From Candidatus Parcubacteria bacterium (GTDB taxonomy: Bacteria; Patescibacteriota; Patescibacteriia; CAIXNZ01), in contig JAPLYG010000009.1 of assembly GCA_026395685.1 (NCBI GenBank), forward strand, positions 17,519-81,518: a stretch of DNA of 64,000 bases, written 5' to 3'. Below are positions 1 through 64,000 of this stretch, in pieces. Both the position numbers and the translations under genes were made by a program. Below the pieces are notes generated by a model. That model had not been told where the DNA came from. It ran no database searches and saw only the letters and a list, made by a program, of their open reading frames with translations. Numbering within the stretch: position 1 is the first letter of the stretch; each line of letters starts with the position of its first letter.

Positions 1-76
1 AATAAAACGATAATTATGGCAAACAATAAATAAAACATACGGAGTTCAATTTAATAAATATTTCTAAATATCAAAT

Positions 77-982
77 TTAATTAATCATATAATCATGTTT
101 CCAAACTGTTTTATCTGTTTTGGCCAGAGCTTGAGCCATAATAAAAGCGTTATGAGCCACCTCTTGGGCGTCACGGCTGAAAAATTCACTATTTACAAAC
201 TTTTTATCGACAAATGTGGGTTGAGTCACGGTATTAATCGCATACATATTTGACCAGCCGGGAAAAATCATGCCAAAGTGGGTCAAAGTCATCATTAACT
301 GTGAAATAGTCATGGCCGCGCCGGCTTCATGACCCGTAACGATAATCCCACCGACCTTACCCATAAAACGTCTTAAAAATCCGCTGCCGGGAATTTTTTG
401 ATCAGCTGTCATTTCAATGAATTTAGCATGTTTGATATTCAGCTCTTTATTTTTTGCAAATTTAGGATCTGCCGGTTCCAAACTACCGTCTAAACTGATG
501 CAATGGTCAAGAAATAATGCCAGGTACGAAGAAATCTTAAAATTATTAACCGGTGTAGCAAAAATAATAATATCAGCAGCCAAAACCTTATCATACAAAA
601 TATTACTCATATCATCTGCTGTAGGCGTGCCCTTGGGATAACAAGAGCAGTAAAAATGACATTGAGTATTTACCGTTGAATAGCAGGCTTTGCAGGGTTT
701 AATGTTATAATCGCGCAGTTTAATAATTTCAGTTTTTACGCCCAAACTTTTTAATTCAGTCATAGCCTGTCCCAGCAAAAACTCGGAATTACTGTCTTCC
801 TGCGCCATATCATTACGGCTGCGGGCTGAACCGGAAATACCCAGGGCAATAAGCTTGTCTTTTTTCTGATTTAATTTTTTTGCCTGAATAATGGCGTTTT
901 TTCTGATCTGCCAAAATCTGGACAGGGTTTTGGCATCAACCTCTAATATTTTTTTAAATTTTTTATTATCAGCTGATTTCAT
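77..982 (-). CDS. NAD(P)H-dependent FMN reductase-like / iron-sulfur flavoprotein (flavodoxin-like fold)
   Basis: Flavodoxin-like N-terminal G-rich loop (LIALGISGSARSRN) and a compact Cys cluster (CKACYSTVNTQCHFYCSCYP); full-length ORF. Confidence 0.5.
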   Translation of the reverse strand: MKSADNKKFKKILEVDAKTLSRFWQIRKNAIIQAKKLNQKKDKLIALGISGSARSRNDMAQEDSNSEFLLGQAMTELKSLGVKTEIIKLRDYNIKPCKACYSTVNTQCHFYCSCYPKGTPTADDMSNILYDKVLAADIIIFATPVNNFKISSYLALFLDHCISLDGSLEPADPKFAKNKELNIKHAKFIEMTADQKIPGSGFLRRFMGKVGGIIVTGHEAGAAMTISQLMMTLTHFGMIFPGWSNMYAINTVTQPTFVDKKFVNSEFFSRDAQEVAHNAFIMAQALAKTDKTVWKHDYMIN

Positions 983-1014
983 ACTGCTAAAATTTATTGT
1001 TAGTATATTAAGCT

Positions 1015-3555
1015 CTAAATATCAAACTTTTTATAAATATATTTTTTTACAAATTCAACCATTAGAAAATAAATAATAGCGATACCAACGATTGCCAAGG
1101 CTTGCCAATAATTTAATAAACCAAAATTAAAATAGTTACGCAAGCCGGTAAATAATACTAATATCACTAAAACTGTAGTGATCAAAGTGGCATAGCTCAA
1201 GGCCTTACTGGGTTTGCTTTGCCAAAACCATTTTTTTGTTCTGATTACAAAAATTAAAAGAACTTCTGTCAAATAAGACTGCCAAAACCAGCCTGACTGA
1301 AAAACTGTCATAGGCGCATTGATAATAAAAATCAAGAAACCAAAAGTCACATAATCCATTACTGAAGATAATAAACCGAAATAGTTCATTGATTGCTTAA
1401 TTTTTTTAATATCCCATTGCTTCGGCTTTTTAATATATTCTTCATCCACCTCATCACTCGCGATGGCAAGCATAGGCATATCACTGAAAAAATTCAACAG
1501 AATAATTTGCACCGGCAGCATAGGGATGAAGGGCAAAAACAAAGAAGCGCCGACCACCGTAAACATGTTCCCATAATTCGAACTGATCGTACATAAAATA
1601 TATTTCAAAGTATTACCAAATGTTTTGCGGCCTTCTTTAATGCCGTAAATTAAAACATTCAAGCTCTTTTTCAATAAAATCACATCGGCTGCTTCTTTTG
1701 CCACATCAACTGCCCCTTCAACCGAGATTCCCACATCAGCGGCGCGCAAAGCCGGCGCATCATTGACTCCGTCGCCCAAAAAAGCGACATTGTGTCCAGA
1801 GGCTTTCAGTGCTTTAACAATTTTTAATTTATGCTCAGGCGTAACTTTGACGAAAACATCTATTCCATAAACAATCTTTTGCAGTCTTTCATCGCTCATT
1901 TTTTCAATTTCAGAACCCACAACTAATTTTGAATATTTATAATTTATTTCTTCTGCCAAACGCTTGGCCGCCATTTCATTATCTCCTGTTAAAATTTTAA
2001 CACTCACTCCCAAATCATTGAAGATACGAATCGATTCGGCCGCAGTTTTTTTCGGCGGATCAATAAAAACTAAGGCTCCTAATAAAACCATCTTGTTTTC
2101 ATCAGCTACCTTATACTTTGCCCGGGTATCAATTTCCTTTTGGGCGAGCAAAATTATGCGAAAACCGACTGATTCCAAATTTTCAATTTTATCCTTAACT
2201 TTAGCCAGGTGACCAGCTAAATTTTCAATTTTATTATCAACTAAAATTGAGCTGCAGATCTTAAGCATCTCTGCCGACGCGCCTTTGCAGATTAATTCCC
2301 TGCCGCCATTTTTGGATACAATGACGCTCATGCGACGTCGATAAAAATCAAAGGGTATATTCTCAACAATCTTATAGCCATTGTGTTTTTTAAGATTCTT
2401 TTGGGCATAATCAATAATTGCCTTATCCAAGGGATTAGCCGCAGAATTTTTATCAATGGCGTAGCTATTGCACAAACTACCTAAAAATAAGATGTTTTCA
2501 TTTTTTTGACCGTCAAAGTCAAAAAAATCTTTGAGCTCAATTTTGCCTTCAGTCAGAGTTCCGGTTTTATCGGTACAAAGCACATCAGCATTCCCCAAAT
2601 TTTCAATTGCCATTAATCGCTTGACCACCACTTGATTTTTGGCCATCAAGCGTGCGCCGCGTGAAAGATTAATTGTAATGATAATGGGCAATAATTCCGG
2701 GGAAATGCCAACTGCAATAGCCAGAGAAAAAAGCAAAGCTTCCAGCCAATTTCCCTTGAACAAAGCTAAAATCAAAAAAACAGCGAAAGAAAAGAAAATT
2801 ATTATTTTAAACAAAAAATAACCGAACTGAGAAATACCCCTTTGGAATTCCGAAGGTGATTCCACCTCGGTCAATAATTTGGCTGTCTGTCCTAAAAAAG
2901 TATCTTTGCCAATAGCCGCAACAATAGCTTTACCGCTACCCTGAACCACATGACTGCCGGCAAAAACAAGATTAGGCGCGTCTAAAAGCTGCTTGCGAGC
3001 ATTAACAGGCTCAGAATTTTTTTCTACGGGGAAAGCTTCACCGCTCAAAATAGCCTGATTGACCGCTAAATCATGGGACTCGACTAATCGCAAATCAGCG
3101 GGAATAATAGAGCTGGACTGCAAAAGAACAACGTCCCCGACCACCAGATCAGTCGTCACTATCTTTCTGGGTTTACCATCACGGATTACTGTTGACTGCA
3201 AAGCGACTTTATTTTTTAGAGTCTCAATAATCTTGGCTGAATTATATTCCTGGATAAAAGCTAAAATAGCCGATACAAAAACCATAACGAAAATTATGGT
3301 TGCGGAAACATATTCTCCCAAAAAGCCTGAAATTAGAGTGGCAATTAACAAAATAAGGATCAACGGATTTTTAAATTGGGAAATAAAAATTTCCAAAGCA
3401 TTAAATCTTCTTTCACCGCTTAACACATTTAAGCCGTAAAGCTTTTGGCGTTTTTTTACTTCAAGCGAAGTTAAACCCTCAGCATTTGATTTCAAAACAC
3501 GATAAATATCTTCGGGTTTAAAATCAATATATTTTAGGAGGTCATTGTTTGACAT
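1015..3555 (-). CDS. P-type cation-transporting ATPase (MgtA-like)
   Basis: Phosphorylation motif CTDKTGTLT, hinge motif GDGVNDAPAL, TGDN motif, 8-10 TM segments, 846 aa. Confidence 0.85.
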   Translation of the reverse strand: MSNNDLLKYIDFKPEDIYRVLKSNAEGLTSLEVKKRQKLYGLNVLSGERRFNALEIFISQFKNPLILILLIATLISGFLGEYVSATIIFVMVFVSAILAFIQEYNSAKIIETLKNKVALQSTVIRDGKPRKIVTTDLVVGDVVLLQSSSIIPADLRLVESHDLAVNQAILSGEAFPVEKNSEPVNARKQLLDAPNLVFAGSHVVQGSGKAIVAAIGKDTFLGQTAKLLTEVESPSEFQRGISQFGYFLFKIIIFFSFAVFLILALFKGNWLEALLFSLAIAVGISPELLPIIITINLSRGARLMAKNQVVVKRLMAIENLGNADVLCTDKTGTLTEGKIELKDFFDFDGQKNENILFLGSLCNSYAIDKNSAANPLDKAIIDYAQKNLKKHNGYKIVENIPFDFYRRRMSVIVSKNGGRELICKGASAEMLKICSSILVDNKIENLAGHLAKVKDKIENLESVGFRIILLAQKEIDTRAKYKVADENKMVLLGALVFIDPPKKTAAESIRIFNDLGVSVKILTGDNEMAAKRLAEEINYKYSKLVVGSEIEKMSDERLQKIVYGIDVFVKVTPEHKLKIVKALKASGHNVAFLGDGVNDAPALRAADVGISVEGAVDVAKEAADVILLKKSLNVLIYGIKEGRKTFGNTLKYILCTISSNYGNMFTVVGASLFLPFIPMLPVQIILLNFFSDMPMLAIASDEVDEEYIKKPKQWDIKKIKQSMNYFGLLSSVMDYVTFGFLIFIINAPMTVFQSGWFWQSYLTEVLLIFVIRTKKWFWQSKPSKALSYATLITTVLVILVLFTGLRNYFNFGLLNYWQALAIVGIAIIYFLMVEFVKKYIYKKFDI

Positions 3556-3627
3556 ATATTATAGTATAACAAATTTTACGCAATAAAAAAAACAATCCCA
3601 CAGCGCGGGACTGTCTTTTATCTTTTG

Positions 3628-4434
3628 TTATTTGGCTAAGCTAAATGAAGCCCTGACTACGGCCGTTACCTTTTTATCAATAGACCCTGTGTCATAATAT
3701 CCGTAATCAGAAATATCAGTGGAATTAATAGCCGTTACCTGAAATACGCCGATACCCGCTGATTGTAATAAACCTATACTAGAATCAGTTGAAGCGGCAA
3801 TTTGTTCTGCTCGGGCCTTGGCATTAGCTGTAGCTTCAGCGATTAAATCCATTTTCAGATCGCCAAGTTTACTGTAATAATATTCCACTCCCTGGCTGGT
3901 AAAAATGATTCCCTGATCAATGAAATAGCCGGCTGCCTCCTGTGACAACTTATAAATACTTTCCACATCTGTTGACTGAATGATTATCCATTGCTGGAGT
4001 GTATAGCCGGAAAGACGATTGTCAACGCAACTTTTACTCCCGGAATCATAACCATAATTAACCTGACCTTCGCAAATCGGATTAATAGTCAGTGTTTGTA
4101 CCGCAATTTCACTATCTGTAATGCCTCTCTGTCTAAAAACCCTCAAAATAGTATCTAAATCCGTTTTCATCTGATTACTGCCTTCTTTTAAAGCCTCAGC
4201 TGAAACTGTCCGGGAAAAGCTGCTGCTCCATTTAACCGTATCTGATTTAACTATTTTTTCCGCCGAACCAGTAACCGCGATACTATTACTTAATGCTTTA
4301 ACCTTATAAAATGTTTCACTGACCCAAAAAGCGCTGGCAGCAATGGCCAGACTTAAAAAAATCATACCAATCATGACAAAAGCCCCTTTGGCTTTAGAAC
4401 AACAGCATGATTGATTGTTAGGTAATTGCTCCAT
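3628..4434 (-). CDS. SIMPL-domain (DUF541) protein, N-terminal TM anchor
   Basis: N-terminal hydrophobic segment then IAVTGSAEKIVKSDTVKWSSSF pattern typical of SIMPL/DUF541. Confidence 0.5.
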   Translation of the reverse strand: MEQLPNNQSCCCSKAKGAFVMIGMIFLSLAIAASAFWVSETFYKVKALSNSIAVTGSAEKIVKSDTVKWSSSFSRTVSAEALKEGSNQMKTDLDTILRVFRQRGITDSEIAVQTLTINPICEGQVNYGYDSGSKSCVDNRLSGYTLQQWIIIQSTDVESIYKLSQEAAGYFIDQGIIFTSQGVEYYYSKLGDLKMDLIAEATANAKARAEQIAASTDSSIGLLQSAGIGVFQVTAINSTDISDYGYYDTGSIDKKVTAVVRASFSLAK

Positions 4435-4445
4435 AATTATATTAA

Positions 4446-4904
4446 TTAAATATTAAAATTTCTTTTTAAAACTTCCCCAAAAATATCACCGCGGCTGATA
4501 ATGCCGACGATTTTCCCTTTTTCATCAACTACGGGCATACGATGAATTCCCTTAGCTACTAGTAAGGCTCCCGCCTTCATAATCAAGGTATCCGGCGAAA
4601 CAGTGACAATTTCCCGCGAAAAAAATTTTTCAATTTTATCATCCTTTATTTCACTGGCCTTGCTTTCCCTTGCCTCCGCATCACCATAAAGTTCCGGATT
4701 TTCATAATAACTCTTATAAAAAGGGTACAGAACCTTAAAAAGGTCTTTTTCCGTAATCATTCCGATTAATTTATTGTCATCGTCAACAATCGGCGCTCCG
4801 CTGATTTGCCTGTCATGCAAAATCTTGGCAACCTCATAATAAGTGGCGGTATGAGGAATAGTAATAACATCCTTTTTCATTATATTTTTAACGATCATAG
4901 ACAT
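4446..4904 (-). CDS. CBS domain-pair protein
   Basis: Two CBS-like repeats (ISGAPIVDDDNKLIGMITEKDLF; HRMPVVDEKGKIVGIISRGDIF). Confidence 0.7.
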   Translation of the reverse strand: MSMIVKNIMKKDVITIPHTATYYEVAKILHDRQISGAPIVDDDNKLIGMITEKDLFKVLYPFYKSYYENPELYGDAEARESKASEIKDDKIEKFFSREIVTVSPDTLIMKAGALLVAKGIHRMPVVDEKGKIVGIISRGDIFGEVLKRNFNI

Positions 4905-4981
4905 TATAAATTAAGAATTATACCTGGATTAACTGTATCAAATTAAATGATTAAGACCAAGAGCTGTCAAGAGGTGCCATT

Positions 4982-5530
4982 TTATACCGGTACGATAATA
5001 TCTTGTTTTTTCCTGGCTAAATTGCCATATATAAACAAAACTAAGTCATAGGCATAAAAAAACACACCGGTATAAATCAGGTCGCCGAACAAGGAATTCC
5101 GGAAAAACGGCAAAGCCAGGGTAAAGCAGGAAACCAAACCAGCCCAATTATGGCCGTACCAGTTAAAAAACGCCCAGACCGCGAAATTTGTAATGATAAA
5201 AAATCCAACTGAAGAAATCAGAGCCGCCAGCGCAATTTTAACCATTGATTTTTTCTGGATAAAATAACGGCCGATGACAAAGGCCAAAATAATGCCGACA
5301 TAAACCGAGGCCATAACCTGCCAATCATAAAACCCGATAAAATAATCACTGACCAGCATCGCCAGCAAAGGGATAATAATACCCCAGGCCTTTTTTAGAT
5401 AATAACCGCCGAAGATAGCCATGGCCACAATGGGCGTAAAGTTAAATGGATGCTTTACCAAACGAGAAGCCGCTGCCAAGGCAATAAAGGCAATGGCCAG
5501 TAAAATCGTAATATTTATCTTTTTGGTCAT
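4982..5530 (-). CDS. polytopic membrane protein, possibly ECF-transporter S-component-like
   Basis: ~6 hydrophobic helices across 182 aa; no catalytic motifs. Confidence 0.35.
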   Translation of the reverse strand: MTKKINITILLAIAFIALAAASRLVKHPFNFTPIVAMAIFGGYYLKKAWGIIIPLLAMLVSDYFIGFYDWQVMASVYVGIILAFVIGRYFIQKKSMVKIALAALISSVGFFIITNFAVWAFFNWYGHNWAGLVSCFTLALPFFRNSLFGDLIYTGVFFYAYDLVLFIYGNLARKKQDIIVPV

Positions 5531-5583
5531 AAACTTGAATAATAATTAAATTACCATTCTTATCTTATAATAGAATTCGAATT

Positions 5584-6270
5584 GTGTCTAATTATTACGG
5601 CCTTAAAAAATTTACAAATATTTGTTATAATCAATCCATGATAACAAACCTGATCGCTTTATTGGCGCAAATAGTAATTTATATCATCAGCCACATTGGT
5701 TATGGCGGTATTTTTTTATTGATGCTGGTGGAATCCTGCGGTATTCCCATGCCGTCAGAAGTGATTATGCCCTTTTCCGGATTTTTAGTGGCCAACGGGC
5801 AACTAAACTTCTGGCTAGTGGCGCTAATCGGCGCCTTTGGCAATTTGGCAGGTTCCTGGCTGGCATACTGGATAGGCGCAAGAGGTGGCAGGCCTTTGAT
5901 TGAAAAATACGGTAAGTATATTTTGATTTCCCATCATGACCTGGATCTGGCTGATAAATGGTTTAGTAAATACGGCGACTGGACAGTATTTTTTGGCCGG
6001 TTGCTACCCGTAATTAGAACCTATATTTCCTTCCCCGCCGGCATAGCCAAAATGGATTTTAAAAAGTTCACACTTTATACTTTATTAGGCGCCCTGCCCT
6101 GGACTATTTTATTCACCTGGCTGGGTGTAAAAATGGGCAATAACTGGGAACAAATCCAAAAAACTTTGCATAATTTTGATTTGCTGATGTTGATTCTGGT
6201 AATTGCAGCTATTGTCTGGTATGTTTGGCGGCATTTAAAACATAGAAGCAACCCCAAGCGAACCAGCTAA
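5584..6270 (+). CDS. DedA / SNARE-associated (TVP38) family membrane protein
   Basis: Conserved DedA core (GIPMPSEVIMPFSGFLV ... GRLLPVIRTYISFPAGIAKM). Confidence 0.8.
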   Translation: MSNYYGLKKFTNICYNQSMITNLIALLAQIVIYIISHIGYGGIFLLMLVESCGIPMPSEVIMPFSGFLVANGQLNFWLVALIGAFGNLAGSWLAYWIGARGGRPLIEKYGKYILISHHDLDLADKWFSKYGDWTVFFGRLLPVIRTYISFPAGIAKMDFKKFTLYTLLGALPWTILFTWLGVKMGNNWEQIQKTLHNFDLLMLILVIAAIVWYVWRHLKHRSNPKRTS

Positions 6271-6277
6271 ACCAAAC

Positions 6278-6310
6278 CAAAAACGTCTAACTCAATAGAC
6301 GTTTTTTTGT
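6278..6310. terminator. bidirectional rho-independent terminator hairpin
   Basis: aaacgtcta-actcaa-tagacgttt stem-loop flanked by A-run and T-run. Confidence 0.6.
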
Positions 6311-6334
6311 ATACTTCGTGTAAAAGATAATAAA

Positions 6335-6703
6335 TTATTTTAGTGGCAATGCTTCACAAGCAGTACCGTCATTATCGCCGTCCAAACGGTTTGTGTCTTG
6401 ACTTGGTCCACCGGCATTTTTGAAAAACTTTTGGGCTTCTGGTTGAGTAGCAAAATCAGCGCAATTATATTCATCCGTGTATTTGCCGCCGCTTTCAACT
6501 ACATTGCCGCTTTTATCGCGCATTACCTTGGCTTCATTTAAGTTTGAACCTGATAACAATTTGCCCAAATCCCAGTCAGTATTAGATACTTCCAAGCCAA
6601 AAGCCGCTAAAAGAATAGCAATTGCCCCAATCAGTAATGGTTTAAGCACCTTTTTAGTACCTTCACTAGCATTAGCAAAGGGTTTTAATTTTGGAATAGC
6701 CAT
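6335..6703 (-). CDS. secreted/membrane-anchored Excalibur calcium-binding domain protein
   Basis: C-terminal [10 protein letters not shown] motif (Excalibur DxDxDGxxCE); N-terminal TM/signal. Confidence 0.6.
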
Positions 6704-6709
6704 AAATTT

Positions 6710-6802
6710 TTACCAAATTGAATATAAAAGATAGGCAGCTACCAGAATTAAAATCACGATAACCGCCAATCTAACTATTTTATTACCTCGAATTTTATTC
6801 AT
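6710..6802 (-). CDS. 30-aa single-TM mini-protein (MNKIRGNKIVRLAVIVILILVAAYLLYSIW), below ORF-track cutoff
   Basis: ATG sits 8 nt after a TGCTATAAT box; ends 6 nt before the Excalibur gene start. Confidence 0.25.
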   Translation of the reverse strand: MNKIRGNKIVRLAVIVILILVAAYLLYSIW

Positions 6803-6821
6803 ATGTTACTATTATAGCATG
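6803..6821 (-). promoter_or_regulatory. extended -10 (TGCTATAAT) 8 nt upstream of ATG; leaderless-type promoter
   Basis: Minus-strand reading catgcTATAATagtaacatATG. Confidence 0.4.
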
Positions 6822-6895
6822 TTTTATAATGCAATAAAATCGATGTGGATAACTGAACTAGTAAGAAAAATTGTAGTAGAGGCGACTTTATTATT

Positions 6896-7486
6896 TTAAC
6901 TATTTTGATTTTTCTCAATCAGCCATAAGGCAAATTTCTTACCGCACCAGTTATCATCAACTGTTTTTCTCCAATCCTCCATGTCCTGACCTGACATTTC
7001 TGAAAAAGTTCTGGTCTCACCTTCTGGAATAAAAATCTTATGCAACTGTCCCCAGTTGTATTCATGCAATTCCCCTCTGGGCTGTTCAACCATAATCCCC
7101 TTGGTAATAGTTTCAAAAAAGACAGGTTCGGTCAGAGTCTCGTCCAGATAAGCTAAAGTATCTCTAAACTCGCAGTGGCGATCCTTACCCTCAACCAATT
7201 TAAGTATTCCCTCAAGGCCAATTGTGCCCATGACAAAGTTCACAAACGCTTTAGGAAAGCCATTCAGGGACGGAATGTAAAAACCACCATCCTGGGCAAT
7301 ACAAGGCTTTTTTATATGCTCAAAAGCATAACGGACTTTTTCTCCGGCAATAATGCGCGTTTCATCAGACCGTGGCTCGGGTATATCTATTTCCACTGAT
7401 TCAACTTCAATATCACTGCCTTCAAAATCTCTTTTTATGGACGCGATTTTCCCTTTATTCGTTGAAGCAAAATAAATTTTTTTCAT
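6896..7486 (-). CDS. rdgB: non-canonical purine NTP pyrophosphatase (Ham1/RdgB/ITPase family)
   Basis: N-terminal IYFASTNKGK motif typical of Ham1 family. Confidence 0.65.
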   Translation of the reverse strand: MKKIYFASTNKGKIASIKRDFEGSDIEVESVEIDIPEPRSDETRIIAGEKVRYAFEHIKKPCIAQDGGFYIPSLNGFPKAFVNFVMGTIGLEGILKLVEGKDRHCEFRDTLAYLDETLTEPVFFETITKGIMVEQPRGELHEYNWGQLHKIFIPEGETRTFSEMSGQDMEDWRKTVDDNWCGKKFALWLIEKNQNS

Positions 7487-7507
7487 GTGATTGTATTATA
7501 GCATATT
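7487..7507 (-). promoter_or_regulatory. extended -10 (TGCTATAAT) 8 nt upstream of ATG; leaderless-type promoter
   Basis: Minus-strand reading atatgcTATAATacaatcacATG; same architecture as 6803-6821. Confidence 0.4.
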
Positions 7508-7663
7508 TTTAAAGCCAATAAAATCACTGCAGACAACTATATCTGCGCTTAAGGCAGAATTTGATAAAACGCTGATTTAAATACAAATTAATTCAGCTCC
7601 AATAATTGACTTGACGCAAAATTTCTGATAAAATAGCTGTATTCTTTAATATAATATTTTACT

Positions 7664-9124
7664 ATGAATCCAGGCAATGTCATTGTCAGATTTAACGAAG
7701 TCACATTTTCTTATGATAAAAATAAGCCTATCTTAACCGAGGCTAATTTTTCCGTGCGCGAAAATACAAAAATAACCATCATGGGTCAAAACGGCGCCGG
7801 CAAAAGCACTATTTTTAAATTAATCACAGGGGAATTAAAACCCAACGAAGGCTTGGCCTCTGTTACGCCGGGAACGACCATCGCTATTGCCGCTCAAGTC
7901 ATGAGTCGCGATAACATGAAAAAAACCATTGAAGAATATTTCAGTCATGCTTTTAATAAAAAAATCTATAATCTCCCTCGAAAAATTAAAAAAGTTCTGG
8001 ACATTGTTCATTTAGACGCGCCTCTTGATCGCAAAATAATTCAGTTTTCCGGCGGACAACAAGCGCGATTACTTTTGGCTTTTGCGTTGATTCAAGAACC
8101 GGACATTTTACTGCTTGATGAACCGACAAATAATTTGGATGCCGAAGGCATAAAACACTTAACTGAATTTCTCATGGAATATGTCAAAACCTGTCTGGTA
8201 ATTTCACATGATGCGGATTTTTTAAACACCTTTACCGACGGCGTTCTCTATCTGGATTCTTATACTCAGAAAGTTGAACAATATGTCGGTAATTATTATG
8301 ACGTGCTTAATGAAATTGAGGCCCAGCTTGAACGCGAACGAGCCAAAAATGCTCAATTAAGAAAAAGCATTCAGGATCGAAAAGATAAAGTTAATTTCTT
8401 TGCCAACAAAGGCGGTAAGATGCGCAAGCTGGCCAGCAAGCTGCGTGACCAGGTGGAAGAAGCCGAAGAGCACATGGTTGACGAACGCCAGGAAGATAAA
8501 ACCATCAATCCTTTTACAATTCCGGTTCAGCCGGATATTTCCGGAATCATCGCCCAGATAAAATCAGTCGGAGTCATGGTCAATCATAATCCGGTTGAAA
8601 AAAAGCTCATCCACCCGATTGAAGTCAGGCTAAAATCAAAACTGCTTTTAAAGGGTCCAAATGGTATAGGCAAAAGTACATTACTGAAAGCTTTGGCGGA
8701 TGGCAGTGAAAAAGGAGCTCAAATTTCTCCAAATATAAAAATCGGCTATTACCAGCAGGACTTTGCGGGTCTTGATTTTGAAAAAACTGCTTATCAGGTT
8801 TTGGAAGAAATGATGGAGATTCCTTTTAACCAGACAATCTACGCGACAGCCGCACAATTCTTATTATCCTCAGAAATATTAAGGAACAAAGTCGGTTCCC
8901 TATCCGAAGGCCAAAAAGGCTTGCTCTGCTATGCCAGATTTGTCCTACAAAAACCAGGGCTCTTGATTATGGATGAACCGACCAATCACATCAACTTCCG
9001 CCACTTGCCCATAATTGCCAAAGCCCTCAATGATTACCAGGGCGCCCTGATCCTGGTCAGCCATGCGTATGAATTTATTGACCAGATTGAGATTACAGAA
9101 ACGCTTGATCTGGGGACACTTTAA
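7664..9124 (+). CDS. ABC-F family ATPase (two tandem nucleotide-binding domains, no TM)
   Basis: Two Walker A motifs (GQNGAGKST; GPNGIGKST), two signature motifs (FSGGQQ; LSEGQK), charged linker. Confidence 0.85.
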   Translation: MNPGNVIVRFNEVTFSYDKNKPILTEANFSVRENTKITIMGQNGAGKSTIFKLITGELKPNEGLASVTPGTTIAIAAQVMSRDNMKKTIEEYFSHAFNKKIYNLPRKIKKVLDIVHLDAPLDRKIIQFSGGQQARLLLAFALIQEPDILLLDEPTNNLDAEGIKHLTEFLMEYVKTCLVISHDADFLNTFTDGVLYLDSYTQKVEQYVGNYYDVLNEIEAQLERERAKNAQLRKSIQDRKDKVNFFANKGGKMRKLASKLRDQVEEAEEHMVDERQEDKTINPFTIPVQPDISGIIAQIKSVGVMVNHNPVEKKLIHPIEVRLKSKLLLKGPNGIGKSTLLKALADGSEKGAQISPNIKIGYYQQDFAGLDFEKTAYQVLEEMMEIPFNQTIYATAAQFLLSSEILRNKVGSLSEGQKGLLCYARFVLQKPGLLIMDEPTNHINFRHLPIIAKALNDYQGALILVSHAYEFIDQIEITETLDLGTL

Positions 9125-9133
9125 TAATTAGAA

Positions 9134-9173
9134 CAAAAAAAGTCCTGAACTGTCTGGTTCAGGACTTTTTTTA
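9134..9173. terminator. rho-independent terminator
   Basis: gtcctgaac-tgtctg-gttcaggac followed by TTTTTTT. Confidence 0.7.
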
Positions 9174-9183
9174 TTGTCAAATA

Positions 9184-9558
9184 TTATTTTATATAAAAAC
9201 TCAGCCCGAAGTAAAAGGCGCCAATGAGGAATATTACTCCGCCCCAGAGTACTTGCCCGCCTTTGAACATCTGAGCTTTTTTATTGACACGGTCAGGAAA
9301 GCCGATTTTTTCAATGCCTTTTAATAAAGTGACCCAACCTAAAATAGTAATGGCGATTCGCCAGTCAGCGACCCAGATATTATGGGCAACCACGGTAGCC
9401 AAACCCAATAGAAAGGTAATGTAACCGGTAGATATCGTAATAGTTTTATCTTCGGTATACTCTATTATTCTGCCTAATAATTTTGCAAAAACAGACATTA
9501 GCCCGAGAATCATAAAAAGACTGCCCCAAAATTGCGCTAAAAAAATTGAAATTTGCAT
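9184..9558 (-). CDS. hypothetical 4-TM membrane protein
   Basis: Four hydrophobic segments, 124 aa. Confidence 0.45.
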   Translation of the reverse strand: MQISIFLAQFWGSLFMILGLMSVFAKLLGRIIEYTEDKTITISTGYITFLLGLATVVAHNIWVADWRIAITILGWVTLLKGIEKIGFPDRVNKKAQMFKGGQVLWGGVIFLIGAFYFGLSFYIK

Positions 9559-9613
9559 AGTTATAATTATTAATATTTCTTTGTTAAAATCATATCATAG
9601 ATTAGGAATCTAA

Positions 9614-9646
9614 ACAAAAAGTACCTAACATTAAGTAGGCACTTTT
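9614..9646 (-). terminator. rho-independent terminator downstream of tRNA-Asn
   Basis: Minus-strand AAGUGCCUA-loop-UAGGUACUU 9-bp stem followed by UUUUUG. Confidence 0.55.
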
Positions 9647-9653
9647 AAATTCT

Positions 9654-9728
9654 TGGCTCCGGGGGTGGGATTCGAACCCACGACCAATTGATTAACAGTC
9701 AACTGCGCTACCGCTGCGCTACCCCGGA
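9654..9728 (-). tRNA. tRNA-Asn (anticodon GTT), CCA encoded
   Basis: Hand-folded cloverleaf: acceptor TCCGGGG/CCCCGGA, D-stem GCGC, anticodon loop CTGTTAA, T-arm GTGGG-TTCGAAT-CCCAC. Confidence 0.85.
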
Positions 9729-9761
9729 ATGTTTTAAATTCTTAATTTACTTAATTCTAAT

Positions 9762-9843
9762 CGGGTAGCGCAGCGCACAACGTAAGTACTAAGCTTAACT
9801 GCCTGCCCGCCGAAACTTTAGTGTAGGCGGGCGCTACCCCGGA
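9762..9843. repeat. palindromic element built from two inverted copies of the tRNA-Asn 5' end (GGGTAGCGCAGCGC / GCGCTACCCCGGA) enclosing a GCCCGCC...GGCGGGC hairpin
   Basis: Direct comparison with the adjacent tRNA-Asn sequence. Confidence 0.6.
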
Positions 9844-9928
9844 AGGTAAATAAAAAAACAGAATTTTAAAATCCGTTTTGCTAAAACTAGCATATCATAA
9901 ATGGCAATAATTGGCAAGACCCAAAACC

Positions 9929-11110
9929 CTAAAAATCCCTCAGTTTCTCAATGCCTGCATGCTGTTTAATCCTTTCCAAAGACTTGGCTTCAATCTGCCT
10001 GATACGTTCACGGGTAACATCAAACTCCTGTCCTACTTCTTCCAGAGTATGCGCCACACCATCAGTCAGGCCGAAACGCATTTCCAGGATCTTTTGCTCA
10101 CGCGGTGATAATTCGCTGATAATGCCGCGGACATAATCCCGTAGAAGTTCCAAGGCAGCTGAACGGTCAGGCGTCATATTTTTCACGTCTTCGATAAAGT
10201 CTTCCAAGGTTGAATCTTCCTCGTCCTCGCCAACAGAAGTCTCCAAAGAAATTGTTTCCTGAGAAATATTGATAATGTGCCTGACTTTCTCAATATCTTC
10301 TCCCATTTCTGCGGCAATTTCTTCCGGCAATGGTTCACGTCCCAAATCCTGAATAAGCCGGCGCTGTACCTGCTGAAACTTATTTATTGTTTCCACCATG
10401 TGCACCGGAATACGAATCGTCCTTGACTGATCAGCCAAAGAACGGGTAATCGCCTGACGAATCCACCAAGTTGCATAGGTTGAAAATTTATAGCCTTTTT
10501 TAGGGTCAAATTTTTCTACTGCCTTAAACAAACCGATATTGCCTTCCTGAATCAAATCAAGCAAAGACATGCTTTTACCCACAAATTTCTTGGCAATAGA
10601 AACCACCAAGCGTAAATTCGCCTGTACAATCTTTTTAAAGGCATCTTTATCGCCCTTATCTTTTCTTCTAGCCAAAGACATTTCTTCCTCGCCGGATAAT
10701 AATGGAACTTTACCTATTTCGCGCAAATACATCTGGATTGAATCTTCAGAAATCTCAGATAAATCAAACTTCTTTTTATCCTTACCAATGCCAATTTTCT
10801 CGAAAACTTCTTCCTTTTCCTTGGCAGTACTTAGCATGCCGCCTTTCGGAGCAATTACCTGGACGGTGTTATCCTCTAAAGTATCCAAAAATTTCTCAAA
10901 TAAATCGAGATATTCCTCAACATCGGGAAAAGTATAAATTAATTCTTGTTCGGTAACAAAACCCCGGCTGCGTCCTTTTTCTAAAAGCAACTTCTGCTGT
11001 TCTTCTGTCGGTTTCAAGACACTAACTTTCTCTTTTTTAACTTTTTTCTGCGATATTCTCTTCTTGCCCAATTTCTTGATTTTTTTTATTTTGGCTTTTG
11101 TTTTTTTCAT
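9929..11110 (-). CDS. rpoD: RNA polymerase sigma-70 factor RpoD
   Basis: Regions 2-4 conserved ([27 protein letters not shown]; C-terminal [23 protein letters not shown]). Confidence 0.9.
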
Positions 11111-11133
11111 AATATTTAAAAAGACTTAGTATT

Positions 11134-12942
11134 TTAAACTTTTAATCCTTGTAATTGCTGGCTCAAGGCGGAAAAATCCTTCGAAAGCTCCTCAATCTGT
11201 CTTGAATCACGATTTTTTTCAGCTTCAGAAATCAGCTGCTGAACCTGCTTCAATTTTTTAACGAGATAACTCTTTTTTAATTCGCACAAGATATTGATAA
11301 TTTCCGTGCCGACTTGTTCTTCTGTAAAATTAAAAAAATCCTTGTCAGCCAAAAGCAGTAAGGTGGATAAGATCTTTACGATTTCTTGATCTTGGTTTGC
11401 AAATATTTTTTCAAATTCAAAATAGTCAAAACCGCTGTTATTATTATAATACATTACCAGCTCCGTGTAAATCTTTTGCAGCTCATTAAGCGGCAGCATC
11501 TCTTTTTCCAGATGATCGACTAGATACGCAATATTTTGGGGATATTTAAAAATCAAAGCAAAAAGTTGCTCGGCTAAAACAACTTCCCTGTTTTTAACCG
11601 CTATATTTTCTATTCTTGGCTCAGTTTTTTGATACTCATTTTTAACTTTTAAATTATTGAATGTCTCCTGTAAAATATTTGCCGGTACATCTAATTTTTC
11701 TGCCAATTTTCCCAGCCAATGATTTTGTTCAACCTTATCAGCAATCTTAGCAATTTGCTTTAAAAGTCTGGCGGCAATTTCTTTTTTTTGTATAGGATTA
11801 TTTTTATCAAATTGTTCAAAAACTTTGTCAAAATAAAACTCCATGATACTTTTCGCTTCACTAATCGCCTGCTGCCAGTGCTCCACCCCCTGTTTAATGC
11901 AATCGTCGGGATCTTTAACAGTCTTGCCGCCAATTTCTTTCGGCAAAGTAATCACACTGACATTAATACCCAGAGATAAAGCCGTATCTATTCCCCTTTC
12001 AGCCGCTACCTGGCCCGCCAAATCAGCGTCAAAGCAAAGGGCGATATTATTGGTATAGCGCTGTAAGATCTTTAATTGCTCCTGGGTCAAAGCCGTGCCT
12101 GATGAGGCAATCACATTTGTGACTCCGGCCTGATGAGAGGCAATCACATCCATATTGCCTTCAACAACCACTGCCAGATCTTTTTTCCTGATTTCCGATT
12201 TAGCCTTATCTAATCCGAAGACAACCAGACTTTTATTATAAATCATGGTCTGGGGCGTATTTACATATTTGCCGCCCTGATTTTCCCTGCTTTCGTCCAG
12301 GATTCTGCCGGTAAACCCCACGATATTGCCGTTATGATCTGAAATGGGAAACATCAGTCTTTGACGAAAACGGTCATAAAGCTGCCCCCTGTCATTTTTA
12401 ACTTCCAACCCCGCCAAAAATATATCATTATCCTTAAATCCTTTTTTGCGTAATAAATTCAAAAGTATGTCCCAGGAATCAGGCGCATACCCGATTTTAA
12501 AATCGCTGACTGTTTCCGGGTTTAATTTCCTTTTTGCAATATAGTTGCGGGCAATAATTCCTTCTTTGGAGCTCAATAAAACTTTATGGAAAAACTCAGC
12601 GGTTAACTTCAAAATATCCATTAACTTTGTCTTCTGAGATACCATTGTCTGGTCAACTTTTTTTAATTTTACCCCGGCCTTATCGGCCAACAATCTTAAA
12701 GCTTCAGGAAATTCTATATTCTCAATTTTTTGCACAAAGGTAAAAGCATCACCGCCTTCGCCACAGCCAAAACAATGAAAAATCTGTTTGTCTCTGGAAA
12801 CCATAAAAGACGGTGTCTTTTCATTATGAAAGGGACACGGCGCTTTCCAGTTTGTGCCGGCCTGCTTAAGCTGAATATATTCCGAGATAATATCAACTAT
12901 ATCAAGCTTGGATTTTATTTCGTCGACCTGGCTATTTAACAT
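11134..12942 (-). CDS. dnaG: DNA primase DnaG
   Basis: Zinc-ribbon CPFHNEKTPSF...CFGCG, TOPRIM region (VVVEGNMD; CFDADLAG); dnaG-rpoD synteny. Confidence 0.9.
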   Translation of the reverse strand: MLNSQVDEIKSKLDIVDIISEYIQLKQAGTNWKAPCPFHNEKTPSFMVSRDKQIFHCFGCGEGGDAFTFVQKIENIEFPEALRLLADKAGVKLKKVDQTMVSQKTKLMDILKLTAEFFHKVLLSSKEGIIARNYIAKRKLNPETVSDFKIGYAPDSWDILLNLLRKKGFKDNDIFLAGLEVKNDRGQLYDRFRQRLMFPISDHNGNIVGFTGRILDESRENQGGKYVNTPQTMIYNKSLVVFGLDKAKSEIRKKDLAVVVEGNMDVIASHQAGVTNVIASSGTALTQEQLKILQRYTNNIALCFDADLAGQVAAERGIDTALSLGINVSVITLPKEIGGKTVKDPDDCIKQGVEHWQQAISEAKSIMEFYFDKVFEQFDKNNPIQKKEIAARLLKQIAKIADKVEQNHWLGKLAEKLDVPANILQETFNNLKVKNEYQKTEPRIENIAVKNREVVLAEQLFALIFKYPQNIAYLVDHLEKEMLPLNELQKIYTELVMYYNNNSGFDYFEFEKIFANQDQEIVKILSTLLLLADKDFFNFTEEQVGTEIINILCELKKSYLVKKLKQVQQLISEAEKNRDSRQIEELSKDFSALSQQLQGLKV

Positions 12943-13122
12943 AAATAAGAGGATTTATAAGTAGTAAAGGAAGAATAGGATAATAGGATAAAAAAATTCG
13001 GAGGTGAAAGGAAAATAAGATTAATTACCTTCATTTCCGCTAATCATATTCTCCTTTATTCATCTTCTACCTATTCTTCGTCTAACTCCTTTTATAGCCT
13101 ACTAAATTTACCACACCATCGC

Positions 13123-14634
13123 TCAAAGATCAATTTTAAATAAGCCCATGCACAGCATCAAATAGCTGATCCCCAACGGATGGTTTAAATACGGGCTGAA
13201 AGCATGGGTTACCATTAAAACAATCAGACCAATTAAAAGACCAGCAACAATGTAATTTTTTCTTTGTTTCCAGCCTGCATACAATATTTGTCCAATCAAT
13301 AACAAATAAACAAATAAACCAATAAACCCAATCTCCGTCACTGTATCCAAATACCCCCATTCAAAACTGTAAGTTGTATAAGTCCCTTCCGGGTTCGCTT
13401 CATTTTTAATACGCGGATCTTCTGTCTTATATGTCACGGCACTGCCAAAACCAGTGCCGATAAAAGGCGCTTCCTTAACCTTCTCAACCAAAACCGGCAG
13501 TAAGTTCCAGCGGCTGGAAACCCCGGCTTCCCCGGAAATCATGGCAAAGCGGTCTTTGAACATATCAGCGGAAAACAGGCCCGAAGGCGTGGGAATTGGG
13601 AAATTGGCAATTGCCAGAACCAAAAGCACGCTTAATACTCCTGACGCCGCCAAAACACCGGCTGCCTGACATAATTTTTTCAGGCTTAATCTGGCTATAA
13701 AAATTAAATAAACCGCTAACGCCAAAACGCCGGCAAGGCCGCCGAGCCAGAAAGTGCGGGAAAAAGAAATTAATATAGAGGCTTCAATAAAAACCAAAAG
13801 CAAAAAAAGCCATTTGCCATCTTGTAGGGAACGTTCTAGAACGTTCCCTACGATAGATGGCTTTTTTTGTTGTTGAATAAAAAGCACTAATAGAGATAAA
13901 ATTATAAAAATCCCGATCAAGCTCCAGCTTTGCGACTGGAAAAATATCCTGAAAAAATTGCCGCCGGCATAGGTAATTTCCCCCACGCGCGTATCGCGAA
14001 TCCAGTGGTAAAAATAGTCGGTTATATAGGGTATGCCGTGAGAAAATAAATAAAGAGTAAAAAATATTTTGACTGAAACATAGCTTAAAGCCGCCAAAAA
14101 TACTTTCATAAACGCGGCGACTTGGCGTTTAGTTTTAAAAACCTCCAGAAAAACAAAGAAGAGGCCGAAGTATAAATAGCCGTTAACGTCAAAGAACACA
14201 TTTTTTATTCCATTGCCGGAAATTATTCCGTTAATAACTCCGAGCGCAATAAAACATAAAAAAATTATAAAATTTTGCACCAGTCTGTCTTTTTTCAACA
14301 AGTTGAAAAGATCGATAGGTCTAAAATATTTCAACAGCCAGACAAAAAAGACTATCAAAAATATCGCCAACCGCATTGATATTCTGAATCCCGGCAAGTC
14401 CAGGTAAAAAAGATACCCCTGCGACCCGATCATCAGTTCAGCTAAAGCAATCCAAAGGCCGTATTCCAGCTTATATAAAGTAAACATCAGCACCACAATC
14501 GCGATGGATACGAAAAATATCCCAGATAACAACGCTAATTTAAAGCTAATCAAGGAAAGTAACTCAATAACAAAGATGGCCATAATTAGCCTAAAAATAT
14601 CTTTATTTATTATGTTTTTATCAAAAATGGTCAT
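13123..14634 (-). CDS. O-antigen ligase/polymerase-like polytopic membrane protein
   Basis: ~12 TM helices with a large loop; sits next to a glycosyltransferase cluster. Confidence 0.5.
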   Translation of the reverse strand: MTIFDKNIINKDIFRLIMAIFVIELLSLISFKLALLSGIFFVSIAIVVLMFTLYKLEYGLWIALAELMIGSQGYLFYLDLPGFRISMRLAIFLIVFFVWLLKYFRPIDLFNLLKKDRLVQNFIIFLCFIALGVINGIISGNGIKNVFFDVNGYLYFGLFFVFLEVFKTKRQVAAFMKVFLAALSYVSVKIFFTLYLFSHGIPYITDYFYHWIRDTRVGEITYAGGNFFRIFFQSQSWSLIGIFIILSLLVLFIQQQKKPSIVGNVLERSLQDGKWLFLLLVFIEASILISFSRTFWLGGLAGVLALAVYLIFIARLSLKKLCQAAGVLAASGVLSVLLVLAIANFPIPTPSGLFSADMFKDRFAMISGEAGVSSRWNLLPVLVEKVKEAPFIGTGFGSAVTYKTEDPRIKNEANPEGTYTTYSFEWGYLDTVTEIGFIGLFVYLLLIGQILYAGWKQRKNYIVAGLLIGLIVLMVTHAFSPYLNHPLGISYLMLCMGLFKIDL

Positions 14635-14641
14635 TCAGGTC

Positions 14642-14670
14642 TTGACAAGGTTTTAAATATATGCTAACAT
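14642..14670 (+). promoter_or_regulatory. sigma70-like promoter (TTGACA-17-TAACAT, TGC-extended)
   Basis: cTTGACAaggttttaaatatatgcTAACATagtaacat on plus strand. Confidence 0.45.
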
Positions 14671-14677
14671 AGTAACA

Positions 14678-15020
14678 TAGCGCTGAACAGAGTGCGGCCT
14701 CTACGGAGTGTTCTCGCACCCATATCAGCCCTTCCGGCAAATCCACCGGATTGAATAACCTCCCCTGTAAAGGATACGGGGAGGTAAATAAAAAAATCAT
14801 ATTGAAGTGAGAAGGTTACTCGCTAAAAGCCAGTATCCAATGGACATAGGAAAATCATAACCTATGTTCACGCAAAGGACTACCTCGTCTTCCAGTATAA
14901 CTTGGAGTTTACTCCCAGTTGTGAAGATTCCTTTGCGGCTTCAATCTTAATTTCGATAAGGGATCCGGCGTAATAAAACGCCTACCCGATATTAAGAGGC
15001 AACCCCGGTGTGGCCTCTTT
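14678..15020 (+). ncRNA. candidate ~340 nt non-coding RNA (promoter-to-terminator unit without ORF)
   Basis: Plus-strand promoter at 14642-14670 and plus-oriented terminator at 14995-15022. Longest ATG ORF ~28 codons. Internal hairpin CCUCCCC...GGGGAGG. Both flanking genes are on the minus strand. Confidence 0.35.
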
Positions 15021-15024
15021 TTCT
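14993..15024 (+). terminator. rho-independent terminator (plus orientation)
   Basis: agaggc-aaccccggtgtg-gcctct followed by TTTTT. Confidence 0.6.
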
Positions 15025-15025
15025 A

Positions 15026-15895
15026 TTATATTTTTGACTGTGATTTAGGTCTGATTTTGAAAACCTGACTTACCCAAGCCAGCCCTAGACTGATATAACT
15101 TAACAACATTACGACTAAACAACTTAACAACCCGAAATGTTTCCTGAAGTAAATTGCCATTCCCCGATTAAACCGCTTCTGCTTTTCCAGGCTCATTTGC
15201 TGGGCAAAGCTTTTAGCTTCATGATGAATCAATTTAGTTTGCGGCATATACCAGATCTGATAGCCTTTATCTTGCGCCCGCTTGCATAAGTCCAAATCTT
15301 CCCACCATAGATAATAATCCTCATCCCAGCCGCCCAAGTCCTTAATCACTTCGTTTTTAACCAAAACAAAAGCGCCCATGATCTGCTTAACTTCCTGCTC
15401 TTTGGTATAATCAAAATCTTTAGCCAAATATTTTTTCAAACAACTTGGCTGCCAAAAATGATGCAGCTTTAATAAAATCAAAATCTGGTCGCAAAGGCCC
15501 GGATTATTTTTTATATTATTTTGCCTTAAACCGTCGGGATAAATTAGCTGGCAGGTTGCCATTTCGACTTTGGGGCTTGCTTCTAACCAATCAACTAAAA
15601 CCTTAAAGCTGTTTTCCACCAGCTCCATGTCCGGATTCATAAACAATATATATTTTCCCTGAGCCTGCTCTAATGCTAGGTTATTTGCCTTAGCAAAGCC
15701 CAAATTTTGATTGGAGGCAATCAAATTTACTTTAGGAAATTCAGAAGCGACCATTTGAACTGAACCGTCTTTAGACGCGTTATCAACCACAAAAACTTCA
15801 AAGTCCAAGCCTTGAGTCAACTTAAAAATCGACTGCAGATTTTTTCGCAGAAGGTCTTTAACATTCCAGCTGACGATGATAATTGATAATTGCAT
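15026..15895 (-). CDS. family 2 glycosyltransferase
   Basis: N-terminal LSIIIVSWN...VVDNASKDGS and DxD-containing GT-A fold signature. Confidence 0.8.
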   Translation of the reverse strand: MQLSIIIVSWNVKDLLRKNLQSIFKLTQGLDFEVFVVDNASKDGSVQMVASEFPKVNLIASNQNLGFAKANNLALEQAQGKYILFMNPDMELVENSFKVLVDWLEASPKVEMATCQLIYPDGLRQNNIKNNPGLCDQILILLKLHHFWQPSCLKKYLAKDFDYTKEQEVKQIMGAFVLVKNEVIKDLGGWDEDYYLWWEDLDLCKRAQDKGYQIWYMPQTKLIHHEAKSFAQQMSLEKQKRFNRGMAIYFRKHFGLLSCLVVMLLSYISLGLAWVSQVFKIRPKSQSKI

Positions 15896-16057
15896 ATTTA
15901 TTAATAATCAATAACCAAACATCAATCATCAAACAATACCAAATGTCCAATTCCTAATAACCAAATTAATTATTAGAATTTAGAAATTAGAATTTGTTTG
16001 AAAATTGATTATTGATGATTGGTGATTAATAACAGACTCAAGCACTTAATAACAGAT
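15896..16057. repeat. intergenic imperfect-palindrome repeat, family A (aataatcaataacc ... ttgattattgatg), copy 1
   Basis: Shares the exact 18-mer caatcatcaaacaatacc and several other blocks with 27079-27240; directly abuts a gene start. Confidence 0.55.
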
Positions 16058-17248
16058 CTAAGCACGGAAAGGATACGGCACTACTTTATCATTAATCAAC
16101 TCCAGCATCCGCCCCACCCTCACCTGCCAGATATTATTTTCCAGCATTTTAATCCTTTCATCCTTTAAAGTATCGCGTTCGCCAGCCAATGCCTGCTCAA
16201 CTGCGCCATTAAACTGTTCGGGCGTATTTGCTATAGCCACTAATCCGCCGAAACGTTCACTGCCAGGCGCTGAAGTCGAAACCACAGGCAAATTAGCCGC
16301 CAAATATTCATAATATTTCATGGGATCAGTGGATTTAATAAATTTATTAGTTTTATAAGGAATAATACCGACATCAAAACCATTATAAAGAGACGGGATT
16401 TCCCAGGATTTAATTAAACCGAGAAAATGCACATTTTTATATTGGCAAAAATTTTTCACCGGGAAACCTTTCCAGGCCGGGCCGGCAAGAACAATGGATT
16501 TTTCCGGATTATTTTTAGCCAGCGATTCAATCAAATCTAAATTTATCCGATCCTGCAAAATTCCCAAAAAACCAATAATCGGATGATTAATTTTTTCCAA
16601 AAGCGGATGTATTTTATTTTCAGCCTGAAAAAACTCCAGATCAACCGCATTGGGCAGCCAGTGAACATTGCTTTGCTTAGTAAATAAATTATCACGCAGA
16701 TATTCAGAAACAGTAAAAATCAAATCTGAACGCGCTTTTATTTTTTCATAATTACCCCGTAAAATTTTTTCATACTGTTTATAGCTGGAATGGCTCAGCC
16801 AGTCATCAACCGCGTCAAAAACATAAGTCGCATTCTCAAATTTATTTAAATAATCAGCATACATAGGATTATAATTCCAAACAACTAAATTTTGTTCCAT
16901 ACCCTCTTTAGCAATAATCCTTTTTAATTCCGTGATAATTCTTGACTTATTTAGCATTGAATCAATTGTTGAATAAACCAAAATTTTACTGCTGACTTGC
17001 CAGCAGCGCGAAGTCAGATCACCGTAAACAATATCGCCCCGGGTATCATTTAATACCTGGTCGTAAAAATAATTTTTAATGGCTCGCTTCCAGGTAAACG
17101 GCAAAAAATCCACGGCAATCACTTTATTGATCTGGTCGTTCTTTACCAAATTATGCAAAACATGATAATTACGGTTGGCAATTCCCTTTTGCCAGTCGCT
17201 GTACTTGGACATGTTAAACATGATGATGTTTAGTTTTGGTGAATTCAT
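16058..17248 (-). CDS. glycosyltransferase (GT-B, group 1/GT4-like)
   Basis: C-terminal GT1 core (FDVGIIPYKTNKFIKSTDPMKYYEYLAANLPVVST). Confidence 0.65.
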   Translation of the reverse strand: MNSPKLNIIMFNMSKYSDWQKGIANRNYHVLHNLVKNDQINKVIAVDFLPFTWKRAIKNYFYDQVLNDTRGDIVYGDLTSRCWQVSSKILVYSTIDSMLNKSRIITELKRIIAKEGMEQNLVVWNYNPMYADYLNKFENATYVFDAVDDWLSHSSYKQYEKILRGNYEKIKARSDLIFTVSEYLRDNLFTKQSNVHWLPNAVDLEFFQAENKIHPLLEKINHPIIGFLGILQDRINLDLIESLAKNNPEKSIVLAGPAWKGFPVKNFCQYKNVHFLGLIKSWEIPSLYNGFDVGIIPYKTNKFIKSTDPMKYYEYLAANLPVVSTSAPGSERFGGLVAIANTPEQFNGAVEQALAGERDTLKDERIKMLENNIWQVRVGRMLELINDKVVPYPFRA

Positions 17249-17302
17249 AATGGTTATTTCTATGCTTATGCTATTTGTATCCTAATTCGTAAATTCGCTG
17301 GG

Positions 17303-18418
17303 TTATAAAATATCTCTCAATTTCGCCACCTGTTTATCCCACTGAAATTCACTCAAGACCCGTTCCTTCCCCTGCGCTCCCAATTTAATTGCATACTCCT
17401 GATCAGTCATTAAATTTATAATTACCTTGGCTATTTGACTGACATTTTCCGGATCAACTAAAATCCCGGTTTGGCCGTCAATTACAGCTTCGCTGGCTCC
17501 TCCGCTTTTGCCGGCAATCACGGGTTTGCCAAAAGAATTAGCCTCCAAATAAACAATGCCAAAACCTTCCACATCACTGCCTATTTGCCGAGCCGGCATA
17601 ATAAAAACATCAGCCAGATCATAGAATGACGGTAAATTAGTATCCGGAATATCTTCACATATAGTCACATGGTCAAGAACTTGCTTCTGGATCGCCAAGA
17701 TTTCCAGATCATCCAGGTACCTTTTACCGTTGCCGACCAAAAGATAAACTAAGTTGGGAATTTTTTCAATCACTTCAGGTAGAGCTTCAATTACCTTATC
17801 AAATCCTTTACGAGGAACCATGCGGCCGACTGACAGTAATACTTTTTTACTGTGCAATTCTAATTCGGTTTTTAAAGTCTGACGTTCCTGAGAATTCAAA
17901 TCTTCAGGTTTAATATTGGGACAGGGATAAACAATGCTAATTTTGTCTGAAGAAATCGCCAGTTTTGAAACTTCATTTTCAGTAAATTTACTGTTAACAA
18001 TAATTGCTTTAGCTTGATTTAAAATTTTCAGCAGCCAGTATTTTTTCCAAGCTGTTTTTTGCGCGGCGAGAACATCAAAGCCGTGCAAACTGACAATAAA
18101 CGGCAATTTCAAAAGCAAAGCAATATATCCCATGGGCAAAACGTGAGAAATTAAAATCTGTTCTACTTTTTCCTGACGAATTACTTTCTTTGCCAAGCGT
18201 AAAGTCCGGAACCAAGCAGGCCAGAAAAATCTGTTAAAAAGTCTGGCACGGATTATTTTATAGCCTTGTTTATTATCAAAATGTTCCGAACCATTTTGCT
18301 TATTCGCTAAAACAACAATTTTATCATATTCAAGATTATGGCAGATATTGCTTAAGTATGTTGCTACGCCTCCTTTTTGCGGCGGAAAATCAATTGTGAT
18401 TAATAAAGTTTTTCGCAT
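17303..18418 (-). CDS. family 4 glycosyltransferase (GT-B)
   Basis: N-terminal GGVATY motif; C-terminal GT1 E-x7-E region (FGIVYLEANSFGKPVIAGKSGG). Confidence 0.8.
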   Translation of the reverse strand: MRKTLLITIDFPPQKGGVATYLSNICHNLEYDKIVVLANKQNGSEHFDNKQGYKIIRARLFNRFFWPAWFRTLRLAKKVIRQEKVEQILISHVLPMGYIALLLKLPFIVSLHGFDVLAAQKTAWKKYWLLKILNQAKAIIVNSKFTENEVSKLAISSDKISIVYPCPNIKPEDLNSQERQTLKTELELHSKKVLLSVGRMVPRKGFDKVIEALPEVIEKIPNLVYLLVGNGKRYLDDLEILAIQKQVLDHVTICEDIPDTNLPSFYDLADVFIMPARQIGSDVEGFGIVYLEANSFGKPVIAGKSGGASEAVIDGQTGILVDPENVSQIAKVIINLMTDQEYAIKLGAQGKERVLSEFQWDKQVAKLRDIL

Positions 18419-18538
18419 AAAAATTTATATTCATGGATAAAAGCGCCCTTTGTCCGTGATTTGTCATTCAGAGTGAAGCGAAGAATCTCTCTGTCCAATG
18501 AGATCCCTCGTTACACTCGGGATGACAAAGGGCGCGCC

Positions 18539-20149
18539 CTAAGTCATTAACGTTTCTTCCTCACTTGGCACGGCTTTTTTAAAAACTGACTGCCATAAAA
18601 ATAAAACGTCATTTTTAGTAAAACCTTTTAGCAAATACATAATCCCCAAATAAATAACGGCTCCGATAATAATTAATATTAAAAAATTCAGCTGAGCTTT
18701 TAATGATAAAATAACCGACGCCATCATCAAGGCGGCTAATACAGACTTTACAGACTTTATTAATAAATATTTATAGTCAAAACCGGTAATCTTTGGTACC
18801 TGAACTAAATTAAGAATAAATAACAAGGTCAAACTTACCAAAGCTGCAAAAGCCGCACCGATATGCTGATAAAGCGGAATTAAAATAATATTCAATATCA
18901 CATTTAAAATCATAGTTATTCCCATATTTAAAGTGTTTCGTCCCTGTTTATCGCAGGCATTTAAAATTGCTCCGGCCGGATAATTTAGAAACATAGGAAC
19001 AATGGCAAATATAAAAATCTGCATGGCTAAAATTGAAGGAATAAATTCGGCAGTATAAAGCGATAAAATTATCTTGTCTGCCAAGCAGGCAATACCTATG
19101 GCTGAAGGAACCGATAGAATAATCAGCAGGTACATGGATTTATCAAAAATCAATCTTAATTTTTCCTTGTTATTTAAAAAACAGTCGCTCATGGCCGGAT
19201 AAATCGCGGCTGAAAATGCTGCCGGCACAAACTGAAAAGCATAAGTAATTTTATACGGCACAGAATACCAGCCCAAAGCCTGATCGCCAATTAAAACTGA
19301 AAGCAAAATCTGATCAATATAGCTGTAAACACGGACAAAGATGCCGGCTAAAGCAAAAGGCAACGCAATCTTAAATAATGTCCTTAAAATTGATTTATCC
19401 CATAACAGCTTAAAATTAAACTTTAATTTTACTTTAAGCAAAATCAAGGAGTACAGAAAATTAAAAGTACTGCCGGCCAAAAGCGCCAAGACTAAAATAT
19501 ATAAAGGAAATTTTAAATAAATACCGGCCAACCCAACCCCTAAAATTACAATCTGATTAATGGCAATGCCAATAGCTTCATATTTTAAATTTTGGTATGC
19601 GCGGAAAACTGCGAAAAAAGCCAGGGTGAAAGAATCCAAAATCATAACCAGTCCGGCCAGATAAACCATAACCTGAGAAAGCTGGGGTTTACCCAATAAA
19701 TTAATTACGACAGCGACGCCCAAATATGACAATATTGCCAAAACAATTTTGACTGTAATTATATTATTCAAATATTCATTAGCCTTGTCCTTGAACTTGG
19801 CTGCCTCGCGGATCAAAACACTGGACAAACCCATATCAATAAAAACCGAAAAAATCGTGGTCAAAGAAATTGCAAAGGTATAAACTCCGATATCATTGGC
19901 GCCGATAAAACGCGCGACCAAGGTAAAATAAATAAAAGCAAATATTTTCTGAAAAATATATGCTCCGGTCAGCCAGGTTGTATTTTTGGCTATGCTTTGC
20001 GCTTGTGGACTCATAGACAGTAAAATTAACAGGATTCCCCTGCCTAAGCTTATTTTAGCATAAAACCTCCAAAATTCAAACAAAGATTTCCTCTCTAAAA
20101 TACAAAGAAGCGATTTATTAATCGCTCCTCTGCTCACAATATTTTTCAA
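18539..20149 (-). CDS. polysaccharide flippase (Wzx/MOP superfamily)
   Basis: ~14 TM helices, 536 aa, in a glycosyltransferase cluster. Confidence 0.7.
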   Translation of the reverse strand: MKNIVSRGAINKSLLCILERKSLFEFWRFYAKISLGRGILLILLSMSPQAQSIAKNTTWLTGAYIFQKIFAFIYFTLVARFIGANDIGVYTFAISLTTIFSVFIDMGLSSVLIREAAKFKDKANEYLNNIITVKIVLAILSYLGVAVVINLLGKPQLSQVMVYLAGLVMILDSFTLAFFAVFRAYQNLKYEAIGIAINQIVILGVGLAGIYLKFPLYILVLALLAGSTFNFLYSLILLKVKLKFNFKLLWDKSILRTLFKIALPFALAGIFVRVYSYIDQILLSVLIGDQALGWYSVPYKITYAFQFVPAAFSAAIYPAMSDCFLNNKEKLRLIFDKSMYLLIILSVPSAIGIACLADKIILSLYTAEFIPSILAMQIFIFAIVPMFLNYPAGAILNACDKQGRNTLNMGITMILNVILNIILIPLYQHIGAAFAALVSLTLLFILNLVQVPKITGFDYKYLLIKSVKSVLAALMMASVILSLKAQLNFLILIIIGAVIYLGIMYLLKGFTKNDVLFLWQSVFKKAVPSEEETLMT

Positions 20150-20157
20150 TTTGATAT

Positions 20158-21264
20158 TTAAATTCCTTCTTTTCCCAATTCTTCCAAAAGTTCCTTTTGC
20201 CTTCTATTTAATTTCTCCGGGGTTTTGACAAGCACTTCAACCAGCTGGTCTCCCCGGCCATAATGCTGAAAACGAGTCACGCCCTTACCCCGCAAAATAA
20301 AAACCTTGCCGGATTGGGTAGCGGCTGGAATTTTCAAATCAACTTCGCCGTCAACTGTCTGTACGCTTATTTTTCCTCCCAAAGCAGCCAAAGAATATGA
20401 AATTTCAGTTTGAGTTAAAATATCATCGCCTTCACGTTTGAAATATGGATCAGACTTAACATGGATATGAATATATAAATCACCTGCTTTGCCGCTTTTA
20501 ATGCCGGCTTCACCTTGGCCAGCCATTTTCAAACTCATGCCGTTATTCAAACCGGCTGAAATTTTCACGTCCATCTGAACCTTTTGTTTTATCCTTCCCT
20601 GGCCATCGCACTGAGTGCAATTTTTCTCATTAATTTTACCTTCACCCCGGCATTCGTCACAGGCACCAATGGTCTGAATATTGCCCAAAATTGTCCGCTG
20701 CATTTTATGAACCTGGCCTTTACCGTCACAAGCTTTGCAGGTAACAATTTTACTGCCCGGTTCTGCGCCATTGCCATGGCAATGCTCGCAAGAAATCAAT
20801 TTAATCAATTCAATTTTTTTGTCCGCGCCAAAAACCGCTTCTTTAAATTCCAATTCCAAACCAATTTCAATATCCCTGCCCCTGGTTTCCCGACGTCGGC
20901 GACTTCCACCGCCAAAACCTCCGCCGAACATACCGCCTAAAATATCTCCCAAATCACCCATATCGAAATCTACGTTACTGTAAGAACCACCGCCTTGTCG
21001 CGCCTGGCGCATAATATCTTCCCAGCCCATACCTCCGCCAAATCCACCCTGCTGAGTAAAATCAGAGCCAAACTGGTCATACTGCTGGCGTTTCTCATCA
21101 TTTGCCAAAACCTGATAAGCCTCATTGATTTCCTTAAACTTTTTTTCATCACCGCCTGGTTTATCAGGATGAAAAAGATGGGCCTTCTCGCGGAAGGCCT
21201 TTTTGATATCTTCTTTGGAGGCGGTTTTTCCGACGCCAAGTATGTTATAGTAATCCTTTGACAT
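20158..21264 (-). CDS. dnaJ: chaperone DnaJ
   Basis: J-domain with HPD (DYYNILGV...HPDK), G/F-rich linker, four CxxCxGxG zinc repeats. Confidence 0.9.
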   Translation of the reverse strand: MSKDYYNILGVGKTASKEDIKKAFREKAHLFHPDKPGGDEKKFKEINEAYQVLANDEKRQQYDQFGSDFTQQGGFGGGMGWEDIMRQARQGGGSYSNVDFDMGDLGDILGGMFGGGFGGGSRRRRETRGRDIEIGLELEFKEAVFGADKKIELIKLISCEHCHGNGAEPGSKIVTCKACDGKGQVHKMQRTILGNIQTIGACDECRGEGKINEKNCTQCDGQGRIKQKVQMDVKISAGLNNGMSLKMAGQGEAGIKSGKAGDLYIHIHVKSDPYFKREGDDILTQTEISYSLAALGGKISVQTVDGEVDLKIPAATQSGKVFILRGKGVTRFQHYGRGDQLVEVLVKTPEKLNRRQKELLEELGKEGI

Positions 21265-21327
21265 TTATAAATCGTTAATCGTTATTCGGGACCGATGTTC
21301 GTTATGTTATATACAAATCACTATTTA
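21265..21327. repeat. intergenic repeat family B (cgttacg/aacgataacg words), short copy
   Basis: aatcgttaatcgttattcgg...gttcgttatgttat directly upstream of dnaJ start. Confidence 0.4.
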
Positions 21328-22611
21328 TTAATCACGTTCCTTCATTCCTTTCTCCTTAAAAATCTTTTTTACTTCCTCAAGAAATTCCGGATTCTTATCA
21401 AAATCTAATTTTGTACCATGGAAAATATCTCTTAAATACTTGCCGATTGTTCTCTCAATTGATAAAAAAACTTCCGGTCCGCCGGCAACCATACCCTGTC
21501 TTTGCCAAATTTTCAAAGTGGAAGCCACATCCTCAATTTCCTCGCCCGGATTGATTAAAATCAGATCATCAACCGGCGTTTTTTTCCCAAGTGCCTTGTC
21601 ATGCTGGAAGTCTTCCTGCTGTTTTCTAACCTGATTCTGCTTTTTTATAAATTCAGATGTTCCGGAAGTAATAAGAGTTACCTGATAGCCCTTTTTCAAT
21701 TCGCTTTCAGTCGGATTCTTCTCAATACCGATACCACGTCTTTTATTGACCAATTCCAGAATTACATCAATCTTATTCACGATATCATCATCGGCCGTGG
21801 CATTACTAATATCAAAATTCCATTTCACGCCTAAGTCAAATGCTACTTTGGTCAGCAAACAGTTAATCATTCTTTCAAAAACAAAACCTGAAGGCATCTC
21901 AGTGTAGCTTTTACCAGCCGCCCTTAAAACCTTAATCTTTTTTAGAGTTTCATATGTTTTTAGGTATGCGTTACCGATGCCTTTGCCCTGATTATTCTTC
22001 GGAATCTTGTTAATCTCAATTCTTTCAATCAGTAATTGCTCCTCTTCAATTTCATCCAAATGCGCATCAAATATTTTGGCATTATAAATATTTATAAATT
22101 CAGCCAATTCCGGCTGATTTTCCAATGCCTTAATGTCATAATACATGCCCCAACCAATATCACTAATCAAATCGCCAGCTGTGCGTTTTGCTTGATAACC
22201 GCCTTTGGCTTCAAAAATGAACATCTGAGATTCAGAATCGTATTCAATCGGGCGAGTATTTGCCACTTCCGGCTGTTCGCCCTTCCTTTTGGCGATTATT
22301 AAACGCTGTCGTTCCACTTCCAATTCAAAGATTTTTCTTTGAGCTGGCGTCTTATCAGGATCATTGACATCAATATTGCCATAAGCTTTAATCTGCCGTT
22401 TCAGCTGTGATTTTATCTTTTTATATTCATCCGTGCCAAGATCTTCCTCACTGCTATTTTCAAATTCAATTTTTTGGCGCGCCAAATCAGCCGCCGCTAC
22501 ATAATCAAAGCCAGTTTCAGATTGTTCCTGTTTCTCAAATGATAGCATAGAAATATAATAATTTGTTAAACACTTATTAATTTTCACAGATATCACAGAT
22601 TTTCGAAACAT
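21328..22611 (-). CDS. hypothetical protein inside dnaK-dnaJ operon (no recognisable domain)
   Basis: 427-aa ORF co-oriented between dnaK and dnaJ; start choice uncertain. Confidence 0.55.
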   Translation of the reverse strand: MFRKSVISVKINKCLTNYYISMLSFEKQEQSETGFDYVAAADLARQKIEFENSSEEDLGTDEYKKIKSQLKRQIKAYGNIDVNDPDKTPAQRKIFELEVERQRLIIAKRKGEQPEVANTRPIEYDSESQMFIFEAKGGYQAKRTAGDLISDIGWGMYYDIKALENQPELAEFINIYNAKIFDAHLDEIEEEQLLIERIEINKIPKNNQGKGIGNAYLKTYETLKKIKVLRAAGKSYTEMPSGFVFERMINCLLTKVAFDLGVKWNFDISNATADDDIVNKIDVILELVNKRRGIGIEKNPTESELKKGYQVTLITSGTSEFIKKQNQVRKQQEDFQHDKALGKKTPVDDLILINPGEEIEDVASTLKIWQRQGMVAGGPEVFLSIERTIGKYLRDIFHGTKLDFDKNPEFLEEVKKIFKEKGMKERD

Positions 22612-22765
22612 TATCCGTGTAATCTGTGAACAAAATCAGTGGTTCCGTTACCTACACCGTCGGAAACGGTATCCCCCTTGGCGCTTTTTCCCTTTTCCCC
22701 ACACGATCGAACACTTTAGTGTTCGAGGGCGACCTTTGACACTAAAGTGTCAAAGCCTCTGAGGG
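22612..22765 (-). promoter_or_regulatory. highly structured leader region (three stable hairpins) upstream of the 427-aa gene
   Basis: Hairpins CUUUGACAC-UUUA-GUGUCAAAG, CGAACAC-UAAA-GUGUUCG and CACAGAUU...AAUCUGUG read on the minus strand. Confidence 0.35.
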
Positions 22766-23050
22766 TTAAACATTCGGGAATGGGATGCCTTTGGGAGCAT
22801 CTGCCTCTTTAATCTCGCCGAACGACTTCTCATACATCTCCAGATTATCCTGCAGGGCCTTAATAATCCTTTTCATATGTCCGGGACTTGTTATCACCCT
22901 GGCGGTCATTATCCCCTGTGGAGGCACCACATTGGCAAAATCCAAAATAAACTCCTCTTTGGTATGCATTACCTGCATCATGTTGGCATACCTCCCTTCC
23001 AGAATCTCATCCGTAATCTTGATATTGATTTGATTGGGTTGATTTTCCAT
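22766..23050 (-). CDS. DUF3467-family small protein
   Basis: YANMMQVMHTKEEFILDFANVVP...RVITSPGHMKRIIKALQDNLEMYEKSFGEI matches the DUF3467 pattern as recalled. Confidence 0.55.
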   Translation of the reverse strand: MENQPNQINIKITDEILEGRYANMMQVMHTKEEFILDFANVVPPQGIMTARVITSPGHMKRIIKALQDNLEMYEKSFGEIKEADAPKGIPFPNV

Positions 23051-23086
23051 AAAACTTATAGATTATTAATGAGGGAAAAATTATTA

Positions 23087-24988
23087 TTATTTTTTCTCTT
23101 CAAATTCACCTTCTTCCGGCTTTTTATCTTCAGCCTTTTGATCTTGATTGCCCTGATCCGCCGAAGCTTTTGCGGAGGCTTCCTGTTGAGCCTTATACAT
23201 CTCCGCTCCGATTTTTTGAGCGGATTGCATAACCGCGTCATTGGCTTTTTTAATAGCTTCGGCATCTAAACCGTCTTTAACCTTTTTCAATTCCTCAATC
23301 TTATTTTGAACTTCCTTTTTCATATCAGGATTAACCTTGTCGCCCAATTCAACTAAAGTCTTCTCAGTTGAATAAATCAAGGTATCGGCTGAATTTTTAA
23401 CTTCAATCAGTTCCTTTTTCTTTTTATCTTCTTCAGCATGGAGTTCCGCGTCTTTTTGCATTTTATCAATTTCTTCTTTAGATAATCCTGAAGAAGCAGT
23501 AATGGTTATTTTTTGTTCTTTACTTGTCGCCTTATCAACTGCCTTAACATTTAAAATACCATTAGCATCCAGATCAAAAGTAACTTCAACCTGAGGCATG
23601 CCGCGCGGAGCCGGTGGAATCCCAGATAAAATAAAACGACCTAAAGACTTATTGTCAGCCGCCATTTCACGTTCACCCTGCAAGACATTTATTTCCACTG
23701 AAGTCTGGGAATCAGCTGCCGTTGAAAAAACTTGCGATTTGGAAGTCGGGATGGTCGTGTTGCGGGCAATTAATTTGGTGCAAACACCACCTAGGGTTTC
23801 AATGCCTAATGATAATGGAGTGACGTCTAATAGCAAAACGTCCTTAACTTCACCCTGCATTACGCCTGCCTGAACAGCAGCGCCAATGGCTACGACTTCA
23901 TCAGGATTAACTCCCAAATGAGGCTTTTTGCCAAAAAATTCTTCCACTTTTTTCTGTACCAAAGGCATGCGGGTCATACCGCCGACCATGACGACTTCTT
24001 CTATTTCAGAGGTTTTAAATCCGGCATCAGCTAAAGCTTTTTTGCATGGTTCCAAAGTGGCTTCAACTAATTCACCGACCAGCTCTTCCAGTTTAGCGCG
24101 GGTCATTTTCATAACCAGATGTACAGGACTGCCGTCAGCACCCTGGGCAATAAACGGCTGATTAATTTCAGCTTCCACTGAAGAGGACAATTCAATTTTC
24201 GCTTTTTCACCGGCATCTTTGATTCTTTGCAAAGCCATGGGATCCTTAGACAGATCCAAACCGTTTTGTTTTTTAAATTCAGAAATTATCCAATCAATTA
24301 TTTTCTTGTCAAAATCATCACCGCCTAAATGAGTATCGCCGTTTGTTGATTTGACTTCTACAGTATCGGCGGTAACGTCCAAAATAGAAATATCAAAAGT
24401 GCCGCCGCCCAAATCATAAACCGCGATTTGCTGATCTTTTTTCTTGTCAAAACCATAAGCCAATGCAGCAGCAGTCGGTTCATTAATAATTCTTTTAACA
24501 TCCAGTCCGGCGATCTTACCGGCATCTTTAGTTGCCTGTCTTTGAGAATCGTCAAAATAAGCTGGCACAGTAATTATCGCCTCGGTAATTTTTTCACCGG
24601 TTTTCTCTTCAGCATCAGCTTTTAATTTCTGCAAAATCATGGCTGAAATTTCCTGAGGAGTATATTCCTTATCGTTCATTATAACCTTAACTCCGTCGCC
24701 TGACTGAATTAATTTATAAGGCAAGGTCTCTTTGTCTCTTTGCACTTCCTTGTCAGTCCATCTGCGACCGATCAAGCGTTTGATGGAAAAAATGGTGTTG
24801 GCTGGATTAGTTACAGCCTGCCTTTTAGCCAGCTGCCCAACCACTCTTTCTCCTGCTTTAGAAATAGCTACGACTGAAGGAGTTGTGCGCATGCCTTCTT
24901 TATTTTCCAGCACTTTTGGCTCACCGCCTTCAATAATCGCCATACATGAATTAGTTGTACCCAAATCAATACCTAAGATCTTTGACAT
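23087..24988 (-). CDS. dnaK: chaperone DnaK (Hsp70)
   Basis: [28 protein letters not shown] motifs; 633 aa. Confidence 0.95.
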
Positions 24989-25023
24989 ATGTTTGTAAAA
25001 TTTAATTATTAGTAAGCTTTTCA

Positions 25024-25059
25024 GCTTAGAGCTCTGGGCTTAGGGCTAGTGCTCTAAGC
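25024..25059. promoter_or_regulatory. CIRCE-like degenerate inverted repeat upstream of dnaK
   Basis: GCTTAGAGC-N18-GCTCTAAGC; right half contains AGTGCTCTAA resembling CIRCE GAGTGCTAA. Confidence 0.3.
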
Positions 25060-25097
25060 TCAAGGCTCATAGCTCCAAACAAATATTTTTTAATACC

Positions 25098-25126
25098 CTT
25101 GACAAAATCAAATATTATGGTTATAT
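25098..25126 (+). promoter_or_regulatory. sigma70-type promoter TTGACA-17-TATATT
   Basis: cTTGACAaaatcaaatattatggtTATATTaa. Confidence 0.5.
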
Positions 25127-25244
25127 TAATTAAGTAATTACGCAAATCTTTTTTAAGGAGGAAAAAAAGATGACGTAACGAGATTATTTTCTGCTGCGGA
25201 AAAGTTCCAAGTACAAACTGTCGAAAAGTTGAGGAGGGGTTTCC

Positions 25245-25631
25245 ATGTCTGATTCCGTTTGCGTTTGCGTAGAAATGCCAAAGAGTATGGGCCGAGTCAA
25301 AGCCAGAGAAGTGCGCTGGGAAATTCAGGCCCCGGTAATTAAAGCGGTCCAGTCCATCTGCGACAGCTGGGTAGATTCCCAAAAAATCGCCGCTTCCATA
25401 GCCAATGCTATCCCTAAAAAAACTCTCCGAAGAAAAATTGCGGCTGAGGAAGCAAAACCCAAAGCTTACAAAAAACCCGTCGTGGTGGAGGAAAAGATTT
25501 TTCTGAGCCTGCCGGAAAGAAAACGCGAACAGTATTATGTCAAACTCAGGGTTGCCAGAGAAGGTGTGGTTGAAGTACATCTTCATGAAAAACAAGAACT
25601 TATCGACCGAATAAAAGCCGGCCACGCCTGA
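25245..25631 (+). CDS. hypothetical basic (K/R-rich) 128-aa protein, GC-rich, opposite strand to surrounding operon
   Basis: Strong SD GAGGAGG 7 nt upstream of ATG, own promoter, own terminator; the antisense ORF 25026-25625 looks non-coding. Confidence 0.6.
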   Translation: MSDSVCVCVEMPKSMGRVKAREVRWEIQAPVIKAVQSICDSWVDSQKIAASIANAIPKKTLRRKIAAEEAKPKAYKKPVVVEEKIFLSLPERKREQYYVKLRVAREGVVEVHLHEKQELIDRIKAGHA

Positions 25632-25639
25632 TCCGACCC

Positions 25640-25676
25640 TTAGCCTGTTCCCCTTGCGGAACAGGCTTTTTTTATT
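25640..25676 (+). terminator. rho-independent terminator
   Basis: agcctgttcc-ccttgc-ggaacaggct followed by TTTTTTT. Confidence 0.8.
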
Positions 25677-25809
25677 TAATTAAAAATTCAAAGTGCAAAT
25701 TTCAAAGTTACAAAGCAAAGTTCAAAATGTTGGAACATAGTTATTAATAAACTTCCTAAATTTTTAATTAATAACTGCAATTTTGCACTTTAAACTTTGA
25801 ACTTTAAAC
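25677..25809. repeat. intergenic repeat family C (caaagtgcaaa / tttgcacttt, aaactttgaacttt words), near-palindromic
   Basis: Same word family at 28674-28851 and 39117-39259. Confidence 0.5.
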
Positions 25810-26289
25810 TTATTCACTCACCACCACTTTCGCCGGCGCTAAAACCTTTCCCTTTATTAAATAGCCGGAACTAATTTCAGCAATTATAATATCTGATTCA
25901 ATATCTTCTTTTTTTTCCTTATTAACCGCTTCATGGAATTCCGGATTAAACTTTTCACCGACTGTTTTAATTTCTTCAATGCCGTATTGCTTCAAAAAGT
26001 CCCCGAACTGCTTTTTAATCGCTTTGACCCCATCTACCCAGGCATTGCTTTGTTCAGCCGGCACAATCGCAACCGCCTTTTTCAAATTATCGTAAACTGG
26101 CAAAATTTCCATAATCAAAGCAGAATTGGCCAAATCAAAAAATGACTTTTGTTTTTCATCCATTTCTTTCTTAAAATTGACATAATCTGCTTTAGCCCGC
26201 TTCCAGCCGTTTAAATACTCTTCACACTGGGCTTTGAGCTTTTCGATTTCTTCCTTGTTGTTATCTAATTTTGTTGTTTGTTCTGGCAT
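25810..26289 (-). CDS. grpE: nucleotide exchange factor GrpE
   Basis: Coiled-coil N-terminus and conserved core (AKADYVNFKKEMDEK...MEILPVYDNL); hrcA-grpE-dnaK synteny. Confidence 0.85.
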   Translation of the reverse strand: MPEQTTKLDNNKEEIEKLKAQCEEYLNGWKRAKADYVNFKKEMDEKQKSFFDLANSALIMEILPVYDNLKKAVAIVPAEQSNAWVDGVKAIKKQFGDFLKQYGIEEIKTVGEKFNPEFHEAVNKEKKEDIESDIIIAEISSGYLIKGKVLAPAKVVVSE

Positions 26290-26382
26290 ATTTTTTCGTT
26301 TTTGGTTATTCGGTATCGATATTCGTTACGTTAAACGTTGATCGAAAAACGTTACGCTAAACGAAACCGCATAACGAATAAC
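26290..26382. repeat. intergenic repeat family B (cgttacgttaaacg / aacgtaacg), near-palindromic
   Basis: Exact 14-mer cgttacgttaaacg also at 48108; related copies at 34913-35034 and 21265-21327. Confidence 0.55.
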
Positions 26383-27078
26383 CTATATTTTAGTTAACGA
26401 ATTACTAATAAACTCCACCAGCGCCAAATTTTTATTATAATCCATTCTCTTTGGCCCTAAAATTATAAATAAACCGGTTGACTTATCATTTAAAAAATAC
26501 TTGCCAAAAACCGAGGAACAATCATCGCCAAAAGGATTTTTGGAGCCTATTAAAACTTGAACCTTATTAATCTTATCAAAAACCTGTTTAATCTTGTCAT
26601 CCAGATGGTCAATTACTTCAGAAACATTTTTAATTAAATTCTGGTCGCTAAATTCCGGTTTTTTAAAAAGGTTGGCTAAGCCGGTGTAATAAATATGATC
26701 TTTATCAAAAGCAACGATAACTGTAGCGTCAGCCAGTTCCACTGCGGTCTTGGCCAGATTTTTCATCAGTTCATCATCGTCAATTTTTTGTTTCAATACC
26801 AGTTCAAATGACTTGCGCCAGGTAGCTTTGATTTCCCGCTTTTCTACAAAATTATCGACATAGAATTGATAACCTTTTTCAGTCGGTACTCTGCCGGCAG
26901 AAGTATGGGGCTGGTAAATCAATCCTTCTTTTTCCAAATCCGCCATTTCATTCCTGAGTGTGGCAGATGATAAATCCAAGCCACCCTTATCCACCAAAAA
27001 GCTTGAGCCGACTGGTTCGGCTGTCTTAATATGCTCGTTAATGATCAAATTGAGTAATTTTTTCTGCCTTTCATTCAT
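26383..27078 (-). CDS. hrcA: heat-inducible transcription repressor HrcA
   Basis: N-terminal winged-helix (MNERQKKLLNLIINEHIKTAEPVGSS...LSSATLRNEMADLEKEGLI); CIRCE upstream. Confidence 0.85.
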   Translation of the reverse strand: MNERQKKLLNLIINEHIKTAEPVGSSFLVDKGGLDLSSATLRNEMADLEKEGLIYQPHTSAGRVPTEKGYQFYVDNFVEKREIKATWRKSFELVLKQKIDDDELMKNLAKTAVELADATVIVAFDKDHIYYTGLANLFKKPEFSDQNLIKNVSEVIDHLDDKIKQVFDKINKVQVLIGSKNPFGDDCSSVFGKYFLNDKSTGLFIILGPKRMDYNKNLALVEFISNSLTKI

Positions 27079-27240
27079 AAAATAATTTAATCACCAATCA
27101 TCAATTACCAATCATCAAACAATACCTAATTATTAAATCCTACTAACTAAAACGTTTTAAAATTTAGAATTTGGGCATTTGAATTTGTTTGGATCTTGGA
27201 GTTTGATTATTGATTATTATAGCTACATTTATTACCTTTA
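27079..27240. repeat. intergenic imperfect-palindrome repeat family A, copy 2
   Basis: Shares caatcatcaaacaatacc, aatttagaa, gaatttgttt, gattattgat blocks with copy 1. Confidence 0.55.
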
Positions 27241-27278
27241 AATCCAATTCAAACCTTACTTATAGTATAATGCAGCTA

Positions 27279-27305
27279 TTAGCAGTCGTCAAGCCCGAGT
27301 GCTAA
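27279..27305. promoter_or_regulatory. CIRCE operator (HrcA binding site)
   Basis: TTAGCAGTC-N9-GAGTGCTAA vs consensus TTAGCACTC-N9-GAGTGCTAA (1 mismatch), upstream of hrcA. Confidence 0.75.
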
Positions 27306-27416
27306 TAGGTTACTAATCTACTACCCCCCTAATTTGTAGATTAGTAGCTTATTAGTAAATTAGCAGCAATAAAAAAAGGCAAGCTTTCGCCTGACTTCAG
27401 ACTTCGAACTTCGGAC

Positions 27417-28673
27417 TTATTCTTTTCTCAGTGCCACCATTGGATCCAAAGCTGCCGCGCTTCTCGCAGGGTAAATGCCAGAAACCAGGCCCACAAAAAT
27501 TGAAATGCCTGAAGCCAATAATAAGTAAGTCAAAGAAAAATAAAACTGCCAGTCAAAATTTAAAAAATTAGTAGCTACATAGCTGATGAGCCAGGTTATA
27601 AATACGCCAAGAATAATTCCCAAAATTCCGCCCATGAAAGTTATAATCACGGCTTCAACTAAAAACTGATTTAATATATCAGCTGACTTCGCGCCCAGGG
27701 CTTTGCGCAAGCCGATTTCAAAAGTACGCTCGGCCACAGAGACATACATCACATTCATAATCCCCACGCCACCCACGACTAAAGAAATACAAGCCAGGGC
27801 AAAGAGTAAAATTTTTATAGCGCCGGTAATCACAGCCAGCATTTCCAAGGCCTGATCAGAAGTCGTGGCTGCAAAATCATCCATGTTCGGATCAGTAATA
27901 TCATGAAGATCCCGCATTAAATAATCAATATCATCAACCGTCTCAGGACCTAATGATTTATCCTTCATGGTTGCCATGATAAACGTGACATAATCAATGC
28001 CCAAAATTAATTTCTGCATAGATCGCAAAGGCATGATGATCATATCATCCATGGAAAAAACCCCGGCGCTTCCCCTTTCCGCCATGACTCCGACTACTTT
28101 AAAATTATATTTTTTTATTTTCACAAATTGTCCGATTGCTTGCTGATCGCCAAACAAAGAATCCTTGATCTTACTGCCTAAGACAATGACCCTGGCCAAC
28201 CCCTTGTCTTCCGCATCAGTAAAAAACCTGCCTTCGCTGATTGTGCCTGTATCTACCCGCTGAAAACCCTCGGTGACGCCAAAAATCATAGAAATTTTAT
28301 TTTTATCTTCAAAGGAAACTACTTCCTGCCCTGTTGAGGCAGAGTAGACATCTTTTATATTGGAAAGTTTTTGAATTTCCACAGCATCTTTTTCTTTCAT
28401 GGTAGTAATGGTAATGCCCTGAGCCATGCCCCCGGCATTTTCCACTGAAGTATGCCCGGTTGCCGGAATTTTTACTTCCACCTGCACCCAATCAGTGCCA
28501 AACTGAGTAACCTGGCTGGTAATAAAAAACTCAATCGCTTTGCCGGCTGACAAAACCACAATCACCGCGGAAATACCGACGGTAATGCCCAGAATCGTCA
28601 AAACAGCCCTTAGCTTGTGGCTGATAATGGCTGCCCTGGCGATTTCGATTGATTTTCTGGTCTTCGTAAACAT
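27417..28673 (-). CDS. ABC transporter permease, FtsX/MacB family
   Basis: N-terminal TM, large extracytoplasmic domain, C-terminal 3-TM FtsX core. Confidence 0.8.
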   Translation of the reverse strand: MFTKTRKSIEIARAAIISHKLRAVLTILGITVGISAVIVVLSAGKAIEFFITSQVTQFGTDWVQVEVKIPATGHTSVENAGGMAQGITITTMKEKDAVEIQKLSNIKDVYSASTGQEVVSFEDKNKISMIFGVTEGFQRVDTGTISEGRFFTDAEDKGLARVIVLGSKIKDSLFGDQQAIGQFVKIKKYNFKVVGVMAERGSAGVFSMDDMIIMPLRSMQKLILGIDYVTFIMATMKDKSLGPETVDDIDYLMRDLHDITDPNMDDFAATTSDQALEMLAVITGAIKILLFALACISLVVGGVGIMNVMYVSVAERTFEIGLRKALGAKSADILNQFLVEAVIITFMGGILGIILGVFITWLISYVATNFLNFDWQFYFSLTYLLLASGISIFVGLVSGIYPARSAAALDPMVALRKE

Positions 28674-28851
28674 ACTTTATATTAAGTTCGGTTTACATTC
28701 TTCATTCCTTAGAACTAATTTAAAGTTCAAAATGCAAAGTGCAAAGTTACAGTTTAAAAATAATAATTTTGGTATTTATATAATAAAAAATTTCCAAAAT
28801 TTTAAACTAATAATTGTAACTTTTTAATTTTGAACTTTGAACTTTCAATTC
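28674..28851. repeat. intergenic repeat family C copy
   Basis: aaagttcaaaatgcaaagtgcaaagttacag ... aactttttaattttgaactttgaactttc. Confidence 0.5.
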
Positions 28852-30093
28852 CTATTCGTATTGCAGTGCCTCAATCGGATTTAATTCCGAAGCCTTAAAT
28901 GCGGGATAAAGGCCGAAGAACAAGCCGACTAAAACAGAAATTGAACATGATAAGAATACTGCGGAAACTGAAATTACAAAATCCCAATTATAGCCCAACC
29001 ATCTGGCAATCAGAGCAACTAGAAGTGACATCAAAATACCAAAAATAATTCCGATAATACCCCCGAATAAAGTCACGGCAATTGACTCGATTAAAAACTG
29101 GCTGAGAATATTTTTTCTTTTGGCTCCCAAAGCTTTGCGCAAGCCGATTTCCCTGGTTCTTTCCGTAACATTAATTAACATGATGTTCATAATGCCGATA
29201 CCGCCGACCAAAAGTGAAATCGCGGCAATCGCGGCCAAAAAGTATGTCAGAGAATCGGTAATGGATGAAAAAATTTCAATCGCCTGGGCCTGAGCGCGCA
29301 CAGTGAAATCATCCAGTTCTTTGGAATCCAGATGATGCTGATCTCGCAAAACCGCCTTGATATCTTCAACTGCCTGATTGACATTCTCTGAAGAATTCAC
29401 CTTAATTCTGGCCAACGAAATATAATCAATGCCCAGCATGATTTTCTGGCCGGTGGAAATGGGAATAAAAACATAATTATCCTGGTTTTCAAAACCTGAC
29501 GTACCTTTGGCCGTCATCACGCCAATGACGCGAAATTGGTGCTTTTTTATTTTTATCAGCTGGCCCAGAGCTTCCTGATCGCCAAAAAGTTCTTTTTTTA
29601 CAGTCGCGCCTAAAACTACCACCTTGGACAGATTTTTTTCCTCTTCGGTATCAATAAATCTGCCTTCAGCCACTGAAATATCATGAACAATAGGATAGCT
29701 GGCAGTCGTAGCCACAAAAGTACCGTTAAATTCATTGCCCTGCCAGTTCATAGTCGCACTCCCGCGGACATAATAAGTGATTGCCTCAACATTGGGCACA
29801 TTTTGCGCGTTTTCCAGCGCCACCATGTCGGAAACCTTCAAGCTGGTATTAGCTGAACCAAAAACGCTGGGTGGCGGACCGGCTTCCTCTGAGGCACCTG
29901 GAAAAATAGATATTTGATTAGAACCCAAAGCCTTGATCTGGTTCAAAATCAAACTTTGTGCCCCTGCCCCCACAGAAATAATCATTATAACCGAAGAAAT
30001 ACCAATAATAATCCCGAGCATTGTTAAAAATGTTCGGGTCTTTTTTGACTTCAAACCGGTAAAAGCGATTCTTAAACTAGAAGCCAATTCCAT
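28852..30093 (-). CDS. ABC transporter permease, FtsX/MacB family (second paralog)
   Basis: Same architecture as 27417-28673; conserved C-terminal ERTREIGLRKALGA. Confidence 0.8.
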   Translation of the reverse strand: MELASSLRIAFTGLKSKKTRTFLTMLGIIIGISSVIMIISVGAGAQSLILNQIKALGSNQISIFPGASEEAGPPPSVFGSANTSLKVSDMVALENAQNVPNVEAITYYVRGSATMNWQGNEFNGTFVATTASYPIVHDISVAEGRFIDTEEEKNLSKVVVLGATVKKELFGDQEALGQLIKIKKHQFRVIGVMTAKGTSGFENQDNYVFIPISTGQKIMLGIDYISLARIKVNSSENVNQAVEDIKAVLRDQHHLDSKELDDFTVRAQAQAIEIFSSITDSLTYFLAAIAAISLLVGGIGIMNIMLINVTERTREIGLRKALGAKRKNILSQFLIESIAVTLFGGIIGIIFGILMSLLVALIARWLGYNWDFVISVSAVFLSCSISVLVGLFFGLYPAFKASELNPIEALQYE

Positions 30094-30097
30094 ATTC

Positions 30098-30847
30098 TTA
30101 TTTGGTTAAATCTTTTTCTAATCTGGCAATCAATCTTTCCTTTACCTGATAATCATCAATAATTTCACCGTCCACAATTTTTAAAATTCGACGGGCATGT
30201 TCAGCTGTGTATTTTTCATGAGTCACCAAAATAATAGTTTTACCATGGTCATTTAAATCCTGCAAAATTTCCATGATCTGCTTACCTGATTTAGAGTCCA
30301 AATTTCCGGTCGGCTCATCAGCAAAAATAATCGAAGGATCATTAACCAGAGAACGGGCAATCGCCACTCTTTGTTTTTCACCGCCGGACAATTGGTTTGA
30401 TAAATTATTAAGTCGATGGTATAAACCAACCGCCTTGATAGATGTAATGACTTTATTTTTATCAAATTTTTTACTGCTGTAAGTCAAAGGCAAACGCACA
30501 TTGTCATAAACGCTGGTGCGCTGCAGCAAATTAAAAGCCTGAAAAATAAAACCGACTTCTTCATTTCTGATTTCTGCCAATTCATCATCAGATAAATTAC
30601 TGACATCTTTGCCTTTGAAAAAATATTTTCCTAAAGTCAGCTTATCCAAAAAGCCCATTATGTGCATCAGAGTTGACTTGCCGGAACCTGAAGGGCCCAT
30701 GATAGCCACAAATTCACCCTGTGAAATCTCCAGATTAATACCCTTTAGAACTTCAGTTGCCACATCTTCATTTACATAATCCTTTTTCAAATCGCTTAAT
30801 TTTATGAGCACTTTTTTATCCATATTATTTTTATTTTTTGGAAACAA
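30098..30847 (-). CDS. ABC transporter ATP-binding protein (MacB/LolD-type)
   Basis: Walker A GPSGSGKST, signature LSGGEKQR, Walker B IIFADEPTGNLD. Confidence 0.9.
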   Translation of the reverse strand: MFPKNKNNMDKKVLIKLSDLKKDYVNEDVATEVLKGINLEISQGEFVAIMGPSGSGKSTLMHIMGFLDKLTLGKYFFKGKDVSNLSDDELAEIRNEEVGFIFQAFNLLQRTSVYDNVRLPLTYSSKKFDKNKVITSIKAVGLYHRLNNLSNQLSGGEKQRVAIARSLVNDPSIIFADEPTGNLDSKSGKQIMEILQDLNDHGKTIILVTHEKYTAEHARRILKIVDGEIIDDYQVKERLIARLEKDLTK

Positions 30848-32513
30848 TTATTTCCTGCCCTTCACTTAAGCCACTTTTAATTTCCGTGCCAATATCAGCC
30901 CTGAGCCCTGCTTCGATATTTACTTTTTTAATTATATTGCCAAAGCCCAAAACCTCCACATATTTTTGGCCATTAGGATCCTGCTTAATGACCCTATTGG
31001 AAACATAAAGCACGTTTTCAAGTGTTGCTGTAATTAAATCAACATTCGCGGTCATGCCTGATTTGATTTCCTTATCCGTCGGATCCAATTGTATAGTAAT
31101 TTTATAATAGACCACATCCTGGATAATGGTTTCAGCCACGTCAATTAATACAACTTTGCCGTTAAATATCTGATCACTGCCATAGGCATCCAAAGTTATC
31201 TTGGCCAAATCTCCTACTTTTATTTTAACGATATCTGATTCCGGCACATCAACTTTAATCTGAAAATCACTCTGGCCCATCATGGCAATTACCGGCTTAG
31301 AAGCTACGCTGCTGACCTGCTCACCGATTTTATAATTAACAAAAGTTATAACTCCGGCAGTAGGAGCATAGATTGTATAATCATCTAAATTGTTCAAAGC
31401 CAACGCGTAGGCTGCCTGCGCCTGGTCAACTTGAGCCTGATATGAAGCAATATCTACTCTGCGAGGTGGAGCTTTTTTAAAATCATACTGCGCCTTGGCC
31501 AGATTATATGCGCCAATTGCACTGTCCAGATTGGCCTTTGCCTGGATGTAATTGCTGCCCAGGTTTAATTTGGCATTGCTATAATTTTGATTGGCGCTAT
31601 CCAAAGTGGAAATCCCGGCATTCAAGATATTTTGCTGATTGTTAATATTTGTTTTATCAGTTAAAAATTGGGCCTCAGAATATTGATTGCCTACCAAAGT
31701 ATTAATCAAGCCCAAATAAGTATTATCTAAGGCGTTTTTAATCCAGGACTGGACATCGTTCAATTTCGCTACCGCATCAGCTAAATTTACCTCCGCATCA
31801 CTTGCTTTCAGAGTAGTTATACTGGTTTCAGCCGCTAATATGCGCACCTTTGATTCGTCATAATAATTATGCGCATTAATGCCATATTGAGTATTTCTAA
31901 CACTGAATTGGTAAGTCAAAAAAACGTCATCAAAAATAATTTTAATCGCATCCATGGCAGTGCGGCTAATGGCGATCTGCTTGTCAATTTCATTAATTAA
32001 ATTTTGCCTGACATCGCTGATCGATTTGGTCGATTGGTTTTGAGTATCATCAAATTTGAGCTGGGCATTATCTGCGGCGATTTTGGCATTATTGACTGTT
32101 TCTTCAGTTACTTTTAAATCTTCAGCACTGGCACCGGCGAGTAATTTGTTTAAATTTGCCTGCGACATATCTAAATTAGCCTGCGCTTGGCGCGCTGCTA
32201 TTGCCAGGCTCCCTGCATCCAAACTGGCCAAAACATCACCGGCTTTAACGCTTTCCCCTTCTTTGACATTTACCTGTGCCAAAATGCCTGTTCCTTTAAA
32301 ATTCAAATCAATGGCTGAAGCAGATTCAATCATACCTGTTTCAGATACAGTCTGAACCAAATTGCCCTTTTGCACTTTTTCAGTCACATAAACAGGAGCT
32401 TTCGGTCGGGTAAAATAAAAAATCAGCGCAACCACGCCCACCACAACAATCAATAAAAACCAAAAACTTTTCTTTTTGGCTAAATTTTTAAGTTTATTTA
32501 AAATCCATTTCAT
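30831..32513 (-). CDS. HlyD-family periplasmic adaptor / membrane fusion protein with long coiled-coil
   Basis: N-terminal TM, lipoyl/beta-barrel segments flanking an extended Q/A/N-rich coiled-coil; overlaps ATPase gene start. Confidence 0.75.
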   Translation of the reverse strand: MKWILNKLKNLAKKKSFWFLLIVVVGVVALIFYFTRPKAPVYVTEKVQKGNLVQTVSETGMIESASAIDLNFKGTGILAQVNVKEGESVKAGDVLASLDAGSLAIAARQAQANLDMSQANLNKLLAGASAEDLKVTEETVNNAKIAADNAQLKFDDTQNQSTKSISDVRQNLINEIDKQIAISRTAMDAIKIIFDDVFLTYQFSVRNTQYGINAHNYYDESKVRILAAETSITTLKASDAEVNLADAVAKLNDVQSWIKNALDNTYLGLINTLVGNQYSEAQFLTDKTNINNQQNILNAGISTLDSANQNYSNAKLNLGSNYIQAKANLDSAIGAYNLAKAQYDFKKAPPRRVDIASYQAQVDQAQAAYALALNNLDDYTIYAPTAGVITFVNYKIGEQVSSVASKPVIAMMGQSDFQIKVDVPESDIVKIKVGDLAKITLDAYGSDQIFNGKVVLIDVAETIIQDVVYYKITIQLDPTDKEIKSGMTANVDLITATLENVLYVSNRVIKQDPNGQKYVEVLGFGNIIKKVNIEAGLRADIGTEIKSGLSEGQEIIVSKK

Positions 32514-32521
32514 ATTAGTTT

Positions 32522-32785
32522 TTATTTACTTTTTAGAGTCTTTAAATGGCTAATATGCCTTTCTATAATTGTATCAAATTTCTCGGGTTTAATGAAGCCG
32601 ATAATTGCATTATCACGGCAAAAGACCAAAAACTGATCCCCAGTCTTAATATTCATTTTCTTCCTGATTTCTTTAGGAATAACCACCTGTCCCCGTTCAC
32701 CAATGGTGGTCATGCCATATTGTTTAAGTTCAAACGTCATTTTTGAGGCCATAATTTTAATACTGAATATGTCCTCCTTCGCCAA
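32522..32785 (-). CDS. AbrB/SpoVT (MazE-like swapped-hairpin) DNA-binding protein
   Basis: TTIGERGQVVIPKEIRKKMNIKTGDQFLV pattern. Confidence 0.55.
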   Translation of the reverse strand: MAKEDIFSIKIMASKMTFELKQYGMTTIGERGQVVIPKEIRKKMNIKTGDQFLVFCRDNAIIGFIKPEKFDTIIERHISHLKTLKSK

Positions 32786-33221
32786 GGCTTCGAAGGACTT
32801 AAATAAGAAAAGTATGATTTATCATACTTTCAGTATATTCCTCATTTCCCAAAACGTCAAGAACAAAAAAACAAACCATTCTCAAGTCATTCAGAGCCCT
32901 TTGTCTCCATTTGCTCTTTTGACTCTTTAGCAAAATTAGCGTGGAATCCATAAACTGCGTTATATCACGCTATACTTTACAATGGTTTGGCCTTTTTATT
33001 TTTTCTTTCTAATTATTCCTTTTCTGATTTTTGAAGCAGGAATATCTTTCAGATGCTTAAAAAACTCAACCTGTTTAAGCCGATGCTGAGCCTCCTTCTT
33101 GGTTTGGTAACACCCAAAACTTCGGCTGGTTGTTTCCGAGACCACGCACCACTTGCCTGAGCGTTTGATGATCATACAATAAAATTTTTTAAATTTATAA
33201 TTTGTAATTTTAAATTTTATA

Positions 33222-33297
33222 TGGTACCGCCAAGGGGAATCGGACCCCTGTTACTAAGATGCCCGCCAGAGGCGGGTCCGCCTTCGGCGGAAGAACC
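33222..33297 (-). other. atypical tRNA-like element (T-arm AGGGG-TCCGATT-CCCCT, 3' TGGCGGTACCA, two GC triloop hairpins) that does not fold into a canonical cloverleaf
   Basis: Hand folding fails for the acceptor and anticodon arms; contains the CCGCCTCTGGCGG hairpin also found at 43626-43640. Confidence 0.3.
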
Positions 33298-33305
33298 TTT
33301 TATTA

Positions 33306-33377
33306 TAGCCCCTACGGGAATCGAACCCGTGTTACATGGATGAGAACCATGCGTCCTAGCCACTAGACGAAGAGGCC
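33306..33377 (-). tRNA. tRNA-Glu (anticodon CTC)
   Basis: GGCCTCT acceptor with two GU wobbles, D-arm TTCGTCTAGTGGCTAGGAC similar to E. coli tRNA-Glu, anticodon loop TTCTCAT, T-arm ACGGG-TTCGATT-CCCGT; CCA not encoded. Confidence 0.8.
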
Positions 33378-33595
33378 TTAATTTTAATGACCAATAACCA
33401 AATCCCAAGCTCCAAACAAATTCAAATATCTAATGACAAAATTAAAAATATTTTTTTTTATTTGTTATTAATTATTGTTTGATTATTGCGTTATTGGTTA
33501 TTGATTATTGTTATTATATCTTACAGGAAAATAAAAAAACTTCAAGCCTTACAATAATCTTCCTAAATTTAGACTTTAGACTTTATACTTTAGAC

Positions 33596-34912
33596 TTATT
33601 TATTCAGCCATTCCCCCGTTTGCCTGACCAGCAATTTTCCTGCCTTTTCAGGTTCAGCCATAATTTCCAAGACAATCTTTTCCATTCTAATCCCCTGAGA
33701 ACCTTTAACCAAAATTAAATCGCCGGGCTGAATTAAATCCTGAACAAAGAGTCCGGCTTTATCACGATCTGTAAAGAATTCAACTTTATCATTTGATAAA
33801 CCGGCTTCAATTGCTGAATCCGCAATTAATTTAGCCTCCTGACCGACAGCCACCAGATAATCAAAACCGCACTCAACGACATTAAAGCCGATTTCACGGT
33901 GAGCAGCAGCTGACCGTTCTCCTAATTCCAGCATATCCCCTAAAACTGCAATTTTCTTTTTTCCTGCAGCCACGCTTATATCTTTTATTGCTTCGAGAGC
34001 CGCTTTAACAGCAATTGGCGAGGAATTATAAGTATCATCAATTATCAACGTATATTTTATTCCCGGGATTAAATTCATGCGTCCCTTGGGCGGATTAAAA
34101 TTCTTCAGAGCCTCTGCAATATCTACCAGATTCATTTTACAGGCCAAACCGACGGCAATCCCCGCTAAAGCCGCATAGGCGTGTTGTCTGCCAAAACACT
34201 TGGGTAAAAAAACCGGCACAGACGAACCGCCAAAAGAAACTTTAAAATTCATTCCCCAGACTTTGCAGTCCCAGTCATAATTTGTTTCACAGAAATCTTT
34301 TTCCAAGCCGGCAAATATTAATTCGCTCGCTTTAATATTTGCTTGTTCCCCGAATCCATAGCTGAAAACCCTAGCTTTTATTTTACTGCCGATGCTCAAT
34401 ATATTTTCATCATCAACATTTATTACCGCACTTGCATCCTTGGGCAAACTAGTAACAATCCTCTCCTTTTCTTTCAGCACTCCTTTCATATCCCCAAAAG
34501 CATGCAAATGAGTTTCTGAAACTGCGGTAAAAACCCCGATGTTGGGCGGTGCCAATTTAACCAGATATTCAATATCCCCGATTCTATCAGCCCCCATTTC
34601 TAAAATCAAAATCTCCGGATAGAATTTATCTTTAAACAACAAGAGTCTGATTACTTTTATAAAGACTAAAATCCACTTAATTAATGACCGTCCGCCGGTT
34701 TCCGTCCCGATAATTGTCAAGGGAGTTCCGATCTCATTATTATAGCTTTTAATATTTTGGCGGACATTAAATCGGGACGACAAAACAGCATAAATCGCCT
34801 CTTTGGCAGAGCTCTTGCCCACGCTGCCCGTGATGCCGATGATTTCAGGCTTGTATTTTATTAGAATCTTTTGGGCGAAATAACGCAGGATGTTTTGAAG
34901 TAGTAATTTCAT
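33596..34912 (-). CDS. murF: UDP-N-acetylmuramoyl-tripeptide--D-alanyl-D-alanine ligase MurF
   Basis: P-loop GITGSVGKSS, Mur ligase middle and C-terminal domains. Confidence 0.85.
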   Translation of the reverse strand: MKLLLQNILRYFAQKILIKYKPEIIGITGSVGKSSAKEAIYAVLSSRFNVRQNIKSYNNEIGTPLTIIGTETGGRSLIKWILVFIKVIRLLLFKDKFYPEILILEMGADRIGDIEYLVKLAPPNIGVFTAVSETHLHAFGDMKGVLKEKERIVTSLPKDASAVINVDDENILSIGSKIKARVFSYGFGEQANIKASELIFAGLEKDFCETNYDWDCKVWGMNFKVSFGGSSVPVFLPKCFGRQHAYAALAGIAVGLACKMNLVDIAEALKNFNPPKGRMNLIPGIKYTLIIDDTYNSSPIAVKAALEAIKDISVAAGKKKIAVLGDMLELGERSAAAHREIGFNVVECGFDYLVAVGQEAKLIADSAIEAGLSNDKVEFFTDRDKAGLFVQDLIQPGDLILVKGSQGIRMEKIVLEIMAEPEKAGKLLVRQTGEWLNK

Positions 34913-35034
34913 ATTTTATAGTTATTGGTTATTAGGTATTGACAATCGTTACGTTAACCGTTTTTCGATATACGTCACGTAAAATGTTTAACCATAAACG
35001 TAACGAACTTCGAAACCGATTAACGATTCACAAA
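34913..35034. repeat. intergenic repeat family B copy
   Basis: caatcgttacgttaaccgtttttcgatatacgtcacg...aaacgtaacgaacttcgaaaccgattaacgattc. Confidence 0.5.
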
Positions 35035-36837
35035 TTAAAGATCATCGGGCACAACATGGTAATAATCAAAAAGAAATTTCGCCAGACGGCTGAATAAAGG
35101 CATAGCCGTACTTTCAGCATAGGTTCCCTTCTTGGGATTTTCAAATTTTATCAACATTAAAAATTTAGGATCTTTAACCGGTCCGAAACCGATAAAGGAA
35201 TGATTCGTTTTATTGGAATAACCACTTTTCCCTGGTTCGGCAATTTGCGCGGTACCAGATTTGCCAGCCATATAATACCCGGGGACTCCTGCTTTTTTAC
35301 CTTGGCCATTTTTAATTACAGAAACCATCATACCCGTCAATAAAGTCGCCGTACGTGAAGAGATAACGGAAATTGGTCTTGCTCTTTCTGTTTTTATGGC
35401 AATGCCTTCTGGCTTTCTAATTTCTTCCACAATATAAGGCTTAACCATTTTACCACCATTGGCAATGGCTGAAAAAGCCTGAACCATTTGAATCGGGGTA
35501 GCTGTAATTCCCTGACCAAAAGAAGCAGTGGCAAAATAAATTTCGCCGTTTGTTTTAAGGGAGGAAATATTGCCTGCTGACTCAACACTCAATTCGATAC
35601 CTGTCTTTTTGCCAAAACCGAATTTTTCAACATAGCTGCGAAAATCTTTCTTTTCCATCTGTCTGACGGCAAAGATTGTCCCTGTATTTAAAGAATTTTC
35701 CAAAACCTGAGTCATGGTTTTTATACCATGGGCTTTTTTATCTGCATTATGGATTGTGAATTCATCAATTTTGACAAAACCCTCATCATTATAAGTTGTC
35801 TCCGGAGTAATTTTACCCAGATCTAATCCCGCAGCCATGGTAATCGGTTTAAAAATTGAACCCGGTTCATAAGCTTCAAAAATAGCTCGGTTGTTATAAT
35901 CGCCCAACGAATTAACTTTATTATACTCGTTAGGATCAAAATCAGGATAAGAACACATCGCTATTATTTCGCCTGTTTTAGGATTCATCACAATAGCCAC
36001 AGCGCTGTCAGCTTGGACCACTTTAACATGTTCATTTAGTTTTGTGCAAACTTCATATTGCACTGTCTTATCAATCGTCAAGACAATATCGTCGCCATCC
36101 TTTGCCCTGACAAATTTCTTCTCGCCAACAGAAATAAAATTGCCAGTAATATCCTTTTCCGACTGTATTTCACCTTGTTTGCCTGCTAATTCCTGATTAA
36201 AATACCCTTCGATGCCATAATAGCCTTTCTTCATATTTTCACTTTCAGCAAAACCGACATAGCCTAAAATATTCGCCCCCAAGTTTTTTTCCGGATAATA
36301 TCTGAACGTTTCTTTACTTATTATAATGCCTTTAATCTTTAGTTCCTCTATTTTTTGCGCAATATTATCTTCAACTTTATGTTTCAAAGGTTCATAAGGA
36401 TCATCTTCTTTAGAAAGTTTTGCCAGTAATTCTTTGCCGAATTCCTCACGTTTGCTCTCATCAGGCTCTAATAATGGCAACAAAGCAGCAGTTACTTCCT
36501 CAGGGCTTTTATCCAGATACTTGGGTTGGGCATAAATTAAATTGTAATCCTTATTAATAGCCAGCGGATACAAATTTTCTTCAACCGCCAAAATTGAACT
36601 GCCCTTATCTTTGACATAGATAGATCCCCTTTCCGGAAATAATTTCCGATAAACCTCGTGCTGGTCAGATGCCAAAGCGGCATAAAAATCAAATTTTATG
36701 ATCTGAAAATCAATTAATTTGCAAATTATCAAAAAGGCGAAGACAACAAAACAAGCTACTATAAATTTTATGCGGGGCTCAAGCTTTTTTGTGCCGGGAA
36801 TTTTCTTTTTATTTTTCCACCGAGTTAAGTCTAACAT
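35035..36837 (-). CDS. class B penicillin-binding protein (PBP2/FtsI-type transpeptidase)
   Basis: N-terminal TM, dimerisation domain, SxxK (PGSIFKP), SxN and KSGTA motifs. Confidence 0.85.
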   Translation of the reverse strand: MLDLTRWKNKKKIPGTKKLEPRIKFIVACFVVFAFLIICKLIDFQIIKFDFYAALASDQHEVYRKLFPERGSIYVKDKGSSILAVEENLYPLAINKDYNLIYAQPKYLDKSPEEVTAALLPLLEPDESKREEFGKELLAKLSKEDDPYEPLKHKVEDNIAQKIEELKIKGIIISKETFRYYPEKNLGANILGYVGFAESENMKKGYYGIEGYFNQELAGKQGEIQSEKDITGNFISVGEKKFVRAKDGDDIVLTIDKTVQYEVCTKLNEHVKVVQADSAVAIVMNPKTGEIIAMCSYPDFDPNEYNKVNSLGDYNNRAIFEAYEPGSIFKPITMAAGLDLGKITPETTYNDEGFVKIDEFTIHNADKKAHGIKTMTQVLENSLNTGTIFAVRQMEKKDFRSYVEKFGFGKKTGIELSVESAGNISSLKTNGEIYFATASFGQGITATPIQMVQAFSAIANGGKMVKPYIVEEIRKPEGIAIKTERARPISVISSRTATLLTGMMVSVIKNGQGKKAGVPGYYMAGKSGTAQIAEPGKSGYSNKTNHSFIGFGPVKDPKFLMLIKFENPKKGTYAESTAMPLFSRLAKFLFDYYHVVPDDL

Positions 36838-36910
36838 ACATCTATTTTAGCAAATTTTGGGCAAAATTAAAACCGCCTTAGTTAAATTACTGAAGCGGTT
36901 TTAAATATCT

Positions 36911-37666
36911 TTATTTTTCTAGCTTTTTAGTTAAGCCTTCAAATGCCCTTAATACTTCCAGCGGCACTGCAAAAACTATGGTATTTGATTGATCTGAGGA
37001 AATATCATTAATTGAATTTAATGTTCTTAAGTGCAAAGCCCCCGGAGTAGCTGCCAGCATTCCTGCGGCCTTGGAAATATTCTCAGCTGCCAAAACTTCA
37101 CCCTCAGAATTGATAATGACGGCTCTTTTTTCTCTTTCAGCTTCAGCCTGTTTAGCCATAGTCCTTTTCATGGATTCAGGCAACATGATGTCTTTCAAAT
37201 CCACTGATTCAGCGTTAATGCCCCAATTTTCAGAAGCCTTATCCACGATTTCTTCTATTTTATCAGAGACTGCATCTCTTTGCGACAATAATTCATCCAA
37301 AGTCACGGATCCGACCACGTTTCTCATGGTAGTTTGGGCTAATTGGGAAACAGCATAATAAAAATTCTCCACTCCAATAATTGCTTTAGATGCATCAATA
37401 ACTTTGTAATAAATTACCGCATTGATTTGGCACGATACATTATCCTTAGTAATTGCCTCCTGATTAGGCACATCCACTGCTTTTAAGCGCATATCGACTT
37501 TGCGCATGCCCTGAAAAATCGGCACAACCAGACGCCAGCCTGGATTTTTTGTGCCGGTGTAGCGTCCCATTGTAAACATTACGCCGCGCTCATACTGGTT
37601 AATCTGGCGCAAAAAACTCAAGATGGCAATACCAACGATTACTGCTAAGACAATTAACAATTCCAT
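36911..37666 (-). CDS. SPFH/band-7 (stomatin/prohibitin-like) protein
   Basis: N-terminal TM plus conserved SPFH core and coiled-coil C-terminus. Confidence 0.85.
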   Translation of the reverse strand: MELLIVLAVIVGIAILSFLRQINQYERGVMFTMGRYTGTKNPGWRLVVPIFQGMRKVDMRLKAVDVPNQEAITKDNVSCQINAVIYYKVIDASKAIIGVENFYYAVSQLAQTTMRNVVGSVTLDELLSQRDAVSDKIEEIVDKASENWGINAESVDLKDIMLPESMKRTMAKQAEAEREKRAVIINSEGEVLAAENISKAAGMLAATPGALHLRTLNSINDISSDQSNTIVFAVPLEVLRAFEGLTKKLEK

Positions 37667-37676
37667 GTTTTTAAAA

Positions 37677-38021
37677 TTAATTATTAAAAAATAAAATTAT
37701 TATGCTAACTCCCAAGATAAAAGACAATAATATCGTAGCGAATGTGGCACATATTGTCCAGAGCGCCTCTTTATACTGTTTTTGCAGAGCCAGATAAGCG
37801 GGGAAACCGAAAACAAAAAGTCCTGAAATGCCGGCGCTGATTACAAATAAAATTAAGACGCTAAAAATGTTCAAAATTGCAGGGTTCGGCGAACTCATAT
37901 ACTTATCCATTAACGTCATGAACAAAACGACTAAAATAACATAAATAACTTCAGCTAAACCAGCGACAACACCCCATTTGATCACTTCTTTTTGGCTAAA
38001 TTTTTCTTTATTGAAAAACAT
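37677..38021 (-). CDS. small 3-TM membrane protein (possible SPFH partner)
   Basis: Three hydrophobic helices; 10 nt from the SPFH gene. Confidence 0.45.
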   Translation of the reverse strand: MFFNKEKFSQKEVIKWGVVAGLAEVIYVILVVLFMTLMDKYMSSPNPAILNIFSVLILFVISAGISGLFVFGFPAYLALQKQYKEALWTICATFATILLSFILGVSIIILFFNN

Positions 38022-38168
38022 AATTTATTAATTAATAATCAATAACACAATAACCAATCAACGAGCAATTTCTAATATTAAAATTATAAATTCAAAGCTT
38101 GTTTAGTTATTAGGGATTTGAATTTAGTTATTGTTTGAATATTGATTATTGATGCTTGGTTATTTAAA
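38022..38168. repeat. intergenic imperfect-palindrome repeat family A, copy 3
   Basis: aataatcaataac ... ttgaatttag ... attgattattgatgcttggttatt. Confidence 0.5.
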
Positions 38169-38489
38169 TTATTCACCAAACGAGGCGGCATTGATTTCAG
38201 TCCAGGTATCACTGGCAGTTTCCCATTTATAGGCAAAAAGAGTATTGGTCTTTTCCGTATCTGAAGTTACATAATCAACCTTGGCCGTATCCCCCATTCT
38301 TTTGGAATAATGGACATTTTTTGACAAAACCAAAGGCTTGCTGACAAATTCCAGCTTCATTTTTCCCAATGGCCCGTTAAAAATCAATTCTTCGGTAATA
38401 ACGCCATCACTTTCATTCCTGTTTGTTTCCAAAACCTCAAAATTCTTCTTGGCCATGTCTTTTATTTCTTCCCACTTTTCCGGTGACAT
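38169..38489 (-). CDS. hypothetical 106-aa protein
   Basis: ORF only. Confidence 0.45.
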   Translation of the reverse strand: MSPEKWEEIKDMAKKNFEVLETNRNESDGVITEELIFNGPLGKMKLEFVSKPLVLSKNVHYSKRMGDTAKVDYVTSDTEKTNTLFAYKWETASDTWTEINAASFGE

Positions 38490-38561
38490 AATTTTGATAT
38501 TAAGTACGAAGTTTCAAACTTCAGCCTTCAGACTTCGGCCTTCGGCCTGCCCGCCGTAGCT

Positions 38562-39116
38562 TTAGCGAAGGCGGGACTTAGAAAAAACACAACCGCAATA
38601 ATCCTGTCGATAAAGCCCTAACCTTCCCGCCAGCCAATCAGCAATTTGCGTGCCATATTTTTTCTTAAAATCCTGATCCCAAAACTTCACCTTGTACTTA
38701 CCTTCCACTTTACGCCCGGCGTTTAAAACTTGCAAGGAGTTTTTCTGGCGACCCATGGTCAAGGTGGTACTGAACCAACCATAGCCATTAGCCTGGGCAA
38801 ATTCCGCAGTTTTATCTAAACGCAGCAAAAAGCACAGATTACAACGGAAACCCCGTTCCGGTTCCTGTTCATAACCTTTGACAAATTTTAACCAGTGCTT
38901 TGGCTGATAATGCGCCTCAATATATTTGATCTTTTTACGGCGGCAAAATTCCTTGACTTCAGCCAGACGCTGTAAATACTCGTCCTCGGGAAAAATATTG
39001 GGATTAAAAAAGTAAACAGTTACCTCAAATTTATCCAGCAACTGGTTAATCACGTAAATGCTGCAGGGAGCGCAGCAGGTGTGGAGTAATAACTTTTCTT
39101 TTCCCAAATTATCCAT
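38562..39116 (-). CDS. queH: epoxyqueuosine reductase QueH (DUF208)
   Basis: Hallmark LLLHTCCAPCS motif plus downstream CxxC (CNLCF; CGCV). Confidence 0.85.
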   Translation of the reverse strand: MDNLGKEKLLLHTCCAPCSIYVINQLLDKFEVTVYFFNPNIFPEDEYLQRLAEVKEFCRRKKIKYIEAHYQPKHWLKFVKGYEQEPERGFRCNLCFLLRLDKTAEFAQANGYGWFSTTLTMGRQKNSLQVLNAGRKVEGKYKVKFWDQDFKKKYGTQIADWLAGRLGLYRQDYCGCVFSKSRLR

Positions 39117-39259
39117 GGAATGTTTGATAATTTAAAATCTAAAATGCAAAGTGCAAAATTGCAAAGCAAAGTTAAAAGTTTTGGAATAAAATTTAAATAA
39201 TATTTCTTAAATTTTAAGCTACCAACTGTAACTTTGCATTTTAAACTTTGAACTTTTAA
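39117..39259. repeat. intergenic repeat family C copy
   Basis: aaaatgcaaagtgcaaaattgcaaagcaaagttaaaagtt ... ctgtaactttgcattttaaactttgaactttt. Confidence 0.5.
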
Positions 39260-39598
39260 CTACTTTTTTAAAAGCCAGCTTGTCAGCCAGGACACAACGC
39301 ACAAAATCAAAGCTCCCCAGAATGCCGGCCAAAACCCACCAACAAAAAAGCCTTTGACGATCGTAGAAGTTAACCAGAATAAAAAGGCATTGATGATCAG
39401 GGTGAACAAACCCAAGGTTAAAATGTTTACTGGCAAAGTCAAAAGAACCAGCAAGGGACGGATCAAGGCATTTAAAATTCCTAAGACCAAAGCCGCGATT
39501 AAAGCCGCATAAAAACTGGAGATGCCAATTCCCGGCAAATAAAGCGCGATCAGCATAATAGCAATCGCATTGATTAGCCAACGTAGAATGAGTTGCAT
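39260..39598 (-). CDS. DUF360 / phage-holin-family 4-TM membrane protein
   Basis: Four TM helices in 112 aa; overlapping ORF 39219-39581 judged spurious. Confidence 0.55.
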   Translation of the reverse strand: MQLILRWLINAIAIMLIALYLPGIGISSFYAALIAALVLGILNALIRPLLVLLTLPVNILTLGLFTLIINAFLFWLTSTIVKGFFVGGFWPAFWGALILCVVSWLTSWLLKK

Positions 39599-39704
39599 AG
39601 GTTTTAAAGGTTATATGAGGTTAATTAGGTTTTATTAGGTTATATAAGGTTACACAAGACCGTCTATAATCCATAATCTATCAGCTATAATCTACTTCTA
39701 GTTT

Positions 39705-39736
39705 ACCAAAAAACGCCCTATTTTTAAAGAGCGTTA
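39705..39736 (-). terminator. rho-independent terminator after rarA
   Basis: Minus strand AACGCUC-loop-GGCGUU then UUUUUU. Confidence 0.5.
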
Positions 39737-40987
39737 ATTGGACTCCAGATATTTCCTATTTTTCAATTTTTCCGGCAAATAATCCTGTTTTGCGTCTTCA
39801 GCATTTTTAAAATTAGGTGTATATTTATAATCCTTGCCATAATTCAAATCCTGCATTAATTTCGTGGGCGCATTGCGCAGATGCAAGGGCACAGGTTCAT
39901 TGGGTAAATTCTTGATATCTTGTTTAACCTGACCAATGGCAAGATAAAGTTTATTGCTTTTCGGAGCTTTGGCTAAATAGGCTACTGCCTGAGCTAAAAT
40001 CACATCACATTCAGGATAACCAAGATAATGACAGGCAGTATAAGCTGACACGGTCTGAACCAAGGCATTTGGATCGGCTAAACCAATATCTTCCGAGGCA
40101 AACCTGACCAGACGACGCGCAATATACAACGGATCTTCGCCCGATTCAACCATGCGCCCCAGCCAGTACAAGGCTGCATTGGCATCAGAACCGCGCATTG
40201 ATTTATGCAAGGCGGAAATTATATTATAATGCTGTTCTCCGGCCTTGTCGTAAAGGTAACTTTTTTGCAAAGCCTGCTCAATGATCTTTTTATCCAAAAC
40301 AATCTTGCTGTCTTTATTGGGCTTGGTGGAATTTACTGAAAACTCCAAGGCATTCAAAACCGTACGCGCATCGCCATTGGACATCTGAGTTAAATGATCC
40401 TGAACATCTTCACCAATTTCAACTTTCAAATTGCCAAAACCCCGCTCCTTATCGTTCACCGCATTCTTGATGATTTGCTTGAGCTGATCCTGTTCCAAAA
40501 GATTTAAAACAAAAACCCGGCATCTAGAAAGCAAAGCTGAATTGACCTCAAAAGAAGGATTTTCCGTGGTCGCGCCAATCAGAGTTACAATCCCCTTTTC
40601 CACATATGGCAAAAGCGCATCCTGTTGTGATTTATTCCAGCGGTGAATTTCATCAATAAATAAAATCGTTTTTTGGTTTTTAAATTTCTTTCGTTCAATC
40701 GCCGCTTTGATCACATCACGCAATTCTTTTACGCCTGAAGACACAGCTGAAAAAGGCTCAAAAAAAGCTGATGTCTTTTGAGCAATAATTTTAGCCAATG
40801 TAGTTTTACCCGTACCGGGCGGCCCCCAAAAAATAATTGATGGCAAATTGTCAGCCTCAATGGCCTGTCTCAGCAAAGTCTTTGGCCCCACAATCTGCTC
40901 CTGGCCCATAAAATCCGAAAAATCCACAGGCCGCATCCGGTCAGCCAAAGGAGCTGCTTCTCTTAAATTTTTATCAAATAAATCCAT
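39734..40987 (-). CDS. rarA: replication-associated recombination protein A (RarA/MgsA AAA+ ATPase)
   Basis: Walker A WGPPGTGKTTLA, Walker B ILFIDEIHRWNK, sensor motifs. Confidence 0.9.
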   Translation of the reverse strand: MDLFDKNLREAAPLADRMRPVDFSDFMGQEQIVGPKTLLRQAIEADNLPSIIFWGPPGTGKTTLAKIIAQKTSAFFEPFSAVSSGVKELRDVIKAAIERKKFKNQKTILFIDEIHRWNKSQQDALLPYVEKGIVTLIGATTENPSFEVNSALLSRCRVFVLNLLEQDQLKQIIKNAVNDKERGFGNLKVEIGEDVQDHLTQMSNGDARTVLNALEFSVNSTKPNKDSKIVLDKKIIEQALQKSYLYDKAGEQHYNIISALHKSMRGSDANAALYWLGRMVESGEDPLYIARRLVRFASEDIGLADPNALVQTVSAYTACHYLGYPECDVILAQAVAYLAKAPKSNKLYLAIGQVKQDIKNLPNEPVPLHLRNAPTKLMQDLNYGKDYKYTPNFKNAEDAKQDYLPEKLKNRKYLESN

Positions 40988-41079
40988 CTGTTACTAATCT
41001 ACGAATTAGCTACGGATCTACTAATAGATCCTGGATGAAATATAGATGTGTTGATAGTTTAACAAAAAATACTAAAAAG

Positions 41080-41107
41080 AAAAAGGCCTAAATTTGGCCC
41101 TTCCCTT
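41080..41107 (-). terminator. rho-independent terminator after rpmG
   Basis: Minus strand GGCCAAAUUUAGGCC then UUUUU. Confidence 0.55.
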
Positions 41108-41263
41108 TTATTTTGTTTCTTTATGCAAGGTGTGCTTTTTACAGTGCCGGCAGTATTTTTTCAGTTGCATTCTTTCCTTAATAATTTTCTTATTCTTTTG
41201 AGAATAATAGTTGGTCTTTTTACAAACAGTACATTCAAATTTAATTAAATTGTCTTGGGACAT
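41108..41263 (-). CDS. rpmG: 50S ribosomal protein L33 (51 aa, below ORF-track cutoff)
   Basis: Hand translation MSQDNLIKFECTVCKKTNYYSQKNKKIIKERMQLKKYCRHCKKHTLHKETK, a good match to the L33 zinc-ribbon consensus. Confidence 0.85.
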   Translation of the reverse strand: MSQDNLIKFECTVCKKTNYYSQKNKKIIKERMQLKKYCRHCKKHTLHKETK

Positions 41264-41369
41264 ACTATTTTAAAGTTATGAGTTATTAGTTATTAGTTTT
41301 AAGTTAACAAAGCCACCCATCCCGCTCCGCGTCTTTATCTGCGCGAAACTAAAATACAAGGTATTTATT

Positions 41370-41442
41370 AGCCGGGAGAGGGGCTTGAACCCACGACCTA
41401 CTGTTTACAAAACAGTTGCTCTACCAACTGAGCTATCCCGGC
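41370..41442 (-). tRNA. tRNA-Thr (anticodon TGT)
   Basis: Acceptor GCCGGGA/TCCCGGC, D-arm GCTCAGTTGGTAGAGC, anticodon loop TTTGTAA, T-loop TTCAAGC; CCA not encoded. Confidence 0.8.
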
Positions 41443-41622
41443 ATATTTAAATTTTACTGGTTCGGCTTAGGCAGGCGGGTATGTTCTACCAGCTGAGCCT
41501 GGGGGGCATTGACAAGACATTAAACTTATGTAAAATATTTTATCAGAAAACAAAATAAATGTCAAAGCTTGGCTAAAATCCCAAATTTGATATAATAGAA
41601 TCACTATTTAAATTAACAAAGT

Positions 41623-43431
41623 ATGGCTAAAATTAAACCCCGAATATTACAATTTGGCATCATTTTTGCCTTAGCAACTATCATAATTACCCTGCTTGTA
41701 CTTATCCCCTCTTTTTATTTGGTAAAAATCACCAATTTAAAAGAGCTTAATATTTTGGTATCTGTAGTAAAACAACTCAGCATCTTAATAATATTTATCC
41801 TGCCCTTGCTTTTCCTAAGCAAATCAAAGCTGCTGATCATTGCCCTTTCGCTGTTATCAACGGCATATTATTCCCTAATTTTCTTTCTGGTTTATTACTG
41901 GTCGACTTTAAAAACGTTATTTAATCCGTATTTCTTTGTTGATTCTTATGATGCCATAATACCAACCGCTAATATTTTATTTGGGCCCACAGTTGTAATA
42001 TTTTCCGCTATAGCCCTGACAATATTTGTGATTTTTCTATTCTATTTTTTCTATGTTTTATATACGAATATCTGCGAATTAAAAAAACATTTTTCTTCCA
42101 TAAACAAACAGCTAAAATATTTATTAATTATACCCGTTGCTGTTTTATGTATCTGTCCTCAGCCCTTTGGCTTTATCACCTACCACTATCATTTAATTAA
42201 AGAGGTAAATGCCGCCCGTCATTTTTTCAGAGCCTACATCCCCGATTATAAAAATATAAAAACGAATTCTAATGAGAACATTTTTATTTTACAGCTGGAA
42301 TCAATCAATGCCATGGCAACACAGGGTCAGGCTGCTAATTTAGATGCCTATGCCAACCAGGTATTTATACCTAATTTTCAAAAAATCGCCAAAGACGGAA
42401 TATTTTTCCCTTACTTCTGGTCAAATAGCATTCAGACTATTCGCGCGCAAGAAAATATTTTATGCGGAATTACTAATAATATTGACGAGGGAATTGCCTA
42501 TGATGATGGGGTTGACATGGAAAATTGTCTGCCTAACATTTTAAAAAAATCTGGCTATAAAACAATTGTTTTCCGTTCTGACAATCTGGAATTTCAGGGC
42601 ATGGGTGATTTTTTTCAAAAGCTTGGTTACGAAGAGGTTCATTACACAGACATAATGAAACCCCAAGACCCCAAATATCAATGGGGGTTTGATGATTGTA
42701 TTTTTTATCAGCGCGCCTTTGAATATTTAAAAAACAAAGGCTTAGATAAAGAAAAAATATTTGTTTATTTTGAAGTATCATCAACCCATCTCCCCTGGGA
42801 GCCGAAAGCAGAATATACTTTCACCCATAAATTTAATTCCCCGGCTAATTATCTGGAAAAATATTTAAACTCCCAGTCCGAACAAGACTATTGCCTGGGA
42901 AAATTTTACGAAGAATATAAAGAGTATAACGACTCCAAATCGCACCTTTTTATTTTATCCGATCACTCCTGGCCGATAGGCTTTAAGGAGGGCAATTATT
43001 ACAATTTTCAAAACGCCTTCAATGAAAACTATTTGACAGTGCTTTCTTATTTTCCTCCGACTGATAAAACAGGACAATTTAATATCGGGAAAACCGTTAA
43101 GACTCCCCTTATTTATTCAGAAACTGATATCCCACCCACGATTTTCGAATTGCTCAATAATCAAAGCTATCAAAATTCCTTTGTCTTTGAGTTGAAAAAA
43201 GAAAGCACCCAGTCAACTTATGAAAATTGCCAAATTTTAACTCAGCCCTATAGCGGCGGATATTTAATAATCATCTCGGGGACAAACAAGTATATTTACT
43301 CGGTAATTGATAAAACCGTTACCCAATATGACTTAATAAATGATCTTTACGAACAAAGCCCCAAAATCATTGAAACAAATCTACCCTTTGAAGCTTTCAA
43401 GGAAAAATATTTTTGTCAAAGATATAAGTAG
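41623..43431 (+). CDS. sulfatase-like / LtaS-family polytopic membrane protein (alkaline-phosphatase superfamily)
   Basis: 5-6 N-terminal TM helices followed by a large extracytoplasmic sulfatase-like domain. Confidence 0.5.
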   Translation: MAKIKPRILQFGIIFALATIIITLLVLIPSFYLVKITNLKELNILVSVVKQLSILIIFILPLLFLSKSKLLIIALSLLSTAYYSLIFFLVYYWSTLKTLFNPYFFVDSYDAIIPTANILFGPTVVIFSAIALTIFVIFLFYFFYVLYTNICELKKHFSSINKQLKYLLIIPVAVLCICPQPFGFITYHYHLIKEVNAARHFFRAYIPDYKNIKTNSNENIFILQLESINAMATQGQAANLDAYANQVFIPNFQKIAKDGIFFPYFWSNSIQTIRAQENILCGITNNIDEGIAYDDGVDMENCLPNILKKSGYKTIVFRSDNLEFQGMGDFFQKLGYEEVHYTDIMKPQDPKYQWGFDDCIFYQRAFEYLKNKGLDKEKIFVYFEVSSTHLPWEPKAEYTFTHKFNSPANYLEKYLNSQSEQDYCLGKFYEEYKEYNDSKSHLFILSDHSWPIGFKEGNYYNFQNAFNENYLTVLSYFPPTDKTGQFNIGKTVKTPLIYSETDIPPTIFELLNNQSYQNSFVFELKKESTQSTYENCQILTQPYSGGYLIIISGTNKYIYSVIDKTVTQYDLINDLYEQSPKIIETNLPFEAFKEKYFCQRYK

Positions 43432-43475
43432 ACGCAAAAATAAAATCGAGGACAAAATCCTCGATTTTATAATTT

Positions 43476-43558
43476 TGGGCCGGGGAGGGTTCGAACCTCC
43501 GAAGGCGTAAGCCAGCAGATTTACAGTCTGCCCCATTTGACCGCTTTGGTACCGACCC
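43476..43558 (-). tRNA. tRNA-Tyr (anticodon GTA), long variable arm
   Basis: Acceptor GGGTCGG/CCGGCCC, D-arm CCAAAGCGGTCAAATGGGG like bacterial tRNA-Tyr, anticodon loop CTGTAAA, T-arm GGAGG-TTCGAAC-CCTCC. Confidence 0.8.
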
Positions 43559-43662
43559 ATTATAAAAACTTAAAATTCAAAATTCTAATTACTAATTACA
43601 ATTCCTTAGCCGTTGCGCGGATTTTCCGCCAGAGGCGGATCAGCCTCTGGCTGAGAACCATG

Positions 43663-43735
43663 AGCCGTTGTGGAGACTTGAACTCCAGACCTACTCCTTA
43701 CCATGGAGTTGCTCTACCAACTGAGCTACAACGGC
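43663..43735 (-). tRNA. tRNA-Thr (anticodon GGT)
   Basis: Acceptor GCCGTTG/CAACGGC, D-arm GCTCAGTTGGTAGAGC, anticodon loop ATGGTAA, T-arm TGGAG-TTCAAGT-CTCCA. Confidence 0.8.
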
Positions 43736-43967
43736 GTGATATAAACTACTACAACAACTTCTGCGAGCGAAGTTGGTAGGCCGTCCATAATTCTAATTAC
43801 AATTTTAACTGCCTGCCCAGGCGCTCGCGAGCGGCTGGGCCTGTCCGCCGTAGCCCTCCGTAGCATTAGCGTAGGATGGGCGTAGGCGGAAGCTACAACG
43901 GCGTGATATAAACTACTACAACAACTTCAGCAAGCGAAGTTGGTAGGCCGTCCATAATTCTAATTAC
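43725..43967. repeat. 76-bp direct repeat (2 copies, 43725-43800 and 43892-43967, 2 mismatches) whose second copy carries an 11-nt copy of the tRNA-Thr 5' end
   Basis: Direct comparison of the two copies; 91-bp spacer contains a CTGCCYRCC...GGCGG-type hairpin. Confidence 0.7.
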
Positions 43968-44021
43968 TTGCTAAACAAAAAAATCGCCGTAAAATCGATC
44001 TTGATTTAATTTAATTTTATC

Positions 44022-44813
44022 CTAAATTTCTTTAAGCTGCTGTTCAAATTCAGCTATTTTTGCATTTTCGGGATTTACTGATTTTAGCTTTTCCAAAGTC
44101 TCAACTGCTAATTCCTTATTTTTTAATATTATACTATTTGTCAGTAAAAGGTCAAGATATTTAGGGCTATTAGGCACTAATTCCAAAGCTTTTACTAAAT
44201 TTTCAACCACAGACTCGGGTTTTTCCATCTTCTCATAAACTTCAGCCAACTTAAAATACGCCTGGTCATCAGTCTTATTAATCTTTAAAATATGCTTAAA
44301 AGTAGCTTCTGCTTCGACAAATTGTTTTTGCAGATAATACAAATCGCCCAGCTCATGATAAGCCTTTAGATTTTTAGGATCCAACGCCAAAACCTCGATT
44401 ATTTTTTTCTCTGCTTCTTCGAAATTCTCATTTTTCATCAAACTTTTCCCCTCATCTAAAAGATCCTCTATCTTCTTTTCCAAATCTAAAAACTCACTCT
44501 TAGTTACCAAGATTTCCTTTTTGGTCTGATTTTTGTACTTATCCTCAACTTCTTGAATTTTAGTTTTAACTGCGCTTACTTTGCGCTGAAAAAAATTCGA
44601 AAGAATTTGAAAAAATGGCTGGAGCTTCGAAGAAAAATGTTTTACTTTCCGCTCCAATCTTTCCTCAATAATTTTATTCTTAGTCTGGGCAGCTTTTTCC
44701 TCCGGAATTTCATTCACGTCAAAAATAGTCAATAACGGCAATTTCTTTAAAACAATCGCCGATATTCCGGCCAGACATAATAGGATAATAATTAAGGGGA
44801 TTATATTATACAT
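44022..44813 (-). CDS. TPR-repeat protein with N-terminal TM anchor and coiled-coil
   Basis: TPR-like repeats (AYHELGDLYYLQKQFVEAEATFKHILKIN; AYFKLAEVYEKMEKPE). Confidence 0.65.
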   Translation of the reverse strand: MYNIIPLIIILLCLAGISAIVLKKLPLLTIFDVNEIPEEKAAQTKNKIIEERLERKVKHFSSKLQPFFQILSNFFQRKVSAVKTKIQEVEDKYKNQTKKEILVTKSEFLDLEKKIEDLLDEGKSLMKNENFEEAEKKIIEVLALDPKNLKAYHELGDLYYLQKQFVEAEATFKHILKINKTDDQAYFKLAEVYEKMEKPESVVENLVKALELVPNSPKYLDLLLTNSIILKNKELAVETLEKLKSVNPENAKIAEFEQQLKEI

Positions 44814-44840
44814 AATATTTAGATACTTTTAAATAAAAGC

Positions 44841-46073
44841 TTATTTCTCCTTTTCCTGACTTTGATATTTTGCCCGCAGTTTTTTTTGCGCAATTGCCCT
44901 CGAAGCTTCCTGAAAATTAATTATTTTTTTCTTTGCAGCTCTGGGCTTAAATAGATTTTTTAATTTTAAAGCGAATTCTGCCAAGGCGTTTTCATTGCCG
45001 TATGCCTTTGCAAATTCTTTTCTCAGGGTTTCCAGGCCATCCTGATTGAACATGGCATCAGAAAAGAATTTAAACGGAACTTTTTGCAATGTTTCCTTTA
45101 CCAGTGCCGTATATTCTGAATATGCCATATTTGACAGATACAACGGATGATTTCTTTCTCCCATTAAACTGGTTTTGAAATTAGTCAGATGATCTCGCAT
45201 AATAAAAAACGTAACCATTTCCGTAACTGCTTCATTTACTTCTTTAAAATCAGGATCATTATAATTCTGATGCAAACCTAATCTTTCATAATTCTTGTAG
45301 CTCGCGGAATGGACTAACTCATGAACAACCACCCAAAAAACCCGCCATTCATCCTTGTCTGTAAAATGAGATGGAATTGCGACTTGAATCTCATAGCCCT
45401 TATTTACGCCAGCCGAATCCGGCGGATTTCCGGCCAAATCATAATTCAGAATATCCACTAATCTCACGGGGATACTGCTGATATCAGGGAAAGAATCCAA
45501 TTTTCGCAAATTCTTTTCTTTAATCAGGTACTGCGTTACTTCGGCCCTGGCAGTTTTCAGGACCTTGTCAAAAATTATTGGGTAAAATTCTTTTTCCAGC
45601 CAATATGCCTTTTTCAATTCTAAAGCAATAAAAGTAGCCAAATCATTGGCGACCTTCTGCATCTCATCATTATTTTCCTTTTTATATAAACTGCTGTCAT
45701 TTAATAATTTATAAGCGGCTGGCCTTAACTTTTTTACCGTATTCAAATTACGCCTGTAACGAAACGTTTTTTCTTTTATTGGCAGCTCTTCAGAAACATT
45801 ACGGGTCGAGGCATCATAAAGCAAGCGGTAAAAATGTCCAGGCTCAATTTCATCAATTTCAGTTAACCAGTTTATACTACTGACAATGCGATTCGTCTCT
45901 TCCCGGGGAACCTCCAGATCGCATATTTCTTCCAAGTCTTCCTCAGAGACAACAACCGCTTTAATTTGTTCAGGCTCCAATGATTCTAAAGGTCTTAATT
46001 TGCCGGCCTTTTTACGCTGTGCATTTTCTCCAAACTGGTTTGGCAATGATGGAAATGACATATTTTTAAGCAT
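44841..46073 (-). CDS. hypothetical protein with HExxH motif (possible zinc metallopeptidase-like)
   Basis: VVHELVHSAS motif; otherwise no recognised domain. Confidence 0.45.
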   Translation of the reverse strand: MLKNMSFPSLPNQFGENAQRKKAGKLRPLESLEPEQIKAVVVSEEDLEEICDLEVPREETNRIVSSINWLTEIDEIEPGHFYRLLYDASTRNVSEELPIKEKTFRYRRNLNTVKKLRPAAYKLLNDSSLYKKENNDEMQKVANDLATFIALELKKAYWLEKEFYPIIFDKVLKTARAEVTQYLIKEKNLRKLDSFPDISSIPVRLVDILNYDLAGNPPDSAGVNKGYEIQVAIPSHFTDKDEWRVFWVVVHELVHSASYKNYERLGLHQNYNDPDFKEVNEAVTEMVTFFIMRDHLTNFKTSLMGERNHPLYLSNMAYSEYTALVKETLQKVPFKFFSDAMFNQDGLETLRKEFAKAYGNENALAEFALKLKNLFKPRAAKKKIINFQEASRAIAQKKLRAKYQSQEKEK

Positions 46074-46791
46074 TATTGATTATACCATTTAAATTATTTA
46101 TTTTCAAACTCGCTCCCCCGACTAAAACTCCGTCAACTTCCTTCAAGGACATTATATCAGCGCTGTTTAGTAAATTGACAGTCCCGCCATATATAATTTT
46201 CGTGCCGGCTTTACCCATACTACTCAATAATTTACGCAAATAGCCGTGCATTTCGGCAATATCAGCAGTCGAGGCTGCAATCTTGACCCTGCCCTTTTGA
46301 AACGTGGAAATTGCCCAGACCGGCTCATATGCTATAATCACTCGGTTTTTAATGCCTTTGAGGGCTATTTGCAGCTGTTTTTTTAGAATTTTTTTTGTAA
46401 TTCCTCTTTTACGATCCCGGGCATTTTCACCGATGCAAATCACCGGAGTTATATGCAATTTTAACAAATTTTTAATTTTCTGATTAATCATATAATCACT
46501 TTCTAAAAAGTAAATGCGCCTTTCAGAATGGCCGACCAGACAATAGGTGCAGCCCTGCTCCTTTAACATGCTGGCGGAAATTTCCCCTGTAAACGCACCC
46601 TGCTCATATTGAGACACATTTTGCGCCCCTAATTTTATATCGGGCCTTTGATGTTTTGCCAACTCACCTAAAAAGGTATAAGGGGCGGCAAGCACTACTT
46701 CATTTTTACTGCTTTTGATCTTAGCAAGAAAACTTAAAGCTTCCTTGACAGACAAATTCATTTTCCAATTGGCAATAATTATTTTACTCAT
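46066..46791 (-). CDS. tpiA: triose-phosphate isomerase
   Basis: IIANWKMN, GHSERR and GGASLK motifs. Confidence 0.9.
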   Translation of the reverse strand: MSKIIIANWKMNLSVKEALSFLAKIKSSKNEVVLAAPYTFLGELAKHQRPDIKLGAQNVSQYEQGAFTGEISASMLKEQGCTYCLVGHSERRIYFLESDYMINQKIKNLLKLHITPVICIGENARDRKRGITKKILKKQLQIALKGIKNRVIIAYEPVWAISTFQKGRVKIAASTADIAEMHGYLRKLLSSMGKAGTKIIYGGTVNLLNSADIMSLKEVDGVLVGGASLKINNLNGIINNA

Positions 46792-48065
46792 AAGTTTAAT
46801 AGCTTTAAATATTTTTCTTTATTTTTATTGGGACCGACCATAACAAAATTCATTTTATCTCTTAAAATCACTTCCTTAGCCACCTGATTGACTTGCGCAA
46901 GGCTGACCTTTAAAAATTCATTTATTTTCTGCTCGGGCGTCAATAATTTTTTCGCTAAAATAAATTCCCGTCCGTAAAACTCTGCCAAATCATTTAATTC
47001 CTCCAGCTGCATAGTTAAACGACCCTTAATGAATTTCTTAGCTTTGGATAATTCTTCCGCAGTGACTCCGCTGTCTTTTATATCCCTCAATTCCTTGGCA
47101 ATCAGTGCCAGGCCTTTTTCCAATTTATCATTATCCAACCCGGAACGGATCAATAGATCACCGGTATCTTCATAAATATCAGCCTGTGAGCGGATATAAT
47201 AGCACAAGCCTTCTCTTTCTCTGACATTGATAAATAAACGCGAACTCATATTTCCCCCTAAAATAATGGATAAAATTTGAAAAGCAGGCAATTTTGGAGA
47301 TGAATATGGATATGCCGGAAATCCCAGGGCAATATGAGCCTGATTCGTAGCTTTATAATTAAGAGCCGCCTTAGCGACTTTTTGTTTAATGCTAATTGGT
47401 TTGTGTTCAATCCTTTTTTGAAATTTATGGCCAAAACCCTGCTGGTTAAAATATTTGTTCAATACTTTCAAAGTATTTTTATCAACCTTTCCGGAAACAA
47501 TCAAAGCTGCATTTTTTGGAGAATAAAACTTTTCCAAATAGCCAATAATATCCTGCCTGGTCAGAGCCTTAACTGTTTTCCGCGTACCGGCAATATTATG
47601 TTCCAAATCTAAACCCTTAAAAATAGATTCCTCAAACAAAATCTCGGCATACTGAATGGGCTGATCTTCATACATTTTTATTTCCTCCAAAATTACGCCT
47701 TTTTCTTTCTCCAATTCTTCCTTGTCAAATTTCGAATTATTTAACATATCAGAAAGGATATCACAGGCAACTTCAAAGTCACCGACATTAACTTTCATAT
47801 GGTAAGCTGTATGATCCTTAGCTGTAAAAGCATTGAATTCCGCGCCAATACTATCCAGTTCTTTGGAGAGAATAAGAGTTGAGGGCCGTTTTTGCGTACC
47901 TTTAAACATCAAATGCTCTATAAAGTGCGATATACCATATAAATTCTGCCTTAACTCATGGCGCGAACCGACTTTATAAATTAAAAATAAAGCAATTGCC
48001 TTGCTGTCTTTTTTGGGCGCCAAAATCACTGGCAAACCATTTTTTAAAGTTAATTTTTGGTACAT
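46788..48065 (-). CDS. M16-family (insulinase/pitrilysin-like) zinc peptidase
   Basis: Inverted zinc motif HFIEHLMFKGT (HxxEH). Confidence 0.85.
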   Translation of the reverse strand: MYQKLTLKNGLPVILAPKKDSKAIALFLIYKVGSRHELRQNLYGISHFIEHLMFKGTQKRPSTLILSKELDSIGAEFNAFTAKDHTAYHMKVNVGDFEVACDILSDMLNNSKFDKEELEKEKGVILEEIKMYEDQPIQYAEILFEESIFKGLDLEHNIAGTRKTVKALTRQDIIGYLEKFYSPKNAALIVSGKVDKNTLKVLNKYFNQQGFGHKFQKRIEHKPISIKQKVAKAALNYKATNQAHIALGFPAYPYSSPKLPAFQILSIILGGNMSSRLFINVREREGLCYYIRSQADIYEDTGDLLIRSGLDNDKLEKGLALIAKELRDIKDSGVTAEELSKAKKFIKGRLTMQLEELNDLAEFYGREFILAKKLLTPEQKINEFLKVSLAQVNQVAKEVILRDKMNFVMVGPNKNKEKYLKLLNL

Positions 48066-48180
48066 AAATTTTTCAACAAAAATATGAGTTAAACGTCAAT
48101 CAACATCACTTGGCGTTACGTTAAACGATTATCGATAAACGTAACTAATATCGAAACCGTACAACGATAAACGAATTTTA
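48066..48180. repeat. intergenic repeat family B copy
   Basis: ggcgttacgttaaacgattatcgataaacgtaactaatatcgaaaccgtacaacgataaacg. Confidence 0.5.
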
Positions 48181-48378
48181 TTATTCCACCTTAAAGGCGA
48201 CTTTCATATTTACGCGAAACTCCACAATTTTATTATCATTGACTACAGCTGTCTGACCGATGACATCGACGCCGCTGATTCCCCGAATAGACTTGCCTGC
48301 TCTTTTCACGCCATCGCTAATAGCATCTTCAAAACTCTTGGGAGAAGTACCGATTAACTCAACTATTTTTACGCACAT
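48181..48378 (-). CDS. dodecin-family small flavin-binding protein
   Basis: 65 aa; IVELIGTSPKSFEDAI...FRVNMKVAFKVE pattern typical of dodecins. Confidence 0.65.
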   Translation of the reverse strand: MCVKIVELIGTSPKSFEDAISDGVKRAGKSIRGISGVDVIGQTAVVNDNKIVEFRVNMKVAFKVE

Positions 48379-48454
48379 TTTGGCAAAATTAATATTTAAA
48401 ATAAACTTAATTGCTGATTATATTTTATCATAGTCTCTGTGTTTTTTAAAGTGA

Positions 48455-48483
48455 TTGACAATGTTGACAATTTATGATAAATT
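48455..48483 (+). promoter_or_regulatory. tandem TTGACA -35 boxes plus TGATAAAT -10-like element; AAGGAGG SD at 48504-48510
   Basis: gtgaTTGACAatgTTGACAatttaTGATAAATt ... aAAGGAGGactttccATG. Confidence 0.4.
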
Positions 48484-48518
48484 AAGTAAACAGTTTATTT
48501 GAAAAAGGAGGACTTTCC

Positions 48519-49781
48519 ATGGATAATAACGGGAGTTTTTACCAGCAAGCCCAACGGCTGCAAGATGCGGCTTATGATGTCCGCAACCCCAAGATTCGGG
48601 AAGCCAGATTGATCATTGAACAGACCATTAAAGAAGAACTGCGGACTAAACCCAGGGAAGAAATCAAACAACTGCATTCCTGGAATATCGGCAACCCGCC
48701 TTATTTTGGCATCCAGCCGCCGGAAGAAATCAATCATTTGCTGCAGCAGATCCAGATCCAGTATGGCTATTCCCCGGCTCAGGGATTGGAACAGGCTATT
48801 GAGTCCATTTTCGCCTACCATCAGTCGCAAAAATTTATCAATCTCAAAAGAGAAAATATTTTCGGCACTGATGGCGTAAGTGAAGGCATTCGCCTTGTTA
48901 CTACGGCAACGCTTAATCCCGGGGACGAAATACTCCTGCCTACGCCCAATTATCCCCTTTGGCGCCTGTTTGTGCAGCAAGCCGGAGCCATTCCGGTTCA
49001 CTACCAGTGTGATGAAAAATCCTGCTGGTATCCGGATCTTGCCGATATCATCAGGAAAATCAGCGGCCGGACAAAAGCAATCTTGCTGATCAATCCCAAT
49101 AATCCGACCGGCGCAATTTATTCCCTGGAAATTTTGCAGCAGATTATCAGTATTGCTCGCGAGCACCGGCTAATCATCTTTGCTGATGAAGTCTATAACG
49201 AAGTGCTTTACGGCCAAGCCAAGCACATTCCGATTGCCTCGATTTCTGACGAGGTGCTGATTTTCACGCTTAATGGCCTGTCTAAAAACAGGCTCATGCC
49301 CGGCATTCGTTCCGGCTGGATTGCCATTAGCGGACCGACGCATCAGGCGCGTGACTTGATTAACGGCATTAACCTGCTTGTTAATGCCAGGCTGTGCCCG
49401 AATATCTACGGCCAATTGGCCATTCCCCTGATCCTCCCCCGCGCTGACTACCTCCGGCCGCTTTTAGTGCCTGGGGGACGATTCTTTGACCAGATTGAAG
49501 CAGCCAGCCAGGCAATCAATCAGTGCGAGGAGCTGTCTTGCGTCAAAGCTGATGCAACTATGTACCTTTACGTAAAGATCAACAGCCCGAATCACATTGC
49601 CAATGACGAGAAGTTCATTCTGGACCTGCTCAATGCTGAACGAGTTCAGCTTGTGCAGGGTACCGGCTTTGACGACAAAAATCTACCGCGGCATATCCGC
49701 ATTGTCTGTCTGGCGCCGGTGGCTGAACTGACCGAGGGCATCGGACGCATTATTAGGTTTCTGCAGAACTACAAAAACTAA
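48519..49781 (+). CDS. PLP-dependent class I/II aminotransferase (AlaA/AspC-like)
   Basis: LSKNRLMPGIRSGW lysine region; visibly higher GC than neighbours; the antisense ORF 48495-49166 looks spurious. Confidence 0.85.
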   Translation: MDNNGSFYQQAQRLQDAAYDVRNPKIREARLIIEQTIKEELRTKPREEIKQLHSWNIGNPPYFGIQPPEEINHLLQQIQIQYGYSPAQGLEQAIESIFAYHQSQKFINLKRENIFGTDGVSEGIRLVTTATLNPGDEILLPTPNYPLWRLFVQQAGAIPVHYQCDEKSCWYPDLADIIRKISGRTKAILLINPNNPTGAIYSLEILQQIISIAREHRLIIFADEVYNEVLYGQAKHIPIASISDEVLIFTLNGLSKNRLMPGIRSGWIAISGPTHQARDLINGINLLVNARLCPNIYGQLAIPLILPRADYLRPLLVPGGRFFDQIEAASQAINQCEELSCVKADATMYLYVKINSPNHIANDEKFILDLLNAERVQLVQGTGFDDKNLPRHIRIVCLAPVAELTEGIGRIIRFLQNYKN

Positions 49782-49792
49782 AAGAACACAAA

Positions 49793-49828
49793 AACCCCCT
49801 GAGCCAAATGGTTCAGGGGGCTTTTTCT
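49793..49828 (+). terminator. rho-independent terminator
   Basis: cccccTGAGCCAAATGGTTCAggggg followed by CTTTTTC. Confidence 0.8.
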
Positions 49829-49831
49829 TGT

Positions 49832-51253
49832 CTATTTTTCCAATTTATCATTAAAGTAGCTGCCTAAATCTGAAATTTTAATTCTTTCCTGTTTCATGGA
49901 ATCACGATCTCTGACCGTTACGCTATCATCTTTTTCCAGAGTTTCAAAGTCAACTGTAACGCAATAAGGCGTACCTATTTCATCCTGACGGCGGTAACGC
50001 TTGCCAATATTGCCGTTATCATCAAATTCGCACATATAACTCTGTCTTAAAATCTCATATATTTCTTTGGCTTTGGCGACTAACTGCGGCTTATTCTTTA
50101 ATAAAGGGAATATCGCAATTTTCACAGGAGCCAGACGCTTATCAATTTTCAAAACAACCCGCTGTTCACCTGCAACTTCTTCCTCAGTATAAGCACTATC
50201 CAAGAACATCAGCAATAAACGATTTAAGCCCACAGAGGTTTCCATAATATGAGGGAAAAAGCGTTCTTTGCTTTCCTCGTCAAAATATGTCAAATCAACA
50301 CCGGAATATTTCGCGTGTTGTGATAAATCCCAATCTCCCCTGGCGTGAATGCCTTCAATTTCCTTAAAGCCGCCCAAAGATTGAAAATTAAATTCAATAT
50401 CATAAGCATCGCTGGCATAATGAGCTAATTTCTCATGCTTATACCATTGAATCTTTTTTTCCGGAATACCATATTCCAAAAACCAATTCCAACGAATCTG
50501 CTTCCACTTCTCATATGTTTCTTTCATCTGCCCCGGCTTCAAGAAATATTGCATTTCCATTTGTTCAAATTCCCTGGTGCGAAAAATAAACTGACGGGCC
50601 ACAATCTCATTGCGAAAAGCCTTGCCGACCTGGGCAATGCCAAAAGGCAATTTGGGATGAAGGGTATCAACCGTATTTTTATATTCCAAATAAATGCCGC
50701 CGCAACTTTCCGGCCTTAAATATATAACATTCTCCTCAGTCAAAGCTTCAGTCGGCGAACCAAGATTGGATTTAACCATCAGGGAAAAAACTTTTGCTTC
50801 GGTTAACTCTTTGGAACCGCACACCGGACATTTCAATTTGCCGCTATTCCTGATTTCATCCAAACCCTTATTAATTTCTTCAATTGACGCCTTATCCATA
50901 TTAATTCCAAACTCTTCCAGCAAATGATCAGCCCGGAAGCGATTTTTGCATTTTTTACAATCAACCTGCGGATCATTAAAACCCGCGACATGACCGCTTG
51001 CCACCCAAGTCTGAGGGTGCATAAAAATAGCGCTATCCATGCCCAGCACATCGTCCCGCAATTGCACCATATGCCGCCACCAGGCATCACGGATATTATT
51101 TTTTAATAAAACCCCGTAATGGCCGTAATCATAGATTGCCTGAAGTCCGCCGTAAATTTCCGAGGAAGGAAAAACAAAACCCCGGCGCTTGCAGAATGAC
51201 ACGAGCTTTTCAATAGAGTTAGCTTCGCTTTTGGATTTTTCGTTTTTGGACAT
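49832..51253 (-). CDS. glyQS: glycine--tRNA ligase (alpha2 dimeric GlyQS type)
   Basis: N-terminal CKRRGFVFPSSEIYGGL, class II motifs, C-terminal anticodon-binding domain. Confidence 0.9.
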   Translation of the reverse strand: MSKNEKSKSEANSIEKLVSFCKRRGFVFPSSEIYGGLQAIYDYGHYGVLLKNNIRDAWWRHMVQLRDDVLGMDSAIFMHPQTWVASGHVAGFNDPQVDCKKCKNRFRADHLLEEFGINMDKASIEEINKGLDEIRNSGKLKCPVCGSKELTEAKVFSLMVKSNLGSPTEALTEENVIYLRPESCGGIYLEYKNTVDTLHPKLPFGIAQVGKAFRNEIVARQFIFRTREFEQMEMQYFLKPGQMKETYEKWKQIRWNWFLEYGIPEKKIQWYKHEKLAHYASDAYDIEFNFQSLGGFKEIEGIHARGDWDLSQHAKYSGVDLTYFDEESKERFFPHIMETSVGLNRLLLMFLDSAYTEEEVAGEQRVVLKIDKRLAPVKIAIFPLLKNKPQLVAKAKEIYEILRQSYMCEFDDNGNIGKRYRRQDEIGTPYCVTVDFETLEKDDSVTVRDRDSMKQERIKISDLGSYFNDKLEK

Positions 51254-51360
51254 AAAATAAATTTAATAATCAATAATCAATCATCAATAACCATACAATT
51301 GCTAAATCCAAAATAGGATATTAGTAATTAATTATTAATGGCTGATGATTAAATAAAAAA
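51254..51360. repeat. family A repeat, partial copy
   Basis: aaataatcaataatcaatcatcaataacca ... taattattaatggctgatgattaaata. Confidence 0.4.
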
Positions 51361-51636
51361 TGGATCTCAAAATGATAAACCAAAAAAGCTATCATCCTGG
51401 GACCCATTTTTTTAATTAAGGGCGGTTCCACCCAAGTTGTCTCCATTGCCAAGGCTACGAAGACCTCTTTATTGCCTACAGCTCCCAGGGAGCCAAACCC
51501 CTGATCATCGCCGTGTCTGCTCTTATATTGTAATAAATCTTTAAACGTTTTGCAATTTACGTACTTTTATTTCCAAATCCGCCAGTTGTTTTTTTAAAAT
51601 TTCAATATCCCTATAGGCGGCTGATATATCCTCATC

Positions 51637-51843
51637 CTATGCCTTTCCTATACTATCCAGTCTTTGGCTGATTATTTTTAACTCAACCCTAATATCTGCC
51701 AACTCTTGTTTAATTGGCTCTAATTTTTCAGTCAGCTTGGAATCCAGCGCTGAATTAATAATTATTTCTATTTGTTTTAAATCCTCTTGTTCTAGCATAA
51801 AATTGCGTATTTTTATTATAGCAATAATATTTTTTTTAAACAA
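51637..51843 (-). CDS. small coiled-coil protein; in-frame TAG followed by 31 further coiled-coil-like codons (51544-51636)
   Basis: Hand translation after the stop reads DEDISAAYRDIEILKKQLADLEIKVRKLQNV*. Confidence 0.4.
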   Translation of the reverse strand: MFKKNIIAIIKIRNFMLEQEDLKQIEIIINSALDSKLTEKLEPIKQELADIRVELKIISQRLDSIGKA

Positions 51844-51853
51844 CTGACCTCAA

Positions 51854-52417
51854 TTAAATCATCTTTATCTCTGTTTCCTTTTCCTCGGCAATCTCGTCTG
51901 CTTTTTTATTCAATTCCGAGACATAATTATCCAAATCAGCCAGATACTGATAACGGTCATCCTGAGTAATATCCTTGTCCTTTTCTGCTTTTAATATTGC
52001 CTCCTTTGTTTTATCGCGAATCTGGCGAATGCCTATTTTTGCCGCTTCCAATTTTTGGCCTGAGACCTTGATTAATTCTTTGCGATTTTCTTCAGTCATC
52101 ATCGGCACCTTGGCAATTATCTTGCTGCCGGCATTTACCACTGACAGCCCCAGATTAGACGCGATTAATGACTTTTCAATTTCTTTAACAATGCTTTTAT
52201 CCCAGGGTTCAATGCTGATTGCTCTTGATTCCGGAATACTGATTGAAGCCAATTGCTTCAAGACCTGCCGGCTGCCGTAAGCTTCCACTAGAATATTCTC
52301 AACCAAAGCAGACTGGGCGCGCCCGGTCCGCAAAGTTCCCAGTTCTTTTTTCAGATGAACCAGCGAATTTTCAAATTCTTCTTTATTTTGTTTGATGTAA
52401 TTGTTTAATTCTGGCAT
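51854..52417 (-). CDS. frr: ribosome recycling factor
   Basis: Conserved RRF core (LRTGRAQSALVENILVEAYG ... PMMTEENRKELIK). Confidence 0.9.
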   Translation of the reverse strand: MPELNNYIKQNKEEFENSLVHLKKELGTLRTGRAQSALVENILVEAYGSRQVLKQLASISIPESRAISIEPWDKSIVKEIEKSLIASNLGLSVVNAGSKIIAKVPMMTEENRKELIKVSGQKLEAAKIGIRQIRDKTKEAILKAEKDKDITQDDRYQYLADLDNYVSELNKKADEIAEEKETEIKMI

Positions 52418-52449
52418 AATTTTATGTTGGGTTATTAACCGAGTATTAA

Positions 52450-53547
52450 TTATTTCTCGGGGATCTTCTTTGCTCCCAAATAGATATTTTTAGTATTTTT
52501 CGGATCGACCAATAAAAAATTTACATAACCGACATTGGGCGCTTTTTGAGTTGACCAGGTACTGCCCCCGTCTGCAGATTTATATACGGTTGAATCCGTA
52601 CCATAATAAATTAAATTGCCATTTGTCGGATCGACAGCGAGTGAATATATATTCTTGCCGCCGACAGTGGTGACTAAATTAATTGGTTTCCAGGTCTGCG
52701 CGCCGTCAATTGTCCTTAAAAGGCCATAGTCGGAAACATAAATAAAAGCATTAGAAGCTGAAAGGTCCTGAACCATTAAACGCGCATTCTTAAAATTCTT
52801 ATAAAGCTTGGCTCCGTCTTTATTTATCGACTCGGTTTTTTTATCAGTATCACTCCAGGTTACACCCCCGTCAATTGACTTGGCAATACCGGCTTTTTCA
52901 ATCAACAAGTAAATATTTCTGGTATCTTCAGCATTTAAAAGTATTTGCTTAATGGCATTGCCCGAACCTCTAATTAATGTCCAAGTCCCCCCGAAATTCT
53001 CACTTTTTCTTAATTCGCCGCCGCTATTGGCAAAATATACCAGATTCTGATTACCTGCATAGCGATCTGTTTCAATATCTGTAATCTTTATTGCCCTGGA
53101 ATCATTATAGATGGTGGTAAAAGTACGTCCGCAGTCAGTACTTTTGGACAGATTAGCGCCGACTGTAATATAGAGAGTGCATTTATCCTGATAATCAATA
53201 GCAATATCGGCAATATTATCATTTTCAAAAAATTTTGATTTCATCCAGCTGTTGCCGGCGTCATTGGAATAATACCACCCCTGTTCCGAAGCCAAATAAA
53301 CCGTGTTATTATCTGACGGATCCAAAATAAGACGATTTACACTGACATTCACCAAAGGTATAACTTTACCCTGGGTATTTAATAGACTGCCTTTTAATTT
53401 CCAGGTTACAGCATTATCTTCTGATTTAAAAACCCCGATATACCCCTTTGGTGTCTTGGAAGAATCTTTGACACTGATACAGCCGCTTAATGATACGGCT
53501 AAAATTGCCAGACAAAAAATAAAAATTATTTTTTGGAATTTCCCCAT
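52450..53547 (-). CDS. BNR/Asp-box repeat beta-propeller lipoprotein (Ycf48/sialidase-like)
   Basis: Lipobox-like LSGC; at least seven S-x-D-x-G-x-T-W/F Asp-box repeats. Confidence 0.7.
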   Translation of the reverse strand: MGKFQKIIFIFCLAILAVSLSGCISVKDSSKTPKGYIGVFKSEDNAVTWKLKGSLLNTQGKVIPLVNVSVNRLILDPSDNNTVYLASEQGWYYSNDAGNSWMKSKFFENDNIADIAIDYQDKCTLYITVGANLSKSTDCGRTFTTIYNDSRAIKITDIETDRYAGNQNLVYFANSGGELRKSENFGGTWTLIRGSGNAIKQILLNAEDTRNIYLLIEKAGIAKSIDGGVTWSDTDKKTESINKDGAKLYKNFKNARLMVQDLSASNAFIYVSDYGLLRTIDGAQTWKPINLVTTVGGKNIYSLAVDPTNGNLIYYGTDSTVYKSADGGSTWSTQKAPNVGYVNFLLVDPKNTKNIYLGAKKIPEK

Positions 53548-53551
53548 AAAA

Positions 53552-54622
53552 TTACAAATTTATTAATAAATTTTCCGCTGCTAAACGCGGATTAATATTA
53601 TAAGTTAAATATTTTTTCAGCAAATTAACCTGGGCAAAAAGATCCAGCAGCTTATTAAAGTCATAGCGCAAAGAAACTTTTTTAAGCTGGGGCAAATAAT
53701 GCAGATTTATAATTAAATTATCGAGATTCTGGCGGGCAGCCAATAAATCATGAAGAATCAACTGCCAATTATCCAATTCTCCGGCCAGAATATTTGCCGA
53801 TTCCTTGGGATTTTTGGTTTGAGCAAAAACCTGTTCAATATTTTTAAAGCGGGAAACCAAATCCTGATCAAATAAGGAGACCAGCCGGTCCATCTGCTCT
53901 AAATATTCATCAAAAAAATCAGGATGCTGAAAATAGCTGATGGCTAGGCCGATTTGTCCCCTTGCCAGGGCAGTGAACTTTTCAGCCTGGCTGCGGCTCG
54001 AGCCCAAAGAAACTAAGTGATGAAAAATTTCATCGGCTGCCAACGGCTGAAATTTAATCAATTGACAGCGGGAAGCAATGGTCGGCAGGATTAAATTGGA
54101 ATCAGTGGTAATCAAAATTAATATTGTTTTCGGGCCAGGCTCCTCTAATATTTTCAATAACGCATTTTGGGCGCTTTCACTCAAGTCCTGGGCATTTTCA
54201 ACCAGCGCAAATTTGTAGGAGTTTAAAAACGAAGTCAGGTTTAAGAATTTATGCATTTCCCTTACCTGTTCCACACTGATATTTTTCTTATCTTCTTCCT
54301 TTTTTAAAATATAAATATCAGGATGAATATTTTTTTTTGCCTGTTGGCAGAAAGCGCATTGTCCGCAGGGGCTACTCTGCAAAGGCAACTTATTTTGCTG
54401 ATGGAAATCTTGGCATAAAATTGAGCTGATAAGCTTTTGCCCCACCAGTGATCTGCCTAAATGTTCCAAGCCAGAAAACAAGTAAGCATGGGCCAGTTTA
54501 TTGTTATTAAGGCTTTTTTGCAAATATTGCTGTATTTTTGAGTGGCCGACAACCTGCCAATTATAATTATTCATGACTTTATTATAGCTTAATCGCCGGT
54601 CTTCGTAAAGGCTTAAAAACAA
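53552..54622 (-). CDS. holB: DNA polymerase III delta-prime subunit (HolB)
   Basis: AAA+ fold with degenerate Walker A, zinc module CGQCAFCQ, Walker B-like ILIITT. Confidence 0.8.
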   Translation of the reverse strand: MFLSLYEDRRLSYNKVMNNYNWQVVGHSKIQQYLQKSLNNNKLAHAYLFSGLEHLGRSLVGQKLISSILCQDFHQQNKLPLQSSPCGQCAFCQQAKKNIHPDIYILKKEEDKKNISVEQVREMHKFLNLTSFLNSYKFALVENAQDLSESAQNALLKILEEPGPKTILILITTDSNLILPTIASRCQLIKFQPLAADEIFHHLVSLGSSRSQAEKFTALARGQIGLAISYFQHPDFFDEYLEQMDRLVSLFDQDLVSRFKNIEQVFAQTKNPKESANILAGELDNWQLILHDLLAARQNLDNLIINLHYLPQLKKVSLRYDFNKLLDLFAQVNLLKKYLTYNINPRLAAENLLINL

Positions 54623-54772
54623 GGCTAAAGGCTTAAGACTAAAGGCTAAAGGCTAAAGTTTAAAGGCTAAAGTATGGTAATTACAAATTTTCCTAAATTT
54701 AGACTTAACAAAAAAAACGCCCTAAATTAGGGCTTAATGAGTTCTAAGTTAATTATTTTATATAAAACCGAA

Positions 54773-55189
54773 TTATTTAGATTCCTGCTCCTTAATATAT
54801 CTTCTAATTCTATTAATCTCAAATCCCACAGTAGAAACAGCATAGCCCCTGGCCCAGAAATGTTCGCCGATAAAATTCCTTTCCTTGCCGCAAAACTGCC
54901 TGGCAATCAAAATAGCGCTTTTGCCTTTCAAATACCCGACAATTGAGGCCACCGCATACTTGGGCGGTATTTCAATGCACATATGCACATGATCCGGCAT
55001 AATATGGCCTTCAATTATCCTGCAACCTTTATATTTAGCCAATTCATGGAATATCCCGCCAAGCTGGAGCTTAATTTTTCCATAGAGAATGCTTTTGCGC
55101 CGTTGAGGAATAAAAATCAGATGATAAACGCAATCCCACCTGCTGTGGCACAAGCTTTGATAATTATGCATGTGATAATTTCCCTTCAC
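54773..55189 (-). mobile_element. tnpA: IS200/IS605-family transposase TnpA (HUH Y1), no tnpB
   Basis: 138 aa; HUH motif HVHM and catalytic Tyr region YAVSTVG; hairpin terminators on both flanks. Confidence 0.85.
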
Positions 55190-55280
55190 TCATCAAGCCT
55201 GAAGGAATTATAACCGATTTCTATGCATTAATTCAAAAAAACGCTGTCAAGCGTTTTTCAGAAGATATCTTATCAATATA

Positions 55281-55586
55281 TTAAGCATTCAGCTTCAAAT
55301 GATCTAGAACCTTTTTTAATGAAGACTCCAAACGGTCATATTTTGAGCGCAATGAAACCAATTCCAAGTCTAACTTTTGATGCAATCCGATAAATGAATC
55401 AATATGGGTTATTGTCTCATCTTTATTTTCCCTCATTTCATCCCTAACCTCTTTTAATTCTCCCCTTATTTCTCTAATATCATCCTTGGAAGCAAAATTC
55501 TTCAGATCATCCTTCGTCGGCGCAGTATCTTTAATAAAAGAGACTATCTCTAAAATATCGTTTAAATTTTTATCTTGATTATTCAT
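55281..55586 (-). CDS. hypothetical coiled-coil protein
   Basis: 101-aa charged ORF. Confidence 0.4.
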   Translation of the reverse strand: MNNQDKNLNDILEIVSFIKDTAPTKDDLKNFASKDDIREIRGELKEVRDEMRENKDETITHIDSFIGLHQKLDLELVSLRSKYDRLESSLKKVLDHLKLNA

Positions 55587-55728
55587 AAATTCAATATTAT
55601 TTTGTGTCTTTATTATAGCTTTATTGACGCTTCCCTGTCAAATACAAACTTTAAGCGATAATTACCGCCCAAAGGAACGCTCAAAGCTTATCAAGTCTCC
55701 CCAGCTAAAGCTGGGGGTTTTCCTATTT

Positions 55729-56556
55729 TTAATAAGCACCATAGGTTTCCAAGTCCATATTCCCGTTGTTGTCGTAGCTGACATCCACGCCTAAATCAGT
55801 GAAGTCCGTGACGGCATGTGGATTTGCGTACAAACTTCCTGTATTGCCATTATATTCATAATCCCCGACATCCGATTTATTCAGGATATTTCCGAGACTG
55901 TCATAGTTGTAAGTTTGCGTATAATCATCCTCCGTCGCCGAATCCGTTATCGTCGCGCCTGTCAGACGATACAAGTCATCATAAGCATAGGCGGCATTTT
56001 TTCGGGTATTTGTTTCAGATTGATCAATAATGCCAGTAATATTTCCAACATCGTCGTAAGTATATGCCAAATCCTGTATTCTCTTTCCGGCCATGACAAA
56101 ATAATCGTTTCCATTAGTCCATTCTCCTTCATTGTCCGACTCATCCCATAACTTAATTCTCCAATTATATTTCATCCCATTCAAAGCCAGCGGATCACCG
56201 CCATAAGAAATGTCTTCAGTGCGGTCGCCTTCAAGCACAGAGGTGGCAAAGGCGGTTTTTTCGCTATCCCAAAGAGGATCATTCCAATCGCCATCGTAAG
56301 GAATAACCTGTATTTGATAATAGTCGGCGTAATCCCCTGTATCAGGATCATCATAAATCGCTGAAAATTCAGGCGTAGTGTCAGAAATTTTGGTCGCCTG
56401 CTGCGGCCAGAGGCGCACCTGGTCCAGCTTAATCCAGCTTGTTTCCTCACCCAAATAGAAAATCAAACGAGCGTCGGATTCAGTCACATTCGGAGTCAGC
56501 TCAATCTGGAATTTGGCAAATTCGCTGATTGAATTGCATGCGGAATCAATTTTCAT
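55729..56556 (-). pseudogene. orphan 5'- and 3'-truncated near-duplicate of an internal segment (CBM end + YD repeats) of the giant toxin gene
   Basis: Protein nearly identical to the giant protein from ...EFAKFQIELTPNVTESDARLIFYLGEETSWIKLDQVRLWPQQATKISDTTPE to ...VSYDNNGNMD; DNA near-identical by eye to ~58510-59300. Confidence 0.75.
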
Positions 56557-56697
56557 AAATACTAATTCTCAAATGGACTACTTTAATTAATGACTTCATA
56601 GCCAAAATTAGGGTTAGTTTTCTTTAGCTCATTCAAAAAATCAAAAAATTATCTATATATTTTTTAAATACCAAATTTTGAATCTTTTTATAATTTT

Positions 56698-56868
56698 TCA
56701 ATTCGAAAAATACATTTTCATCGCTATAACTATATGCATCAAAAAAGCATCCAAGTTTTTGCCATAACCAATTATCAAGCTGGATAAATTCAATTTTCTT
56801 TCCAAGTAACTATTTAATTCGACGGCTGTATTAATTTTACCAAAATCAAAAATAATAGTTTTTTTCAT
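56698..56868 (-). CDS. unannotated 56-aa ORF (MKKTIIFDFGKINTAVELNSYLERKLNLSSLIIGYGKNLDAFLMHIVIAMKMYFSN)
   Basis: Hand translation; below ORF-track cutoff; sits between the immunity candidate and the orphan fragment. Confidence 0.25.
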   Translation of the reverse strand: MKKTIIFDFGKINTAVELNSYLERKLNLSSLIIGYGKNLDAFLMHIVIAMKMYFSN

Positions 56869-56897
56869 AAATTTCTACTTAATTCTTTCCAGATTGA

Positions 56898-57272
56898 CTA
56901 GTATAAACAATATTCCTTTGTTTCATAATAAGGCAGCTCCTTTATCGGAGCCCCCGGTAAAATTCTATCAACATAAGCATTATTAAATTTAACAAGCTCG
57001 GCTTTGAATATTTTATTGTCCTTTATATAAACTAAACCTTCAGAAAAGTCGTTTGTTCTAAAGAATAAAATTACTCCGCCTCTATATTCGCAGGTAATTA
57101 TTTCATTGGACTCCGCAAAATTGATAGCGCCAACCCTTCCTTTAAAATAATTAATCGCCGCTGGCGAATCGACTTTATGCATAGTGTTATAATCCCAAAA
57201 CCATATTAAATAAATGATTGCCAAAAGCAGGGAAATACTTATGAGGATTATTTTTCGATACTTTTTATTCAT
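56898..57272 (-). CDS. putative cognate immunity protein (N-terminal TM anchor, 124 aa)
   Basis: Starts 18 nt after the stop of the toxin gene, co-oriented; no known domain. Confidence 0.45.
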   Translation of the reverse strand: MNKKYRKIILISISLLLAIIYLIWFWDYNTMHKVDSPAAINYFKGRVGAINFAESNEIITCEYRGGVILFFRTNDFSEGLVYIKDNKIFKAELVKFNNAYVDRILPGAPIKELPYYETKEYCLY

Positions 57273-57289
57273 AATTTTTATATATTAAA

Positions 57290-60200
57290 TTAGTCTAAAT
57301 TAAGCGATCCTACTTTCTGTACATTTTCTATTGAATTATTACTGTTCAGGAAATCCGATAATGAGGCATTAGGATTTTCTTTTAGTAATTGACCAAATTG
57401 TGCGCCGAGCTGATTAGCTTGAATATCATTGAAATCATATTTTTCCCGTCCAGATGTAAAAATAATTTCCCAGTTTTCAACTAAATTACCAAGAACATTT
57501 ACAGTTTCTGGCCCAAACATATAAGATAACAAGGCAGAGGCAAAAAAATGCTGTAATTTATCTGTATTATCCAAAAAAGTATCAGTAGTATATTGTCCAA
57601 ATAATCCGCTAGGCAAATCGAAAATCCTCTCTTTCCTATCTTTGTTATTTACATCAGCACTGTTAAAACTTGTCCTCGTAGCTTCCATCATAACATATAA
57701 TGTTTCCTCTGTATTTCCACCTGTTAAATTATTAGCATAATTATAAATCTTATTCAAGCCTTGTATATTACTATCGCCAGATTGCATGTTTAAATTATTC
57801 TTCACGAAATTATTTGTTAAACTTACATTCAAAATTGTGAAAATTCCCACTGGCCCCTCACCTGTTGGATCTACATAAACAAAGGGCCTATTGGCCACAT
57901 AACTATATGAATTCAAACTCTGCGGATCTATTAAAATATCAAATGATTTTTTACCATACTTCTTTCTCAAATCTGTTCCCATATCCAAAAACATCGGATC
58001 CTCGCTCACAAACCTCCCCGCTTCCCCGCTATAATACCTCGCCCCAAAGTACTGCAATCCCGACGAGTCGGTTTCAATTTCCTTTTGGGTGAATTTTTTC
58101 CTTTGGTCAAAAGACCCGTTTTCAGGATCGCTTTGTTCGTTAAAGCGCATATTGCCAAATGGATAGTAATCAACTACCTGCTCAACATCCCCGTCATCCT
58201 TAGTCATGACACTGCTTGATGTCAAATGGTCGTCATGGACATAATATTCATTGCGATTTGTTCCGTCGTCTGTGATCGTCAGCACAAGCTGGTTATTGGC
58301 GTAAACATTTTCAGTAATTGTCTCATCCTCGCCGACAATCTTTTTATCAAAGTATTTATTGGGATAAACAATAATTTCGCTTCCAGAATCAATGTCCTTG
58401 ATTATCCTTTGTCCAGCATGATCGTAACCATAACTTGCAGGAGTTGCCCAAATTCCGTCGCTTGTCGCCATTCGGTTATTATAATCCCAATCCGCCTCAA
58501 AAACAGTATAAGCTCCGAGTGTTTCCGCATCCATATTGCCATTATTATCATAACTCACCTCCACACCTAAATCCGTGAAATCCGTAACAGCATGCGGGTT
58601 TGCGTATAAGCTTCCTGTATTCCCGTTGTACTCGTAGTCCCCGACATCTGATTTTGACAGGATATTGCCTAAGCTGTCATAAGTAAATGTCTGCGTGTAG
58701 TCATCCTCCGTCGCCGAATCCGTAATCGTCGCTGAAGTTAATCTGTATAAATCATCATATGCATAAGCGGCATTCTTTCGGGTATTTGTTTCAGATTGAT
58801 CAACAATTTCAGTAATATTGCCCACATCATCGTAAGTATAAGCTAAATCCTGAATACGCTTTCCCGCCATCACGAAATAATCATTCCCATTCGTCCACTC
58901 GCCCTCATTATCCGATTCATCCCACAGTTTAATTCTCCAGTAATACTTCATCCCATCTAGCATTAAAGCATCCCCGCCATAGCTGATATCCTCGGATCTA
59001 TCTCCTTCATCTACTGAATTTGTGAAAGCAGTCTTGCCGGAATCCCAAATCGGATCATTCCAATTACCGTCATACTTAATCACTTGGATTTGATAATCAG
59101 TTGCGGAATCCCCAGTATCAGGATCATCATAAATCGCTGATAATTCAGGAGTAGTGTCAGAAATCTTAGTCGCCTGCTGGGGCCACAATCGCACCTGATC
59201 CAGCTTGATCCAGCTTGTTTCCTCACCCAAATAGAAAATCAGCCGAGCGTCGGATTCCGTTACATTCGGAGTCAGCTCAATCTGGAATTTGGCAAATTCA
59301 CCGTTATTCCAGACAGTGTCAAATGGCACGACTGAACTTATCTCACTAAAGGGGTTGTAATTCAGGGTTATGGCTGCTCGGGCTGTCCTGGGATCGTAAT
59401 TCTCTGAATGGGCGTAAAATGTAAGAATATAGGTTTGGTCTTCAACAACTGAAATCGGCTGGGCAAGAGACACTTCCCAGTATCCTCCGCCGGTTGTCAC
59501 AGTTACTTTGTCGCAGGAATTGCCATCATAAGACTCGGTATCGTCAATCGCATTGGTTCCCGTTCCGTCCGGATAACCTTTACTGGTGAAGTACCAGGTA
59601 TTGCCCCAGTTTTCAAAGCTCGGATCGGTTATCATGTTCAGATCATCAGGAGTCAAGGAAACATCATCAATCCAGTATGTTCCCGCATTGTCGCCCAGAT
59701 GGAAAGTAATAATGGAATTTTCATCATCAACCGCAACTGTGAAAGTATAGGAGTATTCCTGCCAATCAGTTCCGGCTTCTATTGTTCTGTAAATGCCCTG
59801 CTGGGTCCAGGGTGAATGGTTTTGGTAAGCCTGAATGAAAAATTCTGTTGCGGTTGAAGCCTTGGCCCAGAATTTCCAGGTGTAATTTTTGCCGGCAAGC
59901 AATTTGACCGACTGGCCCACATGCACTTCCCAGGGCTCGCCTGTTGTGGATACAATCACTTTTTCCGAACATGATCCGCTGTGCGATACTGTGCAGTCTT
60001 CAGTATGCGTCGCATCCAGCTCATTCTGCCAGTTCCAGCTGTCAAATCCGTCCTCAAAGCCGGAATTGTACAGGATATTCGCGCTTTTCCATAAATCTTC
60101 GGACAGCAGGTCTGTTGATGGATCAGGAGGATTGACGCTTAAAAGCATATTTTCGCCCAGGCTTTCTTTTTGTTTTTCCAGAAAATCAATCATTCCCTGG

Positions 60201-63200
60201 GGCAAGTATTTTAATTCAGGCTCTTTTTGAGATTCTTTCGCCTTATCAAACATTTCAATTGCTTCTTTGGGCAAAGGTTCGGGTTTGACATTGGGATCGT
60301 ATTTAACATAAATTGTTTCGTCTTTAGGATAGTTGTCATAGCGGACAGGACGGCCCAGAAAGTCGCGCTTAACCTTGTTTGCGGATTTTTCATTACTGCT
60401 TGCCTCCTTGATATCCGTAGATCCGTAGCCAATCTGTAGATTAGTAACAATATCAACGCCAGGCAGAGTTTCCAGAAAACCGCCGACTGCCTGACCAACA
60501 GAAGCTAACGGATTGCCAATAAGGGTTGCGGGTGTACTGGATTCTTCGTCCCGCGCCGCGGGACTCTGAATGACAGTGGGTGGTGCGGCAATCAAGGATT
60601 CTTCGTCCCGCTCCGCGGGACTCTGAATGACAGAGGAGGTCGCCATCATCAATCCTTCGCCGTAGTCGCCCTCATCAGGACTTGCCGTTATTTTCTCTTT
60701 CAAACGATACAGCTTGGCCTCGTCATAGTCATTGAATGTTTTCACTCCATTGGCGTTTTCCTGGTACGCGACCTGCTCCAAAGGCGAATAATCATAATCG
60801 CTCACAATATCGCTAAACGACTCTTCGCCATCAGGCTTGCTCTGCACTTTTTCCAAAAGACCTGCAGTATTGTAAACATACTGAACTTCATCGTCATTGG
60901 GATAGGTAATCAAAATCTGGTTTCCCTGGCGATCATAGCCATACTCGGTCAAATAATTCGTAGAATCAATATTTTTATTCTCGGTCTTAACCCCGCCTAA
61001 AGCATTGTAAGTATAAGTTGTCACAACATCAGCTGTTGTCGCCGTGTACAATCTGCCAATCCCGTCAGTGCCGGTGTCATAAACATAAGCCACTTCGGTT
61101 CCGCTTTGGCCCGTGTAATTCTCGGTTAAAACGCGGTTGATGTCGTCATACGACCAGTTGACTGTCTGGTTTTTCGGATCTACGCGCGAAGTTAAATTTC
61201 CCGAATCATCATAGCCGTATGTCCATTCGCCGAAAGTCTCGTCTTCAGGATCATGCAAATCTTCGGCTGTGAGCCTCCTGCCAAGTCCGTCATAAGTGAA
61301 ATTGCGAATATTGTCCTGCGAATCTTCAATTTGAGTTAAATTGCCCAAGCCATTATAGGCGTAATTTGTGGTATAAGTATTAGCGCCATTATGTTCGTCA
61401 ACCTGGATTAAATTGTCATAAGCGTCCTTGTACAAATCCTTGACATTGCTTTCCGCGTCAGTAATCGTCAGTTTCCAGTCATCATAGGTATTGGTCGTTG
61501 TTCCAACCGCGTTGGTCGCTGTTAAAACCCTTTGCAAGGGATCATAAGTGTAGGAAGTATATAACGCCGTATCAGTGGTCGCCGTTGTCTGAGCTGAACC
61601 TGTGGAAAAGTACGGCAAAGATTCCTTGTCTAAAAGACCAACGTCATTGTAAGCGTAATCTTTGGCTGAATAAGTATTTGAAGCCTCAGACTCTTTACGC
61701 TCCTGAATTTTCCTGCCAAATCCGTCAAGATAAGTGTAAATATCAAAACTGGTTGAAGAATCAAGATTATTTGTCTGCTGAACTTTGGTTGGCACAGTGT
61801 TATCGGTATAAGTGTATTCTGTTTTAATAACCAAAGTGCTCGGAGTAGACAGATAAGGCTGTTTTTCCTGCTTTACCCTATCCAAAGCGTCATAGACCGT
61901 CTGGAATACCCGGCTGTTGGGATCAGTCACTTGCGTCGGCTTACCCAAAGAATAATCATATTCATAATCCGTATCCTGGTCTAAAGCATTTGTTACTGTG
62001 GCAGGATATAAATTATATGTGTCATAAGTATAATCAGTTGTCTTGTCCTGCGGATCTTTTTCTTGAGTTACTAATCCGTACGCATTATATGTTTTTTCAA
62101 TATCAATATAGCTTGTGCCTGACTTCCACATTTCCTGCTTTGTTAAATTGCCTTCGTCAACATTGCCCAAAGTTAAACTATCATAATAATATTTAGTTTC
62201 TTTAACTTTATTGGAACTCTGGTCAATTGTAGTTTCCTGGCTGGGCAAGCCAATAACATCACTGCCGGTAGTGGCGGCATAATCAATGTCAGTAGTATAT
62301 TTATCAGACCCCGTATCCGTGAATGTTCCATTTGAATTGCCGGAAACTTCGCCCCAGGTTATTTTCTGGGTCAGATTGCCGTTATCATTGTCATATGCAT
62401 AAGTCTCGGCCGTGTCCTTATGGCTGGTATTCCCGTCAAAAGCAAAGCCGATTGTCTGGGTCTGCTTCACAAAGTCCCTGTCATCACCCAAATCGTAATT
62501 TTCCCATTTATTGACGCTAAAACGGAAAAGATTGGCGCTGTCATCATAGATTTCCGTGCGGTACGGCTTGCCGATTTTTGACGCGTCATCCAAATACTCG
62601 CCGTTGCCAGTATCAGTACCATTGCCCTGATGGAAAAAAGTCATAGCTACATTGCCGTCTCCATCAACTTTGGCAATCTGATTAAAGCCTGCGAATTTGC
62701 GGTTCAGATAGTCTTCATAATAATAATCCCCGCCGACATAAAAATACGATTCAGATGAGAGATTATCAAAACTGTCGTTGTATTCAATATAGTTTACTGT
62801 CTGGACAGCAAAAGGCAGGTCAGGATTTTGCAAACTGTCATTTTCAATATATTGTGGCGAGGCTTTATAGGTTACGCTAAACTCTCCGCCTTTGGCATTG
62901 GTTGATTCGGAAAGTAAGTCGGCTTTAAACCCCATATTCAACACGACCCCGCCACCTATAGTCGGAGGTGGGTTACTATTTTTATAACCATATATAATAT
63001 CGGGCAAACTATCTCCATTAATGTCTGAAATATGTACACCATTACCATTGCTATTATTGAGAACTCCTCCGAACAGAGGGATATAACTTGTATTCTGTTG
63101 TAACCATCCGTGCCCTGTATTTATAAATACTCTATGTATACCTGGGGAAGAAAGATAAAGTGATTGGACTAAATCGGTCAGGCCATCCCCATTTACATCA

Positions 63201-64000
63201 GCCGCACGAACACCATTATCAATCGGATAAGCATACCAGTCTGCCCAATCCTCATAAAAAATAACTGGAGCTATTAAATTTTCATCCTCTATCCAACCTC
63301 CGTTACCGTCATTAATATATGTGGCCTGCTCAATCCGATCCAATTCCGGATGTTCATACATTGCGTGCCAATACCAAGAACGCATGACATCCTCTAAACC
63401 ATCTCCGTTAAAATCCGCAATAATTGTCCCACTTCTTAAATCAGCTGGCGGGACTAGATTTGTTTGGATTGCCCATGTATTATCGCCATTGTTTAGTGAA
63501 ACTGATCCTGAAATTGGATCATCGGGCTGCCAACCTGTTGGTTTATATCCTTGAATAATATCTGGCAGACCATCTCCATTTATTTCCGCAAAAAATGTCC
63601 CATGAGATAACAATGATTGTGCACTGCCAAAAGTAGGTATATAATCAATATTTTGCATTGACCAGCCAGTACCTGTATTAAAATATATTTTATGGATACT
63701 TGATGGCGAAGCACCTAAAGACTGGACCAAATCAGTTAAGCCGTCACCATTAACATCAGCCGCCCTAACTCCATTATCATATGGCCAGCCATTCCAGACT
63801 TCATCATAATAAAAAATTAGAGGCGGAGCTAATTCTTCACTTTCAATCCAACCGCCATGTCCGTCATTAAGATATGTTGCAATCTCATCAGGATCTTCAT
63901 TCTGAGGACTATATGATCTTAAAATGTCAGGCAAACCATCGCCATTAACATCGGCTACAATTACACCCTTGCGTAAATCACAAGGTGGATACCAGTCTTC
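57290..64000 (-). CDS. giant polymorphic-toxin-like surface protein (FG-GAP-like repeats, YD/RHS repeats, two CBM4/9-like modules, RHS core ending NSYSYVANRPFVYVDPTGE, ~210-aa unclassified C-terminal domain). N-terminus lies beyond the window edge
   Basis: Repeated DVNGDGLxD, many YxYDxxGNL YD repeats, GFEDGFDSWNWQ and DPSFENWGNTWYF CBM-like starts. The reading frame stays open through 63935-64000. Confidence 0.85.
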   Translation of the reverse strand, partial: EDWYPPCDLRKGVIVADVNGDGLPDILRSYSPQNEDPDEIATYLNDGHGGWIESEELAPPLIFYYDEVWNGWPYDNGVRAADVNGDGLTDLVQSLGASPSSIHKIYFNTGTGWSMQNIDYIPTFGSAQSLLSHGTFFAEINGDGLPDIIQGYKPTGWQPDDPISGSVSLNNGDNTWAIQTNLVPPADLRSGTIIADFNGDGLEDVMRSWYWHAMYEHPELDRIEQATYINDGNGGWIEDENLIAPVIFYEDWADWYAYPIDNGVRAADVNGDGLTDLVQSLYLSSPGIHRVFINTGHGWLQQNTSYIPLFGGVLNNSNGNGVHISDINGDSLPDIIYGYKNSNPPPTIGGGVVLNMGFKADLLSESTNAKGGEFSVTYKASPQYIENDSLQNPDLPFAVQTVNYIEYNDSFDNLSSESYFYVGGDYYYEDYLNRKFAGFNQIAKVDGDGNVAMTFFHQGNGTDTGNGEYLDDASKIGKPYRTEIYDDSANLFRFSVNKWENYDLGDDRDFVKQTQTIGFAFDGNTSHKDTAETYAYDNDNGNLTQKITWGEVSGNSNGTFTDTGSDKYTTDIDYAATTGSDVIGLPSQETTIDQSSNKVKETKYYYDSLTLGNVDEGNLTKQEMWKSGTSYIDIEKTYNAYGLVTQEKDPQDKTTDYTYDTYNLYPATVTNALDQDTDYEYDYSLGKPTQVTDPNSRVFQTVYDALDRVKQEKQPYLSTPSTLVIKTEYTYTDNTVPTKVQQTNNLDSSTSFDIYTYLDGFGRKIQERKESEASNTYSAKDYAYNDVGLLDKESLPYFSTGSAQTTATTDTALYTSYTYDPLQRVLTATNAVGTTTNTYDDWKLTITDAESNVKDLYKDAYDNLIQVDEHNGANTYTTNYAYNGLGNLTQIEDSQDNIRNFTYDGLGRRLTAEDLHDPEDETFGEWTYGYDDSGNLTSRVDPKNQTVNWSYDDINRVLTENYTGQSGTEVAYVYDTGTDGIGRLYTATTADVVTTYTYNALGGVKTENKNIDSTNYLTEYGYDRQGNQILITYPNDDEVQYVYNTAGLLEKVQSKPDGEESFSDIVSDYDYSPLEQVAYQENANGVKTFNDYDEAKLYRLKEKITASPDEGDYGEGLMMATSSVIQSPAERDEESLIAAPPTVIQSPAARDEESSTPATLIGNPLASVGQAVGGFLETLPGVDIVTNLQIGYGSTDIKEASSNEKSANKVKRDFLGRPVRYDNYPKDETIYVKYDPNVKPEPLPKEAIEMFDKAKESQKEPELKYLPQGMIDFLEKQKESLGENMLLSVNPPDPSTDLLSEDLWKSANILYNSGFEDGFDSWNWQNELDATHTEDCTVSHSGSCSEKVIVSTTGEPWEVHVGQSVKLLAGKNYTWKFWAKASTATEFFIQAYQNHSPWTQQGIYRTIEAGTDWQEYSYTFTVAVDDENSIITFHLGDNAGTYWIDDVSLTPDDLNMITDPSFENWGNTWYFTSKGYPDGTGTNAIDDTESYDGNSCDKVTVTTGGGYWEVSLAQPISVVEDQTYILTFYAHSENYDPRTARAAITLNYNPFSEISSVVPFDTVWNNGEFAKFQIELTPNVTESDARLIFYLGEETSWIKLDQVRLWPQQATKISDTTPELSAIYDDPDTGDSATDYQIQVIKYDGNWNDPIWDSGKTAFTNSVDEGDRSEDISYGGDALMLDGMKYYWRIKLWDESDNEGEWTNGNDYFVMAGKRIQDLAYTYDDVGNITEIVDQSETNTRKNAAYAYDDLYRLTSATITDSATEDDYTQTFTYDSLGNILSKSDVGDYEYNGNTGSLYANPHAVTDFTDLGVEVSYDNNGNMDAETLGAYTVFEADWDYNNRMATSDGIWATPASYGYDHAGQRIIKDIDSGSEIIVYPNKYFDKKIVGEDETITENVYANNQLVLTITDDGTNRNEYYVHDDHLTSSSVMTKDDGDVEQVVDYYPFGNMRFNEQSDPENGSFDQRKKFTQKEIETDSSGLQYFGARYYSGEAGRFVSEDPMFLDMGTDLRKKYGKKSFDILIDPQSLNSYSYVANRPFVYVDPTGEGPVGIFTILNVSLTNNFVKNNLNMQSGDSNIQGLNKIYNYANNLTGGNTEETLYVMMEATRTSFNSADVNNKDRKERIFDLPSGLFGQYTTDTFLDNTDKLQHFFASALLSYMFGPETVNVLGNLVENWEIIFTSGREKYDFNDIQANQLGAQFGQLLKENPNASLSDFLNSNNSIENVQKVGSLNLD

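Follow-up and report, generated by a model that had tools for sequence, protein, structure and literature searches.

The stretch of DNA analysed here, a 64-kb window from a tiny-genome Parcubacteria bacterium, carries an Hsp70 chaperone cluster on its minus strand, in which hrcA and grpE are followed, beyond a gene on the opposite strand, by dnaK, a DUF3467 gene, a gene for a protein of unknown fold (here X) and dnaJ in succession (Table 1). The core order, hrcA-grpE-dnaK...dnaJ, is that of the hrcA-grpE-dnaK-dnaJ operon of B. subtilis (Firmicutes), and the Firmicutes-type CIRCE consensus (TTAGCACTC-N9-GAGTGCTAA) likewise lies over a sigma-70/sigma-A-type promoter 5′ of hrcA. In contrast to that operon, HrcA is ~100 residues shorter, the cluster is interrupted by the opposite-strand gene, dnaK is without a CIRCE, and DUF3467 and X stand between dnaK and dnaJ. 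A preliminary description of this DNA had read the whole as one co-oriented operon; the features it pointed to in the sequence are real, but its interpretation survives only in part.

Table 1. Features of the Hsp70 cluster, in window positions, from the hrcA end to dnaJ
Feature	Position	Strand	Basis or detail
CIRCE operator	27279..27305	-	motif scan; TTAGCACTC-N9-GACTGCTAA, 1 mismatch
sigma-70-like promoter	27264..27292	-	TTGACG-17-TATACT, 10/12 matches
hrcA, short form, 231 aa	26383..27078	-	PF01628, E=3e-19
grpE, 159 aa	25810..26289	-	PF01025, E=9e-43
Self-contained opposite-strand unit	25099..25667	+	promoter, leader, ORF, terminator
Promoter of the unit	25099-25127	+	TTGACA-17-TATATT
Weak A/U hairpin around leader mini-ORF	25146-25171
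Leader mini-ORF with SD	25170-25178	+	ATG-ACG-TAA
128-aa ORF	25245-25631	+	preceded by strong SD
Intrinsic terminator of the unit	25642-25667	+
Perfect 10-bp inverted repeat, lineage-specific	25023..25060	.	AGCTTAGAGC-N18-GCTCTAAGCT, 5′ of dnaK
AT-rich motif	25002..25015	-	upstream-region alignment; TTAcTAATAATTAA
dnaK, 633 aa	23087..24988	-	PF00012, E=3e-256
DUF3467 protein, 94 aa	22766..23050	-	PF11950, E=4e-23
81-nt insertion	22685..22765	-	two palindromic hairpins, ~22733-22756 and ~22706-22727
Fossil DUF3467 3′ end	22652..22684	-	APRGIPFPTV*, in frame with live gene
Hairpin 5′ of X	22583..22630	-	z = -3.9 in window, -2.5 in L006
X, 406 aa	21328..22548	-	family alignment, AF2 model
dnaJ, 368 aa	20158..21264	-	Pfam; J domain, zinc-finger domain, C-terminal domain

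CIRCE, HrcA and the break before dnaK

The near-perfect CIRCE noted 5′ of hrcA in the preliminary description is confirmed. It is the sole match at ≤3 mismatches in 64 kb, where 0.01 would be expected by chance, and a CIRCE precedes hrcA in all eight hrcA-containing relatives (L001, L003, L030, L038, L066, L082, L092 and L100). The element overlaps a sigma-70-like promoter 5′ of hrcA-grpE, the -35 hexamer of which falls within the CIRCE spacer and right arm, and the CTTGAC of the spacer is conserved in L001, L003, L066 and L100. The gene for the HrcA repressor is itself present in the cluster. Against TIGR00331 its product scores 195.6 bits (cutoff 197.2), and since the match is split in two stretches, ~100 central residues are missing; residues 2-122 correspond to model positions 1-123 of 338, the N-terminal winged-helix region is intact in this 231-aa variant, and a length of ~230 aa is conserved among relatives. 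With the operator set over the promoter and kept in 8 relatives, CIRCE/HrcA control of the hrcA end, as originally proposed, is the probable arrangement. The switch is an ordinary one, and direct HrcA repression in this genome would reach hrcA-grpE only.

The single operon fails at the next gene, a plus-strand ORF with its own promoter and terminator that splits grpE from dnaK. This 128-aa ORF has positional homologues in L001 and L003, with the same mini-ORF and 23-26% amino-acid identity, and gave no match in Pfam, NCBIfam or PADLOC.

The second inverted repeat, 5′ of dnaK, is real and perfect over 10 bp, but the CIRCE-like right half ascribed to it is not. Half-sites as close to CIRCE as its best one, with 2 mismatches, occur 91 times in the window, and no full CIRCE site 5′ of dnaK does better than 5 mismatches, at a non-canonical spacing. 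Moreover, perfect inverted repeats of ≥9 bp number 33 in the window (12.9 ± 3.6 in shuffles), which makes this one of many. The repeat was not found 5′ of dnaK in L001, L003, L023 and L025; those that include hrcA have an HrcA 89-92% identical to this one. As a candidate HrcA operator it was rejected on both counts, the ≥5 mismatches to CIRCE and the absence from close relatives. No CIRCE was found 5′ of dnaK in any related locus scanned, nor in the window's own dnaK-DUF3467-X-dnaJ stretch, and the window offers no other site at ≤3 mismatches that would place dnaK or dnaJ under a second CIRCE. The only conserved block in five aligned dnaK upstream regions is the AT-rich motif, 14-27 nt 5′ of the dnaK ATG, a candidate -10 region of a dnaK promoter. 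The genes from dnaK to dnaJ would form a second transcription unit, served by this AT-rich promoter just 5′ of dnaK or by read-through; no terminator-like site was found on the minus strand in any spacer from dnaK through dnaJ, the 63-nt gap between X and dnaJ included. The limits of the operons, the promoter of dnaK and the joint transcription of X and dnaJ are all predictions from sequence only.

DUF3467 as a member of the dnaK cluster

The assignment of the 94-aa protein between dnaK and dnaJ to DUF3467 is upheld by a Pfam score of 81.7 bits against a gathering cutoff of 25, and 282 homologues were found at 59-96% identity. Among 80 metagenome loci recovered by similarity to DUF3467, 16 place it between dnaK and dnaJ with dnaJ downstream. 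This order extends to Patescibacteria lineages with DnaK only 55% identical, and distant Patescibacteria have tight CIRCE-headed operons of the form hrcA-grpE-(hsp20)-dnaK-DUF3467-dnaJ, with hsp20 inside the operon in L082, L092 and L100. From dnaK through dnaJ, L038 has gaps of 19 and 24 nt, and L092 has gaps of ~30 and ~50 nt. Across the distant loci of operon type (L030-L100), identity is 56-69% for DUF3467, 55-76% for DnaK, 42-49% for DnaJ, 33-43% for GrpE and 33-45% for HrcA; the conservation of DUF3467 is thus about that of DnaK. Judged by gene order, DUF3467 is a fixture of the dnaK cluster in Patescibacteria, and because the linkage holds in distant lineages and the conservation is DnaK-like, it is the better candidate for an Hsp70 partner. 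The proposal that both extra proteins are co-chaperones or stress factors therefore divides: for DUF3467 a stress or chaperone role is plausible, and for X a general co-chaperone role is unlikely.

We infer that DUF3467 may be a small partner of the Hsp70 system, whether as assembly factor, client adaptor or modulator. It is genomic linkage, and nothing besides, that points to a co-chaperone: in domain searches, neither DUF3467 nor X showed a chaperone domain (J-domain, GrpE, BAG or other), and a profile search with DUF3467 gave no PDB relative. A SecB-like fold was also considered, but the DUF3467 alignment reached a probability of just 0.1% in hhalign against an approximate E. coli SecB sequence. 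A precedent is DafA of Thermus thermophilus, a lineage-restricted protein of under 100 aa that the dnaK operon encodes and that acts with DnaK and DnaJ as their assembly factor. Unlike DafA, DUF3467 is widespread beyond one phylum and highly conserved. By this analogy, a DafA-type assembly role serves as our working model.

It is possible, if rather doubtful, that DUF3467 has no functional connection to Hsp70, its position being frozen synteny and the dnaK-dnaJ interval one that tolerates insertion. What lies between dnaK and DUF3467 varies among relatives (methyltransferases, an EcoRI-type methylase, Fic, Bro-N and a trypsin-like protein), and the phage family phrog_7919 also matches DUF3467. 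Outside Patescibacteria, DUF3467 has no dnaK or other chaperone neighbour and often has a patatin gene directly downstream, so its role may be general and its position here historical. However, the linkage lasts where HrcA, GrpE and DnaJ are only 33-49% identical, gaps of 19-30 nt occur inside CIRCE-headed operons that also include hsp20, and a degree of conservation that matches DnaK's speaks for a partner under constraint. A 5-fold rise of DUF3467 together with GroES in a P. gingivalis stress proteome (PMC11986949) points the same way.

Protein X, a clade-specific neighbor of dnaJ

The 427-aa gene first described is a real gene of the wrong length. Eight of eight homologues begin at M22 of that ORF (window 22548), and in-frame stops lie 18 codons (L006) and 4 codons (L004) 5′ of the ATG in the two relatives checked. 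The statement that X has no recognisable domain stands: annotation and profile searches placed it in no known family, and its own family, ~486 clusters, is entirely without annotation. The AF2 model (pLDDT 91.8, pTM 0.90) predicts an N-terminal helical and beta-meander part followed by a C-terminal alpha/beta domain, and the fold search returned no significant match among solved structures (best E=0.11-0.48, TM ≤0.34). Of the 50 highest-ranked Foldseek matches in the PDB, all sub-threshold, 22 are PD-(D/E)xK nucleases, as is the best BFVD match. Like these nucleases, the modelled C-terminal domain appears to run alpha-beta-beta-beta-alpha-beta, with a Glu of the first helix and an Asp opening beta-2 both invariant (the invariant residues of X are G221, E225, D255, D261, Q289, K303, W348 and G357). 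Unlike them, it lacks the canonical (D/E)xK triad, having Q289-x-T291 in beta-3 and the invariant Lys in the next helix; in addition, no methyltransferase adjoins X in the window, and profile searches with the domain gave no nuclease. In the model, this core with its invariant E/D/D/Q/K suggests a restriction-endonuclease-like enzyme and not a chaperone component.

Conservation of gene order, which the preliminary description had proposed as a check, was found: DUF3467-X-dnaJ is kept in at least 15 related loci, with X identity there down to 30-33%. Throughout its clade, every locus has X immediately 5′ of dnaJ and co-oriented with it, and the gap is only 7-9 nt in L005 and L027. X occupies the DUF3467-dnaJ slot in one clade only. 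Other lineages either have no gene there or encode an unrelated multi-pass membrane protein instead, and most Patescibacterial dnaK-DUF3467-dnaJ clusters are without X. Identity of X is 30-37% in loci where DnaK is still at 86-89%, a divergence far faster than that of the neighbouring chaperone genes, and a distant family member (L010) has a non-chaperone context. Since X is missing from most clusters and the L010 member is not chaperone-linked, X is unlikely to be a general co-chaperone; it may be a lineage-specific, fast-evolving passenger riding on dnaJ transcription.

The persistence of X 5′ of dnaJ at ~30% identity would also be expected from a functional link to DnaJ, and X could truly serve DnaJ or DUF3467 as a client adaptor or modulator in this lineage, chaperone-coupled though not universal. 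Its clade-wide position and sometimes very short gaps fit such a role. So does the finding that the window's dnaK-dnaJ interval encodes neither a cognate methyltransferase nor another defence partner, and so does a search of viral contigs that found no relatives. We nevertheless consider it improbable, given a slot that elsewhere is empty or otherwise filled, a distant relative encoded elsewhere in its genome, a sequence that outpaces every adjoining chaperone gene in divergence, and searches that found no J domain, NEF-like or other chaperone-related domain in X. The reading we favor, at a probability of roughly 60%, takes the locus as the HrcA/CIRCE Hsp70 cluster in its Parcubacteria (Patescibacteria/CPR) form, rearranged by insertions, with hrcA-grpE repressed directly by HrcA, dnaK-DUF3467-X-dnaJ a second unit, DUF3467 a partner, X a passenger and the hairpins between DUF3467 and X an insertion scar.

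The spacer between DUF3467 and X

Because X starts at M22, the spacer ahead of it (22549-22765) is 217 nt and not the 150-nt leader with three strong hairpins first reported. Strong structure there certainly is (-66 kcal/mol, z = -3.9), but it is not a leader of X. Hairpins 1 and 2 belong to the 81-nt insertion, and their apical cores are complementary to each other (ACACTTTAGTGT / ACACTAAAGTGT); the third overlaps the fossil DUF3467 3′ end, which resembles the live DUF3467 tail of L006 (APKGIPFPTV*). The hairpin nearest X also occurs in L006 and overlaps the start originally assigned, but it stops 35 nt short of the true AUG. The fold prediction leaves the ~20 nt preceding that AUG unpaired, and no Shine-Dalgarno sequence was found before it. 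Nor is the leader conserved: the insertion is not in L006, the closest relative, nor in L001, L003, L004 and L011. L023 has it at the same place, with one compensatory G-C to U-A change and the same arrangement at the fossil tail, and there the hairpins adjoin DUF3467, but X is >1.2 kb and several genes away. An RNA thermometer for X therefore finds no support, with the start codon uncovered, no Shine-Dalgarno sequence to mask, and hairpins 1 and 2 not conserved with X.

The original proposal was that DUF3467 and X are candidate co-chaperones or stress factors of one HrcA-controlled operon with a second, degenerate operator 5′ of dnaK and an RNA-thermometer leader 5′ of X. The conserved DUF3467-X-dnaJ order, the short X-dnaJ gaps and the significant structure of the spacer are all consistent with it, and the distant L066 and L100 have a second CIRCE, set 5′ of a displaced dnaJ, which shows that the group does acquire extra operators. 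Even so, we hold it to be very unlikely: the dnaK repeat is remote from CIRCE and not in close relatives, hairpins 1 and 2 are missing from L006 and four others and parted from X by genes in L023, the true start codon is free of any hairpin, a terminator-bearing gene on the other strand breaks the operon, and X is not in most clusters.

The hairpins may be the scar of a small palindromic mobile insertion and not a regulatory leader. With its two small palindromes, the site has its closest known parallels in free-standing GIY-YIG genes, IS200/IS605-type (Y1 HUH) elements and REP-like palindromes. It differs from these in that the window retains no transposase or nuclease gene, and no second copy of the 81-nt insertion was found in 64 kb. 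A further difference from IS200/IS605 is the duplicated 33-nt gene tail, which is not known from such insertions. Among relatives, a ~100-aa GIY-YIG gene lies at or beside the DUF3467 3′ end in L001, L003 and L023, and a Y1_Tnp gene in L002, L015-18 and L024.

Organization and predicted HrcA/CIRCE control of the chaperone cluster

The preliminary description presented this region as a single co-oriented HrcA/CIRCE operon with two extra genes between dnaK and dnaJ, one for a 94-aa DUF3467-like protein and one for a 427-aa protein (here X); the analysis bears out part of the observation and supports part of the interpretation. In the window, which has a GC content of 0.39, the CIRCE described upstream of hrcA (TTAGCACTC-N9-GACTGCTAA) is borne out, with 1 mismatch to the consensus, and is the only site in the 64 kb when up to 3 mismatches are allowed (0.01 expected). 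The element overlaps a sigma-70-like promoter (TTGACG-17-TATACT) whose -35 hexamer falls within the CIRCE spacer. Among the related loci (L001 and the other L-numbers below), hrcA is preceded by CIRCE in every locus that includes it: perfectly in L003 and L092, in two copies each in L030 and L038, and in L001 with a single mismatch identical to the window's. This part of the locus is ordinary, textbook biology. The HrcA encoded here is short, at 231 aa: the 338-position NCBIfam model matches it in two stretches with about 100 central positions absent, and its score of 195.6 bits falls just under the equivalog cutoff of 197.2; the short form is common to all Patescibacterial loci examined (L038, L092, and others). 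The regulon is of a known kind, with a Patescibacteria-specific architecture.

Coordinates of features in the window and in related loci
Feature	Locus	Coordinates	Strand	Remark
CIRCE	window	27279-27305	minus	
hrcA	window	27078-26383	minus	
grpE	window	26289-25810	minus	
Opposite-strand transcription unit	window	25099-25667	plus	
Its promoter	window	25099-25127	plus	
Its mini-ORF	window	25170-25178	plus	
128-aa ORF gene	window	25245-25631	plus	
Its terminator	window	25642-25667	plus	
Inverted repeat upstream of dnaK	window	25023-25060		
dnaK	window	24988-23087	minus	
DUF3467	window	23050-22766	minus	
Spacer DUF3467-X	window	22549-22765		217 nt
Insertion with hairpins 1 and 2	window	22765-22685		81 nt
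Hairpin 1	window	~22733-22756		
Hairpin 2	window	~22706-22727		
Second DUF3467 tail	window	22684-22652	minus	33 nt
Remaining hairpin	window	22583-22630		
X gene	window	22548-21328	minus	
dnaJ	window	21264-20158	minus	
Intergenic quasi-palindromes (examples)	window	25680-25811, 26321-26402, 27300-27368		
Fossil DUF3467 tail	L023	4214-4267		
GIY-YIG genes	L001	7686-7994		
	L003	5900-6193		
	L023	4321-4629		
Y1_Tnp genes	L002	7397-7972		
	L015	879-1433		
	L024	245-787		
Fossil dnaJ 5' end	L003	7895-7960		
hsp20	L092	3258-3677	operon strand	
	L082	1940-2386	operon strand	
	L100	2594-3010	operon strand	
Second CIRCE before dnaJ	L066	7285-7311		1 mismatch
	L100	7529-7555		1 mismatch
DUF3467 then patatin-like gene	L014	4931-6866	same strand	
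	L019-L022, L042, L047		same strand	
dnaK in pieces	L001	4242-6209		

The single-operon picture probably fails between grpE and dnaK, where a plus-strand gene for a 128-aa protein, matching no known family, carries its own near-consensus promoter (TTGACA-17-TATATT) and a canonical intrinsic terminator. Its leader has a Shine-Dalgarno sequence together with a mini-ORF of three codons (ATG-ACG-TAA) in a weak A/U hairpin, and the ORF is preceded by a strong Shine-Dalgarno sequence, unlike the neighbouring chaperone genes. Positional homologues in L001 and L003 share 23-26% amino-acid identity with it, and despite this the promoter and the mini-ORF (ATG-ACN-TAA) are kept. Distant Patescibacterial clusters have hsp20 (alpha-crystallin) at this position, on the operon strand, in the order hrcA-grpE-hsp20-dnaK-DUF3467-dnaJ; here that slot is taken by the inserted opposite-strand gene. 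Because a convergent transcription unit intervenes, dnaK in the window's lineage is probably cut off from the CIRCE promoter. Its CIRCE control appears to have been lost.

A degenerate second CIRCE had been suggested upstream of dnaK. The inverted repeat is real, a perfect palindrome with 10-bp arms (AGCTTAGAGC-N18-GCTCTAAGCT), but its likeness to CIRCE does not stand: the best half-site has 2 mismatches, with 91 sites in the window equally good, and the best full site has 5 mismatches and non-canonical spacing. Neither mismatch scanning (fixed and variable spacers) nor an alignment of five dnaK upstream regions revealed a second CIRCE, and none lies upstream of dnaK in any related locus. In that alignment (window, L001, L003, L023, L025) the palindromes are particular to each genome, and the sole conserved block is TTAnTAATAATTAA, 14-27 nt before the ATG, which we infer to be the likely -10 region of a dnaK promoter. 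Perfect inverted repeats of at least 9 bp number 33 in the window against 12.9 +/- 3.6 in shuffles, and 10 of the 33 fall between 22583 and 27346. Lineage-specific, low-complexity quasi-palindromes fill the intergenic regions, their position persisting among close relatives while the sequence changes. A second CIRCE does exist in two distant relatives, L066 and L100, where it immediately precedes a dnaJ displaced about 1 kb from DUF3467. Additional HrcA operators thus do appear in this group where the operon has split, and the earlier expectation was a reasonable one, though not borne out in the window.

DUF3467 in the Hsp70 cluster

The most valuable outcome of the analysis is the systematic placement of DUF3467 in CIRCE-controlled dnaK operons. 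The protein between dnaK and dnaJ was correctly recognized, with a clear Pfam match (E=4e-23). An alignment of DUF3467, for which 282 homologues at 59-96% identity were found, was used to scan metagenome contigs; dnaJ lies downstream of DUF3467 in 16 of the best 80 loci analysed. The simplest loci are tight hrcA-grpE-dnaK-DUF3467-dnaJ operons, as in L038 (gaps of 19 and 24 nt) and L092 (about 30 and 50 nt), each headed by a CIRCE, and hsp20 also lies within several CIRCE-headed operons. When the proteins of the distant operon-type loci L030-L100 were tabulated against those of the window, identity was 56-69% for DUF3467, 55-76% for DnaK, 42-49% for DnaJ, 33-43% for GrpE, and 33-45% for HrcA. 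On linkage and identity together, DUF3467 is a fixed part of the Patescibacterial Hsp70 cluster under strong constraint, built into the dnaK-dnaJ operon of these reduced genomes.

Many non-Patescibacterial loci encode DUF3467 proteins with more than 60% identity, and in those examined the linkage to dnaK is absent. There, a patatin-like phospholipase gene (about 475-485 aa) repeatedly stands 3' of DUF3467 on the same strand, a second conserved pairing for this domain; where it is missing, the neighbours vary. The searchable literature mentions DUF3467 once, in a P. gingivalis proteome under chlorhexidine stress in which it is up 5-fold, next to GroES (PMC11986949), and PF11950 nowhere. A profile search with DUF3467 gave no solved relative, and a SecB-like character was rejected by both hhalign and a PDB profile search. 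For a domain of unknown function that is spread over many phyla, this provides a concrete and testable hypothesis: a partner role in the Hsp70 system.

Protein X and its genomic slot

The 427-aa gene is real and without a known domain, as described; its length is what changes. All homologues start at the window's M22 and in-frame stops precede the ATG in L006 and L004, so X has 406 aa; in that form it matches NCBI protein NTZ49_02280, encoded by a Candidatus Parcubacteria MAG, without a difference. A word-indexed search reached only 8 relatives, and an exhaustive profile search 486 clusters at E<=1e-3 and 356 at E<=1e-10; named members come from Parcubacteria, Buchananbacteria, Falkowbacteria, and Giovannonibacteria. 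No family was found for X or its distant and longer members in Pfam, NCBIfam, PADLOC, or PHROGs, 20 longer members held no informative domain fusion, and profile searches against PDB with the whole protein or its C-terminal domain returned nothing. A phage origin was considered and rejected, two distant subfamilies having no relatives in IMG/VR viral contigs.

AlphaFold2, given a 93-sequence alignment, predicts long helices at the N terminus, a meander of four strands, and an alpha-beta-beta-beta-alpha-beta domain at the C terminus (pLDDT 91.8, pTM 0.90); the invariant residues are G221, E225, D255, D261, Q289, K303, W348, and G357. Foldseek with this model gave no significant match in PDB or BFVD. 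Among the top 50 PDB matches, none significant, 22 are PD-(D/E)xK nucleases or proteins containing such a domain, representing seven distinct proteins (R2 endonuclease, BstEII, Nt.BspD6I, EcoO109I, and three viral endonucleases, these being bunyaviral or arenaviral cap-snatching enzymes), and the best BFVD match, likewise non-significant, carries the same annotation. This is a hint, not a demonstration, that X may be nuclease-like; X lacks the canonical (D/E)xK triad, and no nuclease came out of profile searches restricted to the C-terminal domain. This unannotated family, with CPR bacteria as its named members, has a confidently predicted structure that no solved one matches significantly; it is well-defined CPR dark matter, and its definition is the second outcome of the analysis.

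The order DUF3467-X-dnaJ is conserved in relatives (L001-L006, L011, L012, L023-L029, and L060). X and dnaJ lie 63 nt apart in the window and 7-9 nt apart in L005 and L027, no terminator-like site intervenes, and to judge from this X is probably transcribed with dnaJ. A genuine link of X to DnaJ is a less probable alternative. Several features speak against it. X diverges much faster than its neighbours (L025 is identical to the window at 89% of DnaK, 90% of DUF3467, 70% of DnaJ, and 33% of X positions). In other Patescibacteria (L015-18, L030, L095, and L100) the slot is empty or holds an unrelated multi-pass membrane protein; the 393-aa Kerfeldbacteria protein found there was rejected as a homologue, being multi-pass membrane and giving no match to the X HMM. 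Two distant family members were placed in genomes, L010, where X is not beside chaperone genes, and L013, whose contig is too short to show the neighbourhood. The dnaK-DUF3467 interval of relatives carries variable cargo (SAM methyltransferases, an EcoRI-type methylase, Fic, Bro-N, and a trypsin-like protein). Given the fast divergence, the different or missing occupant of the slot elsewhere, the non-chaperone setting in L010, and this cargo, we regard X as a passenger peculiar to its lineage and carried in a tolerant slot.

The fuller reading, that DUF3467 is an unrecognised bacterial Hsp70 component and that X was recruited in one Parcubacteria clade as an extra factor linked to DnaJ or DUF3467, is a tentative one, to which we give a probability of roughly 0.3. 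This reading takes DUF3467 to match DnaK in conservation within CIRCE-controlled operons, and X to be CPR-restricted, with a predicted fold that has no significant solved relative.

Hairpins and insertions beside DUF3467

A 150-nt leader with hairpins had been proposed as an RNA thermometer for X. Hairpins are present, in a spacer of 217 nt, but hairpins 1 and 2 lie in the segment that directly follows the live DUF3467 tail (33 nt, ...APKGIPFPNV*) and has no counterpart in L006, the closest relative with a plain spacer, which aligns to the window on either side of the gap. After this segment comes a second tail (APRGIPFPTV*), which keeps the reading frame of the live gene and most resembles the live tail of L006. 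L023 shows the same order of live tail, the same two hairpins, and fossil tail, hairpin 1 differing from the window's by one compensatory change (G-C to U-A); between the fossil tail and X lie a GIY-YIG gene and about 0.8 kb of further sequence. GIY-YIG genes also stand at the DUF3467-X junction in L001 and L003, and Y1_Tnp genes at the DUF3467 junction in L002 and the Kerfeldbacteria loci. From these comparisons, hairpins 1 and 2 therefore go with the DUF3467 3' end and mobile-element insertions, not with X. The remaining hairpin is common to L006 and ends 35 nt before the true AUG; the A/U-rich stretch around this codon is predicted to be unpaired and has no Shine-Dalgarno sequence. The thermometer proposal finds no support. 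A chance snoRNA match inside dnaJ was all that Rfam returned for 20000-28000 at E up to 1. The hairpin was also rejected as a repeated element, as its sequence does not recur in the window; related CACT(T/A)(T/A)AGTG palindromes are single copies in a few relatives.

Insertions seem to favour the 3' end of DUF3467. GIY-YIG (about 100 aa) and Y1_Tnp (HUH, about 185 aa) genes recur directly beside DUF3467 in different lineages; in L024 and L029 the Y1_Tnp gene is just upstream, and in L003 the GIY-YIG gene sits between long imperfect inverted repeats. L003 also has a fossil duplicated dnaJ 5' end upstream of an inserted 252-aa gene. Fossil gene ends adjoin insertions in the window, L023, and L003; these mobile-element scars duplicate gene ends. 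With its opposite-strand insertion, apparent loss of CIRCE control, and mobile-element scars, the locus shows small genomes remodelling a core operon. In L001, a 565-kb Falkowbacteria contig, dnaK is broken into at least 6 frame-shifted pieces; the product is still about 91% identical to the window's DnaK, for which reason the breaks are more probably an artefact of assembly or sequencing than the mark of a pseudogene.

Follow-up and report, generated by a model that had tools for sequence, protein, structure and literature searches.

In each sampled member of a single narrow Parcubacteria clade, the slot between grpE and dnaK of the heat-shock locus contains a gene of its own; most other Patescibacteria have either a sense-strand hsp20 there or an empty slot. 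The position and the regulatory frame of this slot gene are conserved, and the protein that it encodes is hypervariable. In the 64,000-nucleotide stretch of a Candidatus Parcubacteria genome analyzed here (the window), the slot gene (residues 1–128 encoded at 25245–25631, plus strand) specifies a soluble, basic protein (pI 9.6), which is type A of a hypervariable orphan family. From its signals, the region 25099–25676 appears to be an autonomous transcription unit, consisting of a promoter, a leader of ∼110 nt, a Shine-Dalgarno (SD) site, the 128-residue ORF and a terminator. The best overall explanation, which we favor with somewhat less than even confidence, is that this unit, lodged in the slot of the clade, splits the operon and that its protein modulates the heat-shock circuit.

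Organization of the heat-shock locus

The operon genes hrcA (26383–27078, 231 residues), grpE (25810–26289) and dnaK (23087–24988, which lacks an SD) are located on the minus strand, and the first two are matched by PF01628 and PF01025, respectively, in a homologous locus. The slot gene lies exactly between grpE and dnaK, as the original prediction had it, convergent with the former and divergent from the latter, and its unit parts dnaK from hrcA-grpE. The claim that it splits a normally contiguous operon stands only in part: hrcA-grpE-dnaK is indeed interrupted, but the grpE-dnaK junction is often non-contiguous in this phylum. The minus strand carries 45 of the 50 genes in the window, and the slot gene is the sole plus-strand gene in a minus-strand run that is longer than the ∼20 kb first reported (∼32 kb, 9124–41623). 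The GC skew is negative over all 64 kb, and the slot gene is probably oriented head-on to replication, the direction of which was deduced from the skew alone.

The window contains a single CIRCE operator (TTAGCACTC-N9-GAGTGCTAA), located at 27279–27305 with one mismatch and overlapping the hrcA promoter (TTGACG-17-TATACT). Neither the slot promoter nor dnaK has a CIRCE at up to three mismatches, and the slot gene is, by this measure, outside the HrcA/CIRCE regulon. A CIRCE variant upstream of dnaK and the slot ORF was also considered and rejected, based on the absence of a site at this threshold and the lack of conservation of the local palindrome. This palindrome (25020–25063, 16-nt arms and a 12-nt spacer; repeat I8), located between the dnaK start and the slot promoter, differs from CIRCE in both arms and spacing, and relatives carry unrelated palindromes in its place. 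Co-variation between a regulator and its operator was likewise dismissed, as one palindrome is shared by loci of protein types A and C, and a second one by loci of types A and B (see below for the types). On the other side of the slot gene, an inverted repeat, long and AT-rich, lies directly behind the grpE stop codon (25680–25811; repeats I1, I4, I10 and I23) and probably serves as the terminator of grpE or insulates the two convergent units from each other.

Occupancy of the slot in related genomes

The relatives comprise 16 distinct loci with an HrcA identity of at least 79%, all from MAGs of Parcubacteria or from metagenome contigs, of which many are short. All 16 contain an operon-antisense ORF of 95–129 residues in the grpE-dnaK slot, and the layout dnaK(−)/ORF(+)/grpE(−)/hrcA(−) is found in every contig with context. 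The gene is strictly single-copy, and its position is fixed across loci. An unbiased retrieval based on GrpE gave an antisense ORF of 95–116 residues in all seven loci with HrcA at this identity or above, each with a TTGACA promoter, a GGAGG SD and a terminator. An uninterrupted grpE-dnaK pair, which the original prediction suggested looking for among relatives, was not encountered in the clade, the slot being filled in all of its loci examined.

The usual occupant of this slot in other Patescibacteria is hsp20, which encodes an α-crystallin small heat-shock protein. In distant Patescibacteria loci, hsp20 was located by tblastn downstream of grpE and in operon sense in 39 of 73, and grpE and dnaK are contiguous in 17 others; the slots of L002–L006 also contain hsp20 on the operon-sense strand. 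Hsp20 (144–153 residues) is similar in size to the slot protein (95–129 residues), but hsp20 is in operon sense and the slot gene on the opposite strand, and Hsp20 is well conserved among its genomes (63–80% identity). Its β-sandwich also differs from the α/β fold predicted for the slot protein by AF2. Comparison of the slot family with a Patescibacteria Hsp20 profile by hhalign gave a probability of 1%, and tblastn with Hsp20 found nothing in the window or in the clade loci. Based on these results and on the lack of relation between Hsp20 and the minus-strand ORF199 (see below), we rejected the slot gene as a degenerate or inverted hsp20.

Expression signals

The promoter of the slot gene (TTGACA-17-TATATT, 25099–25127, plus strand) is of the σ70 type and as close to consensus as had been claimed, with 11 of 12 matches. 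It lies ∼110 bp upstream of the dnaK start codon, from which it diverges. Since promoter-like sites occur near expectation in this AT-rich region (10 found versus 8.7 expected, i.e. not enriched as a class), its weight derives from conservation: TTGAC(A/T)-17-TAnnnT is kept in 16 of 16 related loci, with a CCAATTTCCC-like motif just 5′ of the −35 element in most of them. The 5′ leader of ∼110 nt (25134–25244, plus strand), whose start is placed from the −10 box, contains a motif identified in the leader alignment (CTGCGGAAAAGTT, 25194–25206, plus strand; GCGGAAAGTGTT in relatives), which is also direct repeat D4. A riboswitch, RNA thermometer or attenuator in the leader was rejected, as RNAalifold found no consensus structure (0 pairs across nine leaders) and the single-leader fold is weaker than that of shuffled sequences (z +1.26). 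The leader also has no match in Rfam.

Two SD sites are present. The first (AGGAGG, 25156–25161, plus strand) precedes a mini-ORF, ATG-ACG-TAA (Met-Thr-stop, 25170–25178), and the second (GAGGAGGGG, 25231–25239, plus strand) is 5 nt 5′ of the ATG of the main ORF. GGAGG is found ahead of the slot ORF in all 16 loci. As the mini-ORF pattern in the window alone is not above chance, only its conservation across loci counts. An SD followed by ATG-AC(G/C)-T(AA/GA) is present, with synonymous variation, in 7 of 8 distinct leaders of types A, B and D, so that these types have the conserved SD, start and in-frame stop of a leader uORF; in the leader of L015, a 25-codon uORF overlapping the main start stands in place of the mini-ORF. 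Types C, E and F lack it. This SD-equipped minimal ORF, conserved in the slot leaders of types A, B and D, resembles the upstream mini-ORFs or “start-stop” elements described in bacteria (bioRxiv 10.1101/520783; uRBS study, PMC13285730), but with two codons (start-Thr-stop) it is not a pure start-stop. Its distance from the main start (∼65 nt) makes direct occlusion of the main SD unlikely.

A strong SD is indeed exceptional here, as the original prediction noted for native genes, since a match of at least 6 nt to the SD is found ahead of only 2 of the window's 50 genes. Apart from the slot gene, only an aminotransferase, which could itself be foreign, is SD-bearing, GC-rich and on the plus strand in the window. 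Downstream of the ORF, the intrinsic terminator (25642–25676, plus strand; hairpin 25642–25667) is of textbook form, as described, with a 10-bp stem including 6 GC pairs, a 6-nt loop and a T7 run. It is unidirectional, as there is no T-run on the opposite strand, and a hairpin with a T-run follows the slot ORF in 16 of 16 loci. Thus, ORF, promoter, SD and terminator are all found where they had been placed, and together with the coding signature they uphold the view of a self-contained module that has its own signals and encodes a real protein.

Coding status and composition

The slot gene is a real protein-coding gene rather than an RNA. For 10 of 10 close pairs, pN/pS is lowest in frame +0 (0.30–0.51), the reading frame is unbroken in every locus, and dN/dS within types is 0.17–0.35. 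Seven residues (W42, I52, A53, L87, P90, V103 and E110) are conserved across 11 members of the family. The codon score is 0.22 per codon; native genes score 0.30±0.10 and shadow ORFs no higher than 0.135. It is scarcely credible that this region is instead a GC-rich structured RNA, or that the minus-strand ORF199 (25026–25625, on the operon-sense strand) is the conserved gene, which the original prediction had allowed for. The region does form a GC-rich island within an AT-rich spacer, with long ORFs open on both strands, but constraint is specific to frame +0, and ORF199 is a shadow ORF and not a gene: its codon score is −0.13, its frame is interrupted by stops in 8 of 10 homologues, and its pN/pS is 0.66–1.8. 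Additionally, ORF199 has no Pfam match and no relation to the Hsp20 profile (hhalign probability of 0.5%). Rfam searches over a 3-kb region at a permissive threshold (E up to 1) and over the whole window at gathering thresholds yielded nothing but chance matches and tRNAs, ARAGORN found no tmRNA at the slot locus, and the leader has no conserved RNA structure.

The GC content of the slot gene (0.470) is higher than that of its surroundings, as had been observed, and ranks second among the 50 genes (mean 0.390, sd 0.033). Codon usage is inside the native range. By codon position, GC1 (0.58) exceeds GC3, which exceeds GC2, an order that adds to the coding evidence. The excess arises mostly at first codon positions, i.e. 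from the amino-acid composition. Higher GC is a family trait common to all 16 loci. Relatives with the same gene in place and native composition had been named as evidence against acquisition; the shared position was found in 16 of 16 loci, but the composition is GC-shifted everywhere.

Sequence and structure comparisons

No relatives of the slot protein outside the clade were detected among 1.8–5.8 billion proteins from any taxon, and nothing similar was found in phage, plasmid or viral contig collections. The protein is rich in Lys and Arg (26 of 128 residues) and has no recognizable domain, both as first described: Pfam, PHROGs, PADLOC, NCBIfam and PDB sequences returned nothing reproducible and assign it to no known family. 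Two candidates from an exhaustive HMMER search (P0003 and P0004) were rejected as low-complexity tandem-repeat translations. Signal peptides and transmembrane segments were not found (GRAVY −0.02 to −0.44), nor was a DNA-binding or any other domain. An AbrB/MazE-like N-terminus in type E was considered and rejected, as hhalign against the N-domains of AbrB/Abh/SpoVT, with hand-entered reference sequences, gave probabilities of 0.5% and 1.0%. The type E N-terminus also had no match in Pfam at E up to 5, PF04014 presumably being the Pfam model for the SpoVT/AbrB/MazE swapped-hairpin DNA-binding domain.

AF2 predicts a small α/β fold with the element order β-β-α-α-α-β-β-β-α. The pLDDT is 44 for the sequence alone and rises to 75 once the family alignment is supplied. 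Foldseek searches of PDB and BFVD with this model gave nothing significant (best E 0.25, TM 0.25–0.36). The top matches, at these non-significant levels (E≥0.25), are PAS domains, whose two strands, helices and three strands resemble the model when judged by element order alone; no Pfam PAS model matches the sequence.

Origin of the slot gene

The original prediction took the slot gene for a horizontally acquired, self-contained module or else for a regulator carried by the heat-shock locus. The second reading may hold (see the model below); the first was examined here in the sense of a recent or single insertion. Its GC content (0.47 versus 0.39) and its canonical promoter, SD and terminator, which native genes lack, could be read in this way, and the aminotransferase, as a second SD-bearing, GC-rich, plus-strand unit, might be foreign too. 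However, all related loci examined are occupied at the same site, every clade locus showing the same slot, orientation and regulatory frame; the GC excess is common to the 16 loci and driven by GC1; the codon score is native-like; and homologues are lacking beyond the clade and in phage, plasmid and viral collections. On the grounds of synteny, we take recent acquisition to be refuted, and a recent module specific to this genome is left with a very small residual probability. The slot also has no flanking direct repeats, integrase or transposase. An origin from a phage, plasmid or virus was rejected, as those collections gave no matches. That the gene was acquired long ago, by the ancestor of the clade, is conceivable.

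Hypervariability of the slot protein

Between the window and L001, the slot proteins are 27% identical, compared to 92% for HrcA, 90% for DnaK, 86% for GrpE, 89% for DUF3467, 85% for an ABC permease and 70% for a 427-residue hypothetical protein. The dN of the slot gene for this pair is 0.80, compared to 0.047–0.085 for the flanks. Nucleotide identity is 0.82–0.86 in the flanks and 0.30–0.49 over the whole 820-bp spacer. By dN, the slot protein evolves roughly 10–17 times faster than HrcA, GrpE and DnaK, ratios that are approximate since dS is saturated for most pairs. Accelerated evolution is known from head-on (lagging-strand) genes, with modest effects (PMC5585990, PMC6220195), and the slot gene, lone and apparently strongly expressed, runs against both the dominant gene direction and the GC skew and evolves much faster than its co-directional neighbors. 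As the reported effects are modest, a dN excess of tenfold or more and similarity eroded beyond recognition require relaxed or diversifying selection as well.

The slot proteins fall into discrete types (A–F) that do not track flank divergence, and some are beyond recognition by profile search. With hhalign, type D is linked to the slot family with a probability of 96% (E 1e-8) and type E with 66% (E 6e-5); homology of type F (L021–L023) to the remaining types could not be demonstrated. At a larger scale, types A–D occur with HrcA 90–93% identical to that of the window, and types E and F with HrcA 79–84% identical. L001 and L010 share 72% slot identity at a dnaK dS of 1.15 and a GrpE C-terminus identity of 57%, whereas the corresponding values for the window and L001 are 27%, 1.02 and 91%. 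GrpE and slot identities have a negative rank correlation (rho −0.42). Signals and protein types are also combined in mosaic fashion, as exemplified by L019 (type D), whose promoter resembles that of type A and whose terminator resembles that of type B. Between types, identity in the coding sequence (0.53) is at the level of shuffled sequences (0.51), and it stays above this level in the promoter (0.65), in the leader (0.57) and in the segment downstream (0.60).

This pattern might be that of a conflict or arms-race gene, engaged in antagonism with phage, competing strains or the host cell of presumed episymbionts. Such a gene would be under diversifying or balancing selection, its alleles would be exchanged by homologous recombination through the dnaK and grpE flanks, and its place between essential genes would guard it from loss. 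The extreme divergence of a gene that keeps its locus, with discrete types as the outcome, the bimodal slot identity at similar flank divergence (72% and 27% in the pairs above), the negative correlation with GrpE identity, the mosaic manner in which protein types are paired with promoters, terminators and flanking palindromes, and the strong, constitutive-looking expression signals all point in this direction, but the flanking palindromes may themselves be mobile, and the types follow phylogeny at the larger scale (A–D versus E and F). Within types, moreover, dN/dS indicates purifying and not positive selection. The hallmarks of toxin-antitoxin or defense systems, an adjacent partner gene and a sporadic, mobile distribution, are absent from this single-copy gene, which has no partner and a fixed place in all loci. 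Defense and toxin-antitoxin models gave only a chance match to a single member in PADLOC (E 0.02), nothing consistent in PHROGs and no toxin or antitoxin domain, and a signal peptide or transmembrane segment is lacking. On balance, we consider a conflict gene unlikely.

A transcriptional insulator or interference device, in which being expressed would count for more than the protein made, is about equally improbable. Convergent transcription and terminators would uncouple dnaK from the HrcA/CIRCE-controlled hrcA-grpE transcript, slot transcription would perhaps compete with the adjacent dnaK promoter, and the ORF, as a young orphan under weak constraint, would serve chiefly to keep the transcript translated and stable. 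In favor of this reading, the 16 loci share their frame, namely position, orientation, promoter, SD, terminator and a length of ∼95–129 residues, and not their sequence. Between types, the coding sequence is conserved less well than the segments of the promoter, leader and terminator, and the spacer as a whole evolves in the manner of unconstrained DNA. Additionally, the single CIRCE is upstream of hrcA, and the slot dN/dS (0.2–0.5) is high compared to the flanks (0.02–0.14). An insulator, however, has no need for an ORF of 100–130 residues with two SDs in an otherwise SD-less genome. The frame intact at every locus, with pN/pS clearly lowest in it, the conserved core residues and the rise in AF2 confidence with the alignment also argue for a functional protein.

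A proposed role in heat-shock modulation

We favor a model in which the slot unit divides the operon and its product acts on the heat-shock circuit. RNA polymerase would start ∼110 bp upstream of dnaK, divergently, and ribosomes would be recruited to the slot mRNA through SD pairing, an exception in a genome with almost no SDs. Their first loading site in types A, B and D would be the Met-Thr-stop mini-ORF, whose probable role is to tune or feed initiation at the second SD. Transcription would end 134 bp before grpE. Convergent on grpE and bracketed by hairpins, the unit would cut the ancestral operon in two, such that only hrcA-grpE stays under the single CIRCE/HrcA-controlled promoter and dnaK is expressed from the 256-bp region (24989–25244) that it shares with the slot gene. 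The only CIRCE of the window at hrcA, and the terminator and hairpins flanking the unit on both sides, are consistent with such a split. The probable head-on orientation, combined with relaxed or diversifying selection, would explain the speed at which the slot gene changes.

Accessory genes embedded in dnaK operons include hspR in Streptomyces, Helicobacter and Campylobacter, and dafA in Thermus. Similar to the slot gene in location, these encode small regulatory or assembly factors inside the chaperone locus, but they are sense, co-transcribed and members of recognizable families (MerR for HspR, which is also covered in PMC7464140), whereas the slot gene is antisense, autonomous and without a family. 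A closer parallel in function might be HagF (CT016/CTL0271) of Chlamydia, a lineage-specific HrcA antagonist of a minimal-genome bacterium, which demonstrates that such orphans can tune the hrcA-grpE-dnaK circuit (PMC12154930). By position and by this analogy, the slot protein (∼14 kDa, α/β) may be a lineage-specific modulator of the heat-shock circuit, i.e. an accessory factor acting on HrcA, the DnaK system or dnaK expression; we advance this role tentatively and with some doubt. Compared by description, it would be analogous to HagF and not homologous. A HagF-like antagonist would be expected to bind HrcA physically and to block its dimerization. Differences are also evident: hagF has a CIRCE beside its promoter and is HrcA-repressed, whereas the slot gene lacks a CIRCE, and HagF is conserved across Chlamydia species, whereas the slot protein is hypervariable (PMC12154930).

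Several observations weigh against this modulator role, for which the functional step draws on guilt by association and analogy only. HrcA and DnaK are 80–97% identical where the slot protein is 25% identical or unrecognizable, which is unlike a normal tight binding partner. Neither a CIRCE nor another conserved operator is found near the slot promoter, the adjacent palindromes differ among close relatives without co-variation with protein type, and the protein has no DNA-binding domain or significant fold match. A broader reading, which we hold to be a minor possibility, combines elements of those above: a hypervariable cassette, with a conserved expression frame made up of a strong promoter, SD-dependent translation, a terminator and head-on orientation, under diversifying selection and with alleles shuffled between lineages via the chaperone flanks, would have replaced hsp20 and taken dnaK off CIRCE control, its protein serving as a novel, lineage-specific HrcA/DnaK anti-repressor or adaptor, or as a symbiosis or conflict factor.

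Implications for Parcubacteria

Bacteria of the Candidate Phyla Radiation have tiny genomes, cannot be cultured alone and encode many unannotated small proteins. The slot gene is an orphan retained by all sampled members of the clade inside one of the most conserved operons of bacteria, with expression signals that are conserved and atypical for the genome, and a protein that changes faster than all of its neighbors. If none of the above readings holds, it would be one more hypothetical protein of the ordinary, fast-evolving kind, and this analysis would be of value mainly for correcting the view of its horizontal acquisition. If the slot protein is a conflict gene product or the unit an insulator, the locus would offer a natural system for studying how essential flanks preserve a fast-evolving locus, and for comparing SD-dependent with SD-independent translation in one genome. 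If it is instead a modulator of HrcA or DnaK, it would be the second case, after HagF of Chlamydia, of reduced-genome bacteria with a private heat-shock regulator, and would explain the uncoupling of dnaK from CIRCE.

Gene location, composition and coding status

The slot gene (25245–25631, plus strand) occupies the interval, or slot, between the minus-strand genes dnaK (23087–24988) and grpE (25810–26289), downstream of hrcA (26383–27078, minus strand), with dnaJ (20158–21264) further along past dnaK. It is the sole plus-strand gene between 9124 and 41623, in a window whose minus strand carries 45 of 50 genes. Its GC content of 0.470 is the second highest of the 50 genes (mean 0.390, sd 0.033), and the GC1/GC2/GC3 values (0.58/0.37/0.46) follow the usual coding pattern, indicating that the excess arises mainly from amino-acid composition. 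A consensus scan identified a plus-strand promoter, TTGACA-17-TATATT, with 11 of 12 matches at 25099–25127, and a terminator consisting of a 10-bp stem and a T-run at 25642–25667. The main Shine-Dalgarno (SD) sequence, GAGGAGGGG, lies 5 nt upstream of the ATG. As only two of the 50 genes, including this one, have an SD match of at least 6 nt, the remark in the original prediction that native genes lack an obvious SD is right. Its description of a lone, GC-rich gene with a near-consensus promoter and a terminator, placed between grpE and dnaK and encoding a basic 128-residue protein (pI 9.6, 26 Lys and Arg residues) with no Pfam domain, is likewise borne out.

We scored codon usage with a log-odds model trained on the remaining window genes, with native genes scored leave-one-out. 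The slot gene scores 0.22 per codon, compared to 0.30 ± 0.10 for native genes and at most 0.135 for 17 shadow ORFs. In comparisons of 10 pairs of close homologues, the gene's own frame has the lowest pN/pS (0.30–0.51). The overlapping minus-strand ORF (25026–25625), which the original prediction had considered as possibly the conserved one, is rejected as a real gene by its codon score of −0.13, by a pN/pS of 0.66–1.8 and by stop codons that interrupt its frame in eight of 10 homologues. The region has no match in Rfam. The slot gene is a real, autonomous plus-strand protein gene, and a non-coding reading is essentially excluded.

A second self-contained plus-strand unit, with a GC content of 0.50, is located at 48455–49822. 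It encodes a class I/II aminotransferase of 420 residues (PF00155) and has tandem TTGACA boxes and a hairpin terminator (∼49797–49822). Its SD, AAGGAGG, is the only other strong one in the window, and the tttccATG tail before the start codon is identical in both genes. This unit may be foreign, or may form with the slot gene a small class of SD-dependent genes. The anti-SD match is 5 nt or less in 48 of the 50 genes, and the genome is almost SD-less. A TATAAT-like box ends 4–12 nt upstream of the start codon in nine of the 50, which suggests that some mRNAs of this genome are leaderless.

Protein relatives and predicted fold

When 5.8 billion proteins were screened by a word-indexed search, the sole match was the query, annotated as a hypothetical protein from a Candidatus Parcubacteria MAG. 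Two genuine relatives, P0002 and P0005, came from an exhaustive HMMER search of 1.84 billion cluster representatives, together with two tandem-repeat artefacts. After two profile iterations, the family comprised 12 proteins of 113–144 residues, all of them singletons, found in Parcubacteria MAGs or in metagenomes of freshwater and sediment. The conserved columns (W42, I48, A49, I52, A53, K62, L87, P90, R94, V103, E110 and H112) look like a folded core. AlphaFold2 gave a pLDDT of 44 without an alignment and, with the 11-member alignment, a pLDDT of 75 and a pTM of 0.69, with the predicted element order β(4–8)-β(24–28)-α-α-α-β-β-β-α.

The protein has no hydrophobic segment, no reproducible match in Pfam, PHROGs, PADLOC, NCBIfam or PDB sequences, and no relatives in phage, plasmid and viral collections. 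An AbrB/MazE-like appearance of the N-terminus in one class of slot proteins (type E) was rejected by profile comparison. We found no description of the family in the literature, and it is without detectable sequence or fold relatives. Small orphan genes are frequent in CPR genomes.

Slot content in related loci

Every family contig that preserves the context has the layout dnaK(−)/ORF(+)/grpE(−)/hrcA(−). A GrpE profile, which is blind to slot content, was also used to fetch 80 loci from metagenomes, and hrcA, grpE, hsp20 and dnaK were located in each. Seven loci (L019–L024 and L043), with HrcA 79–90% identical to that of the window, form a close clade. All seven lack hsp20 and carry in the slot an operon-antisense ORF of 95–116 residues with a TTGAC(A/T) promoter, a GGAGG SD and a hairpin terminator; the grpE–dnaK gap is 539–795 bp in the six where it is measurable (L019 stops before dnaK). 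The family HMM matches only two of these ORFs, and weakly. By hhalign, L019 (type D) is linked to the family with a probability of 96% (E 1e-8) and L020/L024/L043 (type E) with 66% (E 6e-5). The ORFs of L021–L023 (type F) are alike by eye; compared with type E by hhalign, they show no detectable similarity.

Among the 73 distant loci (HrcA identity at most 51%), 39 have, by tblastn, an hsp20 on the operon-sense strand downstream of grpE, and grpE and dnaK are almost contiguous in 17. All five outgroup Patescibacteria (L002–L006) have hsp20 in the slot. The antisense gene thus marks a narrow clade, and occupies the place that hsp20 holds in the clade's relatives. The order hrcA-grpE-hsp20-dnaK is found in many Patescibacteria (L002–L006 and the same 39 of 73 among L025–L098), and Hsp20 is well conserved, with 63–80% identity among L002–L006. 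No hsp20 was found anywhere in the 64-kb window, and the slot gene as a degenerate hsp20 was rejected by sequence and profile comparison.

Each of the 16 clade loci sampled carries the slot gene, always in this fixed slot. Recent horizontal acquisition of the gene, as proposed in the original prediction, is therefore essentially excluded. The relatives share its position but not a native composition, as the GC content of the ORF exceeds that of the remaining contig in 16 of 16 loci (0.42–0.55 vs 0.30–0.41). An almost uninterrupted grpE-dnaK pair is found only among the distant loci; all sampled clade relatives carry the antisense ORF.

Conserved expression signals and leader

At the sequence level, the expression frame is conserved: a TTGAC(A/T)-17-TAnnnT promoter, a GGAGG upstream of the start codon and a downstream hairpin with a T-run are common to all 16 distinct loci, and most have a CCAATTTCCC-like motif directly upstream of the −35 box. 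The leader, from the −10 box to the ATG, is long in types A–D (116–135 nt) and short in types E and F (41–64 nt). A first SD followed by a two-codon ORF (ATG-AC(G/C)-TAA or ATG-ACC-TGA) is present in seven of eight distinct type A, B and D leaders, corresponding to 25156–25161 and 25170–25178 (plus strand) in the window. This pattern is not above chance expectation in one genome; its conservation with synonymous variation suggests that the mini-ORF is translated. In L015 (type A; ORF 286–648), a 25-codon uORF (MDLMFLQKKVGLIRYRTKKKEGVHV) replaces the mini-ORF and ends in ATGTCTGA, its stop overlapping the main start codon in an arrangement typical of translational coupling. Neither a conserved nor an unusually stable structure was found in the leader, so a riboswitch or RNA thermometer is not supported. 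Initiation on the slot gene would depend on its SD, a mode little used elsewhere in this genome.

Hypervariability of the slot protein

Between the window and the related locus L001, protein identity is 92% for HrcA, 90% for DnaK, 89% for a DUF3467 protein, 86% for GrpE, 85% for an ABC permease and 70% for a 427-residue protein with no domain, compared to 27% for the slot protein. Nucleotide identity is 0.82–0.86 for three chaperone-locus genes and 0.30–0.49 for the whole 820-bp spacer including the ORF. The dN is 0.80 for the slot gene vs 0.085 for grpE, 0.047 for hrcA and 0.074 for dnaK, with dS ∼1, i.e. saturated, in the slot gene and flanks alike. Judged by these comparisons, divergence of the slot protein is extreme.

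The 427-residue protein, which has no Pfam domain, is encoded within the heat-shock gene run (21328–22611, minus strand), flanked by the DUF3467 gene (22766–23050) and dnaJ. Between its L001 homologue (6619–7815) and the DUF3467 gene, L001 carries an extra plus-strand ORF of 159 residues (5714–6193), which is not covered by tblastn matches of the neighboring window genes.

The slot proteins fall into type A (window, L008, L015), type B (L001, L010–12, L016–18 and the protein-search relatives P0012 and P0014), type C (L009, L013/14), type D (L019), type E (L020, L024, L043) and type F (L021–L023). Among types A–C, identity is 55–78% within and 24–36% across types. In comparisons across types, the coding sequence lies at the baseline for shuffled sequence (0.53 vs 0.51), with the promoter (0.65), leader (0.57) and terminator-containing downstream segment (0.60) above it. 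Within types, a dN/dS of 0.17–0.35, vs 0.02–0.14 for the flanks, indicates moderate purifying selection.

Slot type does not follow flank divergence. L001 and L010 are both type B (72% identical), with a dnaK dS of 1.15 and GrpE C-termini only 57% identical; the window and L001, despite 91% identity between their GrpE C-termini, are of different types. GrpE and slot identities have a rank correlation of −0.42. At a larger scale, the types do agree with phylogeny, A–D occurring with HrcA 90–93% identical to that of the window and E and F with 79–84%. Our reading is that the slot gene is vertically inherited and diverges very rapidly, perhaps in episodes. Close lineages have probably also exchanged alleles, a provisional conclusion given the small sample, the saturated dS and the many short contigs. 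The GrpE C-terminal region of L010/L011 shares only 55–59% identity with every other member of the clade. DnaK identity is 91% for these loci and their slot protein belongs to type B (72–74% identical to L001 and L012), a combination that hints at recombination or replacement affecting grpE itself.

Operon organization and replication orientation

The only CIRCE element in the window (27279–27305) overlaps the hrcA promoter. The slot unit converges on grpE and has a unidirectional terminator, and a long AT-rich inverted repeat (25680–25811) follows grpE. From these features, dnaK is probably transcribed apart from hrcA-grpE, outside direct CIRCE control; the slot unit would split the operon. 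The slot-gene promoter lies ∼110 bp upstream of the dnaK start; dnaK has no SD, and no dnaK promoter was identified with confidence. HrcA has 231 residues in the window and ∼225–233 in other Patescibacteria loci (L001–L098); canonical HrcA has ∼340. Some of the usual C-terminal region may be missing from these proteins.

Close relatives have unrelated palindromes in place of the one between dnaK and the slot promoter (25020–25063), which does not co-vary with protein type; this lack of co-variation argues against a co-evolving operator. Long AT-rich or low-complexity palindromes, e.g. AAAGTGCAAA/TTTGCACTTT and AGCTC-rich repeats, occur in other spacers (25680–25811, ∼27100–27200, 27395–27420 and ∼28690–28850) and in the spacers of L001 and L008–L024. 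They are wholly different between close relatives, recur in varied combinations, and may be mobile palindromic elements or terminators.

The slot gene is probably head-on to replication, given the negative GC skew throughout the 64 kb and the co-orientation of the genes on the opposite strand; this orientation has been linked with faster evolution (PMC5585990, PMC6220195).

Possible function

On the basis of strict linkage, and with HagF, an HrcA-binding protein specific to Chlamydia (PMC12154930), as a precedent, we tentatively suggest that the slot protein might be a modulator, specific to its lineage, of the HrcA/DnaK circuit. The main objection to this is that its presumed partners hardly vary, unlike the slot protein itself. 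Two other explanations are each about as good: a conflict gene or one under diversifying selection, sheltered between essential genes, or a unit that matters more for being transcribed than for its weakly constrained product. The mechanism proposed for the slot gene is weak.

Private accessory genes in chaperone operons are a known kind, as exemplified by HagF, HspR and DafA. The slot gene differs from these in its antisense autonomous architecture, its replacement of hsp20, its SD and mini-ORF frame in an SD-less genome, and its hypervariability, and is thus a distinct variant of such genes.

Follow-up and report, generated by a model that had tools for sequence, protein, structure and literature searches.

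Several described systems share parts of the architecture reported here. In TcB-TcC (YenB/YenC2, TccC), RhsA (7q97) and Tse5 (8cp6), as in our protein, a YD-repeat shell is combined with an Rhs core bearing an aspartyl autoproteolysis motif, and TcB likewise has an FG-GAP-type propeller N-terminal to the shell. In contrast to these Tc and T6SS cocoons, however, the shell described here contains a CBM/Ig insertion of roughly 600 aa. Bacillus subtilis, a single-membrane bacterium without a T6SS, exports the RHS toxin WapA by Sec; this wall-associated protein has surface-binding modules at its N-terminus, and its immunity gene lies downstream. Its tip is a tRNase and its immunity protein is cytoplasmic, whereas the tip described here is predicted to be extracytoplasmic and to be paired with a membrane-anchored immunity candidate. 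To our knowledge, CPR bacteria lack a T6SS, the usual deliverer of Rhs toxins.

The Lipocone superfamily, including its ClaspCone-3 family, was defined by Burroughs, Nicastro & Aravind (eLife 2025; PMC12419801). In the Lipocone-tipped RHS toxins catalogued there (Min-Wnt, CapCone-1/2, prok-SAA, VanZ-1, prok-TelC and especially ClaspCone-2), as in our locus, shell and core are followed by a soluble Lipocone tip with an H2 His/H3 Glu/H4 Asp site and accompanied by membrane-anchored immunity; our locus differs in its ClaspCone-3 tip and in belonging to a CPR bacterium rather than a T6SS-bearing Gram-negative. ClaspCone-3 was labelled 'exopolysaccharide, periplasmic' and is absent from the toxin-tip families and RHS fusions of that study, in which ClaspCone-2 is its sister family (profile-profile E 1.1e-24 in the source data; PMC12419801). 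TelC, of the TelC-TipC pair of Streptococcus intermedius, is a T7SS LXG toxin with lipid II phosphatase activity (Whitney et al. 2017, as summarised in PMC12419801). This Lipocone toxin belongs to another family of the same clade and is delivered by LXG/T7SS instead of an RHS shell. It attacks a lipid-linked wall precursor, and only from the extracytoplasmic side, where its membrane-associated immunity protein is also located; we predict all of this for our pair too. YfiM (DUF2279) and VanZ/Llp1 are Ca2+-dependent pyrophosphatases of lipid-linked oligosaccharides (bioRxiv 10.64898/2026.09.16.752124).

The RHS gene and its CBM/Ig block

The window, by which we mean the whole stretch of 64,000 nucleotides analysed, has a background GC of 38.6%. 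An initial annotation had guessed a reduced-genome setting, rightly, because an NCBI protein encoded by the MAG of a Candidatus Parcubacteria bacterium matches the ORF following the toxin gene with 100% identity. The evidence supports a polymorphic RHS toxin locus in a Parcubacteria (CPR) genome: the tip is variable, and a membrane-anchored immunity candidate occupies the classic position. All elements named in that annotation are found in the sequence, subject to four corrections. The toxin gene is organised as follows:

57290..64000, minus strand, RHS polymorphic-toxin gene of 2236 codons and a stop, its 5' part cut off by the window end
62951..64000, minus strand, FG-GAP/VCBS beta-propeller-type repeats (aa 1-350)
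60677..62950, minus strand, unassigned region with the N-terminal stretch of the RHS/YD shell (aa about 351-1108)
58859..60676, minus strand, insertion of about 600 aa in the RHS shell (aa 1109-1714)
60511-60624, minus strand, 57-nt tandem repeat (family D8) in a low-complexity linker inside the insertion
59684-60082, minus strand, first CBM_4_9 module (aa 1307-1439)
about 59216-59653, minus strand, second CBM_4_9 module (aa about 1455-1595)
58889-59173, minus strand, Ig_Rha78A_N-like domain (aa 1610-1704; Pfam 3.2e-07)
57857..58858, minus strand, C-terminal stretch of the RHS shell with the Rhs-associated core, which ends in PFVYVDPTGE
57293..57856, minus strand, candidate toxin tip of 188 aa (aa 2049-2236), assigned to the ClaspCone-3 domains of the Lipocone superfamily

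The frame from 64000 to 57290 is free of stop codons over its 2236 codons, as expected for a giant ORF whose N-terminus lies outside the window. Its first 350 residues match FG-GAP_3 (Pfam, 1.9e-21, six stretches) and FG-GAP (6.3e-16) and hold five D[VIF]NGD[GS]L motifs of the DxNGDGL type; a weak match to TcdB_toxin_midN (3e-07, with no single stretch over threshold) is due to the FG-GAP motif. The shell matches RHS_repeat (Pfam, 1.1e-23) and YD_repeat_2x (NCBIfam, 3e-09), so that the FG-GAP and RHS/YD modules proposed earlier are all recovered by profile searches; a weak DUF6443 match falls at aa 735-823. A long YD/RHS array able to form a shell is present, and the relatives of the protein in the PDB are YenC2, TccC2, RhsA and Tse5; the Tc cocoons and T6SS Rhs effectors match it best of all solved structures. 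The N-terminal part of the shell aligns with Tse5 residues 479-685 and the part after the insertion with YenC2 residues 324-673. The canonical core with a DPTGE boundary is borne out by Rhs_assc_core (NCBIfam TIGR03696; aa 1945-2047, positions 57860-58168; 48.1 bits, the cutoff being 32.5) and by the core motif NSYSYVANRPFVYVDPTGE, which finishes at aa 2048; within it, PFVYVDPTGE is the predicted autoproteolysis site. TcA, SpvB, PAAR and VgrG elements were not found within the window, and the interval 52000-64000 has no TcA-like gene. We infer contact-dependent delivery and toxicity; the N-terminus, which would bear any secretion signal, lies beyond the window.

The two carbohydrate-binding segments reported earlier correspond to the two CBM_4_9 modules (Pfam 2.9e-23, two stretches), which match the CBM of laminarinase 16A (1gui, 1.4e-12). 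What had escaped recognition is that these modules and the Ig-like domain form a block inserted into the RHS shell: when the block is removed in silico, the shell aligns in one stretch with residues 727-1275 of RhsA (7q97), spanning the junction. About 140 aa of the insertion gave no match.

Family and predicted active site of the tip

Directly after the core comes a variable C-terminal domain unrelated to the RHS shell. It measures 188 aa after DPTGE, and not the approximately 210 residues of the initial annotation, which had also left it unclassified; its sequence places it in the published ClaspCone-3 family of the Lipocone superfamily. A HMMER search of 1.84 billion representatives returned 79 relatives of the tip, and the DKxxH motif is found in all 79. 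Two of these relatives, MBI4352443.1 (P0002) and MBI3292706.1 (P0007), are both listed in the ClaspCone-3 source file of PMC12419801. When the tip is compared with this file by phmmer, the best match scores 70.6 bits (2e-22), MBI4352443.1 and MBI3292706.1 score 70.6 and 57.5 bits, 12 sequences unique to ClaspCone-3 fall below 1e-9, and the best sequence shared with the ClaspCone-2 list scores 13.7 bits. Moreover, hhalign aligns the tip-family profile with E. coli YfiM (probability 82%, E 1e-5). Among the 80 family members, five have weak matches to DUF2279 (best 5e-05) and two to VanZ, while other unrelated families are each matched by one member alone.

The AF2 model of the tip is all-helical (pLDDT 73.8), with helices at residues 30-44, 49-65, 94-114, 116-133 and 142-160; the first two (pLDDT 88-94) form the two-helix insert before H2 expected of ClaspCone-3. 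Compared with the solved members TelC and PTDSS1, the tip gave no fold match, nor was a sequence match to TelC obtained. The tip is soluble by composition, with a mean Kyte-Doolittle value of -0.40, near the range of -0.72 to -0.45 given in PMC12419801, and a maximum of 1.1 in any 19-residue window. An all-helical domain with a fairly hydrophobic first helix (GPVGIFTILNVSL) could also be a pore former or membrane disruptor that works by helix insertion and not by catalysis. Such low hydrophobicity argues against this, however, as do the invariant positions, which are polar (D, K, H, E, D) and match catalytic residues of YfiM, making a pore former highly improbable.

The predicted active site comprises D99, K100, H103, E127, E130, D144, N148 and G151 (tip numbering), of which D99, K100, H103, E127 and D144 are invariant in the family alignments of the tip relatives. 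H103, E127 and D144, the counterparts of the Lipocone H2 His, H3 Glu and H4 Asp, are invariant across 39-80 sequences and lie on three consecutive AF2 helices (94-114, 116-133 and 142-160). In the hhalign alignment, K28, H31, E72, D87 and D91 of YfiM are paired with K100, H103, E127, D144 and N148 of the tip; the first four are identical residues, while N148 stands for an Asp that is essential in YfiM. Ala in place of K28, H31, E72 or D91 leaves YfiM with almost no pyrophosphatase activity or none at all, and cells that overexpress YfiM undergo osmotic lysis in hypotonic conditions (bioRxiv 10.64898/2026.09.16.752124). YfiM is, however, a small housekeeping membrane lipoprotein, whereas the tip is soluble and has the ClaspCone two-helix insert. 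The signatures of the clade, namely DK (or xD) four residues before the H2 His, an Asn four residues after the H4 Asp with a small residue preceding it, and a Gly capping H4 (PMC12419801), are found in the tip as D99-K100-L-Q-H103, D144-I-Q-A147-N148 and G151. Three residues before the H4 Asp, the tip has D141 after Y140 and not a Ser that follows an aromatic residue; the Ser is common in 'most' families of the clade but not defining (PMC12419801), and most relatives of the tip also have Asp here, with Y-S in a minority such as MBI4352443.1.

Copies of the tip linked to an RHS core occur elsewhere (P0001, P0004 and P0008), one copy on a WXG100 protein adjoins an FtsK/EccC-like ATPase, and one locus (L006) is an orphan-cassette array in which this tip is mixed with barnase-type tips. 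Most family members, however, are secreted Ignavibacteria proteins of about 215 aa in housekeeping neighbourhoods and with no obvious immunity gene, so that the fold as such does not make a weapon. This predominance of stand-alone, secreted members in ordinary surroundings, and the assignment of ClaspCone-3 to exopolysaccharide metabolism (PMC12419801), would suit a housekeeping-type enzyme of envelope or exopolysaccharide remodelling carried on an RHS/CBM surface adhesin, with the downstream ORF unrelated to it. We consider this unlikely, since the tip follows a canonical Rhs core cleavage motif, since the same domain is found beside barnase-type tips in the orphan-cassette array and on a WXG100 protein next to a T7SS-type ATPase, and since each RHS-linked copy is followed by a membrane-anchored ORF: at all four RHS-linked ClaspCone-3 loci (the present one and three others), a small ORF that begins with a membrane anchor lies 10-38 nt downstream. 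Two of these downstream ORFs are 35% identical to one another.

The downstream ORF, relics and transposase

The region beyond the toxin stop contains the following elements:

56898..57272, minus strand, immunity candidate of 124 aa, 17 nt past the toxin stop, with an N-terminal membrane anchor
56580..56868, minus strand, barstar-like orphan immunity gene with two frameshifts at T6 runs; annotatable ORF 56698-56868, 56 aa
55729..56556, minus strand, 275-aa ORF left over from a second RHS gene or allele
55281..55586, minus strand, coiled-coil-like ORF of 101 aa with weak, non-specific matches only
54773..55189, minus strand, IS200/IS605-family Y1 transposase tnpA (Y1_Tnp PF01797)

The initial annotation had placed a small TM-anchored ORF right after the toxin stop. 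Both anchor and position hold, although the gap is 17 nt and not 18 nt. Its one segment of strong hydrophobicity spans aa 8-26 (Kyte-Doolittle 2.65), and about 95 aa are predicted to face the cell exterior. All known or predicted immunity proteins of Lipocone toxins are membrane-anchored or lipoproteins (PMC12419801). The ORF has no sequence match to the immunity families listed in PMC12419801, its sole database match is itself (the Parcubacteria MAG protein), and modelling its structure gave a poor result. With a GC content of 0.32 and 0.33, tip and immunity gene lie below the RHS body (0.41-0.46) and the neighbouring genes (0.389 +/- 0.02); this lower GC is consistent with an exchanged cassette.

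Between the immunity ORF and the RHS fragment lies the barstar-like gene, which was absent from the initial annotation. It was found by three-frame translation and has a GC content of 23%. With its two frameshifts repaired by hand, it encodes 95 aa that match Pfam Barstar (PF01337) over profile positions 3-78 of 96 at 16.6 bits (E 0.0077); this score is under the curated cutoff of 23.4, and we therefore call the gene barstar-like.

The RHS fragment had been described as a near-duplicate, of about 800 bp, of an internal toxin segment. It is indeed a copy of an internal RHS segment, but with just 80% DNA identity: its homologous part (55732-56523, 792 bp) corresponds to 58508-59299, that is, aa 1568-1830 of the main protein, and the two share 80.2% of 797 nt by blastn and 90% at the protein level (dN 0.075, dS 2.27, dN/dS about 0.03). 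With Pfam matches to Ig_Rha78A_N and RHS_repeat, the fragment runs from the end of the second CBM through the Ig-like domain to the first YD repeats and lacks both Rhs core and toxin tip; as it covers only this mid-shell region, it is not a displaced toxin tip. By comparison of the two copies, it is what remains of the central part of a diverged paralogue or allele. The 101-aa ORF may be part of the locus. The IS200 tnpA noted earlier is confirmed by a Y1_Tnp match over 120 of 121 profile positions (120.8 bits, E 4.6e-35), and no second copy of tnpA is present within the window.

Flanked by a frameshifted gene, an RHS fragment and an IS200, the whole locus might be taken for a decaying relic in which the big gene is no longer functional. 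Its 2236 codons are nonetheless uninterrupted, its catalytic and core motifs are all intact, and the dN/dS of the fragment comparison indicates strong purifying selection on the protein family, so that decay seems very unlikely.

Proposed mechanism, possible targets and meaning

Taken together, these observations suggest the following scheme. The Rhs core would cut itself after PFVYVDPTGE, and the 188-aa tip would be kept inside the RHS shell until delivery, while the two CBM_4_9 modules and the Ig-like domain of the insertion may point outward from the shell and bind glycans. Upon delivery, the shell would free a soluble phosphoesterase tip. Most likely, in our analysis, the tip would cleave lipid II or a related precursor by hydrolysis at the phosphate or diphosphate that joins the polyprenyl carrier to the glycan head group; we predict this substrate because of the homology with TelC, a tested lipid II phosphatase, and with YfiM/VanZ, the tested Ca2+-dependent pyrophosphatases. 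Acting at the outer face of the target membrane, the tip would block wall synthesis. In the producer, the 124-aa protein would sit in the membrane with its domain outside and neutralise the tip. The frameshifted barstar-like gene, the diverged RHS paralogue fragment and the IS200 may be relics of earlier cassettes. We regard this account as a whole, with a CBM/Ig-inserted RHS cocoon, a ClaspCone-3 tip that cuts lipid-linked wall precursors and the downstream ORF as its neutraliser, as probable. Computation shows the domain architecture, the core motif, the family of the tip, its conserved catalytic residues and the recurring membrane-anchored ORFs downstream; self-cleavage, enclosure in the shell, substrate, toxicity, immunity, secretion route and target cell are inferred. 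We know of no ClaspCone-3 member with a known substrate, nor of one that has been assayed.

The same machine could be aimed at a host: CBM and FG-GAP modules would bind host glycans, the ClaspCone-3 domain would weaken or tap the host envelope, and the downstream ORF would protect the producer's own membrane. The origin of the DNA from a CPR/Parcubacteria MAG and the display of two glycan-binding CBM_4_9 modules from the shell are in line with this, and Lipocone effectors, including patescibacterial giant proteins, have been proposed to act in predator-prey conflicts (PMC12419801). However, orphan cassettes and a diverged paralogue remnant are usual for diversifying competition among related strains, and the CBMs are tied to no particular host glycan. 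Attack on a host is thus possible, but competition is the reading we favour. More doubtful still is a wider idea, in which ClaspCone-3 domains would be unrecognised wall-precursor-cleaving weapons on both sides of an epibiont-host conflict, used by Parcubacteria via glycan-binding RHS cocoons and by Actinobacteria-type cells via Esx/T7SS loci wired to FHA/vWA threat sensors. If this were true, the CBM-decorated shell would direct an Rhs cocoon to the surface of a partner in a new manner, independent of any secretion system.

On the favoured reading, in which the tip serves as a toxin with the downstream ORF as its immunity protein, the locus adds a further example to a kind of weapon already known, without founding a new kind, and modestly extends the catalogue of Lipocone toxin tips. 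ClaspCone-3 would be the eighth toxin-tip Lipocone family, beside the seven catalogued, with four RHS-linked examples and one T7SS-linked example in support. The tip now comes with a testable prediction, namely Ca2+-dependent cleavage of polyprenyl-diphosphate-linked wall precursors that involves K100, H103, E127, D144 and N148. If the tip hits hosts rather than relatives, the finding would bear on how epibionts exploit their partners; otherwise, it is an ordinary, well-formed case of a very common system. Little is understood of how CPR bacteria interact with other cells, and they would possess complete RHS modules of toxin and candidate immunity gene that bear the usual signs of cassette turnover.

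The RHS protein and its shell

The RHS gene runs off the window: since its minus-strand frame is open right up to 64000, the N-terminus of the encoded protein lies beyond the window, and residues are counted here from the window-end codon. The missing part and the parent contig were sought by looking up window proteins exactly and by scanning genome and metagenome collections for the exact DNA, with no match from either.

Features of the toxin locus
57290-64000 (-), RHS toxin gene: 2236 codons without a stop from 64000, TAA at 57290-57292
aa 1-350 of the protein (-), FG-GAP repeats: FG-GAP_3 1.9e-21, six stretches; FG-GAP 6.3e-16
aa 1307-1439 and about 1455-1595 (-), two CBM_4_9 domains: 2.9e-23 for both together
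aa 1610-1704 (-), Ig_Rha78A_N-like domain: profile search
aa 1945-2047 (-), Rhs-associated core: TIGR03696, 48.1 bits, cutoff 32.5
57293-57856 (-), toxin tip: 188 aa after DPTGE
56898-57272 (-), immunity candidate: 124 aa, starting 17 nt past the toxin stop
56580-56868 (-), barstar-like gene: two frameshifts, both at T6 runs
55281-55586 (-), 101-aa ORF: highly charged, probably coiled-coil, between an RHS fragment and IS200
54773-55189 (-), IS200 tnpA: Y1_Tnp 4.6e-35

The FG-GAP, RHS/YD, CBM and Rhs-core modules named in the initial annotation were each matched in profile searches, the RHS part by RHS_repeat (1.1e-23) and YD_repeat_2x. A motif scan finds five D[VIF]NGD[GS]L motifs within aa 1-350, and the core terminates in NSYSYVANRPFVYVDPTGE. 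A reading of the protein as a TcB-TcC fusion was considered and not adopted. With holB, frr, a dimeric-type glycyl-tRNA synthetase gene and tim as neighbours, the toxin locus sits in ordinary chromosome. A 365-aa protein beside holB (52450-53547, minus strand), which matches the F510_1955 glycosylhydrolase and Ycf48-like (BNR propeller) models below the curated cutoff, is not part of it. The RHS body has a GC content of 0.41-0.46, against 0.389 +/- 0.02 for 22 neighbouring genes, while lower values than either are seen for the tip (0.317), for the immunity ORF (0.325) and for the barstar-like gene (0.232). The third codon positions of the big gene are likewise mosaic (FG-GAP part 0.23-0.29; shell and insertion 0.35-0.52; tip 0.26), the neighbouring genes averaging 0.39 +/- 0.03.

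The CBM and Ig-like domains interrupt the RHS region. Among solved structures, aa 814-1026, before the CBM/Ig block, align to Tse5 residues 479-685, and aa 1711-2011, after it, to YenC2 residues 324-673, the later half of that protein's shell. When aa 1109-1714 were deleted and the search was repeated, query residues 311-847 gave a single alignment to residues 727-1275 of Pseudomonas RhsA (7q97), spanning the junction at 549/550. The alignment being unbroken, both RHS parts therefore form one shell into which a block of ~600 aa is inserted, comprising a linker that carries a tandem repeat of 57 nt, ~140 unassigned residues, the two CBMs and the Ig-like domain. The block presumably projects outward from the shell. 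For the CBMs, laminarinase 16A supplies the nearest solved relative, its own CBM (1gui, 1.4e-12). The tandem duplication (60511-60624, minus strand; copies 75% identical) encodes VIQSPAxRDEES twice and falls in the low-complexity linker that opens the insertion.

Assignment of the toxin tip

The domain behind the Rhs core had been described as about 210 unrecognised residues; it does follow the core motif, but it is 188 aa long and can be assigned to a family. No credible match to it was found in Pfam, NCBIfam, PADLOC, a PDB sequence search or a word-indexed search of 5.8 billion proteins. Among the search methods tried, exhaustive HMMER alone, run against 1.84 billion cluster representatives (E <= 1e-3), revealed relatives, 79 in number (best 1.6e-13); protein-pattern scans yielded no RHS relatives, their one find being an Ignavibacteria locus. 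A DKxxH motif is present in 79/79 relatives. In the family alignments D99, K100, H103, E127 and D144 (tip numbering) are invariant and P82, F104, G123, D141, G151 and F154 nearly so, the family motif being LP...D-x-DKLQHFFxSAxLxY ... G..VExxE ... DxRDxxANxxGxxFG ... PS. No family member has a Pfam domain over the tip region; DUF2279 (5/80, best 5e-05) and VanZ (2/80) alone are matched by two or more members, and these matches led to the Lipocone superfamily (PMC12419801).

Three lines of sequence evidence support the assignment of the tip to the ClaspCone-3 family of Lipocones: published membership, phmmer scores and a profile alignment to the E. coli enzyme YfiM. Two of the relatives, MBI4352443.1 (P0002) and MBI3292706.1 (P0007), appear in the ClaspCone-3 source file of PMC12419801, and in phmmer with the tip as query against that file they score 70.6 bits (2e-22) and 57.5 bits, respectively. 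E-values under 1e-9 are obtained for twelve sequences found in the ClaspCone-3 list alone, whereas the best sequence also found in the ClaspCone-2 list reaches just 13.7 bits. This distinction matters when ClaspCone-3.tsv is taken as the family definition, which requires separating out the ClaspCone-2 set (PMC12419801); the file also holds the accessions of ClaspCone-2.tsv, with longer boundaries. In hhalign, the tip family profile aligns to YfiM (probability 82%, E 1e-5), pairing YfiM D27/K28/H31/E72/D87/D91/G94 with tip D99/K100/H103/E127/D144/N148/G151.

The tip also carries clade signatures set out in section 12 of PMC12419801: DK four positions ahead of the H2 histidine, a small residue (A147) followed by N148, the Asn four past the H4 aspartate, a glycine capping H4, and a two-helix insert ahead of H2. 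Its low hydrophobicity (mean Kyte-Doolittle -0.40) agrees with the clade as well. Three residues ahead of the H4 aspartate, where serine is usual, the tip has Asp (D141, after the aromatic Y140). An AF2 model built from 121 sequences (mean pLDDT 73.8, pTM 0.74) is all-helical (helices 3-21, 30-44, 49-65, 94-114, 116-133, 142-160 and 166-185), with a loop of low confidence at 65-95. PDB fold searches with the tip returned nothing specific, and the lipid II phosphatase toxin TelC was not retrieved.

Predicted activity and immunity

Experimental tests exist for two superfamily branches, TelC on the one hand and YfiM with VanZ/Llp1 on the other (PMC12419801; bioRxiv 10.64898/2026.09.16.752124). 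In lipid II, TelC cuts the bond that joins undecaprenol to the diphosphate, and its toxicity is confined to action from outside the cytoplasm (PMC12419801, sections 7, 29). Both YfiM and VanZ/Llp1 are Ca2+-dependent pyrophosphatases that act on lipid-linked oligosaccharides. YfiM is inactivated by K28A, H31A, E72A or D91A, and cells that overexpress it undergo osmotic lysis when conditions are hypotonic (bioRxiv 10.64898/2026.09.16.752124). All positions required for YfiM activity are conserved in the tip except for a D-to-N change (N148) that is typical of the clade. Given the tested activities and these conserved positions, cleavage of the head group of a wall precursor is therefore the best-supported mechanism. 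The RHS shell would encapsulate the tip, the core would cleave itself after DPTGE, and the soluble tip thus freed would strip the phosphate-linked head group from a polyprenyl-linked wall precursor at the outer face of the target membrane.

A small membrane-anchored ORF behind the toxin had been proposed as the immunity gene. The ORF is there, with one strongly hydrophobic segment (aa 8-26) and K/R residues just before it, though the gap is 17 nt and not 18. It is 100% identical to the hypothetical protein NTZ49_02480 [Candidatus Parcubacteria bacterium] of a 164,633-bp MAG contig, that is, to itself, and the database search returned no other homologue; its structure model is too poor for classification. 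At 4/4 RHS-linked ClaspCone-3 loci the next gene lies 10-38 nt downstream and begins with a membrane anchor. Behind P0004, one of the RHS-linked relatives, an anchored ORF, MKKYSAFILILIPILLILIW..., begins 18 nt beyond the stop; behind P0001 and P0008, two others, lie membrane-anchored PDZ-like proteins, 35% identical to one another and unrelated to the window ORF. All known or predicted immunity proteins of Lipocone toxins are membrane-anchored or lipoproteins (PMC12419801, section 30), which points to neutralisation outside the cytoplasm. In position and topology, as predicted from sequence, the 124-aa ORF fits this pattern.

Downstream relics and the place of ClaspCone-3 among toxins

Further downstream, 55732-56523 matches 58508-59299 of the main gene with 80.2% DNA identity and sharp edges. 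It was initially taken for a near-duplicate and an orphan toxin-gene fragment. It is a mid-gene remnant, in frame as a 275-aa ORF, and corresponds to aa 1568-1830 of the main protein, from the last part of CBM2 through the Ig-like domain into the first YD repeats. A classical displaced tip-plus-immunity orphan is ruled out, since both core and tip are absent from it. The protein is 90% identical to the main one, and dN of 0.075 against dS of 2.27 therefore indicates long divergence of two copies under purifying selection. Judging from this pattern, the fragment is what is left of a second RHS gene, a functional and long-separated paralogue or allele, and not a recent duplication. Its differences from the main gene are mostly at synonymous sites, and its 3' edge is exactly its stop codon. 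The IS200 transposase was found as annotated; the 101-aa ORF beside it gave weak, non-specific matches only in profile and sequence searches.

A 56-aa ORF (56698-56868), whose frame resumes in two others after T6 runs, separates the fragment from the immunity ORF. The repaired 95-aa product matches Barstar weakly and below the cutoff (E 0.0077, over profile positions 3-78 of 96); the frameshifts may be genuine, making the gene a pseudogene, or may stem from misassembly of the MAG. By analogy, the most fitting reading of the barstar-like gene is a leftover immunity gene from an orphan RHS tip cassette. An array of such cassettes occurs on a metagenomic contig carrying a tip relative (L006 1-4220; ENA ERZ27258512 k141_186698), where each cassette begins at the conserved core junction (MSADPVFLxLGTD...DPxGE), two barnase-type RNase tips (one with PT-TG) alternate with one ClaspCone-3 tip, and a small ORF follows each.

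The majority of tip relatives are ~215-aa secreted proteins of Ignavibacteria-type bacteria in housekeeping neighbourhoods with no obvious immunity gene. On four Ignavibacteria contigs (L001-L004), stand-alone ClaspCone-3 proteins of about 205-230 aa with a signal peptide lie in housekeeping contexts, three following a Peptidase_MA_2 gene and preceding a sigma-54 response regulator and one following an AMMECR1/MEMO-like gene; none of the four has an obvious immunity gene beside it. A minority occur in conflict-type architectures. ClaspCone-3 is placed after an Rhs core in P0001, P0004 and P0008, with P0004 sharing the Ig-like, RHS and core layout of the window protein; it stands at the end of large Peptidase_C39-containing proteins (P0002); and in P0016, where it follows a WXG100 domain, the neighbours are an FtsK/EccC-like ATPase and proteins of the FHA and vWA kinds. 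On two contigs (L007/L008 4001-4930; Logan SRR14610234, SRR22038625) P0016 is flanked by an FHA protein on one side and a vWA+FHA protein on the other, with a multi-FtsK/EccC-like ATPase upstream. Similar in layout are the Esx-linked 'esr' threat-sensing clusters reported from Actinobacteria with defences against Patescibacteria (PMC13622651). A direct link to AesB of that anti-epibiont study is not claimed, AesB being of a different kind, with a glycine-rich disordered C-terminus (PMC13622651).

RHS toxins tipped with Lipocones have already been catalogued (Min-Wnt, CapCone-1/2, prok-SAA, VanZ-1, prok-TelC and ClaspCone-2), with counts of RHS fusions per family in a network file (PMC12419801). 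ClaspCone-3 is described there only as soluble, probably periplasmic and labelled 'exopolysaccharide', and is missing from the toxin tips and RHS fusions of that work; as a toxin it may have been mentioned outside the literature searched. With the window locus, a sister family therefore joins the known Lipocone-RHS class. What the initial annotation described is confirmed, with small corrections; it was right about the kind of system but wrong in holding the tip unclassifiable, and its 'orphan' was imprecise. The locus belongs to a CPR bacterium and has a shell decorated with CBM and Ig-like domains and an immunity candidate without homologues. The assignment of the tip is testable, and it amounts to a small extension of a recently described superfamily within a known kind of system.
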